DNA of 47,439 nt. It comes from a virus. Numbering within the stretch: the first letter of the stretch is position 1; each line of letters starts with the position of its first letter. The translations under genes were made by a program, and so were the position numbers. The notes under the pieces are model-generated. The model was given only the letters and a program-made list of their open reading frames with translations. It did not search any database and was not told where the DNA came from. Positions 1 to 47,439 of this stretch are shown piece after piece. The DNA lies in the UHGV virus genome UHGV-0203852, one strand, 5' to 3'.

Positions 1-270
1 ATGGAGCATATAAAGGAGAAATTAAACAGCGACTACAAGTTTCGCACATTGACTGCTGATGATGGTTATATCATCGCAAATGTGTTGAATGGATTTGACG
101 CGGACAACTACATCGGCACAAAAACAATGGTACTACCTGCCGAGCGTGAGGTAAGCGGACTTGTAGCAATCACCGAGAAGCAGCACGGAGAATACGTAAA
201 AGTGATAAATGAAAAGATGGAAGCAGAAATGCAACTAAAAAGAGAGGAGGTGGGTAATGTTCAGGAATAG
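1..270 (+). CDS. Hypothetical protein, possibly tail-fibre associated
   Basis: 89-aa ORF that follows the BspA-like gene across the circular junction and overlaps the holin start. Confidence 0.55.
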   Translation: MEHIKEKLNSDYKFRTLTADDGYIIANVLNGFDADNYIGTKTMVLPAEREVSGLVAITEKQHGEYVKVINEKMEAEMQLKREEVGNVQE

Positions 271-700
271 TGATGCCGTGCAAGGCGGATTTGTCGCCAT
301 AGTTGGCAGTATCTATGAGCAAGGTGTTGAAGAAGCAGTTCCATGGCTGATTGCGATGGTGTGCGTGGTAGTGGTGGACTTGTTCGCTGGCGTGCGTTGT
401 GCTTGGCTGATGGGCGAGCACATTCGCTGGTCAACTGGCGTTAGGCGCACACTCTCTAAATTGATTACCTATATCAGTTTTGTGGTGTGTGCTGTGATGA
501 TTAACGTGGCGAGCAACACTGAATTTGACATTGCCAAGTGGGCGTGTTTGTTTATCTGCGCTGTGGAGGGCTTTTCCGTGGCGGAGAATATCATCAAGCC
601 ACACGGTTATTCAATCAACTTGCAGGCACTCGCAAAGAGCATCGGCAAGCGATATGGCGTTGACACAGATGGTGTGATACGCAAAACGAAAAAGAAATAA
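257..700 (+). CDS. Holin
   Basis: Several hydrophobic helices, D..G..A and E..S..EN motifs of phage holin 4-like families, basic C-terminus, directly upstream of the endolysin. Confidence 0.85.
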   Translation: MFRNSDAVQGGFVAIVGSIYEQGVEEAVPWLIAMVCVVVVDLFAGVRCAWLMGEHIRWSTGVRRTLSKLITYISFVVCAVMINVASNTEFDIAKWACLFICAVEGFSVAENIIKPHGYSINLQALAKSIGKRYGVDTDGVIRKTKKK

Positions 701-821
701 AGTGTTTAACAATACAAGGTCGGTTGGGCAATCCATTTAATAGTAACTTTTTTAAAAATGATTAGGGTTATTTTAGTTAGTTGTGTTCATTCCGACCGAC
801 CTTTTTAAAAATTATAGCGAT

Positions 822-1631
822 ATGATATACAAAGTAGGAAGCAGAGGTGACGAGGTTGTGAAAATTCAGAAAGCCGTGGGCGTTAGCGCAGACGGTGTGT
901 ATGGCGTAAGGACAAAGGAAGCCGTGGCTGTATGGCAGAGGGCGCACGGATTGACAGCAGACGGCATCGTTGGTTACAAGACTTGGGTGGCGATGTTTGG
1001 TGAGGATATGCCGAGCAAGGCGGTTGCTGATGGTGTGGTTTATATGCCACTTAACAAGCATATCAAGATGCTACCAAACCGAGAAATCAAATACCTCGCT
1101 ATACATTTCACGGCTGGCAGTACCTCCAAGGCTGGCAGTGCAAGGAATGTGCGTAATGTGTTTTTACAACGACCAGCGAGTGCTGATTTTGCTGTGGACG
1201 ATGCCGAAATGGTGCAGTTCAATCCCGACCTACGCAATTACTACTGCTGGGCGGTCGGTGGCGAACTCCTGAATAGCGGTGGCGGTAGTCTGTACGGCAA
1301 GGCGAGGAACAGCAACACAATCAGCATCGAGATTTGTTCCAACTGCTCACCACGCACAAACACGGCATTGAGCCACAGCAATCACGATGGGTGGAGTTTT
1401 ACGGAAAAGGAACTTGACAACGCAGTTAAGTTGGCTAAAATCTTGATGAAGAAGTATAACATTCCCCTTGATAGGGTTGTTCGGCATTACGATATAACTG
1501 GCAAACTTTGCCCAGGCGTTATTGGCTGGAATGATGCACCCGAAGTGTACGACAAGACCACAGGCAAAAGGATTGCTGGAGCGAGGAACAACTCAAAGGA
1601 ATGGGAGAAATTCAAATCACGGCTAATTTAA
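822..1631 (+). CDS. Endolysin: N-terminal peptidoglycan-binding domain plus N-acetylmuramoyl-L-alanine amidase (Amidase_2)
   Basis: GSRGDEVVKIQ...ADGIVG PG-binding repeat; IHFTA, SIEIC, RHYD..GKLCP amidase motifs; ATG at 822 preferred over the upstream alternative start. Confidence 0.92.
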   Translation: MIYKVGSRGDEVVKIQKAVGVSADGVYGVRTKEAVAVWQRAHGLTADGIVGYKTWVAMFGEDMPSKAVADGVVYMPLNKHIKMLPNREIKYLAIHFTAGSTSKAGSARNVRNVFLQRPASADFAVDDAEMVQFNPDLRNYYCWAVGGELLNSGGGSLYGKARNSNTISIEICSNCSPRTNTALSHSNHDGWSFTEKELDNAVKLAKILMKKYNIPLDRVVRHYDITGKLCPGVIGWNDAPEVYDKTTGKRIAGARNNSKEWEKFKSRLI

Positions 1632-1659
1632 ATTTAAGCAAGTTTTAATCGGAGAAATT

Positions 1660-2139
1660 ATGGACGATAAAGAATATACGAAATATGAGGGTTGCGCATC
1701 TGCCGTGGCTGTGATAATTGCGCTTGTGGTTTTGGCTCTTGTGCTTTGCTCGTGCAAGACCAAGTATATCACCGAAACCGAGTACAAGGAAGTGCCTGTG
1801 GTGATGCACGACACGGTGGCGAAAAACATTTGGCGCATTGACACAACCATTGTCAAGGATAGTGTATATTTCGCCATTAAGGGCGATACTATTTATAAAG
1901 AGAGATACAAAAACAAGTGGCGAATACAAGTCGTTCATGACACGATTAACAAGGTTGTTAAGATTCCTGTTGAAGTTGTTAGAACAAGAACTCAAACAAA
2001 GACTGTTGTAAAAGAGGTGAACCGCCTATACTGGTGGCAGAAGTGTTTGATAGTTATCGGCGGTGGAGCATTAGCGGTTATTGCTGGTTTAGCATTTGGG
2101 GTGCTTGTTTGTGTGTTGGCGTGGCGGAGATACAAATGA
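1660..2139 (+). CDS. Probable unimolecular spanin
   Basis: Hydrophobic signal with lipobox-like LVLCSC, beta-rich middle, C-terminal transmembrane helix followed by WRRYK; follows the endolysin. Confidence 0.7.
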   Translation: MDDKEYTKYEGCASAVAVIIALVVLALVLCSCKTKYITETEYKEVPVVMHDTVAKNIWRIDTTIVKDSVYFAIKGDTIYKERYKNKWRIQVVHDTINKVVKIPVEVVRTRTQTKTVVKEVNRLYWWQKCLIVIGGGALAVIAGLAFGVLVCVLAWRRYK

Positions 2140-2214
2140 TGTGTACCCGATTTGGCGATTTTGGGTACACGTTGTGGGTGATATGTACCCGAAATCAAGG
2201 AAATGGGTACACAT
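2139..2214. repeat. Two tandem palindromic units (TGTACCC-N14-GGGTACA)
   Basis: gtgtacccgatttggcgattttgggtacac (2141-2170) and atgtacccgaaatcaaggaaatgggtacac (2183-2212); outer arms atgtgtaccc/gggtacacat form a perfect 10-bp inverted repeat. Confidence 0.8.
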
Positions 2215-2229
2215 AAATATATATAAGAT

Positions 2230-2598
2230 ATGAAACGATTGATATTTCTCATTAAATGGCTGCCGTTCGCATTGGTAGTGTTGATGGTGTTACATTGCCT
2301 ATTGTTGCTATGCGGAATACACTCCAACTTCCTTGCGCACAATGGCGTTTCACCGCTGCTCTATGTTGTGATGCTTGTGCTTTCGTACAAGTTAGATTTC
2401 TGCTGTTTTCACAGGCTTGCCCTGCACTACGACCTTGCTGTGTGGTGCTTCTGCTGGTTGCGTGATTACGGCATACTTGACGATTTTCTCACACCTTTGC
2501 GTGTGGTGATATTGTCCGTTGGAATTGTTATTATTAGTGTTACATTAACAAGCAAGTATTATGGCAAGCGGTGTGGAGGAAATGATGGCTTTGCTTGA
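2230..2598 (+). CDS. Hypothetical multi-pass membrane protein
   Basis: 122-aa ORF with about four hydrophobic segments. Confidence 0.65.
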   Translation: MKRLIFLIKWLPFALVVLMVLHCLLLLCGIHSNFLAHNGVSPLLYVVMLVLSYKLDFCCFHRLALHYDLAVWCFCWLRDYGILDDFLTPLRVVILSVGIVIISVTLTSKYYGKRCGGNDGFA

Positions 2599-2860
2599 CG
2601 AAATCAAGAGCGAGGTGACTGCCAACCCTTGCAATATGGGCGATGTGGCTATGCGTGCCATGGCTTCGGCATTGCGGACACTATACAGGAGCAAAGTGCC
2701 GAAGCGATACAGTAGAGAAATGGCGGCAATGGAACTTGGTGTGAGTGTTCGCCAGTTGTCAAGGATAGTGGCTAAAAGCGGTATCACACCACACCGTGAC
2801 GGTTTTAAAAACGTGTACTACACCGAGGATGATATAACGATGCTGAAATCTTTTTCATAA
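2561..2860 (+). CDS. Putative HTH DNA-binding protein
   Basis: YSREMAAMELGVSVRQLSRIV helix-turn-helix-like segment. Confidence 0.65.
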   Translation: MASGVEEMMALLDEIKSEVTANPCNMGDVAMRAMASALRTLYRSKVPKRYSREMAAMELGVSVRQLSRIVAKSGITPHRDGFKNVYYTEDDITMLKSFS

Positions 2861-2890
2861 GTTTAAGTTTAAGTTAGAGTTAATTAGTTG

Positions 2891-2923
2891 AACGGTCGGC
2901 TTGGGAAAGTCGGCTGTTTTTTT
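2891..2923 (+). terminator. Intrinsic terminator
   Basis: acggtcggctt/aagtcggctgt stem (with G-U pairs) followed by a T run. Confidence 0.7.
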
Positions 2924-2976
2924 AGTAAGATTTTGTTTGCAAATAAAAAAAAAGTAGCAAAAAAGTTACTGAATTA

Positions 2977-3008
2977 TTTGCACAGGTGTAACAAAAGTGT
3001 TACCTTTG
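2977..3008 (+). promoter_or_regulatory. hicAB promoter with palindromic operator
   Basis: TTTG at 2977 and TACCTTTG at 3001-3008 match the Bacteroides -33/-7 consensus; inverted repeat gtaaca-aaag-tgttac (2988-3003) overlaps it; related half-sites at 2953-2970. Confidence 0.75.
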
Positions 3009-3056
3009 CAGTGGTTAAAGATAACCACGAGTTCATTTATATTTTTTATTTAACAA

Positions 3057-3248
3057 ATGAAGTACAGTGAGTTTATCTCTGAACTTAAATCTGCGGGATG
3101 CAGATTTGTTAGGAATGGAGGGAACCACGACATTTGGTATTCTCCAATCACATGTAAGAAATTCTCTGTTCCCCGTCACACCTCAAAAGAGGTTGATAGT
3201 GGTCTGGAGAGATTGATGCGGAAACAGACTGGTGTGAAAAAGAAATAA
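3057..3248 (+). CDS. hicA: HicA family toxin (mRNA interferase)
   Basis: 63 aa, G.RFVRNGGNHDIW...VPRH motif of HicA. Confidence 0.9.
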   Translation: MKYSEFISELKSAGCRFVRNGGNHDIWYSPITCKKFSVPRHTSKEVDSGLERLMRKQTGVKKK

Positions 3249-3336
3249 CACAGTCTTGGTCAAGTTTATGGGTAGGGGCTTAAATGTGCCTACCCTTTTT
3301 AAAATTTAGAAATCAAACTAATTAATACAAACTAAA

Positions 3337-3744
3337 ATGAAAAAAAAGACTGTCGCCAACATTGTTGTAGAAATCTCAAAAGATGGTTTCTACTCGTGCT
3401 ATTGCACTGATGAGTTTGAGCATTTCGCTTTGTTTGGCTATGGTGATAGCGCAAAGGAGGCAAAAAAGGACTTGGTTGCCTCATATCACGAAATAAAGGA
3501 AATGCTTGAAGATGAGGGAAAGGAAGTTCCTGAACTTGATTTTGTTTGGCATTACGACATGAAGTCATTCTTTAACTACTTTGATTTTTTGAATGTAAGT
3601 AAAGTCGCAGAACGAGCAGGAATAAATCCGTCATTAATGCGCAGATATGCCTCTGGAATTTCAAACGCAAGCGAACAGCAATACGAGAAGTTAGAACAGG
3701 CTGTAAAGGAGTTTTCAAGAGAACTTGTTGAAGCAGAATTTTAG
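3337..3744 (+). CDS. hicB: HicB family antitoxin with C-terminal HTH
   Basis: GYGDSAKEAK motif and C-terminal NVSKVAERAGINPSLMRRY HTH; directly downstream of hicA. Confidence 0.88.
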   Translation: MKKKTVANIVVEISKDGFYSCYCTDEFEHFALFGYGDSAKEAKKDLVASYHEIKEMLEDEGKEVPELDFVWHYDMKSFFNYFDFLNVSKVAERAGINPSLMRRYASGISNASEQQYEKLEQAVKEFSRELVEAEF

Positions 3745-3782
3745 GATATACCATTTTCCGCATCACACACAATAGACCACTT

Positions 3783-3813
3783 GCCCCGCGATTTTGTTTC
3801 GTGGGGCTTTTTT
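3783..3813 (+). terminator. Intrinsic terminator after hicB
   Basis: gccccgcga/tcgtggggc stem plus T6. Confidence 0.8.
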
Positions 3814-3972
3814 GTCCCCAATTCGGGACAGCGCATTTGCGTAACTCTCTGATAATCACTCGTGCTTACATTTGTTTTGGCACTTGTTAGGGCGTACGTT
3901 TTTATGGGTGTAAATTCGTGGCAAAGTTGCAACTTGACACCTATTGTTAAATCAATTTAAAAACTTACAAAA

Positions 3973-4869
3973 ATGAGCGAATCTAAGACTTTTATTTTAC
4001 CTGACGGTGGGCAGAGCGGCTCTATGATGCCGTTACTCGCATCGCTTTGCCAAAAGCAGGGCGTAGACCCCAATGTGCTTCTCGCCATGAGGGGCGGCAA
4101 CGGCTGGGGCGGCAACGGTATTGACATTATCGTGCTCCTGTTCCTGTTCATGCTTTTCGACAACAACGGCTTCGGCTTCGGAAACAAAAACGGAAACTTG
4201 CCTAATATGATTAACAACGATGCTGGTCGCGAATTATTGATGAATGCTATCCAAGGAAACGGAAATGCTATCGGTCAGTTGGCTACCACATTGAACTGCA
4301 ATATCAACCAAGTTAATTCGGCATTACAAGCACTCGCAACACAACTCCAAGGCGTGGGCAATCAAGTAGGAATGAGTGGTATGCAGGTTATCAACGCTAT
4401 CCAAAGCGGTAACGCACAACTCGCAAGCCAGTTGGCACAATGCTGCTGCGACAACAAGATGGCTATTTGTCAGCAGACAAATACACTGCAAAGCACTATC
4501 AATGGTGTTGGCAATGCTATGGAGAGAGGGTTCAGTGACAACGCATTCCGTATGCAGACACTCGCTTGCGACCTTAAAACGAGCGCAAACGACAACACTC
4601 GTGCCATTCTCGGCAAACTCGACCAAATCGAGGATAGCCGAAAGGATAGGGAAATCGCTTCACTTACCGCACAACTCACGGCTTCGCAATCTCGTGCAGA
4701 ACGCCAGTCGGAACTCCAGCCTATCTACAAGGCTTTGGCTGATATTCAGGGCAAGCAGCCTAACACCGTACCAGTTCAGTGGCCGCAGATTAAGGCTTTC
4801 CAAGAAACTCCATTGTGCGCAACTGGTAGTGTAAACTATCTCTACCCCAACTTCAACGGCTGGGCATAA
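3973..4869 (+). CDS. Hypothetical protein: Gly-rich N-terminus, one TM helix, long Gln/Asn heptad region with CCC motif
   Basis: 298-aa ORF; GGNGWGGNG-IIVLLFLFMLF, LAQCCCDNK; first gene of a six-gene cassette. Confidence 0.75.
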   Translation: MSESKTFILPDGGQSGSMMPLLASLCQKQGVDPNVLLAMRGGNGWGGNGIDIIVLLFLFMLFDNNGFGFGNKNGNLPNMINNDAGRELLMNAIQGNGNAIGQLATTLNCNINQVNSALQALATQLQGVGNQVGMSGMQVINAIQSGNAQLASQLAQCCCDNKMAICQQTNTLQSTINGVGNAMERGFSDNAFRMQTLACDLKTSANDNTRAILGKLDQIEDSRKDREIASLTAQLTASQSRAERQSELQPIYKALADIQGKQPNTVPVQWPQIKAFQETPLCATGSVNYLYPNFNGWA

Positions 4870-4884
4870 TGAAAGGAGGTTAGC

Positions 4885-5211
4885 ATGGCTATTTTGAATC
4901 CTTTTACAACAGCTAACAAGCAAGGTATTCCACGCATCGAAACAAGCGGCGTGACGGTCAGCACAACGGCAGTCACCTACTCGCTTCGCAATGCGTACTT
5001 CGGCAGACCATGGAACGGCTTGGTCGCCATCAAGGTATCCCAAGCCGTACCTACTGGCACTACTGGAACGCTCCCAGTACAAATCAACAACCAGCCATTG
5101 ACGGGGCTTGGCGGAAATGCAATCACCGCAAGCGACATCACTGGCGTAGGTGTATTGCTATGCTGGTGGGAGAGTGCAGAGAACACCTTGCAAGTGCTTA
5201 ACATTGTGTAA
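4885..5211 (+). CDS. Hypothetical beta-rich protein
   Basis: 108-aa Thr/Val/Gly-rich ORF preceded by aaggagg. Confidence 0.7.
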   Translation: MAILNPFTTANKQGIPRIETSGVTVSTTAVTYSLRNAYFGRPWNGLVAIKVSQAVPTGTTGTLPVQINNQPLTGLGGNAITASDITGVGVLLCWWESAENTLQVLNIV

Positions 5212-5230
5212 TTAATTAAATTGTAAAACT

Positions 5231-5722
5231 ATGGCTTTTCAAAATTTAAGGGTTGGTGGCAAACTTTATATACTCCACAAAGACAACAACATACGCATCG
5301 AGGAAGCAGAAGTGACGAACATCACCATGCCGACAATGCGCTTTATGCCACAAGGCATGAACCAAACACCATTATATGTGGTGGATATTGTCACCAAGGT
5401 TGGTGATGCGACATACAACTTTCCGCAAGTGCCAGCGCAACTTGATATTGCCGACTATGGCAGTAACGGAAATGTGGTAATCAGCACAAATGCCGACACC
5501 ATCGCCACCGAAATCTGCAACCTAAAGCGCAAGAGCGAAGAAGCCATCGCTGGCGTTGACCGCCACAAGGCGATTATCAAGCAATGTGATGATGCTTTGG
5601 CTATCATCAAGCCGATAGATGCGAATATCAATGCCGAGAACGAGGCGTTGCGTAAAGAACTTGCCGAAATGCGTAAGTTGTTACTTGACTTGAAAAATGA
5701 AAAGCCACCTAAATCAAAGTGA
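5231..5722 (+). CDS. Hypothetical protein with C-terminal coiled coil
   Basis: 163-aa ORF in the cassette. Confidence 0.7.
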   Translation: MAFQNLRVGGKLYILHKDNNIRIEEAEVTNITMPTMRFMPQGMNQTPLYVVDIVTKVGDATYNFPQVPAQLDIADYGSNGNVVISTNADTIATEICNLKRKSEEAIAGVDRHKAIIKQCDDALAIIKPIDANINAENEALRKELAEMRKLLLDLKNEKPPKSK

Positions 5723-5723
5723 T

Positions 5724-5948
5724 ATGAGAGTAATTGAAATCAGAGAGGACAGTTTGCGCTCATTGGCGGAGAATGTCGAGAAAATGCTCCGATATGCTGG
5801 CAAGTCGATGCAGTGCATCGAGGATTTGCGTGGCGGCGAAATGATGGGCGAACGCCGTGACTATGAGCGAGAGTACGACCGAGAGGAAGAACGTGGTCGA
5901 TACGCTGGCGAAATGTACGGCGACCGTAGGAGAGGAAGATACTATTAA
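5724..5948 (+). CDS. Hypothetical Arg/Glu/Gly/Tyr-rich small protein
   Basis: MRVIEI start 2 nt after the previous stop; low-complexity C-terminus (ERRDYEREYDREEERGRY...RRRGRYY). Confidence 0.65.
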   Translation: MRVIEIREDSLRSLAENVEKMLRYAGKSMQCIEDLRGGEMMGERRDYEREYDREEERGRYAGEMYGDRRRGRYY

Positions 5949-5956
5949 CCAACGAT

Positions 5957-5989
5957 GCACCGCCATGCCGAAAGTGTGGCGGTGCTTTT
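5957..5989 (+). terminator. Intrinsic terminator inside the cassette
   Basis: gcaccgccatgc/gtgtggcggtgc stem plus tttt. Confidence 0.7.
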
Positions 5990-6002
5990 AAATTTTTATA
6001 CT

Positions 6003-6413
6003 ATGTTACAAGAATATGATATTATACCCAAGGAAATGAGGGCATACCTGCGCAACAACGGTCGGCATTTTAATAAGAAGGCTTGCGAGTGGGCTGTGAA
6101 GAATATGCGGAAGTGGAACGAATCCACAAGGCGGCTGGAGCGAATTGAGCCAATGGATAAGACTGCCGTTGATGAACTGTTGAAGAACAACGGAATCACC
6201 CTTGACGATGCACGAGGTTATGACTATGTGTATGTCGCCAATATGTGCAGGGCGGACTTTTATGGAACCGCCATTGAAGATGAGCGACACATGGCGTTGT
6301 ACATCAAATGTGTTATTGATGATGCCGATGCCGTTAGTGGAATGGTGTTTAATCGATGGCTGGCGGACTGCGACACCAAGGGAATCGCTATTGACTGGGA
6401 AGAATTGCTATGA
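6003..6413 (+). CDS. Hypothetical protein
   Basis: ATG at 6003 just after the terminator; YLRNNGRHFNKK, YDYVYVANMCRADFYG, IDWEELL. Confidence 0.7.
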   Translation: MLQEYDIIPKEMRAYLRNNGRHFNKKACEWAVKNMRKWNESTRRLERIEPMDKTAVDELLKNNGITLDDARGYDYVYVANMCRADFYGTAIEDERHMALYIKCVIDDADAVSGMVFNRWLADCDTKGIAIDWEELL

Positions 6414-6847
6414 TTCGCCAGCAATTCACAATACCTCGCATCGGCTGGAATGTGTATGTGTACTATGCGGTTGATGCCCTCGATACTGGTGTTATAGAGC
6501 GTCAGTTGAGGGCTATCGGCTGCGAAAACACGGAAAGGGTTTGCCGTGGAATTGGCGAACCCAACAGCGGAGTAACCTACACCAACACAGCCAACCGAGC
6601 AAGCGTTGTTGTGATAGGACTAACCACAAGTGCCGATGAGTTCGCCAACACATACGACCACGAAAAAGGGCATTTGGTTCGGCATATATCACAACACTTG
6701 GGGTTAGAGCCATACGGAGAGCAAGAGCAGTATATCGCTGGATATGTCAGCCAGCAGATGTTCAGCGTTGCTAAGTCTTTCCTGTGCGAGCATTGCAGAA
6801 AAAATAATAATGCGCTGGCTAATTTCATTCGGGTGTTTCTAAATTAG
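6410..6847 (+). CDS. Putative zinc metallopeptidase
   Basis: HEKGH (HExxH) motif with a downstream E; ATGA overlap with the previous gene. Confidence 0.6.
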   Translation: MIRQQFTIPRIGWNVYVYYAVDALDTGVIERQLRAIGCENTERVCRGIGEPNSGVTYTNTANRASVVVIGLTTSADEFANTYDHEKGHLVRHISQHLGLEPYGEQEQYIAGYVSQQMFSVAKSFLCEHCRKNNNALANFIRVFLN

Positions 6848-6858
6848 TGGGAAATGAC

Positions 6859-6939
6859 TATCTTTGCATCAACTAATGCGTTTTTTAAAACCGTTACGTT
6901 TTTGTTTTTGCATCTAACCGTGAGGTTGGGTGCTTTTTT
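6859..6939 (+). ncRNA. Candidate small RNA (promoter -7 box to terminator, no ORF)
   Basis: TATCTTTG at 6859-6866, about 40 nt U-rich body, terminator gcatctaacc-gtga-ggttgggtgc-T6 at 6910-6939. Confidence 0.45.
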
Positions 6940-6967
6940 ATTAAAACTTGTTAAAAAATAGTAGAAA

Positions 6968-7011
6968 TGTTACAAAATACTTGCACACTTTAAATAAAGG
7001 TTGTATATTTG
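6968..7011 (+). promoter_or_regulatory. Bacteroides-type promoter of the putative anti-CRISPR operon
   Basis: tgttacaaaatacttgcaca box containing the -33 TTG, TATATTTG at 7004-7011, short palindrome cttta-aa-taaag (6988-6999) in the spacer. Confidence 0.75.
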
Positions 7012-7053
7012 TACCAACAAAAACAAAAACGAACAATTTAAAAATAAACAATT

Positions 7054-7470
7054 ATGGATAATTACATTTATTTAGTTGTGGAAACAGAAAAACAAGAGTA
7101 TCAAGAGGCAAAACCCGGACGAAACCTATTTTTTGACTTTGAAGATGGAGACCACTATTATTTTTCTTCCGCAAAAAATGTGGTGAGATTTATTTACGGC
7201 ATGGCGAAATGCCATGACTATATACGCACAAACGAGACCAACCCAGCCTATGAATTTTGTCAAACTTATGGCGAAAAATATCCATCCGAGCAACTTCTTC
7301 GCGGGTTAGAGGAGGATGGTGGCAACTATTGGTTCACCGTTCAGAGGAATTACGACCCATCAAAGGATGAGGAATTCCCCCTTGCTTCTTTTTTCTCCGA
7401 TGCAATAAAAGAAACAAGATATTACCACATATTGAAGATAAGGTTAGACGAGGTGGTTGAAGATATGTAG
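7054..7470 (+). CDS. Acidic hypothetical protein, anti-CRISPR/anti-defence candidate
   Basis: 138 aa, rich in Asp/Glu and aromatics; first gene of an operon that includes a Cas11-like and an HTH gene; function inferred from context only. Confidence 0.6.
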   Translation: MDNYIYLVVETEKQEYQEAKPGRNLFFDFEDGDHYYFSSAKNVVRFIYGMAKCHDYIRTNETNPAYEFCQTYGEKYPSEQLLRGLEEDGGNYWFTVQRNYDPSKDEEFPLASFFSDAIKETRYYHILKIRLDEVVEDM

Positions 7471-7513
7471 GTTTAATTCACAAAAAAAATAAACTAATTA
7501 AAACAGAAACAAT

Positions 7514-7837
7514 ATGGATAATCAGAAGCAAGAAATTGGATTTACAACAGGGAAACTCGCATACTTGTTGCAAAAAGTCCATGAAATCAACGGCGGCAAA
7601 TACAGGTTTAATTTGTCAATCGCAGCGCAATACCCATTAAACACTCTCATCAAGAGTCTTGCAGGTGTTTTCCGCTGCGAAATAAAGAGGGATTTGTGGG
7701 AGCCTGAACTCTCGAATATCATGAACGATTTACCAACGGACGGACTTCCCGAACACTTGAATTTGAAAGGTCAGGAAAAATTTATGCTTGGCTACTACTC
7801 CGAGGAAAAGACACTTGACGATATACTTGCAGATTAA
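7514..7837 (+). CDS. Cas11c / Cas8c(Csd1) C-terminal domain-like protein, candidate anti-CRISPR
   Basis: GFTTGKLAYLLQKVHE...AAQYP...ELSNIMNDL..GLPEHLNLKGQEKFMLGYY resembles the Csd1 C-terminal pattern Y..GRLFAVLE..Q...A...P...I.EI...L...FP..L....QG.F.LGYY as I recall it; no other cas gene or array seen. Confidence 0.7.
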   Translation: MDNQKQEIGFTTGKLAYLLQKVHEINGGKYRFNLSIAAQYPLNTLIKSLAGVFRCEIKRDLWEPELSNIMNDLPTDGLPEHLNLKGQEKFMLGYYSEEKTLDDILAD

Positions 7838-7842
7838 AAATT

Positions 7843-8079
7843 ATGGAGAAATTATCAAACAGGAAATATGAAATGAACCTAAATCAAGAAATACGAAAAC
7901 GGCGAATCGCAAAGGGTATAAGCATTCGCCGTTTGGCGGAACTTACTGGGTTAAGTTCTACCACCATCGTCAACTTTGAGAACGGCAGCGGAGCGAGAAT
8001 GGAAAAGGTAATGGCGATGATTGATGCGCTTGGTTGCAAAGTCGTAATAATTGATAAAAAACCTAAAATATTTGAATAA
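7843..8079 (+). CDS. XRE-family HTH regulator (Aca-like position)
   Basis: IRKRRIAKGISIRRLAELTGLSSTTIVNFENG is a classic HTH_3; directly downstream of the two acr candidates. Confidence 0.85.
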   Translation: MEKLSNRKYEMNLNQEIRKRRIAKGISIRRLAELTGLSSTTIVNFENGSGARMEKVMAMIDALGCKVVIIDKKPKIFE

Positions 8080-8080
8080 T

Positions 8081-8650
8081 ATGGCTAAATCACTTTTATT
8101 ATTAATGGCTTTGATGCCATTAATTTGCTTCGGGCAAATTAACTTCAAACTGAACGGAAACGGCTGTTTTGAGGCGCAAGATGGTAAAGATTACATTGTC
8201 GTTAACTGCAAGGGCAAAACAGCACACGAGTTGTATGACATCGTGCGCATCAATGTCGGGAAAACATTTAATAGTCCGAAAACGGTTATGAGCGTTGTTG
8301 AAGATAAATCAATCGCAATTCTCGCAATTACCGAAAATTTTATCGCCGAAAGCACTTTTCTTGCCACGGAAAATTATAAGTGCGATTTCAACCTACAATT
8401 TGATTTTAAAGATGGAAAAATAAAAGTTGGCGCACCAGCACTTGGCGAACTAAAATGGTTTAAAAGTGCAATAGACCTCTTGAAATATGGCAACGAAAAT
8501 TCAGCAGCAGTCATAATTTCCAAAAAGTTTTTCGATAAAAAAGGAAAGCCAAAAAAGAAAAAAATAAAAGACATTGAGAAAATCGAGGCATGTTTCAACG
8601 CATTGCTAAATGCACTGGTCGCCATTCCAACTGCAAACGATGATTGGTAA
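8081..8650 (+). CDS. Secreted/periplasmic protein (DUF4468-like)
   Basis: Signal peptide MAKSLLLLMALMPLICFGQ; GKTAHELY...FDFKDGKIKV pattern. Confidence 0.6.
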   Translation: MAKSLLLLMALMPLICFGQINFKLNGNGCFEAQDGKDYIVVNCKGKTAHELYDIVRINVGKTFNSPKTVMSVVEDKSIAILAITENFIAESTFLATENYKCDFNLQFDFKDGKIKVGAPALGELKWFKSAIDLLKYGNENSAAVIISKKFFDKKGKPKKKKIKDIEKIEACFNALLNALVAIPTANDDW

Positions 8651-8655
8651 TACGA

Positions 8656-9927
8656 TTAAATTATAACATTTTCGCCGTCGGGTTTTTGCGCTAATACAGC
8701 GTCAATCACTCGGCGGTTTGCTTTGTCCACCTTGTCGAGTGACGCATCTATATATATAGCCGTTGTGGCGTTGCCGTAGGAATGACCGAGGGCGTGCGCT
8801 ATCGTGTCGATAGGTATATCAATGCGTGATGCCAGCGTAGCCCAAGAGTGGCGAGCCCAATACATTGTCAGGTGCGGAAATATCGGCTTATATATTCGAG
8901 CGTTATATGCTTCGATATGATATGTGCCAATCATTTGCAATAATTCGTTAATTCGATGCGTTGCGTCTTTATGGCTTCGCCAGCGTTGGCGCAAACAAAG
9001 CAATGTGTCGCCATCACCTCTCCATTTGCCTATTATTTCCATTGCTTCGGGAGGTATTGCTATATCGTAGAGTTTTCCAGTTTTGGCACGGCGATAAACG
9101 AGGCGACCGTTTACGATATTTGCCTGTGTTAAATTGTACATATCTACCATGTTAATGCCAAGAAGGTAGAACGACAACTTGAACATGTCAAGAGCTATTA
9201 TAGTGCGTTCATCAGTCGGTGCATTCCACAGTGTACGCAACTCGTCGAGCGTGAGGCTTCGCTTCGTGGTTGGCTCACTTTTGATTTTAAACTTGCGAAA
9301 CGGATAGTTAGTTGTTACATCATTATCTATTGCGTCGTTGAAGATTGCTCGTAAGTTGCGAAAATGTATGCTTCGTGTGTTGATAGCGTTGCCGTTCGCC
9401 TCCAACCACGCATCAAAGCGAGATAGCCAATGAGCATTAATATCATCGAATGTTATTTTGTTTGCCTCAACTTCGCCAAGAAATGCGCACACACGGCTTA
9501 AAGTATGCTGGTATGTATCTTTGGTGCTTTGCTTGCGCTTCGTGGCGCACAGGCGATTTCCGTAAAAAATAACGCAATTCTGCTGTGCTGTATCGTCATT
9601 TATTGCCAATGCTGGGGATAGTCGCTCTTGCACGTAATCTCTAATTTGCTTCACGCTCATTTTGCGTGTAGCCACTTCCGATGATTGCAACTGCATAATT
9701 ATGTTCTCGGCTTCGATTAATTTACGCTTGATGTATGCGTTGTATTGGCGTGCGTTCGGGCTGTCGATAATATGGTTGCCGTCTACGCTCACTTTACGCC
9801 ATTGCTTTTTCTGCACCCTAATTCCGAGTGGAATGTATGCCGCTTCGCCACGATGACGAAGCGAAATTTTCAGCGGATATTTGCCGTCCGCTCCCGATTG
9901 CGACGAAATGTAGATTGACACCTTCAT
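8656..9927 (-). CDS. int: Tyrosine integrase (Bacteroidota type with arm-binding and SAM-like domains)
   Basis: YRRAKT, YWARHSWAT, ALGHS...TAIY catalytic motifs; adjacent to attP. Confidence 0.95.
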   Translation of the reverse strand: MKVSIYISSQSGADGKYPLKISLRHRGEAAYIPLGIRVQKKQWRKVSVDGNHIIDSPNARQYNAYIKRKLIEAENIIMQLQSSEVATRKMSVKQIRDYVQERLSPALAINDDTAQQNCVIFYGNRLCATKRKQSTKDTYQHTLSRVCAFLGEVEANKITFDDINAHWLSRFDAWLEANGNAINTRSIHFRNLRAIFNDAIDNDVTTNYPFRKFKIKSEPTTKRSLTLDELRTLWNAPTDERTIIALDMFKLSFYLLGINMVDMYNLTQANIVNGRLVYRRAKTGKLYDIAIPPEAMEIIGKWRGDGDTLLCLRQRWRSHKDATHRINELLQMIGTYHIEAYNARIYKPIFPHLTMYWARHSWATLASRIDIPIDTIAHALGHSYGNATTAIYIDASLDKVDKANRRVIDAVLAQKPDGENVII

Positions 9928-9940
9928 GCTATTTCATTTT

Positions 9941-10202
9941 TAACTTTTTTGTAACTATTTTGCCAAGATTTTCCACGTTTTGCCGAATTTTTCCACCGTA
10001 TTATATAGCATAGATATAATGCCAATAACGGCGAAAAAAGGTCTTAAAGCCTAATTTCGCCGTTATATTGTGGTGTCGGGGTACCCGGACTCGAACTGGG
10101 GACCCCCTGCTCCCAAAGCAGGTGCGTATGACATATAACCATACTGATACACAGCGAATTATAAAACGTAATATTTCTTCTTTAACTTTTTCTTAACTTT
10201 TT
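9941..10202. other. attP region with paired arm-type repeats
   Basis: TAACT(T/A)TTT at 9941 and 9952, and again at 10183 and 10194 (11-bp spacing in both pairs), flanking the tRNA-derived core; hairpin ataacggcgaaa/tttcgccgttat at about 10025-10065. Confidence 0.7.
10075..10126 (-). other. attP core: 3' half of tRNA-Pro(TGG)
   Basis: Minus strand cgcacctgct-ttggg-agcagggggtccccagttcgagtccgggtaccccgac gives an anticodon arm with TGG, a T-loop GTTCGA and the acceptor 3' strand; 5' half absent. Confidence 0.88.
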
Positions 10203-10279
10203 CACATTTCAGATCTGCCGAGATGTGGGTGTTGCGCTATTTTATATTACCCCACAATGGGCTATTGTAGGGTTGGCGT

Positions 10280-10609
10280 TCAGTTTGTTTTTAGTACGCC
10301 AACTTTTGCCGTTAGGCGTGCGAGGTCACGGCGTGCGCTGTTGATTTTCTCGGCAATGCGCTCGATGCTGTCGGCAAGGCATTCACCCTCGACGCTGTCG
10401 TTGATGCTCATTGCTCCAGTACCGCACACCAGCCATCGGGCGTTGACATCTGGGAATGCCGTCAGTATTGCTTCCACGGTGCGTAGTCCACAGCCATGCC
10501 CCGAAGCAATTCTATTGGCGTACTGTGGAGTGATGCCAACGGCAGAGGCGAAAGCAGCTTGCGAGCCACCGCAGTAGTGGTTGATTATTCGTTTAATTCT
10601 CTCTTCCAT
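10280..10609 (-). CDS. HTH transcriptional regulator (XRE/CI-like)
   Basis: SQAAFASAVGITPQYANRI HTH and VNARWLVCGTG motif. Confidence 0.8.
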   Translation of the reverse strand: MEERIKRIINHYCGGSQAAFASAVGITPQYANRIASGHGCGLRTVEAILTAFPDVNARWLVCGTGAMSINDSVEGECLADSIERIAEKINSARRDLARLTAKVGVLKTN

Positions 10610-10611
10610 TG

Positions 10612-10905
10612 TTATTGATTCACGTTTATATTGTTTGTCGCTGGCGAGTGCCTGGTCAATAGGTGTTGCCAAAGCGCATCGTTGCGGCGGCGCTCCTCGG
10701 CAAGCATCGCCGTGAGGCGGCTGATTTGTTCGAGCATCTTGTCTCGGTTAAGGCAAAGCGTGTTGATGTGCTGCATGTAACTTTCGCTGATTCTCTTTGA
10801 CACTTCGGCAAGCATTGCCACCATTTTGTTAGTGCGGTCGATGCGGAGTTCTGATTTCTCTATTAGATTCATCAACTCCATGCAAATCTCTCTTTCGGTA
10901 ATCAT
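10612..10905 (-). CDS. Hypothetical coiled-coil protein
   Basis: 97-aa ORF packed between two repressor-like genes. Confidence 0.6.
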   Translation of the reverse strand: MITEREICMELMNLIEKSELRIDRTNKMVAMLAEVSKRISESYMQHINTLCLNRDKMLEQISRLTAMLAEERRRNDALWQHLLTRHSPATNNINVNQ

Positions 10906-10909
10906 AATT

Positions 10910-11335
10910 TCAAGTTTTTTTGTCGGTAATTAATTGTTCTATTAATGTGTTGATTAGTTCCTGTTGCTTGTTGCTGGCTCTGCGTTGCTCGGCAAGTTCA
11001 TTGACCAACTTCTCAACGACTTCTGATAGGCTTCCACCCTGCTGTATTCCACCGCTCACGTTGCCACCGACTTTAACGCTGTCACGGTTGATGTTTACGG
11101 TGTTCGTGGTGCTCTCGTCTATCATATTGCCGTCGCCAGTCAAGAGCCAAGACACGGATAAGCCGTATAGTTCGTGGAGTTTTACGGCGCATGATTTCCC
11201 GATGGGCGTTTTGCCGTTAAGAAGTAGGTTAATGTATGCTTGCGTTGTTCCATAACGTTCGGCAATTTCCGCTTGCGTAATTCCTTGCCTCTTAAAAAAT
11301 TTTTTCAGTTGTATGTAAAATTTTTCGTCCAACAT
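10910..11335 (-). CDS. CI-like repressor
   Basis: GITQAEIAERYGTTQAYINLLLNG HTH, SVSWLLTGDGNM motif; divergent from the early operon. Confidence 0.85.
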   Translation of the reverse strand: MLDEKFYIQLKKFFKRQGITQAEIAERYGTTQAYINLLLNGKTPIGKSCAVKLHELYGLSVSWLLTGDGNMIDESTTNTVNINRDSVKVGGNVSGGIQQGGSLSEVVEKLVNELAEQRRASNKQQELINTLIEQLITDKKT

Positions 11336-11499
11336 AATCTTTTGTGTATTAGTGATTTATAAAAATATTTAGTGAATGGTTAATAAAATAATTAGTAATT
11401 TATTTTTTTATTCAGTAAATAATATATAAATTTGCAACGTGTAATTAAAAAACTACACAAATATATATATAAATAATTGTAAAAACAAAAAGGTAAAAA
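11336..11499. promoter_or_regulatory. Lysis/lysogeny switch region
   Basis: Very AT-rich divergent intergenic region; TAAATTTG at 11427-11434 oriented toward the early operon. Confidence 0.7.
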
Positions 11500-11715
11500 A
11501 TGAAAGAAATTGACATGCGAACCGAAAAGGAAAAGAAAGTGCAGGAGGTGCATCGCAAGGTGTGCGACATGTACAAGCGAGTGCGAGAGGAAAGCCCTGA
11601 GTTTGCACCACACAGAGTAATGCGAAAGATTGCAGAGCAATTCGGTTATACCACCAACAACGTGCGAGTGATACTTGTGCAGAACGATCTCTACCAACCA
11701 CGAGTGATTAAATAG
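11500..11715 (+). CDS. Cro-like small DNA-binding protein
   Basis: First gene of the rightward operon; RKIAEQFGYTTNNVRVIL HTH-like segment. Confidence 0.6.
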   Translation: MKEIDMRTEKEKKVQEVHRKVCDMYKRVREESPEFAPHRVMRKIAEQFGYTTNNVRVILVQNDLYQPRVIK

Positions 11716-11733
11716 CGAAAAACAGCAGGAACG

Positions 11734-11994
11734 ATGACGGAAAAGACAGCAAAGGAATTTCAGCGAATGGTGGAACTCGCCAACCATAACCGAATGTGGA
11801 TTAAACTCGAAGAAGCAAAAATCTACTACGAAATGCAAAGCGGCGGTGGCGTGCGATACTGCCTGAGAATTGTGCGAATGCTGAACGGCAGATGGTGCGA
11901 GTGCCTCTTGGCGATGGTAAAGGTGATGTCGATGGTTACTAACGAGCGTATAACGATGTGCGTAGCCGACGAGCGAACAATCATTATATGCTGA
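11734..11994 (+). CDS. Hypothetical protein
   Basis: 86-aa ORF in the early operon. Confidence 0.5.
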   Translation: MTEKTAKEFQRMVELANHNRMWIKLEEAKIYYEMQSGGGVRYCLRIVRMLNGRWCECLLAMVKVMSMVTNERITMCVADERTIIIC

Positions 11995-12152
11995 CGCATC
12001 GCAATCCGAGTGCGTGCCAAGGCTGTGAACTGGCACGGAAATCATTAAACGGCTTATACTGCACACGGCTAAAACGCTACGTTGAGCATCAGCAGACGAA
12101 GCCATGCGAGAAAGACATTAACGATAACGATTTAAAAAACGAAAAATTATGA
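11988..12152 (+). CDS. Small Cys-rich protein
   Basis: CQGC...NGLYC...YVEH...PC pattern; coupled to neighbours. Confidence 0.5.
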   Translation: MLTHRNPSACQGCELARKSLNGLYCTRLKRYVEHQQTKPCEKDINDNDLKNEKL

Positions 12153-12346
12153 ACTACAGAAACAAAAAGGAAATGCTGGAGCATTGCCTCCGTGAGTACG
12201 AAATCATGATGAAAAATGATGAATGCAAGGTGATAGAGTTGGTGCGTTATAACGGCACAAAAGGCGGTATCGGCAACAAAGAAATCATCCAAAAAGTGCT
12301 GATGCTGCTAATCAGCGAAGCGAAACAACAATTAGCGGAATTGTAA
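12149..12346 (+). CDS. Hypothetical protein
   Basis: 65-aa ORF with ATGA overlap. Confidence 0.5.
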   Translation: MNYRNKKEMLEHCLREYEIMMKNDECKVIELVRYNGTKGGIGNKEIIQKVLMLLISEAKQQLAEL

Positions 12347-12366
12347 CCAAAAAAAACGAGATAGTT

Positions 12367-12564
12367 ATGGAAAAGATAATGCTTGCAGTAATGAGATTTT
12401 TTGAAAATGGGCTTTCCTACCTAATCACGGCGTTAATGGCTATTGAAATGGTGGCAAACCTGTGTAAAGGCAACTTCGCTGGCGTAGCGTTCTTTGGAGT
12501 GCTAACGGCGATGATGATAACAACGCTTCGGCTCGGCGGTGACGGAAAGGAGGACAAGCAGTAA
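12367..12564 (+). CDS. Small membrane protein
   Basis: Two hydrophobic segments. Confidence 0.55.
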   Translation: MEKIMLAVMRFFENGLSYLITALMAIEMVANLCKGNFAGVAFFGVLTAMMITTLRLGGDGKEDKQ

Positions 12565-12773
12565 TGGCAGTAACGATGAACGAACCATGCGTGAGCGTTA
12601 CAACACGCTACACCGTGTCAGACGCAAGCCGAATACTCGGCATCAGCCGCCCGACACTGCGCAAATATGCGATGATGGGCTTGGTCAAGGCTGGCTACTG
12701 GAGAAACACAAAGCAGATGTTTTTTACAGGAGCGGAACTAAAGAAATTTTGGCGCACAAGCCAATGCTATTAA
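12564..12773 (+). CDS. Excisionase-like HTH protein
   Basis: RYTVSDASRILGISRPTLRKY, MerR/HTH_17-like. Confidence 0.7.
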   Translation: MAVTMNEPCVSVTTRYTVSDASRILGISRPTLRKYAMMGLVKAGYWRNTKQMFFTGAELKKFWRTSQCY

Positions 12774-12816
12774 ACGATTAACAATAACAATATAAAACTA
12801 TAAAACTACAAAAAAA

Positions 12817-13710
12817 ATGACTACTAAAAACGAAACTACAGCAACAAAGATGGGTGCAAATGCCCAGCAGCAACAACAAATGGATTTCAGCCAACAATCG
12901 GCACAACAACCACGGGCACAAGTGGCAGAACCACAACCAAAGCCACAACCAAAGGTAGAAGCGAAGCCACAACCACAACCAAAGGTGGAAGTAAAGCCAC
13001 AGCCAGCAGTGCAGCCACAACAGCAGGCAAAATTGCAAGTTACCGACAAGGATATTGTTACCTACGAAGTGGCTGGTCAAGAGGTGAAGTTGAGTTATAG
13101 CATCGTGCGTAAGTACCTGACCAAAGGCAATGCCGATGTTACCGACCAAGAACTTGTGCAGTTCATCAGCGTGTGCAAGTTCAACAAACTTAACCCATTC
13201 CTGAACGAAGCCTACCTAATCAAGTTCAAGTCGGCAAGAGGTGACGGAAACGCCCAAATGATTGTGAGCAAAGAGGCTTTGTTCAAGCGTGCCGAAGCGT
13301 GCGAGCAATACGACGGCATCGAGGCTGGTATCATCGTACTCCGCGGCGATAATGTGGTAGAGTTAGAGGGTTGCTTCCGCCAAGCGAAAGACGTGCTGCT
13401 CGGAGGTTGGGCAAAGGTGTACCGCAAGGATAGACGAGTGCCAACCGTGAGCAAGGTAAACCTATCGGAATACGACAAGGGTAATAGCATTTGGAACGAG
13501 AAAAAGGCGACCATGATAAGCAAGATTGCCAAGGTACAGGCATTGCGTGAGGCGTTCCCGTCGCAACTCGGAGCGATGTACGCAAAAGAGGAAACAACAG
13601 CCCTCGAACAGCAAGCCAAGCAAGTGAAAGATGTGGACTGCGAGGAAGTGGACGCTAACGCTGGAGCAGATGGCGTGCGTGCCATTGTTGACCAAGCGAT
13701 GAGGAAGTAA
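12817..13710 (+). CDS. bet: Phage recombination protein Bet (RecT family single-strand annealing protein)
   Basis: KLNPFLNEAYLIKF, GGWAKVYRKDR, MISKIAKVQALREAFP motifs; Pro/Gln-repeat N-terminal extension. Confidence 0.9.
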   Translation: MTTKNETTATKMGANAQQQQQMDFSQQSAQQPRAQVAEPQPKPQPKVEAKPQPQPKVEVKPQPAVQPQQQAKLQVTDKDIVTYEVAGQEVKLSYSIVRKYLTKGNADVTDQELVQFISVCKFNKLNPFLNEAYLIKFKSARGDGNAQMIVSKEALFKRAEACEQYDGIEAGIIVLRGDNVVELEGCFRQAKDVLLGGWAKVYRKDRRVPTVSKVNLSEYDKGNSIWNEKKATMISKIAKVQALREAFPSQLGAMYAKEETTALEQQAKQVKDVDCEEVDANAGADGVRAIVDQAMRK

Positions 13711-13743
13711 CACAATTAACCAACACATAAAAACGCAACGAAA

Positions 13744-14688
13744 ATGAACGCTAAAATGATACGCCCAGCCAACCGTGAGCAATGGCTGGAAATCCGCAAA
13801 AGCGGTATCGGCTCCAGCGAAGCCGCCACGATTATGTTTCTGAATCCTTTTGAAACGCCATACCAGTTGTGGCGCAGAAAGATGGGCTACGATGCGCCGA
13901 AAGAGGAAAACTTTGCCATGCGTGCAGGTCACTACCTCGAAGATGCCGTAAGCAAGTTCTATGCCGATGCAACAGGCGCAACGGTGATTAAGCGTAGCGC
14001 AATAGACTGGATAGCGCAAGACCGTAAAAAGCCATATATGCAGGTGTCGCCCGACCGCACGGCTTGGGGGAAAGACCAACTGCACAACGAGGCTAACAAA
14101 ATGATTGTGGAGTGTAAGACAACGCAGATGCCGATAGACGAGGACAACGTGCCACGCCACTGGTATATACAACTGCAATACCAACTGCACGTGACTGGCT
14201 ATGATTACGGCGCATTGGCGTGGCTCACACAAGGGCGTGAGTTCGGCTTCCGCCACTTCGAGCGAAACGACACCATCGGCGCAATGATAGAGCAGAGCGT
14301 GACCCGATTTTGGGAGCACAACATCGTGGGCGGCGAGGAACCCGAACTTGCCAATGCCGATGACATAGACATCAAGTATCCATCGCAGATTGACGGTAAG
14401 ACTGTAGATGTGGACGAGCAGACATACAACGCATGGAAAGCGTTGGTCACGCTGAAAAGCGAAATCTCGAAACTTGATGCCGAGAAGAAGAAGTTGGAGG
14501 ACGAAATCAAACTCGCATTCGGCGATGCCGAGGCTATCGCATACGGCGGTCATCGGCTGGCTACATACCGAGCACCAAAGGCGACCGAGGCTTTCGACTG
14601 GAAGCGATTCGAGAAAGAGCGACCCGAAGCCATCATCGACTATATGGTGCTCAAGCAAGGCTCACGCCGACTGCTGATAAAGCAGTAG
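13744..14688 (+). CDS. YqaJ/lambda-type exonuclease
   Basis: WLEIRKSGIGSSE, GHYLE, SPD, ECKT, QLQYQL motifs; paired with Bet. Confidence 0.92.
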   Translation: MNAKMIRPANREQWLEIRKSGIGSSEAATIMFLNPFETPYQLWRRKMGYDAPKEENFAMRAGHYLEDAVSKFYADATGATVIKRSAIDWIAQDRKKPYMQVSPDRTAWGKDQLHNEANKMIVECKTTQMPIDEDNVPRHWYIQLQYQLHVTGYDYGALAWLTQGREFGFRHFERNDTIGAMIEQSVTRFWEHNIVGGEEPELANADDIDIKYPSQIDGKTVDVDEQTYNAWKALVTLKSEISKLDAEKKKLEDEIKLAFGDAEAIAYGGHRLATYRAPKATEAFDWKRFEKERPEAIIDYMVLKQGSRRLLIKQ

Positions 14689-14770
14689 GGAGCGGAAACG
14701 GAATACACTCCGTAGGCGAAAAAGTGAATAAAAGTGAATTAGTTATAGTAATAATCAAATAGTTGTAATT

Positions 14771-14953
14771 ATGCACGCAATCAGTGACAGAAACTTTAGG
14801 GATTTGCAAGCAGTGTTGGCTTGGGTGGCGCAGTTGAGGGACTTCAGCGACCCGAAAGACCTACGGAGTGCCAACACTATCCGTAAGGCGAAAGTGCTGT
14901 TGCGTGCTTTTTCACGAAACGAAAAAATGGCAAAGAACAATGGAAAAGGCTGA
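14771..14953 (+). CDS. Hypothetical protein
   Basis: 60-aa ORF overlapping the start of the replication gene. Confidence 0.45.
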   Translation: MHAISDRNFRDLQAVLAWVAQLRDFSDPKDLRSANTIRKAKVLLRAFSRNEKMAKNNGKG

Positions 14954-15692
14954 CCGCAAAACGATGCTCGTGCATTTCGACACATGGCTAACGCTGACGG
15001 CGACGATGAGCGATGCGCAGGTCGGTCAACTGTTACGTGCAGCCATTGCCTATGCGAGAGGCGAAAGCGAAAGCGAAGCGTGCTTTGGTGGCGATAGGGT
15101 ATTGGCATTGGCTTTCTCGATGCTGAAAATGAGCGACGATATGGATTGGAAGCAATACCGCCTGAAGTGCGAGAAACTAAAGGCGAACATTCAGAAGCGG
15201 TGGAGGAAGCAAATACAAACGAATACAAATGAATACAATTCTATACAAATGGGTACTTATACCAATACCAATACCAATACCAATACCAATACCGATGTTG
15301 TTACAACTAACTCTAACGAGTTAGCAATAACAACAACAAATCAAAAAGATAACGCCCAAGGGCGTGAATTGCTATTGAGCAGGTTGCGTGATAAAATGTA
15401 CAGAGAGCAAATCAAACTCCACAACATCGCCGCCTCGCTTCACGCCACGGTTGAAGATGTGCTGCGCACAGGCGATGCCGTCATTGACGAGTGGGAGTTG
15501 ACCGACGAGCCAGCGAAAGGCATCAACATGAAGCATCTGCTTTCGCAGATACGCATCAAGTGGGAGGCACAGCAGAGATTGGAACGGCAGCGCACGGCAG
15601 ACGACCGAGAGCGAGACTGGATAAACGACATGGCGGCTGGTGCTATTGACAACCTCGAACGAATTAACAACGGCAAAACGACAAAGAAATGA
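14940..15692 (+). CDS. Putative replication initiator (DUF6291-like N-terminus)
   Basis: MSDAQVGQLLRAAIAY...Y..KCEK...N...RW pattern followed by a TNTNTN linker encoded by iteron-like repeats. Confidence 0.7.
   Translation: MEKADRKTMLVHFDTWLTLTATMSDAQVGQLLRAAIAYARGESESEACFGGDRVLALAFSMLKMSDDMDWKQYRLKCEKLKANIQKRWRKQIQTNTNEYNSIQMGTYTNTNTNTNTNTDVVTTNSNELAITTTNQKDNAQGRELLLSRLRDKMYREQIKLHNIAASLHATVEDVLRTGDAVIDEWELTDEPAKGINMKHLLSQIRIKWEAQQRLERQRTADDRERDWINDMAAGAIDNLERINNGKTTKK
15211..15293 (+). repeat. Iteron-like repeats, probable replication origin
   Basis: Four 10-bp units (aaatacaaac, gaatacaaat, gaatacaatt, ctatacaaat) then about six copies of atacca, inside the initiator gene. Confidence 0.65.
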
Positions 15693-16309
15693 AAACAAAC
15701 AAAAGTAAACGACTTGTGACATTCCTTGCTGGCGTAGACACGCCAAGGGATAACGCCGTAAGACTTCGCTACGGCGATGCCGAGGCTTTTCAAATCCGAT
15801 GGAGTTACGAGAATGTGAGGGCTATCGCTGGACGCATCGACGAGAGCGTGGCGAAAGGCGTTGAGCCAATGGTCGTGATGATGAGCGCATACGGTAGCGA
15901 GGCGGTGGAGAATAACTTGTTTTTCGTGATACAAGGCTTCATGCTGTCGCAAAAGGAGCAGAAGATGCGAACAGCAGACATTCGCACGCTGGCGCAGTCG
16001 ATAACGCAATGCGTCGAGGCTCGCACGCTTAACTACGCATTTGTGCTGAACTTCTTCAACGAGTTGGCGCAGGGCAAATACGACTACTTTCCACGACCTC
16101 GAAGCATCATGGTGCAGTTCCAAGCCTACATCAAGAGTGCAAAAGAGCGTGAGCGGTCGCTGATGCTGGAACTGGAGACGGTGCGGAGGCGCAAGGCGGA
16201 CGAGGAAACGAGGCGCAACGCCATATCATTTGACGAGTACAAGCGGAGAATGGGAATTGACCCAAGCGTGAGTAATCCGCTTGACCTGATACGAAAGGAT
16301 ATGCAGTGA
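15689..16309 (+). CDS. Hypothetical replication-associated protein
   Basis: 206-aa ORF coupled to the initiator; function inferred from position only. Confidence 0.55.
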   Translation: MKTNKSKRLVTFLAGVDTPRDNAVRLRYGDAEAFQIRWSYENVRAIAGRIDESVAKGVEPMVVMMSAYGSEAVENNLFFVIQGFMLSQKEQKMRTADIRTLAQSITQCVEARTLNYAFVLNFFNELAQGKYDYFPRPRSIMVQFQAYIKSAKERERSLMLELETVRRRKADEETRRNAISFDEYKRRMGIDPSVSNPLDLIRKDMQ

Positions 16310-16443
16310 TAGAGCGCAGAAATTAACGAGAATGCCCCAAATTTCAACGCTGACGCACTTTCTTGGTAAAAACAAGTAGTTGCACCACCGTGAAATTTTA
16401 ACGGCGAAGAAACGAAATAACGAACAAATAAACAAAAACGAAA

Positions 16444-16806
16444 ATGGTATTACCAAACAAATTTTATGAACAACTCTGCAATGAGTTGATAGACTTCGCC
16501 AAGGACTTCGACGATTACGGCAAACTCGACAGCGATGAGACATACAAGGATTTCTCGTGCGCAATAGAGATTGACGAAAGCCACACGGCTTATGTTGACC
16601 TCGGAGTTACAGTGCTGGCAGAGTGGCAAGATGATAGTTTTAGCCACGAGTTCGGCATTTGGGAGGACGGCTACAAGGGCTATTATCCAAGTGGCATATC
16701 GGTAGACAGCATCGACTGCCTGGAGGTGCAAGATGACTACTGCGAAGATGTGCCGTTCACCTACGACCGAGAGCGAATAGAGGACATCAAATTAACATTA
16801 AACTAA
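16444..16806 (+). CDS. Highly acidic hypothetical protein
   Basis: 120 aa, very Asp/Glu-rich (WQDDSFSHEFG). Confidence 0.65.
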   Translation: MVLPNKFYEQLCNELIDFAKDFDDYGKLDSDETYKDFSCAIEIDESHTAYVDLGVTVLAEWQDDSFSHEFGIWEDGYKGYYPSGISVDSIDCLEVQDDYCEDVPFTYDRERIEDIKLTLN

Positions 16807-16819
16807 AACTGAAACTATT

Positions 16820-17203
16820 ATGGCATGTAATTTTTATGATTCGGACAGTGAAGCATCCCATTTAGCAGAAATAGAAGATGAAGATTATCTTTGTGAAGTC
16901 AATAGTTATATACTTAATTTTGGGCAACCTCAGGTTACTAAGATTAGAAAGAAAAACCATTTATTCACAAAAGATGATTTAGGTAAATTTGTAATTACAC
17001 AAACTCCAAGAAGATATAGTGATTTTAAAAATCTATACTTAGTGGATAGAAATAAAACTAAAGATTTTTGGTGGTCACCTAATGCTACATTTGCGATGAA
17101 ATTTATTAAAAAATCTTGTGCAGAATTTCAAGCAAAAAGATATAAATATAATAATGCGAAAGTTGTTAAAATAACCAAAAAAATGCTATCTATAAAACAA
17201 TGA
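16820..17203 (+). CDS. Hypothetical protein (AT-rich)
   Basis: 127-aa ORF. Confidence 0.55.
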   Translation: MACNFYDSDSEASHLAEIEDEDYLCEVNSYILNFGQPQVTKIRKKNHLFTKDDLGKFVITQTPRRYSDFKNLYLVDRNKTKDFWWSPNATFAMKFIKKSCAEFQAKRYKYNNAKVVKITKKMLSIKQ

Positions 17204-17207
17204 AAAT

Positions 17208-17864
17208 ATGAAAGAAAGAAATATAACAATCACTATTGATAAAGCAAGAGAATGGTACAATAGTGAAAATAAGGCACTTAAAAATATTGCATTACAAGCC
17301 TTTGACAAAAACGAGCTGACATATAACTTTAAGGATATTACATCTTTTAAGATTGCCTGTGAAGTTCTTAATCTTGATTATGATGATATAAATTCTGTTA
17401 TTGCAGATATAATTACATTTAGCGGTAGCAAGTCTTCTGTTGCTATGTTTAAATTTAATATCATCAGACAAGCACTTAACTTGGGTCAAGATTTGCATCT
17501 AACAAAAGACCCAAAAGACTCTTGCATTTATTATCCTTATAATCCATTTGTAGATGAAAGTTCTAATTATGTGAATGAATTTAATGCTAAATCAGATGAA
17601 AATAAACAAATAAAGATAATAGGTAAAATTAAGAATAAAGGAGTTTTATATAATGTTCTTGGCGGTACTGTCATTCTTAATAGTGGTCGTGGTGTTGGTT
17701 GTTTTAGTTCTGGATATAAAGTAGGTTATGGATATTTAGATAGTGGATTCCTTGGATGTGCATCTGAAGAAATAGCGAAACACTTTGGTGAATATTTTGG
17801 TATGCTTATCACCGAAGCCAAGTATGGTGATTTGGAGGATTTTGAGATTGTAGATATAATTTAA
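17208..17864 (+). CDS. Hypothetical protein, paralog-like to 20333..21049
   Basis: ITSFKIACEVL, YYPY, Gly-rich stretch, GFLGCASEEIAKHFG. Confidence 0.65.
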   Translation: MKERNITITIDKAREWYNSENKALKNIALQAFDKNELTYNFKDITSFKIACEVLNLDYDDINSVIADIITFSGSKSSVAMFKFNIIRQALNLGQDLHLTKDPKDSCIYYPYNPFVDESSNYVNEFNAKSDENKQIKIIGKIKNKGVLYNVLGGTVILNSGRGVGCFSSGYKVGYGYLDSGFLGCASEEIAKHFGEYFGMLITEAKYGDLEDFEIVDII

Positions 17865-17911
17865 AAAATTGAAATTAAAAATTACTGTAATTATTTTAAA
17901 CTGAAACGATT

Positions 17912-18118
17912 ATGATAGCAAAAGTAACTATTGACATTGACGAGGCTTTTGATAGTCTTGGTAATGATGAGTCTGTTGAATGTGTAAGTAATTTTTATGA
18001 AGCGTTACCACTTAGACACCAGCATGAAATTATCGCTCAAATCATCGAAGATGCGGACGATGATGCATTGATTGGCGAGTTGGAACGTAGAGGTTATAAT
18101 ATTAAAAAAGACGATTGA
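17912..18118 (+). CDS. Hypothetical acidic protein
   Basis: DDDALIGELERRGY. Confidence 0.55.
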   Translation: MIAKVTIDIDEAFDSLGNDESVECVSNFYEALPLRHQHEIIAQIIEDADDDALIGELERRGYNIKKDD

Positions 18119-18121
18119 CTT

Positions 18122-18340
18122 ATGAAGATAACAAGACGAAACGCAGTATTCTGCGTGATATGTGCGGTGTTTGTGATTTCGCTCCCGATTTATGTCTTAT
18201 GGACGGTGTTTCATGCTTTATGGGCTACTTTATTGGCGGTGTTTAATTATGACCATTTATGCTTATGGGCAGAAAAGTTTTGTGATTTTATAGACAGACT
18301 AATAATTCAAAAACAATGGAAACGACGAAAGAAGAAATGA
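18122..18340 (+). CDS. Small membrane protein
   Basis: Long hydrophobic segment. Confidence 0.5.
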   Translation: MKITRRNAVFCVICAVFVISLPIYVLWTVFHALWATLLAVFNYDHLCLWAEKFCDFIDRLIIQKQWKRRKKK

Positions 18341-18612
18341 TGCAGTTCTTGCAAGAATTGCAAAATTTGCAACAGTGGCTATCTACTAATAGTTTATACG
18401 AAATATCACTTAATATCGATTTTAATATATTTAAAGATAGTATTATGATTAATTGTTATACTTGCTTATATTCGAATTTTGATAAAAAAGGTAAAAGTGT
18501 TTGGTTGTATAGTTTCGAATTTTACGAGGAAAATCGCAAACAATTAAACTATTTCGTCAAATACGTTAAAAAATCAGCCAAATATGGACGCAAAAAAAGC
18601 GAGTCAAATTAA
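18316..18612 (+). CDS. Hypothetical protein
   Basis: 98-aa ORF in tightly packed early cluster. Confidence 0.5.
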   Translation: METTKEEMMQFLQELQNLQQWLSTNSLYEISLNIDFNIFKDSIMINCYTCLYSNFDKKGKSVWLYSFEFYEENRKQLNYFVKYVKKSAKYGRKKSESN

Positions 18613-18937
18613 ACGCCAGTTAGAAAGGCGTGGGTATAAACGGCATACCAAAAACCTTATCGGTAGGGAAGATTATGCCTACATGCGCACGGAGAGAGAT
18701 GCAGATGGCGAATTAAAGTACATTATTTCGCACGGCTTCTACGACTGGAGAGATGAAGTCGGTGTACTGGAAGACTACGGTTATAGTATTACCATCGTGC
18801 TTGGGAATACAGATGAGCGTGTGGATGTGACACTCACTCAACCTAAATTCAGCGTGGCGGAGTGCGAGGAAATAGCCGATAGGTTAGCCGAGTTCTTTAA
18901 GCCGTATTTTGAGAAATATAAAATCAGGAAGATATGA
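18584..18937 (+). CDS. Hypothetical protein
   Basis: 117-aa ORF. Confidence 0.55.
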   Translation: MDAKKASQIKRQLERRGYKRHTKNLIGREDYAYMRTERDADGELKYIISHGFYDWRDEVGVLEDYGYSITIVLGNTDERVDVTLTQPKFSVAECEEIADRLAEFFKPYFEKYKIRKI

Positions 18938-19296
18938 AAGAAGTAAAAGCATATAGGTGCGAATTTTGTGGCAAAGTGTTTTTGCGTAAAAACAGTTGCG
19001 AAAAACACGAGAAAAACGATTGCAGTAAAATTCCGAAGAATAGAGCGTTATGCTATAAATGCAAGTATTACCACATCGCCAATAAAAACGAAGTGAAAGA
19101 TGTTGAATTGGTGGGTGATGACGGCATTAGATTCGCAAAGAGAATGGAACTGAACAAATGTAAAATCAATAACGATTTAATGTTTAACTCTCTGCACATG
19201 CCTGACTATATTTGCGATGCTTTGATAGGTGCTGGTTGGCAATACATGCCGACCGTTGAAAATGGGTGTGGAAATTATGAACAATATAAACAATAA
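18934..19296 (+). CDS. Zinc-finger-like protein
   Basis: YRCEFCGKVF...CEKHE..C and CYKCKY. Confidence 0.65.
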   Translation: MKEVKAYRCEFCGKVFLRKNSCEKHEKNDCSKIPKNRALCYKCKYYHIANKNEVKDVELVGDDGIRFAKRMELNKCKINNDLMFNSLHMPDYICDALIGAGWQYMPTVENGCGNYEQYKQ

Positions 19297-19301
19297 AAAC
19301 A

Positions 19302-19613
19302 ATGAAACAGGTAATAGACATTTTACATCTGAGAGTCGACATTCAAGGTCTCTTGAATCACTATCACAGAAAGTCAATGAAAGGTCTTATGCGCAACGAT
19401 GATGGTAGATTGATGACTGACAAAGAAGTGCGTGCAGAACTACAACGGCACCTGTCTCTCGGTCACACTATATTACCGATGTGTGATAGCAAAGACTGTC
19501 CTGATTTTGACTATTTCGGAGGCGGTTGCCCAGGGCATGGTGTTCACTACTATGACGACAACGATAATGAAATTTCAAAAGAAGAATATGATTCTTTGTT
19601 GAAGAATAGATAA
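19302..19613 (+). CDS. Hypothetical protein
   Basis: LPMC...CPDFDY..GGCPGH Cys motif. Confidence 0.6.
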   Translation: MKQVIDILHLRVDIQGLLNHYHRKSMKGLMRNDDGRLMTDKEVRAELQRHLSLGHTILPMCDSKDCPDFDYFGGGCPGHGVHYYDDNDNEISKEEYDSLLKNR

Positions 19614-19625
19614 TCACAAAGTCAC

Positions 19626-20141
19626 ATGAATACGAAAAGAACGATAACAGAAATAGAAATTGCACTTGCTCATAGTTGTAGTTTTGACTTTAGAAGAAAC
19701 ATTGTTGTATTCAACGTGAACGGCTGGAGTGGTAAACTGCCGATATTCCATGAATGTGATATGCTTGTGTGTACAAAATCAGGCTACTTAACAGAAATAG
19801 AGATAAAACGTACATGGAGTGATTTTCTTGCAGACTTCAAGAAGAAGCATAAGCACGAAAACATGGGACTGATTAAATACTTTTACTACTGTCTCCCGCA
19901 ATCGTTTGACTTGAATAAGATATACGACATTCTTGAAGAAAACAACGTAAATTATTCAGGCATATATTTCTATGACGAATATATGAACTTACAATTTCAC
20001 GGTTGCAGAGTTTCGCAAGATGATTATCAGAACCGTTGTCTGCAAGGTTATAAGAAACTGACTACTGAACAGCAACTTGAAGTTGCACGACTTGGCGCAA
20101 TGCGTGTAATCGGACTAAAAGAAAAACTAATAACAAAATAA
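19626..20141 (+). CDS. PD-(D/E)XK nuclease-fold protein (MmcB-like)
   Basis: HECDML...YLTEIEIKRTWSDFLADFKK. Confidence 0.7.
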   Translation: MNTKRTITEIEIALAHSCSFDFRRNIVVFNVNGWSGKLPIFHECDMLVCTKSGYLTEIEIKRTWSDFLADFKKKHKHENMGLIKYFYYCLPQSFDLNKIYDILEENNVNYSGIYFYDEYMNLQFHGCRVSQDDYQNRCLQGYKKLTTEQQLEVARLGAMRVIGLKEKLITK

Positions 20142-20144
20142 GCA

Positions 20145-20330
20145 ATGAACAACTACTGCAAAAGATGCCGTCTGCGTGACGGTTGCCTCCGCAAATGCAA
20201 GGAGGCGGAAGTCTATGAACAAGGGTACTGCGATGGCGTTTCCGACGGCTACAAGGGAGCGGTCGATGCGTTAACGCCTGACGAGCAACAACCTAAATTA
20301 ATTATCAAAATTGAGGGTTTAAAAAAATAA
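20145..20330 (+). CDS. Small Cys-rich hypothetical protein
   Basis: CKRC...C...C; YEQGYCDG. Confidence 0.5.
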   Translation: MNNYCKRCRLRDGCLRKCKEAEVYEQGYCDGVSDGYKGAVDALTPDEQQPKLIIKIEGLKK

Positions 20331-20332
20331 CA

Positions 20333-21049
20333 ATGGAAAAAGAAACAAAAACTGCTGGGGTTCAAGAATACCTCAATAATATTTGGCGAAAGCCAAGCGA
20401 GAAACCAAGCAACAAAGGATATGAGAAAAGCATCATTCCTGTAATGCTTATTGACAGCCAAAACAATGTTTATGATTTTCAGTTCGTATCTGATGATATG
20501 GATTGGGATGAGGTTGTCAAAGATCAAGATGTTGTATTTTGGTCTTATGTTACAGACATTCTCCCAAACATTCCAAACATCAAAGATTACAAGACTATCA
20601 AGAGATATGAGGACGCTTGCACTGCGCTTGGTGAAAAGGTTGATGAGGTTACGCTAACTAATGCTGGAGTACCAAAGCACATTATCGCCCTTATGAAGTT
20701 GGAGCTTGTTTGCAAGGCTCTTTGGGGTGGTGAGGTTAAGGTTTATCCCGACCCTAACGGCAATCGTACCTATTACTATCCTTCGTTTGCCTTATATAAC
20801 AATAACGAAATAGGGTACATGGATAGCGAAGAAAGGAGTTTGCATCTCTCTGCTCATGCGGCAGATGGTGCGAGTGCGGGTTGGGGGTGTGCGGGTGCGA
20901 GAGGTTATTCCTCGGACTCGTGTGCGTGCCGTGGCTTCCGCTTGGGCCTTGATACACACGAAAAGGCAAGATATTTTGGAACACAGTTCTTGGAGTTGTG
21001 GACAGAATACCTCGCATACAATTTCAAAGTTGGAGAGCACTTAAAATGA
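20333..21049 (+). CDS. Hypothetical protein with DGR-variable-region-like C-terminus
   Basis: IKRYEDACTALG, YYYP, then SAHAADGASAGWGCAGARGYSSDSCACRGFRL. Confidence 0.7.
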   Translation: MEKETKTAGVQEYLNNIWRKPSEKPSNKGYEKSIIPVMLIDSQNNVYDFQFVSDDMDWDEVVKDQDVVFWSYVTDILPNIPNIKDYKTIKRYEDACTALGEKVDEVTLTNAGVPKHIIALMKLELVCKALWGGEVKVYPDPNGNRTYYYPSFALYNNNEIGYMDSEERSLHLSAHAADGASAGWGCAGARGYSSDSCACRGFRLGLDTHEKARYFGTQFLELWTEYLAYNFKVGEHLK

Positions 21050-21061
21050 TTGTTAAACCAA

Positions 21062-21247
21062 ATGGCATATAACGAAAAGACCCTTAACCGAGAGCACCGT
21101 AGGCAGTGGCGTGGAAACAAACTCTATTTCAAGAGTTACAGAAACCTCGGCACTTGCCCATGGTGCCAGCGCAACCGCAACCGCCAAAAGCGGATAGCGA
21201 AGATTAGAATTAACGAATTTTTAAAAGATTACGAGAACAGTTTTTAA
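21062..21247 (+). CDS. Small basic protein
   Basis: EHRRQWRG...CPWCQRNR. Confidence 0.5.
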   Translation: MAYNEKTLNREHRRQWRGNKLYFKSYRNLGTCPWCQRNRNRQKRIAKIRINEFLKDYENSF

Positions 21248-21248
21248 A

Positions 21249-21620
21249 ATGGAGAATTTGATTATACGCTCATTTACAACTAAATGGGAAGACCGTGACT
21301 ATACTACATATATTTTAGAAAAAGGTATGGAAGGCATTGCAACATGTATTGTTAATTATTATGGTGATAAAAAGAAACAAGCCTACTTGTGGAATTTGCA
21401 AGTCAAAGAAGAATATAGGAAGTGTGGTATTGCACACCGGTTGATAGATGTGGTGTGCCACTATGCAAAGATTCGTGGCTGTAAGGAAATCTCACTTGAA
21501 TGGGAAGCCAAAGAAAGTGATGGGTGGGTACTTGATTGGTATAAACGACTTGGATTTAAGGCTGATTTCGAAGAAAAAGACACCCCATTTTCAATAACAC
21601 TTGTAAAAAAATTAAAATAA
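21249..21620 (+). CDS. GNAT acetyltransferase
   Basis: LQVKEEYRKCGIA (motif A) and WYKRLGF (motif B). Confidence 0.85.
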   Translation: MENLIIRSFTTKWEDRDYTTYILEKGMEGIATCIVNYYGDKKKQAYLWNLQVKEEYRKCGIAHRLIDVVCHYAKIRGCKEISLEWEAKESDGWVLDWYKRLGFKADFEEKDTPFSITLVKKLK

Positions 21621-21627
21621 AAAGAAT

Positions 21628-21921
21628 ATGGAAAATAAATTTTGGGTTGCGAGGGACAAAAGTGGTAAACTTTATTTATATAACGAAAAACCTGAATATT
21701 ATAATGATTTTAAAGTTTGGTTTGCATGTGGAATAATTGCTAAATTAGATAATAACCTTTTCCCTGAACTCAAATGGGAAGATGAGCCGATAGAGGTTGG
21801 AATACGACCTACAATAACCGACCTCGACACAAAGGCACAGGAATACGCTGACAGCGTCACCGACAACGAAGAAATCAAAGAGTTAATCATCAACGCCTTC
21901 AAGGCAGGATATAATAGTTAA
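21628..21921 (+). CDS. Hypothetical protein
   Basis: WVARDKSGKLYLY...FPELKWEDEP. Confidence 0.6.
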   Translation: MENKFWVARDKSGKLYLYNEKPEYYNDFKVWFACGIIAKLDNNLFPELKWEDEPIEVGIRPTITDLDTKAQEYADSVTDNEEIKELIINAFKAGYNS

Positions 21922-21925
21922 AGCA

Positions 21926-22111
21926 ATGGAAAAAGAATTATTAATCGAACTCGCCTGTGAGGCGTACTGCAAGTGTTGTGACACGAAAGAGTGCGAGGAA
22001 TTAGGAGAGTTTAACGATTTTAATTGTGACTGGGTTTGCAACTTCCGTAAAGAGTTTACGAAAGAATTAAATAAAAATTCAAAAACGAAACAACAATGGA
22101 AAAAGAATTGA
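21926..22111 (+). CDS. Small Cys-rich hypothetical protein
   Basis: 61-aa ORF. Confidence 0.45.
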   Translation: MEKELLIELACEAYCKCCDTKECEELGEFNDFNCDWVCNFRKEFTKELNKNSKTKQQWKKN

Positions 22112-22548
22112 AAATTGAAGTGCCACAAGGGTACGAAATTGACCGTCAAAAGTCAACCTTTGAAAAGATAATCTTTAAAAAGATTGCTGAAAACCCAAAA
22201 ACTTGGGAAGAGTATTGTTCCTTAACGAAGGGAAAAACGGCGCATCAGACTAATTGTGATAATTATACAATTATAAATGGTTTCTCTGGTGCTCACTATC
22301 AGTTCTCTACCAAAAAACGAGCAGAGCAGTTTATCGCACTTGGTAAACTTCTCCAATTGCGTGATTATTGGGTAAAAAACAATAAATTTAAAGAAGCTAT
22401 TGGTGTTTTCACTTTGGGTAATGGAGTAATTGTCACGAATGAGTGCGCTACAAACGATTGCGCTCTTACATTCCCCACACAAGAAATGGCAGATAAATTT
22501 ATTAATTGTTTTAGGGATTTAATTAATAAGGCATCTCTGCTCGTATGA
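22096..22548 (+). CDS. Hypothetical protein
   Basis: KIEVPQGYEID, PKTWEEYC, KLLQLRDYW. Confidence 0.6.
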   Translation: MEKELKIEVPQGYEIDRQKSTFEKIIFKKIAENPKTWEEYCSLTKGKTAHQTNCDNYTIINGFSGAHYQFSTKKRAEQFIALGKLLQLRDYWVKNNKFKEAIGVFTLGNGVIVTNECATNDCALTFPTQEMADKFINCFRDLINKASLLV

Positions 22549-22775
22549 AGGTGACAATCAATATTAAAGAAAGCAACTGCCTCTTGGCTCGTGCGGAACT
22601 CGTAAGGTTAAAGGCAGATGTCAAGTCAAAGAGAGCCGTGGTGGTAGCCGCCGAGAAAGCGAGAGACGCTACCACCTATATCGGCAGTCAACTATCCGAC
22701 AGCCAGCAGGTGCGACTTGCAACGGCTGCGATTAAGAAAGTGTTTAACGAATTAAATTATAAAGAAAATGAATGA
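22545..22775 (+). CDS. Hypothetical protein
   Basis: 76-aa ORF with ATGA overlap. Confidence 0.5.
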   Translation: MKVTINIKESNCLLARAELVRLKADVKSKRAVVVAAEKARDATTYIGSQLSDSQQVRLATAAIKKVFNELNYKENE

Positions 22776-22811
22776 ATTATATTGGATAACAAGATTGGAT
22801 GCTAAACGACA

Positions 22812-23186
22812 ATGAAAGTAAGTGAACAAATAGCAATTATGAAAGCGTATGAAGATGGCAAGACCATCGAGGGAAAACGCTACGAGGAAACCGAGTGGAA
22901 AAGCCTTAATTATGTAGATGATTATCCGTTTGACTTTGTGCTGAACGAATACCGAATTGCCACCGAGCCAAAATACCGACCTTACGAGAGTGTCGAGGAA
23001 GCATTTGCGGATGCGAAGAAGCACGGGTTTTGGGTGCAGCACATAGATAGAGCGTATTTGCGTTTTATTGGCAGTTTTCACATAACCCAAAACAGCGATA
23101 TTTTCCTTGGTGATTATTGTGTTGATGATATTTTAGATATGTTCGTTTGGCACGACGACGGTAGCCCTTGCGGCGTAAAAATTTGA
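22812..23186 (+). CDS. Hypothetical protein
   Basis: MKAYEDGKTIE, YRI..EPKYRPY, DGSPCG. Confidence 0.6.
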   Translation: MKVSEQIAIMKAYEDGKTIEGKRYEETEWKSLNYVDDYPFDFVLNEYRIATEPKYRPYESVEEAFADAKKHGFWVQHIDRAYLRFIGSFHITQNSDIFLGDYCVDDILDMFVWHDDGSPCGVKI

Positions 23187-23191
23187 TAACA

Positions 23192-23437
23192 ATGGAACAA
23201 CTATCATTTTTCAACAAATTGCTACTGCTGGCGTATGGCGTTGGCGTGGTGGTAAATTGTCTGATATTGGCTGCATATTATCTGTGTGCGGAAGATGATG
23301 ACGAACTGGCGCACCCGAACGTGTTGCAAGTGCTGGCGATGGTGTTGTTTGTCCTCTTGTCATTCAATGTGTGGCTCATTCATTTGGCTTCTAAAGCGCA
23401 ACGAAACAACAACGAGAAAGGAGGCGGTGAGCAATGA
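23192..23437 (+). CDS. Small membrane protein
   Basis: Two hydrophobic helices. Confidence 0.55.
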   Translation: MEQLSFFNKLLLLAYGVGVVVNCLILAAYYLCAEDDDELAHPNVLQVLAMVLFVLLSFNVWLIHLASKAQRNNNEKGGGEQ

Positions 23438-23955
23438 ACGGACTTCATTACAGCAAAGCGCAGCGGGTTCGTGTTGCCGAGCGTGATAGGTTGAGTGTTG
23501 AAATCCGCAACGGCTGGCACTTGTACGATATGATGTGCGAGTGCGGAAGTAAAGAAGATGCCGATGCAAATTTGAAGCCAAAGATTAATGAAATGGTGCT
23601 GGAACGTGAACGGCTGGAGCGGTCGATACACGAGGAAAGCAGAAAGGGAACATCTGCGTTGCTAATGACGCTTTGCGCCTGTGATTTGCTGACGGAACTT
23701 GCCGATGTGTTCGGATATACTTTAACCGAGATTAGCCGAGGCGTAGAGCCAGCGAACAACGCATTTACGGCGGAATGCAAGCGGCTGGCTTCCGAGTTCA
23801 ACAATCTTGTCTGCAAGATAGATGCTGGCGGTAACAGCGCACTCTCGATGTTTTATGCCGATATGGCGGAGGAAGCCACAGCCGAGGCACGAAAGGCGAT
23901 GCAAAGCGTTATAGACAAATGGGCGAACACGGCTAAAGGTGCGGAGTATTTTTAA
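23434..23955 (+). CDS. Hypothetical protein
   Basis: 173-aa helical ORF with ATGA overlap. Confidence 0.55.
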   Translation: MNGLHYSKAQRVRVAERDRLSVEIRNGWHLYDMMCECGSKEDADANLKPKINEMVLERERLERSIHEESRKGTSALLMTLCACDLLTELADVFGYTLTEISRGVEPANNAFTAECKRLASEFNNLVCKIDAGGNSALSMFYADMAEEATAEARKAMQSVIDKWANTAKGAEYF

Positions 23956-23971
23956 AAAAAATAGCGAAATT

Positions 23972-24166
23972 ATGGAGCAAGGCAAAACACCGATGCAGTT
24001 GCACGAGGAACGGCTGGAGCGACTGCGCAAGCGAGTGGCGAGAGCCGACAAGACAACGATAGTCGCATTCCCCTACCGACTGCAACCATCGCTGGCGGTG
24101 ACAGAGTACGAAATGGCGATGTTTGACCTGTACAAGGAAATGTTTCTGCACCGACCGAAGCGATGA
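23972..24166 (+). CDS. Hypothetical protein
   Basis: 64-aa ORF from MEQG. Confidence 0.45.
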   Translation: MEQGKTPMQLHEERLERLRKRVARADKTTIVAFPYRLQPSLAVTEYEMAMFDLYKEMFLHRPKR

Positions 24167-24317
24167 TGATGCGTGGTTAACCGACATTGCACATGCCGAG
24201 CGATTGATGATACCAGTCGTTCGGCATGTTCGTTGGCACGTAATGCCACACGGCGCAATAGACGCACGCTGGCGCACGATAATTGTGCAAATGATAAACT
24301 ACTAAAACGAAAAGAAA

Positions 24318-24701
24318 ATGCGACAGACGCAAAAAACGAAGAAAATAACACGAAAAGGTAACACGAAGCACAATGCGGTCGCAAAGGACTTGTTTTGCAG
24401 GCTGGTTGAAAGCGATTTCGGTTGCGAGTGTGTCCGTGAGTACCGCTTCCACCCGACAAGGCGTTGGCGGTTCGATTATGCAATAGCCGAGCATCGCATC
24501 GCTGTTGAGGTTGAGGGCGGTGTATTCACTAACGGCAGACACACACGTCCGACTGGTTTCCTTGGCGATGTTGAAAAATACAACACGGCTACGCTTTACG
24601 GCTGGCGATTGTTCCGTGTCACACCGTCAAGGCTGATTAGCGCAAGCACGATGCAGTTGTTGCACGATGCAATTACACTAAAATATGTTAAAAGTAAATG
24701 A
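24318..24701 (+). CDS. Endonuclease (DUF559/Vsr-like PD-(D/E)XK)
   Basis: EYRFHPTRRWRFDYA...AVEVEGG...KYN.A...GW. Confidence 0.85.
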   Translation: MRQTQKTKKITRKGNTKHNAVAKDLFCRLVESDFGCECVREYRFHPTRRWRFDYAIAEHRIAVEVEGGVFTNGRHTRPTGFLGDVEKYNTATLYGWRLFRVTPSRLISASTMQLLHDAITLKYVKSK

Positions 24702-24758
24702 AAATGAGTATTTTTGTTCGCAAAATGGGTATTTTTGTTCGCAAAATGGGTAAATTTG
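24701..24758 (+). repeat. 21-bp tandem repeat (2.5 copies) ending at a promoter -7 box
   Basis: aaaatg(a/g)gtatttttgttcgc twice plus aaaatgggta, then TAAATTTG at 24751-24758. Confidence 0.8.
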
Positions 24759-24764
24759 AGCGAT

Positions 24765-26021
24765 ATGAAGCAGGAAATAAACAATAGCAGAATGTTGCCA
24801 ATGTCACAGATTACCGTGAACAATGGGCAGATGGAAGGCGTGCGTGCTAACCCACGCCAAATTAAAGGCGAAAAGTTCGACAGACTGAAAGCGAGCATCG
24901 AACGCAACCCCGAAATGCTGGCATTGCGTGAATTGCTGGTGTACGAACACGGTGGCAAATACATCGTTATCGGCGGTAATATGCGTTATCGTGCATGCAA
25001 GGAATTAGGCTACACGCAAATGCCGTGTAAAATCATTCCGCCACAGGCGACAGCCGAACAACTGAACGCATACATCATACTCGACAACAGTGGCTTCGGC
25101 GACTGGGATTGGGACGCATTAGCCAACGAATGGGATAGCCAGCAGTTGACCGATTGGGGCGTTGATGTGCCGAACTGGGACGAGGAGGCGAGCGAAGAAG
25201 AACAACCGAGAGAAGATGACGATTTCGACGAGGAAAAAGACTCGATAGAATGCAGAGTGAAGAAAGGCGAAATTTGGCAACTCGGAAAGCATCGGCTAAT
25301 GTGTGGAGATAGTTCAAGTCAAGAAGATGTAAAAAAACTTATGGACGGCGAACTTGCCGATATGGTGTTCACAGACCCACCGTATGGTGTAGCGATAGGG
25401 GATAAAAACAAAGCACTCAACAGCGTCCAGCCTTCTGGACGCTGTACGCAAAACATTGAGAACGACACATTGTCGGCTGATGAACTTTACCCATTGCTTG
25501 TTTCTGCAATGACTAATTGCAGAGAGAATTGCAAAGATGGTGCGATATATTTTGTTACATCTCCGCAAGTTGGTGATTTGATGATGATGATGATGATGAT
25601 GATGAAAGATGCAGGGCTCCCCGTCAGACACATGTTGATATGGGAAAAGAACTCTGCAACATTCTCGCTCGGTCGACTCGATTATGACTACCAGCATGAA
25701 CCTATTTTCTACACGTGGACAAAAAAGCATAAAAACCACAGGAAAGGAGAGTTTAGGACGACGATTTGGAAATATGACAAGCCTCGGAAGTGCGATTTAC
25801 ACCCGACGATGAAGCCTGTTGCTCTCGTTGAGAATTGCCTTAAAGATGGCACAATTAAAGGCGACATTGTGTTAGATGTATTTGGCGGAAGTGGCACAAC
25901 GATAATAGCGTGTGAACGACAAGATCGGTGTGCAAGATTAATGGAGATAGACCCACACTATTGCGATGTTATAATTGCAAGATGGGAGACAATGACAGGA
26001 GGAGTTGCAAGTAAAATATAA
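24765..26021 (+). CDS. ParB-like domain fused to DNA methyltransferase (N6/N4, beta class)
   Basis: NPRQI...IGGNMRYRAC ParB-like N-terminus; DPPY, HPTMKP, DVFGGSGTT motifs. Confidence 0.92.
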   Translation: MKQEINNSRMLPMSQITVNNGQMEGVRANPRQIKGEKFDRLKASIERNPEMLALRELLVYEHGGKYIVIGGNMRYRACKELGYTQMPCKIIPPQATAEQLNAYIILDNSGFGDWDWDALANEWDSQQLTDWGVDVPNWDEEASEEEQPREDDDFDEEKDSIECRVKKGEIWQLGKHRLMCGDSSSQEDVKKLMDGELADMVFTDPPYGVAIGDKNKALNSVQPSGRCTQNIENDTLSADELYPLLVSAMTNCRENCKDGAIYFVTSPQVGDLMMMMMMMMKDAGLPVRHMLIWEKNSATFSLGRLDYDYQHEPIFYTWTKKHKNHRKGEFRTTIWKYDKPRKCDLHPTMKPVALVENCLKDGTIKGDIVLDVFGGSGTTIIACERQDRCARLMEIDPHYCDVIIARWETMTGGVASKI

Positions 26022-26034
26022 ATGATAAAATGAT

Positions 26035-26451
26035 ATGGCAAACGGAGAGAATTTACGACCTCTGCAATCACGTAGCGAGGAAGAGCGCAAAGCAATAGCA
26101 AGCGCAGGTGGACGTGCGTGTTGTGAGGCGAAACGCAGACGGAAACTGATGCGTGAGACGATGGAGGCGATATTGTCGATGCCCGAAAAGAACGACAAAT
26201 ACATATCGATGATGCGTGCGAGAGGCATTAAGAAAAACGACATTACACAGCAGGCGGTGATAGTGATGTCGCAAATCGAAAAAGCGAAAAAAGGCGACAC
26301 CAAGGCAGCCACTTTTATTCGTGACACGGTAGGCGAAAAGCCGACAGAACGCCACGAGGTGACTGGAGCAGACGGCACGCCATTCGTTAGCCGACAGTTG
26401 ACACAAAGCGAGGCGAGGGAGTTCCTGCGCAAGTTGGACGAAGAATTGTAA
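26035..26451 (+). CDS. terS: Terminase small subunit
   Basis: MANGENLRP, KAKKGDTKAA, EVTGADG; directly upstream of TerL. Confidence 0.75.
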   Translation: MANGENLRPLQSRSEEERKAIASAGGRACCEAKRRRKLMRETMEAILSMPEKNDKYISMMRARGIKKNDITQQAVIVMSQIEKAKKGDTKAATFIRDTVGEKPTERHEVTGADGTPFVSRQLTQSEAREFLRKLDEEL

Positions 26452-26472
26452 GGCGAGAGCAAAAAAAACGAA

Positions 26473-27894
26473 ATGGCTACGAGTTACGACGAACTGGAAT
26501 TGACGAGAAATTGGGTGTCGGCATCGATGCTCAATTTCACTCGTTATTTCTTCCATCGTCAGAACGGTGGGAAACGCTACATCGTAGGTGAACACCACCG
26601 AGCCATTTGTGAGCGGCTTGACGCTGTGATGCGTGGCGAGTGCCGTAAACTGATTATAAACATTGCACCTCGCTACGGCAAAACATTGCTTGCCGTTCAT
26701 TCGTTCATCGCAATGGGGTTGGCGTTGAATCCACAAAGCAGATTCATTCACCTATCCTATTCCTCGGCATTGGCTCAAGAGAATAGCATCAGCATCAAAG
26801 ATGTTGTCAACTCAGATGCTTTCAAGGCTTTGTTCGCCGCTCGTGTGCGCTTTGGTAGCGATACGAAATCACGTTGGGATTTGGAGCAAGGCGGTGGTGT
26901 GTACGCCACATCGACACTTGGGCAGATTACAGGCTTCGGTGCTGGTGCAGTAGCCGATGCTGGCGAACGCTACCAGTTCAGCGGAGCAATCGTTATCGAC
27001 GACCCAATCAAGCCTGAAGATGCGTTATCAGACAACATTCGAGAGCAGGTTAACAGACGCTTCGAGACAACAATTCGCAACCGTGTGAACGACCGAAATA
27101 CGCCAATCATCATCATTATGCAACGACTGCATGAACACGACCTTTGCGGCTACTTGCAAGGCATAGAGAGCGATGGCTGGGAGGTGCTTTCATTGCCATG
27201 CCTACACGCTGACGGCACACCGCTGTGGGAGTTCAAGCATACGGCGGAGGAATTGCGAGAAATTGAAAAGGCTAACTCGTTCGTTTTTGAAACGCAATAC
27301 ATGCAGAATCCGAAGCCGTTGCAAGGCTTGATGTACGGCAGTGGCTTCCGAGAATACGAGGCGTTGCCGACTGGCAAGGTGTTGCGGAAAAACTACACCG
27401 ATACGGCGGACACAGGCGCAGACTACCTTTGCTCGGTGTGCTATGTTGAGTGCGAGGACGGAATGTATGTTACCGATGTGCTGTACACTAACAAGCCCAT
27501 GGAGTACACCGAGGGTGAAACAGCAAAGATGCTTTTGCGAAACGATACCGAGTTAGCCAACATCGAGAGTAACAATGGCGGTCGTGGTTTTGCTCGTGCC
27601 GTAGAAAAGATAGTGCGCTCACAAGGCGACACGTGGACACGCATACAATGGTTCACACAGACGAAAAACAAGCAAGTGCGCATATTCAGCACCAGCGCAA
27701 AGGTGCAGAACATGGTATATATGCCCAAGGGCTGGCAGACGATGTTTCCTGTGTTCGCCAAGGCGGTGCTATCGTATCGCAAAGAGGGCGGAAATGCGCA
27801 CGATGATGCGCCCGATGTGCTGGCTGGTATGGTGGAAAAGTTCAGAAACAACGCCAACAGAATAGATTTGAAACGAATTTCTGCGATGGTATAA
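26473..27894 (+). CDS. terL: Terminase large subunit
   Basis: APRYGKT Walker A, IVIDDP Walker B, MQRLH, HDDAPD nuclease motif. Confidence 0.95.
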   Translation: MATSYDELELTRNWVSASMLNFTRYFFHRQNGGKRYIVGEHHRAICERLDAVMRGECRKLIINIAPRYGKTLLAVHSFIAMGLALNPQSRFIHLSYSSALAQENSISIKDVVNSDAFKALFAARVRFGSDTKSRWDLEQGGGVYATSTLGQITGFGAGAVADAGERYQFSGAIVIDDPIKPEDALSDNIREQVNRRFETTIRNRVNDRNTPIIIIMQRLHEHDLCGYLQGIESDGWEVLSLPCLHADGTPLWEFKHTAEELREIEKANSFVFETQYMQNPKPLQGLMYGSGFREYEALPTGKVLRKNYTDTADTGADYLCSVCYVECEDGMYVTDVLYTNKPMEYTEGETAKMLLRNDTELANIESNNGGRGFARAVEKIVRSQGDTWTRIQWFTQTKNKQVRIFSTSAKVQNMVYMPKGWQTMFPVFAKAVLSYRKEGGNAHDDAPDVLAGMVEKFRNNANRIDLKRISAMV

Positions 27895-27921
27895 TAGTGG
27901 TTAAAAAATAAATAGTTAGTT

Positions 27922-29310
27922 ATGACGATTAGAGAGATTTTCAACAGCGGAGGAAGCGCAAAAGATGTGATTGCGGCTCTTAAAAATAAAACAATCAGTG
28001 TGCCAACATGGGGTGGTGTGTCGGGCTTGCAAGCCGAGTACGACCCGATGATGCACCCAGTGATGAACAAGGCTTCTTACCCCGATGTCGTCACAGATAA
28101 CGGTGTCGAGTATGTCACACGAGTTACGTTTGATTTGCAACGGCTTGCTACGAAGCGCATGACGGAGTTGTGCTGTGGCATACCAATAAAGCGTGTGTAT
28201 TCGCCAGCGAATGACAAACAAGCGGAAGTGGCAAAGTACATCGAGGCTATTTCTGTGCGCAACAGAATAGACAGCGTGAATGTTGAGCGACTGAACATGC
28301 TATTTGCTGGGTGCGAAGTTATGACGCTGTGGTACGCACAGCAGGGCGAAAACGATTATTACGGCTTCCGCTCGCTGATTAAATTGCGTTGCCGTAATTT
28401 CTCGCCGATGCTTGGCGATGAACTTTATCCGCTATTCGATGAGTACGGCGATATGATTGCGCTCTCGGTAGCATATCAGCGTAAGGTGGGTAAGCGATGG
28501 GTGCATTACTTCGATGCGTACATGGCGGATAAGCACGTTAAATGGAGTGATGAAAACGGCGATTGGCAAGAGTTGGAAAACGAGCCAATGGGCATCGGCA
28601 AAATACCAGCCGTTTATATCTATCGCCCAACGCCTATTTGGGAAAATCAGAGCCATGCCGTGTATGAAATGGAATGGGCGTTATCTCGCAACGGCAACTA
28701 TCTACGAAAGAACAGCAAGCCGTTATTTGTAGTGTTTGCCGATGAAGCAATTAACTATGGAAGCGAGAAAGACAGCAACAGCGAGAGCCGTGCCGTGCTT
28801 CAGTTCCCGACAGGTGCAACGGCTAATTATGTGACTTGGGCACAGGCGACAGAAAGTCTGAAATACCACATCGACACGCTGCGCTCGGCATTCTTCCAGC
28901 AGTTGCAGTTGCCCGACTGGAGTTATGAGAAGATGAGCCAACAGGCATTGAGTGGCGAAAGTCGTAAGCAGTTGTTTATCGATGCACAAATGAAAGTGCG
29001 TGACGAAAGCGGTAGATTGCTGGAAGCGTTTGACCGAGAAGTGAATGTTATCAAGGCATTCTTGAAGCAGATGCTCACGGACGATTATGCAAGCGATATT
29101 GATGCGCTGAACGTGGAGACGGTGATAACACCGTATCAAATCAACGATGAGGCGGAAACGATTAATCGGCTCGTTTCGGCTACTGGTGGCAAGCCGATTA
29201 TGAGCCAGCGCGAGGCGATTGAAGCCTATGGTTATAGCGATGATGTGGATAAGACGATGGAGCAGATAGCCGACGAGGAACGGCTTGATGCAATGGGTTT
29301 AAGCGACTGA
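27922..29310 (+). CDS. Portal protein (SPP1 gp6-like)
   Basis: 462 aa after TerL; ALSGESRKQ motif; acidic C-terminus. Confidence 0.88.
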   Translation: MTIREIFNSGGSAKDVIAALKNKTISVPTWGGVSGLQAEYDPMMHPVMNKASYPDVVTDNGVEYVTRVTFDLQRLATKRMTELCCGIPIKRVYSPANDKQAEVAKYIEAISVRNRIDSVNVERLNMLFAGCEVMTLWYAQQGENDYYGFRSLIKLRCRNFSPMLGDELYPLFDEYGDMIALSVAYQRKVGKRWVHYFDAYMADKHVKWSDENGDWQELENEPMGIGKIPAVYIYRPTPIWENQSHAVYEMEWALSRNGNYLRKNSKPLFVVFADEAINYGSEKDSNSESRAVLQFPTGATANYVTWAQATESLKYHIDTLRSAFFQQLQLPDWSYEKMSQQALSGESRKQLFIDAQMKVRDESGRLLEAFDREVNVIKAFLKQMLTDDYASDIDALNVETVITPYQINDEAETINRLVSATGGKPIMSQREAIEAYGYSDDVDKTMEQIADEERLDAMGLSD

Positions 29311-29332
29311 AATGAAACGAAATTGTTAGGCG

Positions 29333-31003
29333 ATGGCGAGAATGAACAAATATGAGGCACGGCATATACGCAACGTGGAAGCGTATAAGCGTGAGGTGCA
29401 GAAGATATTCGACGAGGCGACAAAAGAGGCTCTGCGTATGGGCATACGGTTTGATGCCGACACAGGCAAGCCATTCTCGTTTGACGACTATCCAGCAACA
29501 AAGCGTAAGTTCGATGCGTTGATGGCGAAGATGCACCAACGCCTCATGGCTGTTGTACGCAATGGTGTTGATGCCGAGTACGAGTTGGCACAAGACAGTG
29601 CTGGTGCGCAGATTCGCTCCGTGTTCCCTGCATTGTCGGCTGCGCAAATTAGCGAGCAGTTGCGCAAGTTGGCGAACAGCAACGCCAAGGCTGCGTTTGA
29701 GCAACGGCGAAAGCGTGGGCTTGGCTTATCGGATAAGGTATGGCAATACACGGGGCAATACAAGCAAGAGTTGGAAATGGCTATTGATATTGGCATCGGT
29801 GAGGGCAAGAGCGCACAGGCATTGAGCCGTGAGGTGCGCAAATACCTAAGACAGCCAAACATGTTATTTCGTAAGGTGCGTGATAAGCACGGTGTGTTGC
29901 ACCTATCAAAGCGAGCAAAGGCTTATCACCCTGGCAGAGGCGTGTACCGTTCGAGCGCAAAGAATGCTCTGCGAATGGTTGCGACAGAAACGAATATTGC
30001 ATACCGAAGCGCAGACTATCTTAATACCAAAGCATCGCCGTGGATAGTCGGCATTCGCATCGTGCTATCGAATAACCACACCTTTAAGGATTCGCAAGGC
30101 GTGGCACAGCCGTTTACCGACATTTGCGATAAATTGGCTGGGCGATACCCCAAGGATTTCAAGTTCACTGGATGGCATCCGAATTGCCGTTGCCATATCG
30201 AGTACATACACAAGACAGATGCAGAGGTGGAGCGTGACACGAAGCGTATGCTCCGTGGTGAAAAGCCTATTGAGGCGCACGAAAGCAAAAACTATGTGGG
30301 CGAGCTTCCGAAGTCGTTCCAAAAATGGGCAGAAGAAAATAAGCAGAGAATTATAAACAAAAAATCGTTGCCGTATGTGATTGATGACAACAAAGGAATG
30401 ATGAGTGGAGATTATCTTAATATGGCAGTTAAAGAGGTGATGGGCAAGGCAGAACTTTCGTGTGACGATGTACAGACAACAGCAGTGAAAATTGCCAACA
30501 AGTACGGAGCGGTCGTGACTCCTATAAATCTAAAATCGGAGGCATCTATTATTAGAAAAATTAAATCAGAAAGGGAGAATGATTCTTTTTTCGCACCAGT
30601 AGACTTAAAAGACACAGTTAGAACTACTATAATCGCTCCAAATGACAAGATAGGTGAAATAATTACAGAACTGAAATCGCTTGGGAACTTTGTGAGGTAT
30701 AAAGCACAAAATACAGAACTTGGTTATACAGGTAATATTATTAATATCGAAACAAGTCAAGGACTTGTGGCGGAAATACAAGTAAACACGGCAAAAATGA
30801 TTTATGCGAAAGAAATAGAGTCTGTTGCCAAGGCTGTTATCGGAGAGAGGCTATGGAATGAAATAAACAGACAAACAGGAATTAATGGTGGAGAGGGACA
30901 TGTGTTTTACGAAAAATGGAGGGTGATTGCGGATAAATCAAGCAAAAAAGCGATTGAAATCAAAAAGAAATCAATCGCTTATTATAAAAATTTTACAAAC
31001 TAA
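29333..31003 (+). CDS. MuF/SPP1 gp7-like minor head protein with C-terminal RelA/SpoT-like (alarmone synthetase) toxin domain
   Basis: TETNIAY, DICD.LAG.YP, WHPNCRC MuF motifs; extension with KSEASIIRK, DLKDTVRTTI, GYTG, EIQVNT. Confidence 0.8.
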   Translation: MARMNKYEARHIRNVEAYKREVQKIFDEATKEALRMGIRFDADTGKPFSFDDYPATKRKFDALMAKMHQRLMAVVRNGVDAEYELAQDSAGAQIRSVFPALSAAQISEQLRKLANSNAKAAFEQRRKRGLGLSDKVWQYTGQYKQELEMAIDIGIGEGKSAQALSREVRKYLRQPNMLFRKVRDKHGVLHLSKRAKAYHPGRGVYRSSAKNALRMVATETNIAYRSADYLNTKASPWIVGIRIVLSNNHTFKDSQGVAQPFTDICDKLAGRYPKDFKFTGWHPNCRCHIEYIHKTDAEVERDTKRMLRGEKPIEAHESKNYVGELPKSFQKWAEENKQRIINKKSLPYVIDDNKGMMSGDYLNMAVKEVMGKAELSCDDVQTTAVKIANKYGAVVTPINLKSEASIIRKIKSERENDSFFAPVDLKDTVRTTIIAPNDKIGEIITELKSLGNFVRYKAQNTELGYTGNIINIETSQGLVAEIQVNTAKMIYAKEIESVAKAVIGERLWNEINRQTGINGGEGHVFYEKWRVIADKSSKKAIEIKKKSIAYYKNFTN

Positions 31004-31245
31004 AAAAGGCGTCGCAGTTTACCCGACCTTGGGTCCCAATCCCAATCAATGCCGAACGTGTCGTATTCTTCTTTTGTAATTTCACTCAAGAAATTTGTAA
31101 CTCCGTAGCCTTGTATTCCGTATGCCACCATGTTATCTTTTGAGACTTTTGTTTCCCTAAGATGTCTGATACTTTTTATGTAGCGGTCGCCGTTGTCGTC
31201 AACCCTAACTACAGCATCTGCTTCGTAATTAGAATAGTATTTCAT
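31000..31245 (-). CDS. Hypothetical protein, candidate immunity protein for the MuF toxin
   Basis: 81 aa, convergent with and overlapping the toxin stop; own TACATTTG box at 31270-31277 (minus strand); function inferred from position. Confidence 0.55.
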   Translation of the reverse strand: MKYYSNYEADAVVRVDDNGDRYIKSIRHLRETKVSKDNMVAYGIQGYGVTNFLSEITKEEYDTFGIDWDWDPRSGKLRRLF

Positions 31246-31312
31246 AATAGTTTGTTGTTTATGAACAAGCAAATGTACTTAATTTTATTTTTTTCGCCAA
31301 AATTTTCACAGC

Positions 31313-31798
31313 CTATTTCATTGCGATTATTTCGTCAATCGTGTAGCATGTGCTTAATCGGTGTATTGTTCGGGCTACTTCCCAACCCCAAATGCTTGCC
31401 ACTTTACGGATAGCACCAAGGTCACCCTCGAAGTTAATACAACTCTCATAGTTGTTGTATTCGTAGTAATATACCTCTTGTGGGTTGCATTCTTCGGCGA
31501 TGATGTCGTCTGTTTTCCTTTGTGCTTTAAAGAACCTATCAATGCCGTCTTTCGTGCCGAACACACCAGCACCGAGCGAGCAGGTTTTCTCTCCGTCATT
31601 CAGCGAACGAATTGACGTCAAGCCGAGATTGAATTGTTCATCGGTGAAAGCGCAGAACATGTCGAAGTCCTCGAAGCGGATAGATCGTTTGCTATCCACC
31701 AATTCCTTGTATCGCTTCAGTGTAGATGCGTTGGTGATGATAAGAAAACCATCACGATCCCAGTCGGGAGTAATTTTTACGTTTGTCTTTGTTACCAT
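31313..31798 (-). CDS. Hypothetical protein
   Basis: MFCAFTDEQF, PQEVYYYEYNNYE; second gene of the inverted cassette. Confidence 0.65.
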   Translation of the reverse strand: MVTKTNVKITPDWDRDGFLIITNASTLKRYKELVDSKRSIRFEDFDMFCAFTDEQFNLGLTSIRSLNDGEKTCSLGAGVFGTKDGIDRFFKAQRKTDDIIAEECNPQEVYYYEYNNYESCINFEGDLGAIRKVASIWGWEVARTIHRLSTCYTIDEIIAMK

Positions 31799-31833
31799 TT
31801 TTATTTTGTTTTTTTTGATTGTTGTCAATATGA

Positions 31834-32067
31834 TTACTTGCTATACAATGTCACTCGGATTCCACGGCGTAGCCGACACACACACTTATCATCGCCAGCG
31901 TTGATTGCTCAGTTGATAAACTTGTTGAATAGGTCAACGCCGATTAGCGCAACCATACCTGTAACGCCTACCAATGTGTTGATGCGATTTCCTTTGTTGT
32001 CGATACCTGCCACTTTCAGCAGGAAGTTACGGTTTATGTACCGTGAAGTGTAGTTAAGATTTCCCAT
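31834..32067 (-). pseudogene. 77-codon gene interrupted by an in-frame TGA at 31909-31911
   Basis: MGNLNYTSRYINRNFLLKV...LFNKFIN*AINAGDDKCVCRLRRGIRVTLYSK-TAA; the frame stays open for 24 codons after the TGA. Confidence 0.6.
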
Positions 32068-32099
32068 AATTGCGTTTTTTGTTTTTTGTTTTTGCGATG

Positions 32100-32144
32100 C
32101 AAATATAGCCAAATAAAATGACAATGTGCAAGTATTATGTAACA
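32100..32144 (-). promoter_or_regulatory. Promoter of the inverted cassette, near-identical to 6968-7011
   Basis: Minus strand tgttacataatacttgcaca-N17-TATATTTG. Confidence 0.75.
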
Positions 32145-32200
32145 AATATAACCTTATCCGATTATATTTAACAAATATTAATGTTATCATATGCTAAAAT

Positions 32201-32215
32201 ATGACTATATTTGCG
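32201..32215 (+). promoter_or_regulatory. Probable promoter -7 box for the head operon
   Basis: atgacTATATTTGcg upstream of the scaffold gene. Confidence 0.55.
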
Positions 32216-32245
32216 ATATAATCGAAATTCAAGTATTACATAATC

Positions 32246-32932
32246 ATGATTAGAGACGAAATTTTTGCGTTGCTCAAAACCAAATTCGAGGGGGTTGACG
32301 ATGCAACCATTGGCAGGGTTGCCGACAAACTGGCAAAGACTGCAACAGACGCAAGCGCAGCCGTTGATGGTTGCACTTTCGCACAAGTGCTTGAAATGTA
32401 TGGCGATAGCAGAGCCACGGAGGCTTCGTTGAGCGCAGTGCGCAACTACGAGCGCAAGCATGGACTGAAAGACGGCAAGGCTATCGAAGTTCAGAAGCAA
32501 GCACAACAGCAACAGAACACGCAACCACAAAACGAAAATAACGGTGGGGGCGAAGTCGCAGAACTGCTCCGAGAATTGAAATCACAAAACGAATTGTTGA
32601 AAGCAAGGCTTGACGGCATCGAAGCGAAAGGTATCACCAAGACACGAATGGGGGAAATCGGCAAAATTGTTGAAAAGTTGCCCGAAGCATTGAGGAAGCC
32701 GTATAGCAGAATCAGCGTTGACGGATTAAGCGAGGAAGATTACACCTCGCTAAAGAACGAAATCACTGCCGAGGTTGAGCAGCTGGCGCAAGCGCAAAAA
32801 GCGAATAGCGCAGTATTCCAACAGCCAAAATTCGTGTCGGGTCCAGTGAGCACAAAAGAGTTGAGCGAAGAGCAGAAGAGCGCAATCGCAAAGCGTGAGG
32901 GCGTTATCAAGGCTGGCGAACAACCATTTTAA
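32246..32932 (+). CDS. Probable capsid scaffolding protein
   Basis: Helical/coiled-coil, YGDSRATEA..AV.NYE.KHGLKDGK; upstream of decoration and capsid genes. Confidence 0.65.
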   Translation: MIRDEIFALLKTKFEGVDDATIGRVADKLAKTATDASAAVDGCTFAQVLEMYGDSRATEASLSAVRNYERKHGLKDGKAIEVQKQAQQQQNTQPQNENNGGGEVAELLRELKSQNELLKARLDGIEAKGITKTRMGEIGKIVEKLPEALRKPYSRISVDGLSEEDYTSLKNEITAEVEQLAQAQKANSAVFQQPKFVSGPVSTKELSEEQKSAIAKREGVIKAGEQPF

Positions 32933-32992
32933 TGTGGACTGGCAAAACGAGAGAAAAAACCGAAATTCAAGTATTTTTTAAACGATTAGAAA

Positions 32993-33556
32993 ATGTTCGT
33001 TAAACGTAAAAAAGACCAACACCAGCGTAAGGTGCTGATGCACCGCATTGCTGATGTGCGAGGCGGTGTTAGCATCGCACAATCGGACATTCCAAGTGGT
33101 GCTATCGCCGAGGGTGCTATCATCGCAGTAGCCGATGGCAAATATCACATTTTGCCTACGGCGTTGTGCGTTGAAGCGTTAGGCGCAACCGCAAAGAGTG
33201 TCAAGGTGGCGAAGTTCCACAATTTCGCCGTCGGTCAATCAGTGACAAAAGACGCTGGAGCAGTCGCAAGCAAGATTACTGCTATCGACGACAGCAACAA
33301 GGCGTATGATGTGCTTACACTTTCAGCCGCTATCGGCGAAGTGAAAGTTGGGGAAAGCATTGTGGCTGCGAAAGCGGCTACAACCAGTAATGACAGTGTT
33401 TTGCTGTACGAGCCATTCGCTGTGGCTGGCACAAGCAAAGACGCAGAGGGTGACTTCGTAGATGTCGATGCGTGGCTTATTGGCGTTACAGCCAATCTGC
33501 AAGCACCTGCATCTGTGATTAATAAGATGAAAGGCATTGTTAACATCGCAAAATAA
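32993..33556 (+). CDS. Probable head decoration protein
   Basis: Ala/Val-rich beta protein between scaffold and major capsid genes. Confidence 0.6.
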   Translation: MFVKRKKDQHQRKVLMHRIADVRGGVSIAQSDIPSGAIAEGAIIAVADGKYHILPTALCVEALGATAKSVKVAKFHNFAVGQSVTKDAGAVASKITAIDDSNKAYDVLTLSAAIGEVKVGESIVAAKAATTSNDSVLLYEPFAVAGTSKDAEGDFVDVDAWLIGVTANLQAPASVINKMKGIVNIAK

Positions 33557-33572
33557 AAGGAGGTAGAAGATT

Positions 33573-34670
33573 ATGGCAACAGGACAAATCACCAATTCAC
33601 TCATCGTTGGGCTTACCGCCCAAATGGTACAGGCGAGAGTTAACACGGCGGACGCATCGAAGTTCTACTTCGGCACACACTTCCCAGTGAAGCGTGTGAA
33701 TGGCTTCTCATGGCGTATGCTCGAAAATCAACTCGAGGGCAAGAATGTTGCGGCTGACATTCACACCGATAATGGCACAATCGTTCGCAAGCGTAGACCA
33801 ATCTTCGATGTGGCACAAGGCGATATTCCATACATCGCCGTGAGCCGTGAAATGACACGCAAAGACCTAAAAGACTATCAGACAGCATTGGCATTGGCAA
33901 ACGATGCCGACGCTTCAAAACTGGTGGAATATTGGGGTGGCGATGTTGATTTCTGCTTTAATGCCGTGCAGTCGGAAATTGAAAAAATCGCTTTCCAAAC
34001 ACTTTCGCACGCTGGCGTATTTAAGGCGGACGGAAAAAACTCAGCATCGTTCGAGGCTAATATGGATTATGTGGTTGACGACGATAAAAAGGTCGCTACC
34101 GCAAGCGACTGGACACAAAAATCGTCTGACATCATCGCCGACTTCGTGAAACTTGTTAAGAGCGCAAAGGATATGAACCTTTCGCCCAAGTTCGCATTCG
34201 TAAACCTTGATACATTCTACGCAATCGCATCTAACGAGAGCGTTATCAAGGCTTGTGCAAGTTACCTTAATAACTTGGCGAATATTCCACAAACGCCCGA
34301 CCTTGCAACCGTTAATGTGATGCTCTCTCGTCAGGCGTGGTTGAATGGCATTCAGTTGCGTGTGATTGACCAGACCATCACCACCGAGTTTGCAGACGGC
34401 ACTCAAAAGAGCGAGAATCCGTTTGCCGACAATGTGTTGGTACTCTCGGAATCTGAACGCCTCGGAACTACACAATACGACATCTTGGCGGAAAACAACC
34501 CTGCCATCATTCGTGCAGAGCGTGCGCATTGCGTAATCAAGAAGTACGGTACATGCGAGCCAACAGCAGAAATAACCATCGGTCAAGCGGACGCATTGCC
34601 AGTGCTTGATAGCGCATATCGCAACGTGTATGTTAAGGTTGACGGCAATAACGATTTTAGTTATAAGTAA
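33573..34670 (+). CDS. Major capsid protein
   Basis: 365 aa, aggagg before the start, canonical position in the head module. Confidence 0.8.
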   Translation: MATGQITNSLIVGLTAQMVQARVNTADASKFYFGTHFPVKRVNGFSWRMLENQLEGKNVAADIHTDNGTIVRKRRPIFDVAQGDIPYIAVSREMTRKDLKDYQTALALANDADASKLVEYWGGDVDFCFNAVQSEIEKIAFQTLSHAGVFKADGKNSASFEANMDYVVDDDKKVATASDWTQKSSDIIADFVKLVKSAKDMNLSPKFAFVNLDTFYAIASNESVIKACASYLNNLANIPQTPDLATVNVMLSRQAWLNGIQLRVIDQTITTEFADGTQKSENPFADNVLVLSESERLGTTQYDILAENNPAIIRAERAHCVIKKYGTCEPTAEITIGQADALPVLDSAYRNVYVKVDGNNDFSYK

Positions 34671-34682
34671 AGCGTTGGTGTT

Positions 34683-35009
34683 ATGACTGTTTACGATTGT
34701 CTGCGTGGGCTTAACGCCTATCCTATTCCAGCAGCCGCTATCCGTGAGATATCAATCAACCGTGGTGTTTACGTTGACGACGAAGCCACGGCAGAACTGC
34801 TGGCAAGCACGGAGTATATCGGCGCAAAAGCCGATGTACTGATGTGGTTGGCGCAGGCTCCGAATGTGTCGCAAGGTGGGCAAAATTATAGTTTCAGCGA
34901 GTTCGAGCGCAAGGCGTTGCGTGCTTCTGCTTCGGCTCTTTACGACCAAGTGGGCGAAGATGCGAAATCGGGCGCAGTCGTTTACGGCTATAAAGGTTCA
35001 CGGCTATGA
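34683..35009 (+). CDS. Head-tail connector
   Basis: WLAQAPNVSQGG, YGYKGSRL; follows the capsid gene. Confidence 0.65.
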   Translation: MTVYDCLRGLNAYPIPAAAIREISINRGVYVDDEATAELLASTEYIGAKADVLMWLAQAPNVSQGGQNYSFSEFERKALRASASALYDQVGEDAKSGAVVYGYKGSRL

Positions 35010-35332
35010 TAATCGAGAATGGGCATATCGAGGTGAAGCGAAAAAAGGCGGGCGGCATTGACGATAATGGTATGCCAGTGCCACCAACCTTTTCCTTTGA
35101 CAAACCAATCAGATGCCAATGGTGGGCAAATAGTTTCTCGTGGCGAGGGCGCACGAGTTCAGGCGGACACTTCACATCGGCAAGTTATGAGATACTTGTC
35201 GAGGCTGGGGATGGCGTTGAACTTGGCGAGCAGTTGCGATTGACTGATGACCGAGGCAGAACCATTGGCGAGTTTAGTGTAATGAGCATTGAGCCGTTGC
35301 AAGCCGTAGGGCAATACCGAATACTTGTATAA
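35006..35332 (+). CDS. Head closure protein
   Basis: GGIDDNGMP N-terminal motif and position. Confidence 0.6.
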   Translation: MIIENGHIEVKRKKAGGIDDNGMPVPPTFSFDKPIRCQWWANSFSWRGRTSSGGHFTSASYEILVEAGDGVELGEQLRLTDDRGRTIGEFSVMSIEPLQAVGQYRILV

Positions 35333-35439
35333 CGCCATATTTGCGATTTGACGGCACAAAAACCAAAATATATGTAAGTATATAGTTTTGCGATTTGAGT
35401 GCGTCAGACGCTAAATCAGCAATAAATAACACCTAACTG

Positions 35440-35904
35440 ATGGGCATCAAGATGACGACACCGCTATCAGCGTTGCAATCGACTATCAGCGACGCAATCG
35501 ACAACCAGCGCACGGCGATGATTGAGCGGTTGCGACTGGTGGGTGAAAAAGCCGTAAATGTAGCACGAGGCTACACAGGTAAGCAATACACCGATAGAAC
35601 GAATAATCTCCGCTCATCAACAGGTTTTATAATTGTCGTTGATGGCATGATATATGGAAGTAGCGGATTTGCTTCGTGCGGAAACGGCGCAGATGGCGAT
35701 GGCAATGCTGGCTGTTCAAGCGGTAAAGCCTACGCCGAGGAATTAGCGGCGAAGTTCCCACAAGGCATTGCGCTCATTGTTGTGGCTGGTATGGAGTACG
35801 CCGCATTCGTGCAAAATAAAGGCTACAACGTGCTACTTGAAGCAGAGCATTTCGCACTCAACGAAGTTGCAAAACTATTAAAGACGATACAGCAGGAATG
35901 GTAA
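35440..35904 (+). CDS. Neck protein (HK97 gp10-like)
   Basis: YTDRTNNLRSS, AGMEYAAFV. Confidence 0.75.
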   Translation: MGIKMTTPLSALQSTISDAIDNQRTAMIERLRLVGEKAVNVARGYTGKQYTDRTNNLRSSTGFIIVVDGMIYGSSGFASCGNGADGDGNAGCSSGKAYAEELAAKFPQGIALIVVAGMEYAAFVQNKGYNVLLEAEHFALNEVAKLLKTIQQEW

Positions 35905-36314
35905 CGAGCAAAACGATACAACGAGACATCTATAACGCATTGCGTGGGAGTGAACTTGCACGCAATATCAGCGGTCGCATCTACTACGACGGCACACGAG
36001 AGCGAGATAGCATGTTGGAGGATGTTGAGGTGGTGTTCACGTATGGCACGACCGACGGACAGACGGCTTCGGGCGTTGTGACGCTGCTCGTTTATTTCCC
36101 TGACATCGACCCTTACGGCAATGGCGTGATGGTTGAGGATATAGCAAGGGCAACGGAGTTGGAGGCGTTATGTGCTGCGTTCGTTGATGAGGCGAAAATC
36201 TCAATGACGAATTACAAGATAGGGCTTCGCCAGTCTATTATGACACAGGCGCAAACAGAGATTAATCAGCATTTCGTTAGTGTTATGCTGTCTTACGAAA
36301 CAATAGAAAATTAA
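35898..36314 (+). CDS. Tail terminator protein
   Basis: Position before the major tail gene; size 138 aa. Confidence 0.6.
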   Translation: MVTSKTIQRDIYNALRGSELARNISGRIYYDGTRERDSMLEDVEVVFTYGTTDGQTASGVVTLLVYFPDIDPYGNGVMVEDIARATELEALCAAFVDEAKISMTNYKIGLRQSIMTQAQTEINQHFVSVMLSYETIEN

Positions 36315-36335
36315 TAAACAAACGATAATAAGGTT

Positions 36336-36842
36336 ATGAACAAAGTAATGGCATGGAGCGAATGCACCATCAAGATTGGTGCAACTCCCGATGGCGAAAC
36401 AATGGCTACCGACTTGACCGAAATTAAAGAGCCTAAATACCAAAGCACAACGCTGGAAAGCGAAGATGGCGATGTGCTGGAGGCGATTAAAGAGGGCGGT
36501 CAACGTGTGGGCTATGAGAAACTGCCAGGCGCATTGACGCTAAAAACACGCATCATCGAGCCTGACGATGAACTTTTCAAGTTGCTTGGGCTTGGCGAGG
36601 CGGAAACAAGTAGTGCTGCAACTGGCGAGTTCAATGTTAAGTCGCACGTTGTATCGAAGTATTTCTCGGTTGAGGTCACACCTGCACACGATGGCGCAAA
36701 GGGTATTCGTGCGCCTAAATGCTCGGTATCTTTTCAATTCGGCTACTCAACACAAGAGGGCAATTATGCCGACTTGACATTTGGTATTCTTGACGGTGCG
36801 GCTGGCTACTGGTACAAGCGTTTTACCGTAAAGAAATCATAA
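36336..36842 (+). CDS. Major tail (tube) protein
   Basis: 168 aa, followed by a terminator and chaperone genes. Confidence 0.7.
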   Translation: MNKVMAWSECTIKIGATPDGETMATDLTEIKEPKYQSTTLESEDGDVLEAIKEGGQRVGYEKLPGALTLKTRIIEPDDELFKLLGLGEAETSSAATGEFNVKSHVVSKYFSVEVTPAHDGAKGIRAPKCSVSFQFGYSTQEGNYADLTFGILDGAAGYWYKRFTVKKS

Positions 36843-36868
36843 AATAACACACTCTCCAAATTTATGTG

Positions 36869-36913
36869 GCGGATAGCCTATCGCTGATAATAGGCGTTGG
36901 CTATCCGCTTTTT
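36869..36913 (+). terminator. Intrinsic terminator after the major tail gene
   Basis: gcggatagcc/ggctatccgc stem plus T5. Confidence 0.75.
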
Positions 36914-36930
36914 AATTCTAAGAAAAACAA

Positions 36931-37515
36931 ATGACGAAAAAGCGAAAATACGAGCAGACTGCCGAGGCGAAAGTGGCTGATGCTATACTGCAAGAGCCTA
37001 TCGTGGTAACGATTGACGGCACAAGGTTTGAAGTGGCACAGCCTACCATCGCCACACTAATCAAGGCGAGTAAATATATAAGTTACCTACCAGCATTTGA
37101 TGTTGAGGCAACCGATGTGCTTTCCGAGGTGTTGCGAAATGCGAAAGACTGCAAGATTATTGGCAAGATAGTTGCGACGCTGATACTTGGCGCAAGGCGT
37201 TTGGCAGAAAACCGAATCGTGTGCCAAACACGCTACGTTGTTAAGGCAAAAAAAAGGCACTGGTGGCAACTTCGCAAAACGGCAGACGACATTTGCACCG
37301 TGAAAGAAACAGTCACGTTGCGAGAGGTTGATTGGCTGGCAAGTGTCGTGAGCGAAAGAATGAGCATCGTGGAATTGCGAGATTTGCTTATCACGCTGTT
37401 AGGCAGTATGCAGGTCGCAGATTTTTTCGGTATTACCATTTCCCTATCCGCAACAAGTCTAACGAAGCCAAACGAGGAAATGGGCAAGAGCGATGCAGTG
37501 CGTGGGGTTTCGTGA
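36931..37515 (+). CDS. Tail assembly chaperone (G)
   Basis: Between major tail and tape measure genes; carries a slippery heptamer. Confidence 0.7.
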   Translation: MTKKRKYEQTAEAKVADAILQEPIVVTIDGTRFEVAQPTIATLIKASKYISYLPAFDVEATDVLSEVLRNAKDCKIIGKIVATLILGARRLAENRIVCQTRYVVKAKKRHWWQLRKTADDICTVKETVTLREVDWLASVVSERMSIVELRDLLITLLGSMQVADFFGITISLSATSLTKPNEEMGKSDAVRGVS

Positions 37516-37715
37516 TATGCTGGGCGAAGTCGCTTAATATGCCTATTGATAGCGTGCTGTATGATATAAGTTATCGCAACGCCATGATGTATGCGAGGGC
37601 ATTGCCACATTATGACGATGAGAAAGAAGATGAATGGGACGCATCGATAGATGCAAGCGACCCTAACAACTTTCAAAGCGCAAACGACGAGGAAACTATT
37701 TACAGAATTAGATAG
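37422..37715 (+). CDS. Tail assembly chaperone GT extension via -1 frameshift
   Basis: T TTT TTC at 37422-37428 in the G frame; the -1 frame is open from 37332 to 37715. Confidence 0.65.
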   Translation, partial: FFRYYHFPIRNKSNEAKRGNGQERCSAWGFVICWAKSLNMPIDSVLYDISYRNAMMYARALPHYDDEKEDEWDASIDASDPNNFQSANDEETIYRIR

Positions 37716-37726
37716 ACGATTATACG

Positions 37727-40700
37727 ATGAATCAAGATAACGGACGATTGAATTTCGTGGCTACTGTTGACACTTCGCAGACGAAGAAAGATGCCGACGA
37801 ACTGGTGCGCATTTTCCAAAACATCGGGAAAAGCGCAGAACGATATGGCATCGACATTGACAAATATATCGGAGGTGGGTTGCGCAACAGCAATGACGCA
37901 CAACGTGCGTTCAAGGGCATTGCAGACGAATTAAAAGCGAAAATAAAATCACAGGCGGCTGCCGTTCAATCGTTGAACCAGCGATACAAAGAGGCATCAT
38001 CGGCAATGTCTAATTCGGTGATGGCGAGTGAGCGACAAAAGAACAATGTCGCATCGCTGAAAAAAGAACTCACTGCCGAACAGCAGGAACTTACGAAGAT
38101 GAAGCAGTTGCTGGCGGATGTCGGTGAACAGCAGATAGCGACTGGTGGCAAGGCTGAAAGTATGCGCTCTCGGTTGCGTGAACTGCGAGAGACGATTTAC
38201 AACTTGGAAATCGAATGGCGCACGATGACCGATGAGCAGCGCAAAAGCGACTTCGGTGTTGCGCTCCGTAAACAGTTGGACAGTGTAAAAAAAGAGGCTG
38301 GCGACCTTGCAGATATTATGGGCGATGTGCAACGTGCGATTCAGTCCGAGGCGAACGATACAGGTAAATTCTCGGCATTGTCCGAGGGCATCAACTTGGC
38401 TGTGTCGAGCGCAACGGCGTTGACTGGTGCAATGGAGTTGCTTGGCGTTAGCGAGGAAGATGCGGAAAAGGTTCAAGCGCAGATTCAAGCAGGGCTCGCA
38501 ATCAGCAACGGACTGATGCAAGCGCAAAACGTGCTGCAAAAGGAAAGCAACCTGATGATTCAGATTGGCAACATTCAGCGGTGGGCGCAGGTGAAAGCCG
38601 AGGCGGCTGCCAATGTGGCGAAAAACGCTGGAACCGTCGCCACAATCAAGGCTACGGTGGCACAGCGTGCGTTCAATTTGGTGGCAAAGGCTAACCCTTA
38701 CGTGCTGTTGGCGACTGCGATTGTTACGGTGGTAGGTGCATTGTTCCTTTTCGCCAAGCGAAGCGATGATGCGAAGCAGAAGCAAGAGGAATTAAACAAG
38801 GAAATCGAGCGTGGAAAGAAAGTGCAAGAGGCTTATACTGGTGCATTCGTTGACAGCGCAACGGATAGTTATAACTCGTTTCAGCGACTACGCACGATGT
38901 ATAATGCGCTCGGCAATGATATGGCGGCTAAACGCAAATTCATTGTCGACAATAAAGATGCTTTCCGCTCGCTTGGGCTGGAAATCACAAGCACAGCCGA
39001 AGCCGAATCTATGTTCAACTCACCCGACAGACTGCAAGCGTTTCAAAACGCAATGATAGCGAGGGCAAGGGCAATGGGAGCCGCTGCCGCAGCCGCCGAA
39101 AAATACAAACAGGCGTTCGAGGAAGAAAGCCAAGTAGTTTCTGCGCCTAAAAAATGGAAAGAAGCAAGCAGAAGCACATACGATGCAACGCCTGCTTGGA
39201 AGAGGAGAAAGTCCGAAAAAACTATATATAGCGGAATTGATGTCGTTGACGCAACAAAATACTTCGTCATTGACGATGCTGCTCAACAAAAGGCATTCGA
39301 CGAGCAACGAAGAAAAAATAAACAGCGTGCAGATGCCTATTTGAAGCAAGGTGATTCGTTTATCAAGCAACAAGTAGAGCAGGAAAAACAAGCAAGAAGA
39401 TACCTAAAGCAAACAGGCTATGCGTATGCTGGTGATACAAACAAAAGAACTGGCAAAACAAACAAAACAACAACCAATAAAACACAGCAAATCAAGAAAA
39501 CAGAGGCGGAGCAATGGTTCGCCAACTGGAAAGCAAGGGTTGCGCAAGCAGACGAACTGCGTGACTTGCTGTATCGCAAGGATGAGGAATTGACCGCCAC
39601 GATGGCTGACGAGAGCGAAAAACGCAGAAAAACGCTCGAGTTGAACTATCGGCGAGAAATTTCCGAACTTAACAAGCAGATGCGAGAAATGGCGGAAAAG
39701 AACAAGTCGGAGGCACTCGCAAAAGATAAAAACGCCGATGTGTCGAATATCGGCTTGACTACTGAACAGCAGAACGCTATGAATGCCATCAGAGAGGCAA
39801 TTCAGAAGCGATATAACTACGAACGCCAATTAATCGATAAGCAGGAAAAGGAGAGCGCACAGGCTTCGCTTGATGCGTTCAACCGAGAATATGGCGACTA
39901 CACACAAAAGCGCATCGCCATCGAGAGTCAGATGCAGCGAGAAATCGCCAACGCACAGAACGATGGCGAGCGCAAAATGGCAAGGGCGAAAGGCAATGAG
40001 GCGTTAGGCGAACTTGATGTGGATTTCGTCAAGAAAAACGCAAAGGTCATTGTTGCATTATACGAGGACACGGCTAACAAGACGGTTGCACAACTTCGGA
40101 AAGTAAAGAAAGAGGCAGCCGAATTGCTGGCATGGTTGCAGAGCGGCAAATTTGACGAGGAGAAAGGGGAATTATTCGGCATCACACCAGACCAATTCGC
40201 ATCGTTAAAAGATAACAAAGAACTGCAAAAGGAAATCACCGACGGCATCGCTGGCATCGGCGAAGCGGCTGACAATGCAGAGCCATCGCTCAGCAAGTTT
40301 GGTGAGACGGTAAAAAACCTATTCAGCAAAGATGGCTTCAACCCTAAAAACATACAGAAGTTTTGCTCTGAATTAACTGCTTTGTCTAACGCTTTCGGTA
40401 CGTTCGGCAAAGAGTTCCAAGAGATAGGCGAGGCGACTGGCTCGGAAACGATAAAGAAAATCGGCGGTGGTATTTCTGCCGTTACAGAAGAAGTGAAAGG
40501 AATTGCAACCGACATGCTTACTGGTTTGCTGATTGGCGGTGCAGTTGGCGGACCAGTTGGCGGACCAGTTGGAGCGGCGATTGGCGGTGCAGTTGGCGTA
40601 ACGAAATCGCTGTTAAAAGGTATATTCAGCATCGGCGGTTATGACTGGGAGTCGTACAACGACATGATGGATAGATACAAGAGCCTCGAGGAAACGTGGG

Positions 40701-41668
40701 ATAGGCTGATAGACAAGAAAAAGGAATATATCAGCGAGGGCTACGGCATCGAGGCGGAAAACATCCGCAAAGACACCGAGCGTCTGATACAAGAGCAGAC
40801 CGAGGCGGCAAGGCGTATGGGCAACGCATGGATAGACGCTGGGCGCAGTTGGCGGTCACACTCGCAAGGCTACCTACTGAACCGCAATATGAGTGACACG
40901 GCTAAAGGTCAAGCCATTGGCGCATTCGGCAGCGACTGGCAACGCAACATACTGCAAATGAGTAGTGAGCAGTTACGCAAGTTGTACGAAGATTCATCAA
41001 TGGCTCAATTTTGGGCGGAACTTAAGCAGTATGGTGGCGACTTTTACGACATCATTATGCGCATCGTGAACGAGCAAGAGAACCTCGAATCGGTTGCCGA
41101 CACGTTGAATGAGCGGCTTACATTCCGTTCGTTCGATGATGTGGAGAGCAGTTTTAATGAGATGCTCACGGATATGGGTAAAGATGCAAAGGACTTTTCC
41201 GAGGATATGGAGGATAACTTCCAAAATGCCATCATTCGCACATTCGTTTACAGCAAGTATCAAGCGCAGTTAAAGGCTTTTTACAATCGCTGGGCAGATG
41301 CGATGAAAGGCGACTTGAACGCTGGCGAACTGGAAACATTGCGCTCGGAGTATATGAACATCGTTAACGATGCCATCAACGAACGCAACCAAATAGCCGA
41401 CGCACTCGGCTTCAAAAAAGCGGCTACCGAGCAGAACTCTACGAGTGGCGGTTTTCAGACGATGAGCCAAGACACAGCAAATGAACTGAACGGACGATTT
41501 ACGGCAATTCAAATGGACGTTTCGTCTGTGCGACAAATGATGGCGGAGTTGCAAGGCATATCGCTCAATAATATGGGCTACCTCGAAGACATCGCAAAGA
41601 ACACTTTCCAACTGTACGAAATGAACGAGCGGTTGGGGAAAATTGAACAAAACACGGCAAGGCTATGA
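37727..41668 (+). CDS. Tail tape measure protein
   Basis: 1313 aa, helical Ala/Gln/Glu-rich, ANPYVLLATAIV hydrophobic patch, glycine-zipper stretch. Confidence 0.92.
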   Translation: MNQDNGRLNFVATVDTSQTKKDADELVRIFQNIGKSAERYGIDIDKYIGGGLRNSNDAQRAFKGIADELKAKIKSQAAAVQSLNQRYKEASSAMSNSVMASERQKNNVASLKKELTAEQQELTKMKQLLADVGEQQIATGGKAESMRSRLRELRETIYNLEIEWRTMTDEQRKSDFGVALRKQLDSVKKEAGDLADIMGDVQRAIQSEANDTGKFSALSEGINLAVSSATALTGAMELLGVSEEDAEKVQAQIQAGLAISNGLMQAQNVLQKESNLMIQIGNIQRWAQVKAEAAANVAKNAGTVATIKATVAQRAFNLVAKANPYVLLATAIVTVVGALFLFAKRSDDAKQKQEELNKEIERGKKVQEAYTGAFVDSATDSYNSFQRLRTMYNALGNDMAAKRKFIVDNKDAFRSLGLEITSTAEAESMFNSPDRLQAFQNAMIARARAMGAAAAAAEKYKQAFEEESQVVSAPKKWKEASRSTYDATPAWKRRKSEKTIYSGIDVVDATKYFVIDDAAQQKAFDEQRRKNKQRADAYLKQGDSFIKQQVEQEKQARRYLKQTGYAYAGDTNKRTGKTNKTTTNKTQQIKKTEAEQWFANWKARVAQADELRDLLYRKDEELTATMADESEKRRKTLELNYRREISELNKQMREMAEKNKSEALAKDKNADVSNIGLTTEQQNAMNAIREAIQKRYNYERQLIDKQEKESAQASLDAFNREYGDYTQKRIAIESQMQREIANAQNDGERKMARAKGNEALGELDVDFVKKNAKVIVALYEDTANKTVAQLRKVKKEAAELLAWLQSGKFDEEKGELFGITPDQFASLKDNKELQKEITDGIAGIGEAADNAEPSLSKFGETVKNLFSKDGFNPKNIQKFCSELTALSNAFGTFGKEFQEIGEATGSETIKKIGGGISAVTEEVKGIATDMLTGLLIGGAVGGPVGGPVGAAIGGAVGVTKSLLKGIFSIGGYDWESYNDMMDRYKSLEETWDRLIDKKKEYISEGYGIEAENIRKDTERLIQEQTEAARRMGNAWIDAGRSWRSHSQGYLLNRNMSDTAKGQAIGAFGSDWQRNILQMSSEQLRKLYEDSSMAQFWAELKQYGGDFYDIIMRIVNEQENLESVADTLNERLTFRSFDDVESSFNEMLTDMGKDAKDFSEDMEDNFQNAIIRTFVYSKYQAQLKAFYNRWADAMKGDLNAGELETLRSEYMNIVNDAINERNQIADALGFKKAATEQNSTSGGFQTMSQDTANELNGRFTAIQMDVSSVRQMMAELQGISLNNMGYLEDIAKNTFQLYEMNERLGKIEQNTARL

Positions 41669-42111
41669 TATACGAATTTACAATCAATGATATTCCGTGC
41701 GAACAATTAGGCGTTACAATTGGTCGTGGGTCTGTTGACGCACTACACGCACCTATGCAGCGCAAAGACTATATAACCAACGAGAATGCAAGCATTAATG
41801 GCGTGCAGTATTTGACCGATAAAGACTATATGCCGAAGTTCGCTTCACGAGATGTTAGCATCGTTGTGTACCTCGAAGCAGCGAGCAAAGAGAGTTATTG
41901 GACGGCTTACGATAGGCTCTGCAACCTGCTTAATGCTGGTGTTGTAACTATCACGGAAACGGTGTATGAAGATGGCGCAGACGATACCGACACTTATGTT
42001 GTATATCGGCTAATCTTCAAGTCGTGTACACAGTTCAGCGAGTACAATGGTCGTATGGCGAAGTTGCTATTACGCTTCACCGAACCCGACCCAACTAACA
42101 GAAATATATAG
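41665..42111 (+). CDS. Distal tail protein
   Basis: Follows the tape measure gene; ends in FTEPDPTNR. Confidence 0.7.
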   Translation: MIYEFTINDIPCEQLGVTIGRGSVDALHAPMQRKDYITNENASINGVQYLTDKDYMPKFASRDVSIVVYLEAASKESYWTAYDRLCNLLNAGVVTITETVYEDGADDTDTYVVYRLIFKSCTQFSEYNGRMAKLLLRFTEPDPTNRNI

Positions 42112-42115
42112 GCGT

Positions 42116-43987
42116 ATGGGAGTAGAGGAAGTGAAAATATACAACGCAAATCGTTCAGTGGTTAAAGCCGTTGTTATACCGAATGATAGCAGTGTTTATT
42201 ACTGCGAATTAATGAGCGCAGAATATATCAAGTTGTCGTTCAATTTGCGTTCGCCTGTTATCTTTGGTGTTGGCGATAACATAACACTTGACGGTTATGG
42301 CTATGGTCGTTTTGAGTTAACGAGCGTTCAGCGACCGACATACAACTCGAAAACTGGCGCATGGGCATATACGCTACAATTCAACGCATCGTATTATAGG
42401 CTTGGCAATAGGCTATTTTGCTACGACAGGCAAAATGGAAGCGAGTGCTCATTCTCGCTAACGCACGACATCGCACATCACACGGCTATCGTCAAAAGCA
42501 ACATCGATGCGCTGATGTTCACATACGACTTCGAATCAATTAGCATCATCATTGATGATAGTGTCAACAAAACGCTATTAAAGGCTATCACATACACCAA
42601 CCAATCAATAATTGACGCTATATCGTCAATCGCCGAGGCGTTCGAGTGTGAATGGTGGTTCAGCGGAAGTGTGTTGCATTTCGGCAGATGCGAGAGCGGA
42701 CACGCTGGCGGTATTGGGTATGTAAAGTTGCGTGAGGGCAAAGAAGTAAACGGAATGACTGCAACAGACAGCGCACAAGACTATTGTACACGCATTATCG
42801 CATTTGGTGGTGAGCGCAACCTATCGTCGAAGTACCGAAGCAATGGCGAAGATGCTACGGCGATAACTAATCATATCGCTAAAAAACGCCTGATGTTGCC
42901 AAGCAAAACACCGTATATTGACGTGCTGGACGGCGTTAGCGGCTCGCAAATCGTGGAAAAGGTATATGTGTTCGACGATATATATCCGAGGCGTGTGGGC
43001 GTAATTACAAGTGTCACAACCAAGGAGTACACCGACACCAACGAGCAGACGGCAGAAGTGAGCAAATGGAATGCGTTTCGCTTTACTGACACTGGCATCG
43101 TGTTCAGCGGCGATTACATTTTGGCTGGCGAAAAACTTAAAATCGTTTTTCAAAGCGGAGTGCTAAATGGCATGATATTCGATGTTAATTTCAATCCCGA
43201 CGGCTACCGAGAGAAAAACGCAGACGGATCTTGGAACACCGACGCACAGGTGTGGGAGATTGTTCGCAATGACGATTATGGCGTTAAACTGCCGAGCGAC
43301 AATTTTGCTCCAGCCGTTGGCGATAAGTATGTGCTTTATAACTTTGATAGCGACAAGTTGGCAAGCATTCAAGTCAGTTATAATGGCGTGATGATGGGCA
43401 TTGTCGAAGCGGCGGAAAAAGAACTTTACGACACCGCACAATCGGAAGCAAAAAAACTGCTAACTGACAGCAAACAATACAAATGCCCAATGAATATGAT
43501 TCGATATTACGGCTTCCAAGATTCGGCGGACGGCTTGAAACATATTGCAGGCACGGAATTGGTATTTGACATCGGTACAAGAGTTGAACTAATCAACAGT
43601 GCATTTTTTTCCGAGAGCGTGAAGTCAAGGATTTACGCCATCGAGCGAAATCTGAATGGTCGCAGTTGTACATATACGGTTGCCGAGAGCGGAAAATATT
43701 CGAAATTCTCCGAACTGCAAAAAGACATCGACGCTGTAAATAAGAATGCAGAAACGAACAAAGCAACTGGTTATGCGATCGACAACAATAGCAACAACTA
43801 CATCAAAGTGAAATACGACCAGTTGGGAAATCCTTACTTGTACTGCACGCTTGATTTTGCCGTGCAATATGGCATAACGGCTTACTCAAGGCAAAAGGCG
43901 ATTGTCGATACCATTATGGACGGCGTATTGGTTGACGGAAAGACAATAAGAATTAACGAAAAAGGACAGTTGGAAGTAATCAAATGA
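42116..43987 (+). CDS. Baseplate hub / tail tip protein
   Basis: FECEWW, TRIIAFGGERN, FDDIYP motifs seen in Bacteroidota siphophage tail tips. Confidence 0.75.
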   Translation: MGVEEVKIYNANRSVVKAVVIPNDSSVYYCELMSAEYIKLSFNLRSPVIFGVGDNITLDGYGYGRFELTSVQRPTYNSKTGAWAYTLQFNASYYRLGNRLFCYDRQNGSECSFSLTHDIAHHTAIVKSNIDALMFTYDFESISIIIDDSVNKTLLKAITYTNQSIIDAISSIAEAFECEWWFSGSVLHFGRCESGHAGGIGYVKLREGKEVNGMTATDSAQDYCTRIIAFGGERNLSSKYRSNGEDATAITNHIAKKRLMLPSKTPYIDVLDGVSGSQIVEKVYVFDDIYPRRVGVITSVTTKEYTDTNEQTAEVSKWNAFRFTDTGIVFSGDYILAGEKLKIVFQSGVLNGMIFDVNFNPDGYREKNADGSWNTDAQVWEIVRNDDYGVKLPSDNFAPAVGDKYVLYNFDSDKLASIQVSYNGVMMGIVEAAEKELYDTAQSEAKKLLTDSKQYKCPMNMIRYYGFQDSADGLKHIAGTELVFDIGTRVELINSAFFSESVKSRIYAIERNLNGRSCTYTVAESGKYSKFSELQKDIDAVNKNAETNKATGYAIDNNSNNYIKVKYDQLGNPYLYCTLDFAVQYGITAYSRQKAIVDTIMDGVLVDGKTIRINEKGQLEVIK

Positions 43988-45087
43988 TAGGACAGAGCGA
44001 CATATCATATAAGGAAATAAGGAATGTGCTGAATGCCCACGGTGGAAATGTGGGCAGCAGGCACTCGGATTTTTTCTCCGAAAAGGCGAAAATCAACAAG
44101 TGGAGCAAGAAAAAGCCTGTGGAGCATCAAAAGATGTTCAAACTCACTGACGAGGATTTCGCATCGGTGAACTGGGGTTGGAAAGCGGAAAGTTATGCCA
44201 ATCCGTTCAGAATGATAGACGCTTGGTGTGGCGACTTTTGGGCGTACACTCTGCCGAGTGGTAATCTGCGCATATCAGACTTTGCAGGCTACGACCCCGA
44301 CGCTGTGAACCCTTTCCTTATTGAGTTGTTAGGCTCGGAGAAAGTGAAGGCTGGCGACACCGTGAGGATAGCGACCACACAAGAGGACATTCAAAGCATT
44401 GTGGGAACATACAAGGTGTTCGAGGGTATTGCCTACGACTTGTGGTATGTGGGCGTTATGTTTTGCCCGATTTTCAAGGTCGGAATGAACAAGGTGTATT
44501 ACTGCTCGGTGTCGAGCATCATTGACTACGATACCGAGAAAATCAGTTTCACCGTTCCAAGCGAGATTGCAGACGGCAGTTATCGGGCTATTTTGGTTTT
44601 CACAAGTTATGCAGGGGCGAAGTTCGAGGAATTGAGCGACAAGCAAAATTACTATTCGGAATGGGTGGGCATACCTTGCAACGCTGTGGCGTTTGAAAAA
44701 GTGCAATACATCACACCCGATGTGTGGAAGCAGTATGGCATCACATTTGAGAATGTGACTATCTCCACCATCATTGACCCACGAGGCTATCTGCTGAACT
44801 CCTTGGATATGGACATCGAGCAGACGCTTGGCGACTATCCGTATGGCGTGCATACCAAGGTGGAAATGACGGTGCAGACGGAAAATGGCGATGTGACACT
44901 TGGAGTGGTGGAGAATGACATCAACCCCAACGGAATAGTAACCGACAGTTTCGCATACGTCGACAGCGACGATAAGCACGTGGTGATGGTGGAAATGCCC
45001 GAAAAGATAGGCGTGAGGGTGACAGTCACGACAGATGGCGAACAGCGAGTGTGGCAGACTTCTGCGAGCATCGAAACCTACGAATAG
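43984..45087 (+). CDS. Tail-associated structural protein
   Basis: INKWSKKKPV...RISDFAGY motif; located in the tail module. Confidence 0.6.
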   Translation: MIGQSDISYKEIRNVLNAHGGNVGSRHSDFFSEKAKINKWSKKKPVEHQKMFKLTDEDFASVNWGWKAESYANPFRMIDAWCGDFWAYTLPSGNLRISDFAGYDPDAVNPFLIELLGSEKVKAGDTVRIATTQEDIQSIVGTYKVFEGIAYDLWYVGVMFCPIFKVGMNKVYYCSVSSIIDYDTEKISFTVPSEIADGSYRAILVFTSYAGAKFEELSDKQNYYSEWVGIPCNAVAFEKVQYITPDVWKQYGITFENVTISTIIDPRGYLLNSLDMDIEQTLGDYPYGVHTKVEMTVQTENGDVTLGVVENDINPNGIVTDSFAYVDSDDKHVVMVEMPEKIGVRVTVTTDGEQRVWQTSASIETYE

Positions 45088-45108
45088 TAATTTTAAAATA
45101 TAAGAGTT

Positions 45109-45297
45109 ATGGTTATTTATTTGTTTTTAGTTTTCATCATAGTGGTGCTGGCTTATATGTATTGCACGGAGCGGAAGATTGCCGAGCGGTACAAGGCTAT
45201 TGCGAGTGATTTTGACAAAGAGTTTAAGGACTTGCAAAAGGAATGCGAGTTGATGAAAAGCAAAATAAAAGGCATTAAAAAGACGGTGAAGAAATGA
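45109..45297 (+). CDS. Small membrane-anchored coiled-coil protein
   Basis: N-terminal TM helix followed by a charged coiled coil. Confidence 0.55.
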   Translation: MVIYLFLVFIIVVLAYMYCTERKIAERYKAIASDFDKEFKDLQKECELMKSKIKGIKKTVKK

Positions 45298-46553
45298 AAC
45301 ATATCTATTACAAGAACGATTTCGCAGTGGAGATAATACTGCTTAATGCAAGCGGAGAGGTGGTTGCGCCCCCAGACTGGCAATGGCATATCGAGTTCAC
45401 CGACGGCAGACGGAAATACATCTGCTCGGTGGAAAAAGGCAACGCCAAAGTGGTTGGCAACACGATTATGTGCTACCTCGACAATCACAAGTTCTGCTGT
45501 GGGGAGGTGGGCTACAAGTTCGTGCAAGCCATTCCCGACCTTAACTATTTGGACGGCTTTCAAAACCTTATCACCCCCAAGGCTCTCCCGATTGAACTAT
45601 GGGAGCAAGAGAGCGACAACGACATAAACATTCAAAGTTCCGTTGTTCCTGCGTATGTGGTGTATGATGCGTATCAGACAGCCAAGGCAAACGGCTACAC
45701 TGGTACGGCAGAGGATTTTTACGATGCACTTAACCATATTGTTGACATCAACAAAAAGGAAGCCGAGAGAGTGGAAGCGGAAGCCAACCGTATGACTGCC
45801 GAGCAACAGCGTGTGGAGAATTTCGATGCGATGGAGAGTGCGCTCACGACAGCCACAACCAAAGCGAACACTGCCACAACCAAAGCCGAGGAAGCGAGCA
45901 AAAGGGCTGACAATTCGGCAACAGCGGCATCGCAAGCGAGGGTTCAAGCCACCCTTGCCGCCAACGGAGCGAACGCAGCGGCGGCACAGGCTACGCAAGC
46001 GATGGAAAAGACCAACGAGGCTACCGAACTCGCCAACACGGCTACGGCTAACGCAAACAATTCCGCCGTGAACGCCACCAACGCCACAACGGAAGCAAAG
46101 GAAGCCACAAAGAGTGCCAACGATGCGACCGAAAAGGCAAAGGCCGCCACAAGCACCGCTGAACAATCAGCCGAGCGTGCGAACACCGCAGCCGACAATG
46201 CCGATGTGGCTACTTCCAACGCAACGCAAGCCACCACGCAAGCAGCGGCTGCCACCAAGCGTGCAAACGATATATCAGCCGACTTGGAAGCGAAGCGTGA
46301 AGCCGACTACTGGCGTGGTGCGAAAGGAGACAAAGGCGACGATGGCGTTTCCCCAACGGTTAGCACCTCCAAGACTGGCAAGGTGACTACGATTGAGATT
46401 ACCGATGCCGATGGTGTACACACAGCAACGGTGAACGACGGCGAGAGCGTGGAGGTGGTCCAATCCACTGGCACCAGCACTACGGCGGTGATGAGCCAAA
46501 AGGCGGTCAGTGATTTAATCGGGAATGTCGAACAACTTTTAAAGGCTATCTGA
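45294..46553 (+). CDS. Tail fibre / upper baseplate-like protein
   Basis: AYQTAKANGYTGTAEDF motif, long Ala/Thr/Asn heptad stalk, short collagen-like GAKGDKGDDG, VVQSTGTSTTAVMSQKAV. Confidence 0.7.
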   Translation: MKHIYYKNDFAVEIILLNASGEVVAPPDWQWHIEFTDGRRKYICSVEKGNAKVVGNTIMCYLDNHKFCCGEVGYKFVQAIPDLNYLDGFQNLITPKALPIELWEQESDNDINIQSSVVPAYVVYDAYQTAKANGYTGTAEDFYDALNHIVDINKKEAERVEAEANRMTAEQQRVENFDAMESALTTATTKANTATTKAEEASKRADNSATAASQARVQATLAANGANAAAAQATQAMEKTNEATELANTATANANNSAVNATNATTEAKEATKSANDATEKAKAATSTAEQSAERANTAADNADVATSNATQATTQAAAATKRANDISADLEAKREADYWRGAKGDKGDDGVSPTVSTSKTGKVTTIEITDADGVHTATVNDGESVEVVQSTGTSTTAVMSQKAVSDLIGNVEQLLKAI

Positions 46554-46554
46554 T

Positions 46555-47421
46555 ATGAGTATAAGCAAAGAGATAGAGCGTATTAAACAGGCGAAGAGAG
46601 ACATCGGCGATGCCATAGTGCGCAAAGGAGGAAGCGTGAGCGGAACTATTGACACATACGCCAAGTCGGTTATGGCGTTGGGTGACTATACTTTTCAACA
46701 AGTATGCGATGTTGTTAACAAAAGCGATGCTAAGAATATTGACCTCACGATGATAGACGTGAGTAATGTTACGAGTTTTTATAGTGCTTTCGCCAACAAT
46801 AAAACTATAGAAAATGTAAATGTTAGCAATTGGAATACATCGAAAGTGACAAATATGAGTTCAGTATTCTATATATGTAATAATTTAAAGTCAGTGTCGT
46901 GTGAAAATTGGCGGTTGGACGATTGCACCAGTCTGTATGCTATGTTTGATAGTTGCTCCGCGTTGAAAAATTTTGACCCTTCGAGATGGAATACGTCAAA
47001 AGTAACAAACATGGAATGGGTATTCGTACGTTGTGCATCACTGACCTCGCTGGATTTATCAAATTGGGATACCTCACAAGTTACTGCAATGATTAATTTT
47101 TTAAATAGTTGCACTTCGCTGACCTCGCTGGATATAAGCGGATGGGATATGTCCAAAGTGCATGGCATGAGAAATATGCTATTTAATTGCCCTTCGCTGG
47201 AAACTTTAAAATGCGACAACTTAATACTCCCTAACATTGAACTCGGAAATATCGGGTTGGAGTATTCCACTAAACTCACAATTGACAGCATCGTTGGATT
47301 GCTGAACGCACTTCCACACAGTGACAAAGGTTATTCATTTCAAATCGGGAGCGTTAACATTGCAAAGTTAAGTGATGAGCAAAAAGCGATAGCGACAGAC
47401 AAGGGTTGGACTTTAATATAA
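46555..47421 (+). CDS. BspA-like (DUF285) leucine-rich repeat protein, candidate receptor-binding protein
   Basis: About five repeats of the type LDLSNWDTSQVTAM..F..C.SL; C-terminal LSDEQKAIATDKGWTL. Confidence 0.8.
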   Translation: MSISKEIERIKQAKRDIGDAIVRKGGSVSGTIDTYAKSVMALGDYTFQQVCDVVNKSDAKNIDLTMIDVSNVTSFYSAFANNKTIENVNVSNWNTSKVTNMSSVFYICNNLKSVSCENWRLDDCTSLYAMFDSCSALKNFDPSRWNTSKVTNMEWVFVRCASLTSLDLSNWDTSQVTAMINFLNSCTSLTSLDISGWDMSKVHGMRNMLFNCPSLETLKCDNLILPNIELGNIGLEYSTKLTIDSIVGLLNALPHSDKGYSFQIGSVNIAKLSDEQKAIATDKGWTLI

Positions 47422-47439
47422 TTTTAATATAATAGTGTT

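What the first reader, a model, noticed from the sequence alone, without database searches (positions are those of the whole stretch)
6968..8079. acr-acr-aca-like operon next to the integrase
Seen: a consensus Bacteroides promoter with a short spacer palindrome (cttta-aa-taaag), then an acidic 138-aa orphan, the Cas11-like gene and a 78-aa XRE HTH, all co-oriented. Established: anti-CRISPR loci typically have a strong promoter, small acr genes and a terminal HTH aca repressor that binds promoter palindromes. Inference: 7054..7470 is a second, unrecognised anti-defence protein, and 7843..8079 is an Aca that could be used as bait to find more Bacteroidota acr genes.
Basis: partly seen in the sequence, partly recalled or inferred. 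Interest (0 to 1): 0.8.

Follow-up and report, generated by a model that had tools for sequence, protein, structure and literature searches.

The report
Swappable phage cassette with Cas11 decoy
This temperate phage carries a gene slot whose contents differ between related phages while its promoter and small DNA-binding gene stay the same; here the slot holds a stand-alone relative of a CRISPR subunit that lacks its DNA-gripping residues and likely jams the host's CRISPR complex, next to a fast-evolving protein that may be a second anti-defence factor.

Summary
The Cas11-like protein has the Cas11c fold, is under purifying selection and belongs to a divergent 11-sequence clade lacking the residues that hold the non-target DNA strand; 3 of the 11 are fused to an XRE HTH. 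Best reading: an acr-aca-like operon with an AcrIB4-style decoy aimed at type I-C Cascade (about 0.6). Corrections: the 138-aa gene is no orphan (208 homologous clusters, mosaic, no known fold); the HTH likely starts at 7873 (68 aa); the cttta-aa-taaag palindrome is chance-level and absent from 3 of 3 relatives, which carry another inverted repeat on the same axis. No function of the 138-aa protein, no HTH binding, no expression timing and no host were shown.

The parts
6859..6939 (+). Conserved upstream unit: TAnnTTTG box, two hairpins, T-run terminator (hairpin 6910-6933); likely insulates the cassette promoter, possibly a small RNA
   Evidence: near-invariant in 4 of 4 phages; folding z -3.7 to -4.4 in 4 of 4; no Rfam family over it
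6968..7016 (+). Cassette promoter region: -33 TTG 6981-6983, -7 TATATTTG 7004-7011; flanking imperfect inverted repeat 6968-6976 / 7008-7016
   Evidence: conserved in L001, L002, L003
6984..7003 (.).
   Evidence: the window site alone is not above chance (21 matches vs 20.3 expected)
7054..7470 (+). ORF1, 138-aa acidic alpha/beta protein of a large, mosaic family; window copy stops just before the C-terminal Trp that most homologues keep; candidate anti-defence protein
7514..7837 (+). Stand-alone Cas11c (Cas8c C-terminal domain) homologue lacking the non-target-strand-binding aromatic and lysines; candidate type I-C anti-CRISPR decoy
7843..7872 (+). Likely deletion scar of a 299-aa cassette gene seen intact in L002; gives an in-frame upstream ATG for the HTH
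   Evidence: contig loose ends at 7058 and 7871 in run X2 match that gene's two ends
7873..8079 (+). 68-aa XRE/Cro HTH, constant partner of the variable slot; candidate Aca-like autorepressor
8081..8650 (+). DUF4468 protein with a hydrophobic N-terminus (signal-peptide-like, by inspection); follows the HTH in 4 of 4 phages, likely same transcript
8656..9927 (-). Tyrosine integrase, convergent with the cassette
10075..10154 (-). tRNA-Pro-like stretch, likely attP; integration here would put the cassette at a prophage end (inferred)

Best explanation
The region is a swappable gene slot between a conserved promoter and a conserved small HTH gene, and it likely works as an autoregulated anti-defence operon in which the stand-alone Cas11 homologue would be built into host type I-C Cascade as a faulty subunit that cannot hold the displaced DNA strand. 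Shown: the slot is variable while promoter, HTH and DUF4468 are constant; 7514-7837 is a Cas11c homologue outside any cas operon; its clade has lost the residues that bind the non-target strand in the D. vulgaris structure.
For: Variable slot: four different contents in 4 of 4 phages that share promoter and HTH, alternatives also acidic (pI 4.37 and 4.10); contigs in laid runs break at the same two borders. Cas11c identity; model pLDDT 92, the 15 top Foldseek rows are all type I-C Cas8c/Cas11c, TMq 0.66-0.75, none at E<=0.001 (31 of 42 alignment rows were ordinary Cas11c-type sequences, so the fold is partly inherited from them). Decoy signature: positions equivalent to D. vulgaris F605/K607/K608 kept in 0, 1 and 3 of 11 clade members against 48, 45 and 43 of 52 other sequences; net charge median -1 against +3; clade support 0.978. 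dN/dS 0.13 for the Cas11-like gene. Cas11-like-HTH fusions in 3 of 11, one in a provirus record with no Cas7 match. ORF1 linked to the Cas11-like gene in L001, on 9 further contigs by coincidence of contig length and through a 3' remnant of it in runs X10/X13. ORF1 dN/dS 0.52 against 0.04-0.17 for six neighbour comparisons of four other genes and the Cas11-like gene, with linkage decaying inside the gene. Precedent: AcrIB4; Aca1/Aca2 and HTH-fused Acrs.
Against: No characterised Acr, Aca or anti-restriction protein matches ORF1, the HTH or the alternative slot genes. The proposed operator is degenerate in the window itself although its HTH is intact, and a similar promoter pattern occurs in an unrelated phage, L009, with no match to this HTH in the 6.8 kb read, so it may be extended promoter consensus. 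The HTH is always coupled to DUF4468 (4 of 4) and could serve that gene. The Cas11-like gene is dispensable: absent in 2 of 4 slot-bearing phages, nonsense-truncated in L001 (61-aa allele on 4 contigs), reduced to a remnant in runs X10/X13. ORF1's higher dN/dS is from one pair, below 1, and fits relaxed selection too. The 11-member clade holds 4 near-identical sequences and long branches; the genomic context of the 52 comparison sequences was read for only one. No host, so no host type I-C system or self-targeting spacer, was identified.
Confidence: 0.6

Rival explanations
1. The slot is a general lysogenic-conversion (moron) site at the prophage end. The HTH controls the exported DUF4468 protein (for example superinfection exclusion), and the upstream genes are passengers of mixed function; only the Cas11-like gene may be anti-CRISPR.
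For: HTH and DUF4468 are coupled by a 1-nt gap in 4 of 4 phages; position next to integrase and attP; HicAB-type genes nearby; the whole module is replaced by another integrase in L006 and L007.
Against: All slot genes read are small or acidic and lack a signal-peptide-like start; the Cas11-like domain is itself fused to an XRE HTH in 3 of 11 clade members; no separate promoter of the TTG-N19-21-TAnnTTTG form lies between 7011 and the HTH.
Confidence: 0.2
2. The operon is a generic early host-takeover unit and the Cas11-like protein has been repurposed for something other than Cascade; ORF1 is one of the many small alpha/beta phage proteins without an immune target.
For: ORF1's nearest predicted folds are uncharacterised small viral proteins (best E 5.7e-3, TMq 0.40; DUF7336-like clusters at 0.78); the same promoter type heads an unrelated small-gene cluster in L009; the Cas11-like clade also lacks the IxDRY motif (0 of 11 against 49 of 52), which might mean loss of Cascade contacts.
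Against: The helical core and the GxL and QxxFxxGYY motifs are kept under purifying selection while the strand-binding tail is lost, the pattern expected of a decoy; AcrIB4 is a tested precedent.
Confidence: 0.13
3. The phage Cas11 supports rather than blocks host Cascade (prophage-supplied subunit), or is a decaying relic.
For: Nonsense allele in L001 and deletion remnant in runs X10/X13.
Against: Loss of strand-binding residues argues against a working subunit; dN/dS 0.13 and 21 full-length alleles at 86-95% identity argue against a relic.
Confidence: 0.05

Closest known systems
AcrIB4 (Listeria; bioRxiv 10.1101/2023.06.24.545427; mechanism proposed in 10.1101/2025.06.06.658234)
   Same: Stand-alone homologue of the Cas8 C-terminal / Cas11 domain outside a CRISPR locus; proposed to poison Cascade by replacing Cas11.
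   Different: AcrIB4 derives from Cas8b, inhibits type I-B and its orphan homologues are limited to Listeria; this protein matches only Cas8c/Cas11c, sits in a Bacteroidetes-type phage, is untested, and has relatives fused to a C-terminal XRE HTH.
acr-aca operons (Aca1, Aca2; PMC8633003) and HTH-fused Acrs (AcrIIA1, AcrIIA13-15)
   Same: Promoter with an inverted repeat, small variable genes, then a conserved small HTH; Acr-HTH fusions exist.
   Different: No sequence match of this HTH to a solved Aca; a DUF4468 gene follows it; the fused forms here carry the HTH at the C-terminus, whereas the cited fusion Acrs carry it at the N-terminus; repression untested.
Cas11c of type I-C Cascade (D. vulgaris 7KHA/8DEJ, N. 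lactamica 8G9S)
   Same: Fold and core motifs.
   Different: Own gene with its own start, no cas8c around it, acidic, lacks F117/K119/K120 (Cas8c F605/K607/K608) and the IxDRY motif.
Orphan viral cas genes in putative anti-defence loci (358 genes in IMG/VR, bioRxiv 10.1101/2023.06.24.545427, section 8)
   Same: Orphan cas homologue in a phage; Bacteroidota phages were abundant in that survey.
   Different: Its Table S3 was not visible to me, so this clade may or may not be listed; no type I-C Cas11 decoy is described in the text read ('I-C' and 'Cas11' have 0 occurrences).

Membership tests
Aca (anti-CRISPR-associated repressor) | Small HTH protein | tested here: met
   HTH_3 E 2.7e-10, 68 aa
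Aca (anti-CRISPR-associated repressor) | Conserved while the small genes upstream vary | tested here: met
   four different slot contents in 4 of 4 phages, HTH 94-96% identical; further variants at 7864-7871
Aca (anti-CRISPR-associated repressor) | Encoded in an operon with a validated acr gene | tested here: inconclusive
   only a candidate (Cas11-like); no characterised Acr matched
Aca (anti-CRISPR-associated repressor) | Conserved inverted repeat over the promoter | tested here: inconclusive
Aca (anti-CRISPR-associated repressor) | Sequence relationship to a described Aca family | tested here: inconclusive
   no Aca among 24 PDB matches at E<=1; no library of all Aca families was on hand
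Aca (anti-CRISPR-associated repressor) | Binds the operator and represses the promoter | not testable with these tools
   needs EMSA or reporter
AcrIB4 family | Stand-alone homologue of the Cas8 C-terminal/Cas11 domain outside a cas locus | tested here: met
AcrIB4 family | Homology to Cas8b (type I-B), Listeria-limited | tested here: not met
   all HMM, PDB and fold matches are to Cas8c/Cas11c; only named relative is Parabacteroides provencensis
AcrIB4 family | Inhibits Cascade upstream of target binding | not testable with these tools
Cas11c (working type I-C small subunit) | Cas11c helical fold | tested here: met
   (alignment included ordinary Cas11c rows)
Cas11c (working type I-C small subunit) | Translated from inside cas8c in a cas operon | tested here: not met
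   own 107-codon gene; one Cas11 profile match in the whole window
Cas11c (working type I-C small subunit) | Non-target-strand-binding aromatic and lysines (Cas8c F605, K607, K608) | tested here: not met
   D102, I104, L105 in the window by ungapped mapping from the GYY motif; 0/1/3 of 11 in the clade against 48/45/43 of 52
HipBA-type toxin-antitoxin | HipA-like kinase next to the HipB-like HTH | tested here: not met
   TIGR03070 38.7 bits, below its 71.65 cut-off; neighbours are Cas11-like and DUF4468
Known Acr or anti-restriction families (for ORF1) | Sequence or fold match to a characterised anti-defence protein | tested here: inconclusive

The most novel reading that the evidence does not exclude
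A Bacteroidales clade of phage Cas11c decoys, stripped of their DNA-strand-binding tail and sometimes fused to their own repressor, is a subunit-poisoning inhibitor of type I-C Cascade not described in the papers searched; its HTH marks a new Aca family whose slot delivers at least three more unrelated anti-defence families (ORF1 with over 200 diverging clusters, a 299-aa and a 114-aa acidic protein), ORF1 being under ongoing arms-race diversification.
Probability: 0.3. Interest if true: 0.8.

Novelty: new variant of a known kind. Interest (0 to 1): 0.6.

Why it matters
Few anti-CRISPRs are recognisable in Bacteroidetes phages (passage in PMC8008677). This locus gives a conserved HTH bait with a proven variable slot, a short list of testable candidates, and a structure-based prediction for how a Cas11 decoy would disable type I-C Cascade, a system used for genome editing. 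It would extend Cas11 subunit poisoning, so far proposed for AcrIB4 in type I-B, to another subtype and phylum.

Full report
Setting. The window is a temperate phage genome with holin, amidase, RecT/YqaJ, portal and a tyrosine integrase at 8656-9927 (-) beside a tRNA-Pro-like stretch at 10075-10154. No host genome is held. A Bacteroidales host is inferred from the promoter type and from the one named relative of the Cas11-like protein, Parabacteroides provencensis; it is not shown.

Observation. TTG (6981-6983), a 20-nt spacer and TATATTTG (7004-7011) fit the Bacteroidetes -33/-7 consensus (one passage of PMC7366714); it is 1 of 9 such matches in the window. A DUF4468 gene starts 1 nt after the HTH stop and a hairpin+T-run scan of 6860-8700 found only the terminator at 6910-6939 upstream of the promoter, so the unit likely has four genes.

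The palindrome. cttta-aa-taaag is present, but 18% of shuffles of the 32-nt promoter and 11% of shuffles of the spacer hold a perfect 5-bp-arm palindrome, and the window has 236 of them. In the three relatives with the same promoter it is broken although the HTH is 94-96% identical with an invariant recognition helix. On the same axis L002 and L003 pair 5 of 5 in CACAC-N10-GTGTG, L001 4 of 5, the window only in part. That repeat is the better operator candidate but is not proven: in the window it is at chance level (21 matches against 20.3 expected), and 1 of the 3 viral matches of the promoter pattern is an unrelated phage without this HTH in the DNA read.

The slot is variable. One metagenome locus and four viral records from HTH and upstream-gene queries (a fifth, L008, is a 44% relative with other neighbours) give the comparison. 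Four phages share promoter, HTH and DUF4468: the window has ORF1 plus Cas11-like; L001 has an extra gene with an early stop, ORF1 and a Cas11-like gene cut by TGA at codon 62; L002 has one 299-aa protein (pI 4.37); L003 one 114-aa protein (pI 4.10). L006 and L007 lack the module and carry a different integrase. The alternative genes belong to clusters of 432 and 121 members, the HTH to one of 240, and none has a family match at E<=0.001 except a weak uncharacterised PHROG for the L001 fragment. In 8 laid runs, contigs leave the window at 7024-7058 and rejoin at 7864-7871 with several different neighbours. Window 7843-7872 resembles the first and last letters of the L002 gene, so it is likely a deletion scar, and the HTH likely starts at 7873; 13 of 15 listed cluster members are 68 aa.

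The Cas11-like gene. It matches the last 40 positions of Cas8c profiles below their cut-offs, N. lactamica Cas11 over residues 1-100 and Cas_Csd1 clusters in the Atlas at 0.88 (a lead only). The model (pLDDT 92) retrieves only type I-C Cas8c/Cas11c in its 15 top rows, TMq 0.66-0.75, best E 2.2e-3; 31 of 42 alignment rows were ordinary Cas11c-type sequences, so this is not independent of the sequence match. Close homologues are few (3 clusters, 24 members); the full search added 5 relatives at 25-38% and a profile search 59 proteins in all. Eleven sequences form one clade (FastTree 0.978) apart from 52 others. Section 6 of bioRxiv 10.1101/2022.06.15.496202 names F605, K607 and K608 of D. vulgaris Cas8c as conserved contacts of the non-target strand; numbering places them 9, 11 and 12 residues after the G of GYY. 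They are kept in 0, 1 and 3 of the 11 against 48, 45 and 43 of the 52, and net charge is -1 against +3 (medians). Caveats: 4 of the 11 are near-identical, branches are long, mapping is ungapped, and the context of only 1 of the 52 (L012) was read. dN/dS against L001 is 0.13. Three of the 11 carry a C-terminal XRE HTH; P0191 lies at the first base of a provirus record without a Cas7 match, so its upstream DNA was not seen. The precedent is AcrIB4, a Cas8b C-terminal homologue that blocks type I-B target binding (passages and section 8 of bioRxiv 10.1101/2023.06.24.545427) and is proposed to replace Cas11 (passages of 10.1101/2025.06.06.658234). That Cas11c lines the non-target-strand groove was also read in passages of 10.1101/2023.08.05.552134. 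Against: the gene is lost, truncated or reduced to a remnant in several relatives.

Mechanism and odds. Shown: variable slot, constant promoter and HTH, Cas11c homology with loss of strand-binding residues, HTH fusions. Inferred: strong unrepressed expression on entry, incorporation of the decoy into Cascade, autorepression by the HTH as for Aca1/Aca2 (passages of PMC8633003), anti-defence roles for the other slot genes. Overall about 0.6; the moron reading with an HTH-DUF4468 module 0.2; non-immune early genes 0.13; helper or relic 0.05.

Novelty. Six literature searches listed no paper whose title or abstract start describes a phage type I-C Cas11 decoy, an Aca in Bacteroidota phages or DUF4468 in this setting; only listings were seen for most, the library lacks most subscription papers, and the supplement listing 358 orphan viral cas genes could not be seen. 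Passages of PMC8008677 state that predicted Acrs are scarce in Bacteroidetes phages. I file this as a new variant of a known kind: it works like acr-aca with an AcrIB4-like gene, but is not a member of the AcrIB4 family and is not yet shown to be an Aca.

Noticed in passing
window 6859-6939: A TAnnTTTG box, two hairpins and a terminator, near-invariant in 4 of 4 phages, no Rfam match: possible small RNA or insulator upstream of the cassette.
   Followed up: partly
L001 5662-5907, 6405-6423, 6635-6637: All three slot genes of L001 look damaged (two in-frame TGA stops, one shortened end), and the window's ORF1 also ends early; slot genes may be costly and often switched off by mutation.
   Followed up: partly
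L002 4108-5007; L003 4663-5007: Two further acidic slot proteins (299 and 114 aa) of large unannotated clusters (432 and 121 members): independent anti-defence candidates.
   Followed up: partly
L014 1-525 (G005): Cas11-like domain fused to an XRE HTH in a Parabacteroides provencensis provirus record; two more such fusions (P0239, P0240).
   Followed up: partly
L012 435-5106 (MT836291.1): A record filed as bacteriophage holds cas8c-cas7c-cas4-cas1-cas2, likely a bacterial type I-C operon fragment.
   Followed up: partly
window 3057-3744: HicA toxin gene followed by a likely HicB antitoxin, with its own Bacteroidetes-type promoter at 2978.
   Followed up: no
L009 3501-6700: An unrelated phage has the same promoter pattern, a second copy of it and a run of small genes and short direct repeats in an AT-rich early region.
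   Followed up: no
window 24714-26021 and 21249-21620: An N6/N4 DNA methylase and a GNAT acetyltransferase, possible further counter-defence genes.
   Followed up: no
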